From Naegleria gruberi (Eukaryota): a DNA stretch of 13,994 nt. Shown piece after piece: positions 1 to 13,994 of the stretch (the first letter of the stretch is position 1; every line of letters starts with the position of its first letter). A model generated the notes under the pieces. That model saw nothing but the letters and a program-made list of their open reading frames with translations. It made no database searches and was not told the origin of the DNA. Both the position numbers and the translations under genes were made by a program. The stretch lies in the NCBI GenBank assembly GCA_000004985.1, contig GG738989.1. The stretch is one strand, 5' to 3'.

Positions 1-228
1 AAACCCAAACCCAACCCAAACCAAAACCCAAACCCAAACCCAAACCCAAACCCAAACCCAAACCCAAACCCAAACCCAAACCCAAACCCAAACCCAAACC
101 CAAACCCAAACCCAAACCCAAACCCAAACCCAAACCCAAACCCAAACCCAAACCCAAACCCAAACCCAAACCCAAACCCAAACCCAAACCCAAACCCAAA
201 CCCAAACCCAAACCCAAACCCAAACCCA
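1..228 (-). repeat. Telomeric repeat array (CCCAAA)n on + strand = (TTTGGG)n G-strand on minus strand, ~38 units, terminal
   Basis: Direct: perfect 6-nt periodicity from ~30 to 228. The first five units are degenerate (aaaccc aaaccc aaccc aaacc aaaaccc). The array abruptly stops at ...aaaccca|cgactaagg. The C-rich strand reading 5'->3' at the left edge is the orientation expected for a left chromosome end. Confidence 0.9.
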
Positions 229-1030
229 CGACTAAGGTCAGACCCAACCTTTTGACTTTTATTCTTCTTAATTAATTATCTCAATAAATACTCATTATAA
301 ATCAATATATTATATATCAATATACTCCAAATTGAATATATAATCATAATATAACATAATATTACATCATTATAATGACTTATATAAGTTAATTTCATAT
401 AATAGATTAGACAATTAGAATATCAATGAAAACATTTCAAAATCATTTCAAATCAATATATCACCTTTTAAATCATGTTAATAACAATATATATCAATTT
501 CAAATACTTTGGTATCATTTCAGGATGTTTACTATTCAACTTGTCAACTGACCTATACTAACACTGAAGATAGAAATCTTTTCCACTTCAATTCACTTCT
601 AATACATCTATACATGATAATTAAATATATCTATTTGATTTTGAAGATCATCCATATCATACATGGTACTTGGCTGATCTACTTGACACCTACAGGGATG
701 TGACAATTACATCCACTATACAGATCATCATGAAACTGATACAGTACCTTACTAGTGGTGTACAAACACTAGTATATCAGTTTCAAGACAATATGAAATC
801 ATCCAACATGTCAGGAGTGTAATCATGAGAATTATGAATGTCAAAATAGTCAAATGATATTAATTTTAAAATATTTCAATTATAATATCATATATAGATC
901 AATAAATCATGGTATATCAATAATTGGTATTGAATTTCATATCAATTCATTCAAACCTTAATGACCTATCCTTAGATGACCAACGCAATTTTAAACTATC
1001 ATGAATCATATAACTGTTGATACCATTGTG
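229..1030. other. Subtelomeric AT-rich non-coding region (G-depleted on + strand), recurrent atcaata/atatcaat motifs
   Basis: Stops in all frames. Only a 64-aa low-complexity ORF (509-703) is present. Strong C>G and A>T skew on the + strand, continuous with the telomere C-strand. Repeated short motifs include atttcaaa x2 at 421-445 and atatcaat at least 8 times. Confidence 0.6.
731..785. repeat. Nested imperfect inverted repeat / hairpin (11-bp outer stem, 7-bp inner stem)
   Basis: Direct: outer stem tgaaactgata (731-741) is the exact reverse complement of tatcagtttca (775-785). Inner stem actagtg (751-757) pairs with cactagt (767-773), with a 9-nt loop gtgtacaaa. Confidence 0.6.
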
Positions 1031-4000
1031 NNNNNNNNNNNNNNNNNNNNNNNNNNNNNNNNNNNNNNNNNNNNNNNNNNNNNNNNNNNNNNNNNNNNNN
1101 NNNNNNNNNNNNNNNNNNNNNNNNNNNNNNNNNNNNNNNNNNNNNNNNNNNNNNNNNNNNNNNNNNNNNNNNNNNNNNNNNNNNNNNNNNNNNNNNNNNN
1201 NNNNNNNNNNNNNNNNNNNNNNNNNNNNNNNNNNNNNNNNNNNNNNNNNNNNNNNNNNNNNNNNNNNNNNNNNNNNNNNNNNNNNNNNNNNNNNNNNNNN
1301 NNNNNNNNNNNNNNNNNNNNNNNNNNNNNNNNNNNNNNNNNNNNNNNNNNNNNNNNNNNNNNNNNNNNNNNNNNNNNNNNNNNNNNNNNNNNNNNNNNNN
1401 NNNNNNNNNNNNNNNNNNNNNNNNNNNNNNNNNNNNNNNNNNNNNNNNNNNNNNNNNNNNNNNNNNNNNNNNNNNNNNNNNNNNNNNNNNNNNNNNNNNN
1501 NNNNNNNNNNNNNNNNNNNNNNNNNNNNNNNNNNNNNNNNNNNNNNNNNNNNNNNNNNNNNNNNNNNNNNNNNNNNNNNNNNNNNNNNNNNNNNNNNNNN
1601 NNNNNNNNNNNNNNNNNNNNNNNNNNNNNNNNNNNNNNNNNNNNNNNNNNNNNNNNNNNNNNNNNNNNNNNNNNNNNNNNNNNNNNNNNNNNNNNNNNNN
1701 NNNNNNNNNNNNNNNNNNNNNNNNNNNNNNNNNNNNNNNNNNNNNNNNNNNNNNNNNNNNNNNNNNNNNNNNNNNNNNNNNNNNNNNNNNNNNNNNNNNN
1801 NNNNNNNNNNNNNNNNNNNNNNNNNNNNNNNNNNNNNNNNNNNNNNNNNNNNNNNNNNNNNNNNNNNNNNNNNNNNNNNNNNNNNNNNNNNNNNNNNNNN
1901 NNNNNNNNNNNNNNNNNNNNNNNNNNNNNNNNNNNNNNNNNNNNNNNNNNNNNNNNNNNNNNNNNNNNNNNNNNNNNNNNNNNNNNNNNNNNNNNNNNNN
2001 NNNNNNNNNNNNNNNNNNNNNNNNNNNNNNNNNNNNNNNNNNNNNNNNNNNNNNNNNNNNNNNNNNNNNNNNNNNNNNNNNNNNNNNNNNNNNNNNNNNN
2101 NNNNNNNNNNNNNNNNNNNNNNNNNNNNNNNNNNNNNNNNNNNNNNNNNNNNNNNNNNNNNNNNNNNNNNNNNNNNNNNNNNNNNNNNNNNNNNNNNNNN
2201 NNNNNNNNNNNNNNNNNNNNNNNNNNNNNNNNNNNNNNNNNNNNNNNNNNNNNNNNNNNNNNNNNNNNNNNNNNNNNNNNNNNNNNNNNNNNNNNNNNNN
2301 NNNNNNNNNNNNNNNNNNNNNNNNNNNNNNNNNNNNNNNNNNNNNNNNNNNNNNNNNNNNNNNNNNNNNNNNNNNNNNNNNNNNNNNNNNNNNNNNNNNN
2401 NNNNNNNNNNNNNNNNNNNNNNNNNNNNNNNNNNNNNNNNNNNNNNNNNNNNNNNNNNNNNNNNNNNNNNNNNNNNNNNNNNNNNNNNNNNNNNNNNNNN
2501 NNNNNNNNNNNNNNNNNNNNNNNNNNNNNNNNNNNNNNNNNNNNNNNNNNNNNNNNNNNNNNNNNNNNNNNNNNNNNNNNNNNNNNNNNNNNNNNNNNNN
2601 NNNNNNNNNNNNNNNNNNNNNNNNNNNNNNNNNNNNNNNNNNNNNNNNNNNNNNNNNNNNNNNNNNNNNNNNNNNNNNNNNNNNNNNNNNNNNNNNNNNN
2701 NNNNNNNNNNNNNNNNNNNNNNNNNNNNNNNNNNNNNNNNNNNNNNNNNNNNNNNNNNNNNNNNNNNNNNNNNNNNNNNNNNNNNNNNNNNNNNNNNNNN
2801 NNNNNNNNNNNNNNNNNNNNNNNNNNNNNNNNNNNNNNNNNNNNNNNNNNNNNNNNNNNNNNNNNNNNNNNNNNNNNNNNNNNNNNNNNNNNNNNNNNNN
2901 NNNNNNNNNNNNNNNNNNNNNNNNNNNNNNNNNNNNNNNNNNNNNNNNNNNNNNNNNNNNNNNNNNNNNNNNNNNNNNNNNNNNNNNNNNNNNNNNNNNN
3001 NNNNNNNNNNNNNNNNNNNNNNNNNNNNNNNNNNNNNNNNNNNNNNNNNNNNNNNNNNNNNNNNNNNNNNNNNNNNNNNNNNNNNNNNNNNNNNNNNNNN
3101 NNNNNNNNNNNNNNNNNNNNNNNNNNNNNNNNNNNNNNNNNNNNNNNNNNNNNNNNNNNNNNNNNNNNNNNNNNNNNNNNNNNNNNNNNNNNNNNNNNNN
3201 NNNNNNNNNNNNNNNNNNNNNNNNNNNNNNNNNNNNNNNNNNNNNNNNNNNNNNNNNNNNNNNNNNNNNNNNNNNNNNNNNNNNNNNNNNNNNNNNNNNN
3301 NNNNNNNNNNNNNNNNNNNNNNNNNNNNNNNNNNNNNNNNNNNNNNNNNNNNNNNNNNNNNNNNNNNNNNNNNNNNNNNNNNNNNNNNNNNNNNNNNNNN
3401 NNNNNNNNNNNNNNNNNNNNNNNNNNNNNNNNNNNNNNNNNNNNNNNNNNNNNNNNNNNNNNNNNNNNNNNNNNNNNNNNNNNNNNNNNNNNNNNNNNNN
3501 NNNNNNNNNNNNNNNNNNNNNNNNNNNNNNNNNNNNNNNNNNNNNNNNNNNNNNNNNNNNNNNNNNNNNNNNNNNNNNNNNNNNNNNNNNNNNNNNNNNN
3601 NNNNNNNNNNNNNNNNNNNNNNNNNNNNNNNNNNNNNNNNNNNNNNNNNNNNNNNNNNNNNNNNNNNNNNNNNNNNNNNNNNNNNNNNNNNNNNNNNNNN
3701 NNNNNNNNNNNNNNNNNNNNNNNNNNNNNNNNNNNNNNNNNNNNNNNNNNNNNNNNNNNNNNNNNNNNNNNNNNNNNNNNNNNNNNNNNNNNNNNNNNNN
3801 NNNNNNNNNNNNNNNNNNNNNNNNNNNNNNNNNNNNNNNNNNNNNNNNNNNNNNNNNNNNNNNNNNNNNNNNNNNNNNNNNNNNNNNNNNNNNNNNNNNN
3901 NNNNNNNNNNNNNNNNNNNNNNNNNNNNNNNNNNNNNNNNNNNNNNNNNNNNNNNNNNNNNNNNNNNNNNNNNNNNNNNNNNNNNNNNNNNNNNNNNNNN

Positions 4001-4866
4001 NNNNNNNNNNNNNNNNNNNNNNNNNNNNNNNNNNNNNNNNNNNNNNNNNNNNNNNNNNNNNNNNNNNNNNNNNNNNNNNNNNNNNNNNNNNNNNNNNNNN
4101 NNNNNNNNNNNNNNNNNNNNNNNNNNNNNNNNNNNNNNNNNNNNNNNNNNNNNNNNNNNNNNNNNNNNNNNNNNNNNNNNNNNNNNNNNNNNNNNNNNNN
4201 NNNNNNNNNNNNNNNNNNNNNNNNNNNNNNNNNNNNNNNNNNNNNNNNNNNNNNNNNNNNNNNNNNNNNNNNNNNNNNNNNNNNNNNNNNNNNNNNNNNN
4301 NNNNNNNNNNNNNNNNNNNNNNNNNNNNNNNNNNNNNNNNNNNNNNNNNNNNNNNNNNNNNNNNNNNNNNNNNNNNNNNNNNNNNNNNNNNNNNNNNNNN
4401 NNNNNNNNNNNNNNNNNNNNNNNNNNNNNNNNNNNNNNNNNNNNNNNNNNNNNNNNNNNNNNNNNNNNNNNNNNNNNNNNNNNNNNNNNNNNNNNNNNNN
4501 NNNNNNNNNNNNNNNNNNNNNNNNNNNNNNNNNNNNNNNNNNNNNNNNNNNNNNNNNNNNNNNNNNNNNNNNNNNNNNNNNNNNNNNNNNNNNNNNNNNN
4601 NNNNNNNNNNNNNNNNNNNNNNNNNNNNNNNNNNNNNNNNNNNNNNNNNNNNNNNNNNNNNNNNNNNNNNNNNNNNNNNNNNNNNNNNNNNNNNNNNNNN
4701 NNNNNNNNNNNNNNNNNNNNNNNNNNNNNNNNNNNNNNNNNNNNNNNNNNNNNNNNNNNNNNNNNNNNNNNNNNNNNNNNNNNNNNNNNNNNNNNNNNNN
4801 NNNNNNNNNNNNNNNNNNNNNNNNNNNNNNNNNNNNNNNNNNNNNNNNNNNNNNNNNNNNNNNNNN
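1031..4866. other. Run of 3836 N (assembly gap or masked sequence); content unknowable
   Basis: Direct: all N. The six-frame ORFs of X residues across it are artefacts. Confidence 0.99.
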
Positions 4867-6173
4867 AAAAGATATTGAGTTGACAACTCTATCATTTTAC
4901 TATAGAACTTTGACATAAAAACAAAGATTATGCTCCAAATCACTTATTTTATATGTAATTAGTCTAGAATTGATAACACAAATTCTATACACCATTTATA
5001 TACATCTATACAAGTTTAGAAACAATTCATGATACTTTCATTCAGTCAATCAGTAAATGTTCAATGTCAATATGCTTATATCCAATTGTACACTCTGTCT
5101 CAATGAAAGTATATCCAAACATCATGTAACTTTACCAGATACATTTATTCACACTGATATACATCTGGTATCAATTTTAGTGTTTTAGAATTGAATTCAA
5201 TATGATAATAATAACAATCTGTCAAATTGTCATATTTCAACATATAGAATGAATACCATCTCAGTCAGTTTACAAAATATCATACTTGTATCAAATATGA
5301 ATACACTTCCCTTGATGAGGAGAACAATCTGAGAAAGTTTTATATTCATGGCAACATTCCATCTAAGGTAATCAAAAGGGAAGAATCTTAATTTCAAAAT
5401 TAATTTTTACCATCATATCCAAAATCCAAATCATTGAATAATGAATTAATTATACAAGAATAATACATTCAATTATTATATTCATGTCAGTAATCAGTGA
5501 AGGTGACACTTCTTTCACCTTATACACATCTCAATATCTAGACTGTCTATTCCACTGAAACTTGAAATATTACCTATCCAGATGATATAATGATGACTCT
5601 CCATAGTAACATACATGTGAAATTGAATATTGACACTTTTCATCTTGTTATATTTATAGAGATGGTATCCAACAGAGTCAGTTCACAATCTTAAATATTG
5701 AAACTCATTCTGTATGACATACGTGATGTATAGAACGGTTTTTTTATTGAATGTAATCAGTTTGAAACAATTTGATGAAATTGACACTGTCTAATCACCT
5801 TTACATGACAAATAGTCCATTGCTTACATTCCATCTCAGTCACTTCAGCGATTTATTGGTTAATTCCACCAACAGTATGTTTCTCATACATTTTAGTACA
5901 GTTTATATTTCAAGAGTGATTTCTGTGTAGATTATTATAATCGTAATTCCATGCAATACCAATAAAACTCAGTAGAAGAGTTAATTCTTCTCATTTTCAA
6001 ATAGATTATTCAATATAGAACACATCTAGATATTAATATAATATAATCAATGATATGAATCTTCACTAAGTAATCTATTAAATAACCCAAATAAATCAAC
6101 TCTGAATCCTAACCTTACACCTTTTATTTAATAAATATTAAATTTTATAAGGTTAATCTTTTCCAATTGATTC
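4867..6173. other. Stop-rich non-coding block downstream of the NHL gene, containing degenerate internal repeats
   Basis: No ORF of 60 aa or more in any frame. + strand is A/C-rich and G-poor. Repeated motif families: ccatctcagtca (5257, 5834), agtcagtt[t/c]aca (5266, 5678), gtaatcagt..tgacact..tcacctt (5489-5527 and 5749-5805), gaaattga..cact (5621, 5775). Small hairpin aaggtga/tcacctt at 5501-5524. Confidence 0.5.
6123..6128 (-). terminator. Candidate AATAAA polyadenylation signal for the NHL gene (~45 nt 3' of its stop)
   Basis: + strand tttatt at 6123-6128 reads aataaa on the minus strand, downstream of the TAA stop at 6174-6176. Confidence 0.4.
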
Positions 6174-7241
6174 TTAAACAATTTGACAAATTAAAATCAA
6201 ATCATGATATGATTTTGGGAATGGTTTGATTGGTGATTTCTTTCTTGGTGGTCCAATATGTGGATATTGTTGGAAATCAAATGGAACATCTCCTGAATAT
6301 CCAAATACATCTCCAATTCCAGCAATTATTTTCATATTTCCATTCTTGAAAATCTTTCTTACGCAATGATTATAGTAGTCAGCAAAATAAACTTGATTTT
6401 TTGAATCAACAAATATTCCTTTTGGCCAACTAAGTGTTGTTCTTGTTGCTAATTTATAATCTCCATTATATCCTTTTTTTCCTGGAATTCCTGCAATGTT
6501 TTTGATGATTCCATTGGGTAATATCTTTCTTATCACTTGATTGTCTAAATCTGAAAAGTAAATTTCATCATTGTGAACAAAGAGAGAATTAGGGTTGTTC
6601 AAACTTGTATCAGTGGCATTCCTTCCATCTCCATTGTATCCTTCAATTCCATTTCCTGCAATTGTGTGGATGATTCCATCACGATCAATTTTTCTAATCC
6701 TATTACTGAAGGAATCTGCAATGTAAATTTCATCTTTGTATTGAAATACACTACAAGGGTGTTTCAATGAACTCAATGTTGCCAATTGATTATCTCCATC
6801 GTATCCTTCAATTCCATCTCCAGCAATTGTTGTAATGATTCCATTTCTATCAATCTTTCTCACACGATGATTTCTTCTATCACAAAATAATACTTCATCA
6901 TCATCAGTAACAAAAAGACCACAAGGAGAGTTCAAGTTTGCATTTACAGCCAATTGATCATCTCCATTGTATTCTGTTTCACATGTTCCGGCAATTTTTG
7001 TCATGATTCCAAATTCATCAATCTTGTAAATCAAATGACGCTCATTTTCCGAAATATAAACTTGATTTGATGATGAAACAACAATAGAAGATGGATTATA
7101 CAATGATGCACGCTCATTTCCTGCAATTGTTACAATTTGACCATTCCGAAGCAATTTTCTCACTCGATCATTACCCGTATCAGCAATAAATACTTCGTCA
7201 TTGGAAACAAAAATGGCACTAGGGTTATCGAGTTTTGACAT
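6174..7241 (-). CDS. NHL-repeat beta-propeller protein, six NHL blades, 355 aa, single exon
   Basis: ATG at 7241-7239 (minus), TAA at 6176-6174. Six tandem ~45-aa repeats, each with the L-N-x-P-x-x-[IL]-[FV]-V...[IV]-x-[VF]-[SA]-D...N-x-R-[VI]-R-K-[IL]...G-x-[IV]-x-T-I-A-G signature separated by GY[ND]GD linkers, which is the NHL repeat family. The ORF extends upstream to 7310, but that part begins with TTG and has an in-frame TAG at 7328-7326, so the first ATG (residue 24 of the ORF) is taken as the start. Confidence 0.85.
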   Translation of the reverse strand: MSKLDNPSAIFVSNDEVFIADTGNDRVRKLLRNGQIVTIAGNERASLYNPSSIVVSSSNQVYISENERHLIYKIDEFGIMTKIAGTCETEYNGDDQLAVNANLNSPCGLFVTDDDEVLFCDRRNHRVRKIDRNGIITTIAGDGIEGYDGDNQLATLSSLKHPCSVFQYKDEIYIADSFSNRIRKIDRDGIIHTIAGNGIEGYNGDGRNATDTSLNNPNSLFVHNDEIYFSDLDNQVIRKILPNGIIKNIAGIPGKKGYNGDYKLATRTTLSWPKGIFVDSKNQVYFADYYNHCVRKIFKNGNMKIIAGIGDVFGYSGDVPFDFQQYPHIGPPRKKSPIKPFPKSYHDLILICQIV

Positions 7242-7501
7242 TTTTTTGCTATATACTCGACTATGTTTTTTGAAGTTCGCTGGAATATTGTTAATCAAGT
7301 GAATTTTCAAATTTCTTCCATCACTCTAATCTGTACTAGTTGCAATACAATAACCATTTCTATAAATTGTTTGAAATGATAACAGTGAGTTGTGGAGGAT
7401 TGAGATGAATAAGGTTTTTACAACAGTTATTCCAATAAAATTTGGAAAGATTGCACTTGAAAAGTTCTCAGATTTCCAAATATTGCATTAAAATTCAGTG
7501 C

Positions 7502-7507
7502 TTTATT
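7502..7507 (-). terminator. Candidate AATAAA polyadenylation signal for the P4-ATPase gene (~45 nt 3' of its stop)
   Basis: + strand tttatt at 7502-7507 reads aataaa on the minus strand, just downstream of the TAA at 7552-7550. Confidence 0.4.
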
Positions 7508-7549
7508 TTACAACCAAAATCACATTTACATAGTCCTAAGGTTGAAAAC

Positions 7550-8059
7550 TTATTTGATGAACTGCATCTCCTTTCTAATTTGTTTTCTTTTTTCTTGTAA
7601 CTCATAGAGGAAATTTCTATCATACATTCTCACAAAACCTTTCCAGAAAATATCACGAAGGCAACATGCAAAGGCAACCAACATTAGAATGAAATAAAAT
7701 TGAGGTGAGAGGAAAATTCTCCATCTCTGTGTGATACTGTAGGTTTCAGAAAGGACAGGATAAGGATACTTGATTAGATAATAAACACTTCCGTATGAGA
7801 AGACAAATGCAGGAAATGAAAGATAAAATCCAAAATAAAAGAGACAATGTACAATGGTCCAAGAGGCTGTCTCAATTGCCAACTTGAATAATGTTACAGC
7901 CAGAACACAGGAATAAACTGCAATTCCAATAGTTTGTGTATCAATATCTTGTCCATCAATGAATTTGCTATCCACTAAACAATAGTATGGAATGAAGAAA
8001 CAAATTGTAGAATGGAATACTGCATTCACAATCCATGAAATGAATATTTTGGCATTGAA
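7550..8059 (-). CDS. P4-type ATPase (phospholipid flippase), terminal exon: TM segments 7-10 and short C-tail, stop TAA
   Basis: Translation FNAKIFISWIVNAVFHS...FKLAIETASWT...CCLRDIFWKGF...ELQEKRKQIRKEMQFIK* matches the conserved P4-ATPase C-terminal membrane domain (ATP8A/Drs2 family). The exon starts immediately after an AG at 8061-8060 (minus strand), phase 0. Confidence 0.88.
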   Translation of the reverse strand, partial: FNAKIFISWIVNAVFHSTICFFIPYYCLVDSKFIDGQDIDTQTIGIAVYSCVLAVTLFKLAIETASWTIVHCLFYFGFYLSFPAFVFSYGSVYYLIKYPYPVLSETYSITQRWRIFLSPQFYFILMLVAFACCLRDIFWKGFVRMYDRNFLYELQEKRKQIRKEMQFIK

Positions 8060-8105
8060 CTATTCGAAGATAATTAATAAATTAAAACAAGTAACTTGAA
8101 CTTAC
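8060..8105 (-). other. Intron (46 nt), donor GTAAGT, acceptor ...AATAG
   Basis: Minus strand: YPELYFQGQKNRY|gtaagttcaag...cgaatag|FNAKIF. The in-frame TAG stop of the ORF track coincides with the acceptor AG. Flanking exons align contiguously to the P4-ATPase family. Confidence 0.8.
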
Positions 8106-8494
8106 ATATCTGTTTTTTTGTCCTTGGAAATAAAGTTCTGGATACTTTTCAGCAATATAATCAGGTACATCTCTATCCATAAATGCGAGGGCAACAATTG
8201 GAAGTCCAGTGAAAATTGTGTTATAGAGTGCTATTGTCCAATTATCATGAAGTGAAGCTCCTGAATAGCCATTATAAATATTGAACCACAATTGAGTTAA
8301 GAAGAAGAGAATATTCTTGTAGAAAACATAAACCACCAACTTGGAAACTCTTCTATAGTTCCATCTTCCATGAACGAGTAATAAACGTTTGAGGAATCTA
8401 AATTGGCCAATTGCATAATCTGAAGCATTGACAGCTTGTAAACCTTCCATTCCTGAAATTCCAATTCCAACATTGGCACTTTGAATCATGCTCA
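8106..8494 (-). CDS. P4-type ATPase internal exon (post-hinge region to start of TM segments)
   Basis: (V)SMIQSANVGIGISGMEGLQAVNASDYAIGQFRFLKRLLLVHGRWNYRRVSKLVVYVFYKNI...YPELYFQGQKNRY is the near-invariant P4-ATPase block following the GDGANDV motif. The first codon is split (phase 1) with the upstream exon. Confidence 0.9.
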
Positions 8495-8534
8495 CTTTAG
8501 AAAGTTAATTATTAAAACTGTGTTTTGAACTTAC
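8495..8534 (-). other. Intron (40 nt), donor GTAAGT, acceptor ...CTAAAG, phase 1
   Basis: Minus strand: ...AIGDGSND(g)|gtaagttcaaaacacag...ctaaag|(tg)SMIQ. Splicing restores the GDGSNDVSMIQ motif exactly. Confidence 0.85.
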
Positions 8535-8620
8535 CGTCATTACTACCATCTCCAATTGCCAACGTTACACAAGTTACATTATTTTTGATTAACAATACAA
8601 TGTCAGATTTTTGCTTTGGA
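8535..8620 (-). CDS. P4-type ATPase exon fragment (PKQKSDIVLLIKNNVTCVTLAIGDGSND...), continues 5' into the N-block
   Basis: Contains the P-type ATPase hinge motif GDGxND preceded by VTLAIGDG, as in ATP8A-type flippases. The upstream part of the gene (about 850 aa expected) is hidden in 8621-12169. Confidence 0.85.
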
Positions 8621-11600
8621 NNNNNNNNNNNNNNNNNNNNNNNNNNNNNNNNNNNNNNNNNNNNNNNNNNNNNNNNNNNNNNNNNNNNNNNNNNNNNNNN
8701 NNNNNNNNNNNNNNNNNNNNNNNNNNNNNNNNNNNNNNNNNNNNNNNNNNNNNNNNNNNNNNNNNNNNNNNNNNNNNNNNNNNNNNNNNNNNNNNNNNNN
8801 NNNNNNNNNNNNNNNNNNNNNNNNNNNNNNNNNNNNNNNNNNNNNNNNNNNNNNNNNNNNNNNNNNNNNNNNNNNNNNNNNNNNNNNNNNNNNNNNNNNN
8901 NNNNNNNNNNNNNNNNNNNNNNNNNNNNNNNNNNNNNNNNNNNNNNNNNNNNNNNNNNNNNNNNNNNNNNNNNNNNNNNNNNNNNNNNNNNNNNNNNNNN
9001 NNNNNNNNNNNNNNNNNNNNNNNNNNNNNNNNNNNNNNNNNNNNNNNNNNNNNNNNNNNNNNNNNNNNNNNNNNNNNNNNNNNNNNNNNNNNNNNNNNNN
9101 NNNNNNNNNNNNNNNNNNNNNNNNNNNNNNNNNNNNNNNNNNNNNNNNNNNNNNNNNNNNNNNNNNNNNNNNNNNNNNNNNNNNNNNNNNNNNNNNNNNN
9201 NNNNNNNNNNNNNNNNNNNNNNNNNNNNNNNNNNNNNNNNNNNNNNNNNNNNNNNNNNNNNNNNNNNNNNNNNNNNNNNNNNNNNNNNNNNNNNNNNNNN
9301 NNNNNNNNNNNNNNNNNNNNNNNNNNNNNNNNNNNNNNNNNNNNNNNNNNNNNNNNNNNNNNNNNNNNNNNNNNNNNNNNNNNNNNNNNNNNNNNNNNNN
9401 NNNNNNNNNNNNNNNNNNNNNNNNNNNNNNNNNNNNNNNNNNNNNNNNNNNNNNNNNNNNNNNNNNNNNNNNNNNNNNNNNNNNNNNNNNNNNNNNNNNN
9501 NNNNNNNNNNNNNNNNNNNNNNNNNNNNNNNNNNNNNNNNNNNNNNNNNNNNNNNNNNNNNNNNNNNNNNNNNNNNNNNNNNNNNNNNNNNNNNNNNNNN
9601 NNNNNNNNNNNNNNNNNNNNNNNNNNNNNNNNNNNNNNNNNNNNNNNNNNNNNNNNNNNNNNNNNNNNNNNNNNNNNNNNNNNNNNNNNNNNNNNNNNNN
9701 NNNNNNNNNNNNNNNNNNNNNNNNNNNNNNNNNNNNNNNNNNNNNNNNNNNNNNNNNNNNNNNNNNNNNNNNNNNNNNNNNNNNNNNNNNNNNNNNNNNN
9801 NNNNNNNNNNNNNNNNNNNNNNNNNNNNNNNNNNNNNNNNNNNNNNNNNNNNNNNNNNNNNNNNNNNNNNNNNNNNNNNNNNNNNNNNNNNNNNNNNNNN
9901 NNNNNNNNNNNNNNNNNNNNNNNNNNNNNNNNNNNNNNNNNNNNNNNNNNNNNNNNNNNNNNNNNNNNNNNNNNNNNNNNNNNNNNNNNNNNNNNNNNNN
10001 NNNNNNNNNNNNNNNNNNNNNNNNNNNNNNNNNNNNNNNNNNNNNNNNNNNNNNNNNNNNNNNNNNNNNNNNNNNNNNNNNNNNNNNNNNNNNNNNNNNN
10101 NNNNNNNNNNNNNNNNNNNNNNNNNNNNNNNNNNNNNNNNNNNNNNNNNNNNNNNNNNNNNNNNNNNNNNNNNNNNNNNNNNNNNNNNNNNNNNNNNNNN
10201 NNNNNNNNNNNNNNNNNNNNNNNNNNNNNNNNNNNNNNNNNNNNNNNNNNNNNNNNNNNNNNNNNNNNNNNNNNNNNNNNNNNNNNNNNNNNNNNNNNNN
10301 NNNNNNNNNNNNNNNNNNNNNNNNNNNNNNNNNNNNNNNNNNNNNNNNNNNNNNNNNNNNNNNNNNNNNNNNNNNNNNNNNNNNNNNNNNNNNNNNNNNN
10401 NNNNNNNNNNNNNNNNNNNNNNNNNNNNNNNNNNNNNNNNNNNNNNNNNNNNNNNNNNNNNNNNNNNNNNNNNNNNNNNNNNNNNNNNNNNNNNNNNNNN
10501 NNNNNNNNNNNNNNNNNNNNNNNNNNNNNNNNNNNNNNNNNNNNNNNNNNNNNNNNNNNNNNNNNNNNNNNNNNNNNNNNNNNNNNNNNNNNNNNNNNNN
10601 NNNNNNNNNNNNNNNNNNNNNNNNNNNNNNNNNNNNNNNNNNNNNNNNNNNNNNNNNNNNNNNNNNNNNNNNNNNNNNNNNNNNNNNNNNNNNNNNNNNN
10701 NNNNNNNNNNNNNNNNNNNNNNNNNNNNNNNNNNNNNNNNNNNNNNNNNNNNNNNNNNNNNNNNNNNNNNNNNNNNNNNNNNNNNNNNNNNNNNNNNNNN
10801 NNNNNNNNNNNNNNNNNNNNNNNNNNNNNNNNNNNNNNNNNNNNNNNNNNNNNNNNNNNNNNNNNNNNNNNNNNNNNNNNNNNNNNNNNNNNNNNNNNNN
10901 NNNNNNNNNNNNNNNNNNNNNNNNNNNNNNNNNNNNNNNNNNNNNNNNNNNNNNNNNNNNNNNNNNNNNNNNNNNNNNNNNNNNNNNNNNNNNNNNNNNN
11001 NNNNNNNNNNNNNNNNNNNNNNNNNNNNNNNNNNNNNNNNNNNNNNNNNNNNNNNNNNNNNNNNNNNNNNNNNNNNNNNNNNNNNNNNNNNNNNNNNNNN
11101 NNNNNNNNNNNNNNNNNNNNNNNNNNNNNNNNNNNNNNNNNNNNNNNNNNNNNNNNNNNNNNNNNNNNNNNNNNNNNNNNNNNNNNNNNNNNNNNNNNNN
11201 NNNNNNNNNNNNNNNNNNNNNNNNNNNNNNNNNNNNNNNNNNNNNNNNNNNNNNNNNNNNNNNNNNNNNNNNNNNNNNNNNNNNNNNNNNNNNNNNNNNN
11301 NNNNNNNNNNNNNNNNNNNNNNNNNNNNNNNNNNNNNNNNNNNNNNNNNNNNNNNNNNNNNNNNNNNNNNNNNNNNNNNNNNNNNNNNNNNNNNNNNNNN
11401 NNNNNNNNNNNNNNNNNNNNNNNNNNNNNNNNNNNNNNNNNNNNNNNNNNNNNNNNNNNNNNNNNNNNNNNNNNNNNNNNNNNNNNNNNNNNNNNNNNNN
11501 NNNNNNNNNNNNNNNNNNNNNNNNNNNNNNNNNNNNNNNNNNNNNNNNNNNNNNNNNNNNNNNNNNNNNNNNNNNNNNNNNNNNNNNNNNNNNNNNNNNN

Positions 11601-12169
11601 NNNNNNNNNNNNNNNNNNNNNNNNNNNNNNNNNNNNNNNNNNNNNNNNNNNNNNNNNNNNNNNNNNNNNNNNNNNNNNNNNNNNNNNNNNNNNNNNNNNN
11701 NNNNNNNNNNNNNNNNNNNNNNNNNNNNNNNNNNNNNNNNNNNNNNNNNNNNNNNNNNNNNNNNNNNNNNNNNNNNNNNNNNNNNNNNNNNNNNNNNNNN
11801 NNNNNNNNNNNNNNNNNNNNNNNNNNNNNNNNNNNNNNNNNNNNNNNNNNNNNNNNNNNNNNNNNNNNNNNNNNNNNNNNNNNNNNNNNNNNNNNNNNNN
11901 NNNNNNNNNNNNNNNNNNNNNNNNNNNNNNNNNNNNNNNNNNNNNNNNNNNNNNNNNNNNNNNNNNNNNNNNNNNNNNNNNNNNNNNNNNNNNNNNNNNN
12001 NNNNNNNNNNNNNNNNNNNNNNNNNNNNNNNNNNNNNNNNNNNNNNNNNNNNNNNNNNNNNNNNNNNNNNNNNNNNNNNNNNNNNNNNNNNNNNNNNNNN
12101 NNNNNNNNNNNNNNNNNNNNNNNNNNNNNNNNNNNNNNNNNNNNNNNNNNNNNNNNNNNNNNNNNNNNN
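8621..12169. other. Run of 3549 N (gap or masked); should contain the N-terminal about two thirds of the P4-ATPase gene (minus strand)
   Basis: Direct: all N. The inference about content comes from the truncated P4-ATPase exon at 8535-8620. Confidence 0.95.
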
Positions 12170-12461
12170 TGGAACTATTATATTTAGTAGTAAGAACCTG
12201 GATTATGATGAGGAAGAGGAAGAGGATGAGTATGATGAGGAAGAATTGCCGAAAATTATTGATTTGTATCATTCAGAAACTGGTAAGCTATTCTGTAGAG
12301 AGCTATTAGTTGAAAAGAAAGGGGACATTTTCAATGAACATTCTTTTGGAGCTGGTAGATTGTTGAGTAAGCCAGAAGATAAGATGGAAATAACTGCTAC
12401 AATATGCATGGTGATTGTTCCCAAACAAGCTGACATGAAAAATTACAAGTTGTCATTGTAA
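12170..12461 (+). CDS. 3' end of an unidentified + strand ORF emerging from the gap (poly-acidic DYDEEEEEDEYDEEE stretch, then about 75 aa, TAA stop)
   Basis: Open frame from the gap edge to TAA at 12459-12461. Sense-strand composition is purine-rich. No family recognised; weak resemblance only. Confidence 0.3.
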
Positions 12462-13233
12462 TATGTGCAAGAGTAATAACATTCCAATCTGTTGAAATGT
12501 AGTCACAACTCTTTTTAGCAAAGTTGATCAAAGTTTCACATCAGTTTTTCCAATTTTGGTCAGCATCTCTGTTACTAATGTTGTTGAATCCAAGCTGCAA
12601 AGAATCATTTCACTTATTTTAATATTTCTTGACAAAATGGTTGTGATATGACTTTAAATATTGGTATGAAATCGGTTAGGAAGGTTGCTTGTCTATCATG
12701 TAGTTGCAAGGAAAGCAAGGCTAATTTGTTGTTGGTGGAAGGCTTGATGATTCTCTTCGTTAGCTGTTGATATGAATTAACAAGAAGAAAACTGTTGGTA
12801 GATAACATCACTGGGATGTATTTATTGTTGTGGTGATGAAGATTAAAGAAGTAGATGATGAACAGTTAATGTTAGGAAGCATGTGAAAAATCAACTAGGC
12901 AAATTATGGAAAATACTCGAAAAGCATTGGCAAATCGCCCATCCTGATGAGGTACGATAACAAATCTTCGTCCTCCTCTTCAAATTGGGCCAGTTTGTTT
13001 AACTTGCAGTAAAATTAATTTTACATTAATCTTCTACAACTCTTCCCATGCTCGAAGGAAAGTTTTGAAACTTTCTGGGGTGATGTAATTGATGTAGAAC
13101 AAGGAAATGTTGTTCTTTTTGTTCTACATGTTGTTGATGTTGATGAAAATTATAAAATTAATATTTTGATGGTCATCTTCTTGAAATAAAACGGTCGCAT
13201 CCACTTTGTTGTCATATTCTTGATGATGATTAC

Positions 13234-13482
13234 TCATAACGATGAAGGTTTCCAGCCATGAATCCACAAAAAGTTTTTATAAATTTTATAATTGCTTTCC
13301 AAAATCCGCAATTGATGATAGAATTGTCTAAAATCTAATAATGGTGCTTCCGTATTATACCTCCATGTTCTGTATCCAATCGTTTTAAATGTTATCAAGT
13401 ATTGCTGTTGAAAATCACCAACTGAAAGAGTTGGATTTGTTGAAGAATTTTTCTTTTTAAAATTTTTTACCAAGTGAAACAC
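13234..13482 (-). CDS. Unidentified minus-strand ORF fragment (82 codons), possibly one exon of a spliced gene
   Basis: ORF with non-repetitive amino-acid composition (…GYRTWRYNTEAPLLDFRQFYHQLRILESNYKIYKNFLWIHGWKPSSL). Begins with GTG, not ATG. Neighbouring minus-strand frames also give protein-like fragments. No homology recognised. Confidence 0.2.
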   Translation of the reverse strand: MFHLVKNFKKKNSSTNPTLSVGDFQQQYLITFKTIGYRTWRYNTEAPLLDFRQFYHQLRILESNYKIYKNFLWIHGWKPSSL

Positions 13483-13853
13483 GCATCAAAATTGTTATTG
13501 GTTTTGTTGAACAATAAAATTTAGGTAGAATATATGAAGGAAAATCATTAGATGTGTAGGGGTTTTACGTTTGGAAGATGTCCTAGAATAATTATTCCTC
13601 ATCACGCGAGAAATCATCACCTCCGTATCATTGTTTAGAAATTAATGATTTGTTGCAGACCTTCTATTTAATTTATTTGAAATCATCAACTCGGGATACA
13701 TCACACAAACAAACATTACCCTCAACAGTTTTACCATTTTAATTTTCTCATGATATTGTTCACAACAATCAAAACCAACTTAAAATCTTCCTCGTGACCG
13801 TAAACAATATCACAACCAAAGCAAAAAAACAAACTAAACAACAATAAGATTCA

Positions 13854-13994
13854 ATGGTTGCAAACACTCCATTCAGTTCACTCTTTCTTCATTATACTGG
13901 TTGTCCACTCGTGGCCAAATCATCACTTTTGGGCATGTTGAGAAATTATAGAGAGAGCAAAACGATGCAATCAATCGAAGAAGATTTGAAGAAG
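13854..13994 (+). CDS. Possible 5' end of a + strand gene (ATG at 13854, open to window end, 47 codons)
   Basis: ATG preceded by about 150 nt of A/C-rich, G-poor leader typical of 5'UTRs (…aaccaaagcaaaaaaacaaactaaacaacaataagattcaATGg). No stop before the window end. No homology recognised. Confidence 0.25.
   Translation, partial: MVANTPFSSLFLHYTGCPLVAKSSLLGMLRNYRESKTMQSIEEDLKK

Follow-up and report, generated by a model that had tools for sequence, protein, structure and literature searches.

The first 228 nt of the window, by which we mean the whole 13,994-nt stretch of Naegleria gruberi DNA analyzed here, consist of a tandem hexamer repeat. This raises the question of whether the repeat is a genuine chromosome end, and of which organism it and the accompanying genes come from.

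Layout of the scaffold

A total of 7,385 of the 13,994 positions are N bases, located at 1031-4866 and 8621-12169, and only three stretches (1-1030, 4867-8620 and 12170-13994) are readable. The features annotated in the window are as follows.

1-228: putative telomeric array, C-rich strand (AAACCC)n; the G-rich strand (TTTGGG)n is on the minus strand with its 3' end toward base 1
229-1030: unique AT-rich subtelomeric sequence, ~29% GC, with no convincing ORF
1031-4866: N run of 3,836 nt, separating the array contig (1-1030) from the gene contig
6174-7241, minus strand: NHL-repeat protein gene, single exon, 355 aa, stop TAA; identical to NAEGRDRAFT_76434 (EFC35903.1)
7550-8619, minus strand: 3' part of a P4-ATPase (phospholipid flippase) gene, NAEGRDRAFT_82334 (EFC35904.1, XP_002668648.1)
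8619-8535, 8494-8106 and 8059-7550, minus strand: P4-ATPase exons, with the stop TAA at 7552-7550
8534-8495 (40 nt) and 8105-8060 (46 nt), minus strand: P4-ATPase introns, both starting with GTAAGT
8621-12169: N run of 3,549 nt, interrupting the P4-ATPase gene

The second N run is most likely a real assembly gap, since the annotated P4-ATPase model of 297 aa starts just past it. Given this truncated gene model, the first N run is most likely a sized scaffold gap as well. The physical linkage between the array and the genes rests on scaffolding across the 3,836-N gap, as positions 1-1030 contain no gene. The preliminary description had treated the array and the genes as linked by virtue of sharing the same window, and this link is weaker than was supposed. 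Searching the window, 229-1030 included, against Rfam and for tRNA genes yielded neither an RNA family nor a tRNA, and the repeat search of 229-1030, 4867-8620 and 12170-13994 returned just the blade periodicity of the NHL gene and weak AT-rich repeats.

The terminal array

The array at 1-228 was found to have a period of 6, 38.2 copies, 98% matches and the consensus AAACCC (Tandem Repeats Finder), in agreement with the preliminary description of a clean CCCAAA hexamer array at the terminus. Unit-by-unit parsing gave 35 perfect AAACCC units together with three off-length units (AACCC, AAACC and AAAACCC). The latter, which had earlier been noticed as degenerate 5-mer and 7-mer units at the tip, all lie at positions 13-29, whereas the proximal end of the array is perfect. 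Compared with a perfect array, they amount to one 1-nt deletion (loss of an A) and one C>A substitution. Real variant telomere repeats usually occur at the proximal end. As the off-length units show the reverse of this pattern, being found within 30 nt of the tip, they are more likely to be low-coverage read-end errors than biological variants.

The 18-mer (CCCAAA)3 occurs 31 times, always on the plus strand and within 27-224, as opposed to no occurrence in 200 dinucleotide-preserving shuffles. Outside the array, neither (CCCAAA)2 nor (TTTGGG)2 was found in the window, and the same holds for the template-like sequence CCCAAACCC. The alternative units CCCCAA and TTGGGG are absent from all readable bases of the window. 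The array stops abruptly at unique AT-rich sequence, with the junction falling between CCCA and CGACTAAGGTCAGACCCAACC (or, in a longer reading, between CCCA and CGACTAAGGTCAGACCC).

The C-rich strand reads 5' to 3' inward from base 1, which is the correct (universal) telomere polarity. The array thus combines a short T/G-rich unit, repeated in a long homogeneous run, with a G-rich strand that runs 5' to 3' toward the terminus, and both properties are those of a telomerase-type telomeric minisatellite. The array begins at base 1 of the scaffold, although a scaffold end does not by itself prove that the chromosome ends there.

Genes and genetic code

The ORF of the NHL gene is an exact match to the N. 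gruberi protein EFC35903.1, and the P4-ATPase gene is an exact match to EFC35904.1; after splicing, the P4-ATPase fragment shows 100% identity to the 297-aa entry named 'predicted protein [Naegleria gruberi]'. Judged from these sequences, the window corresponds to one whole, small scaffold of the assembled N. gruberi genome.

No in-frame stop was found across the 682 sense codons of the NHL gene and the 3' part of the P4-ATPase gene, which bears out the earlier statement that more than 650 coding codons are free of in-frame TAA or TAG. The glutamine codons were earlier put at about 30, all CAA or CAG; their usage was described correctly, while the count is 24 (22 CAA and 2 CAG, with 0 of 24 being TAA or TAG). 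TAA stops in both genes and introns of 40-46 nt with GTAAGT donors had likewise been reported, and both observations stand. When ORFs were predicted in the window under seven stop-codon schemes, none of the alternative codes improved the gene models, and the standard code was therefore retained.

Several further observations concern these two genes. Both P4-ATPase introns start with the same 10 nt, GTAAGTTCAA, at 8534-8525 and 8105-8096 on the minus strand, which suggests an extended 5' splice-site consensus in the N. gruberi genome. The NHL protein has a 90% identical paralogue on another small N. gruberi scaffold (9,488 bp), and dozens of relatives at 50-60% identity, ~330-460 aa in length, were found in ENA metagenome assemblies. 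Two contigs with NHL homologues at 58-61% identity (L123 and L124) both come from ENA assembly ERZ27315067, and neither of them was found to contain a TTTGGG array. The next-best matches, at 35-44%, are bacterial NHL and T9SS proteins. The NHL protein seems to belong to a large family that is specific to its lineage and has bacterial-like relatives.

Just upstream of the NHL ORF, an in-frame TAG is present at 7326-7328 (minus strand). Beyond this codon the NHL frame stays open for ~50 further codons (to 7487), including a hydrophobic stretch, with no ATG before it. A decayed 5' exon, an intron that was not recognised and chance are all conceivable explanations of this open frame. On the far side of the second N run, a plus-strand ORF at 12171-12461, which has an acidic stretch and ends in TAA, overlaps the supposed first exon of the P4-ATPase gene (MHIVAVISILSSGLLNNLPAPKECSLK) at 12329-12409 on the minus strand; either the ORF or this exon is probably an artefact of gene modelling.

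The P4-ATPase gene is also represented elsewhere in the assembly. A full-length and essentially identical model of 1139 aa, NAEGRDRAFT_61017, is located on a 174,974-bp N. gruberi scaffold. Its extreme N-terminus corresponds to positions 12409-12329 of the window and its odd C-terminal tail corresponds to the NHL gene of the window, while the model annotated in the window begins at the first Met past the 8621-12169 N run. The differences between the P4-ATPase-NHL locus in the window and that on the 174,974-bp scaffold are ones of gene-model choice. Since the two loci are essentially identical, the 14-kb scaffold looks like an unmerged redundant or allelic piece of a locus that was assembled twice.

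Source lineage and comparison with known telomeres

N. gruberi is an amoeboflagellate of the Heterolobosea (Discoba) and not a ciliate. As a heterolobosean with a standard code, an AT-rich genome and short introns, it accounts for the puzzle of an apparently unassignable lineage.

Paramecium telomeres consist of TTGGG(G/T), in which TTGGGG and TTTGGG units are mixed. In this genus TAA and TAG are read as Gln, TGA is the sole stop codon and introns are 20-30 nt in length. The N. gruberi repeat resembles that of Paramecium in being one of its two units and a hexamer made of T and G only, without A. The likeness ends there: the N. gruberi array is pure TTTGGG without interspersed TTGGGG units, it occurs in a standard-code genome with 40- and 46-nt introns in which TAA and TAG do not stand for Gln, and the two organisms belong to unrelated lineages (Alveolata and Discoba). 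The Tetrahymena repeat TTGGGG and the spirotrich repeat TTTTGGGG are likewise telomerase repeats of the TnGm type, although they have other T:G counts and belong to ciliate lineages. The G-strand of telomeres of this type should be able to form G-quadruplexes. Within Discoba, the trypanosomatids retain TTAGGG, which is the inferred ancestral telomere type of eukaryotes. This unit is also a hexamer with a GGG core, and TTTGGG differs from it at the third base (A>T).

The motif itself has been reported before for this species. In the survey by Fulneckova et al. (Genome Biol Evol 5:468, 2013; PMC3622300), candidate telomeric minisatellites were sought in 143 genome assemblies and scored by their position and orientation at scaffold ends. 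TTTGGG was given for N. gruberi, whose terminal pattern was counted among the convincing ones. The same authors inferred that the alternative motifs in Excavata arose secondarily from TTAGGG, and stated that experimental tests were still necessary to verify that the position is terminal (PMC3622300). The window originates from the N. gruberi nuclear assembly and its TTTGGG repeat is both terminal and correctly oriented, which are the properties by which the 2013 candidate telomere is recognized. The species, the assembly, the hexamer and the kind of evidence are the same in both cases, and nothing substantive differs. The array is one instance of a motif known since 2013 with in-silico support, and is not new. 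In the preliminary description, the combination of features in the window could not be assigned to a well-known lineage, which would make it taxonomically interesting. This view is not supported, as the genes are those of N. gruberi (EFC35903.1 and EFC35904.1) and the TTTGGG repeat was already published for this species (PMC3622300).

In the literature searched, no paper besides PMC3622300 was found to link Naegleria to TTTGGG telomeres, and nothing further was found on Naegleria telomeres, on N. fowleri genomes and telomeres or on N. gruberi TERT. The same literature yielded no experimental proof of an N. gruberi telomere (Bal31, terminal restriction fragments or telomerase assay) and no description of a heterolobosean telomerase RNA.

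Metagenome contigs ending in TTTGGG

Metagenome contigs were scanned for (CCCAAA)6, which gave at least 120 loci. Among the matches listed, most of these arrays are internal and many are located in contigs of high GC content, and the motif is therefore not diagnostic by itself. Arrays located no more than 60 nt from a contig end have the correct polarity in 27 cases and the wrong one in 9, again among the matches listed. A single WGS set, JAESGV01, contributes 13 of the 27 correct-polarity contigs, and all 13 of its 13 contigs among the matches listed are correctly oriented.

JAESGV01 contigs: L008, L030, L032, L043, L055, L078, L079, L083, L084, L085, L103, L116, L121

In 12 of these 13 contigs the array extends to within a few bases of the tip. 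The exception is L083, where a pure block of 36 nt is set back by 41 nt and the tip itself is reached by a shorter block. The JAESGV01 contigs contain long ORFs in the standard code and have subtelomeric repeat families in common with each other, while none of their subtelomeric repeats is found in the window. A P4-ATPase gene with introns of ~30 nt is present in L008. The best named relatives of its product are two paralogues of Acrasis kona, with 63% and 57% identity, compared with ~40-44% for all remaining named taxa, among them N. gruberi. Acrasis kona is a heterolobosean, and the JAESGV01 contigs probably come from an Acrasis-related amoeba, an assignment based on one gene. They resemble the N. 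gruberi array in having pure terminal TTTGGG of the correct polarity, a standard code and short introns. The P4-ATPase identity of only about 40% shows that they belong to an organism other than N. gruberi.

When the window was compared with the first 122 loci (blastn, tblastx and tblastn), no shared subtelomere was found and the sole match was the P4-ATPase gene in L008; no member of the NHL family was found in those 122 loci. The P0122 protein matches are only short metagenome contigs with a Naegleria-like piece of P4-ATPase and without a telomere. Nothing relevant to Acrasis telomeres or to accession JAESGV was found in the literature searched.

Two other observations were made on these contigs. 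Positions 1-518 of L084 are 96% identical to positions 7851-8368 of L008 over the 3' end of the P4-ATPase gene, after which the two sequences diverge. The distance from telomere to gene is ~1.3 kb in L084 and ~7.8 kb in L008, and the two contigs might be alleles, paralogous chromosome ends or the product of a healed truncation. In L026 (Ga0307488_10306250), a (TTTGGG)15 array lies directly next to five TTAGGC units of the nematode type, close to the end of the contig. This is either a terminal repeat of composite structure or the result of chimeric assembly.

Origin of the array

We conclude, with a probability of roughly 0.85, that positions 1-228 represent the inner, assembled portion of a true telomere at a chromosome end of N. 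gruberi, presumably made by telomerase. This conclusion is drawn from the purity of the array, its terminal position on the scaffold, its polarity and the published survey (PMC3622300), and it agrees with the earlier reading of the array as a telomere of pure TTTGGG. From general telomere biology, telomerase (TERT together with an RNA carrying ~1.5 copies of CCCAAA in its template) would extend the TTTGGG strand, after which the C-strand would be filled in. The resulting array would cap the chromosome end and compensate for replicative loss, and the 228 bp assembled here would be a lower bound on the true telomere length.

An improbable alternative is a microsatellite that is interstitial or lies elsewhere away from a chromosome end, with the scaffold ending there through failed assembly extension. 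Long microsatellites of any kind tend to end draft contigs, the right polarity in a single case is an event with a 50% chance, and most (CCCAAA)6 matches in the metagenome contigs, among the matches listed, are internal. These points have to be set against the essentially perfect repeat that occupies 228 nt at the very tip of the scaffold, and against the heterolobosean-like JAESGV01 contigs, which end in TTTGGG with the correct polarity in 13 of 13 cases among the matches listed. The genome-wide survey also called the N. gruberi pattern convincingly terminal (PMC3622300). We regard it as still less probable that the telomere is real and that contig 1-1030 was mis-scaffolded, or stems from a chromosome end or haplotype other than that of the P4-ATPase and NHL genes. 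The sole join of this contig runs across 3,836 N, and the P4-ATPase-NHL locus is found, essentially identical, on the 174,974-bp scaffold as well. No sequence feature contradicts the join, however, and the composition of 229-1030 (~29% GC with a C>G skew) is like that of the non-coding stretch 4867-6170. Such a mis-scaffolding, if it occurred, leaves the conclusion on the repeat itself unchanged.

The last alternative, in which a Paramecium-type ciliate contributed the array as a contaminant or was itself the source of the DNA, was given almost no weight. It draws on the interspersion of TTTGGG with TTGGGG in Paramecium telomeres, while the array in the window contains 35 perfect CCCAAA units and zero CCCCAA units. 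It is further contradicted by the glutamine codons (24 of 24 being CAA or CAG), the TAA stop in both genes, the introns of 40 and 46 nt and the alternative-code ORF scan, which produced no better gene models. A ciliate origin of the genes is ruled out by their exact matches to N. gruberi proteins, and for the array it is very unlikely. The preliminary description had already argued against such a ciliate source on the grounds of the standard code, the TAA stops and the intron lengths, and the identity of the N. gruberi proteins confirms that judgement.

Implications for telomere repeats in Heterolobosea

For N. gruberi itself, the probable telomere at 1-228 is one clean example of a chromosome end that was catalogued in 2013, and it has little wider import. 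The only slight extension past the 2013 report is the tentative hint given by the JAESGV01 contigs and their relation to Acrasis. Known as it is, the repeat provides a concrete search template for the telomerase RNA, namely a 9-11-nt permutation of CCCAAACCCAA.

The JAESGV01 contigs (13 of 13 terminal among the matches listed), taken together with the one gene that is closest to Acrasis kona, raise the possibility that TTTGGG is the telomere repeat of Heterolobosea as a whole, or at least of Tetramitia, and not a peculiarity of N. gruberi. We put this at somewhat below even odds. If it is true, a single TTAGGG>TTTGGG template change would have occurred early in this lineage of Discoba, and heterolobosean telomerase RNA would be searchable through a CCCAAA-permuted template. 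The presence of TTTGGG on Acrasis-like contigs suggests that the motif is old in Heterolobosea, which may be useful for understanding how telomere motifs evolved in Discoba.
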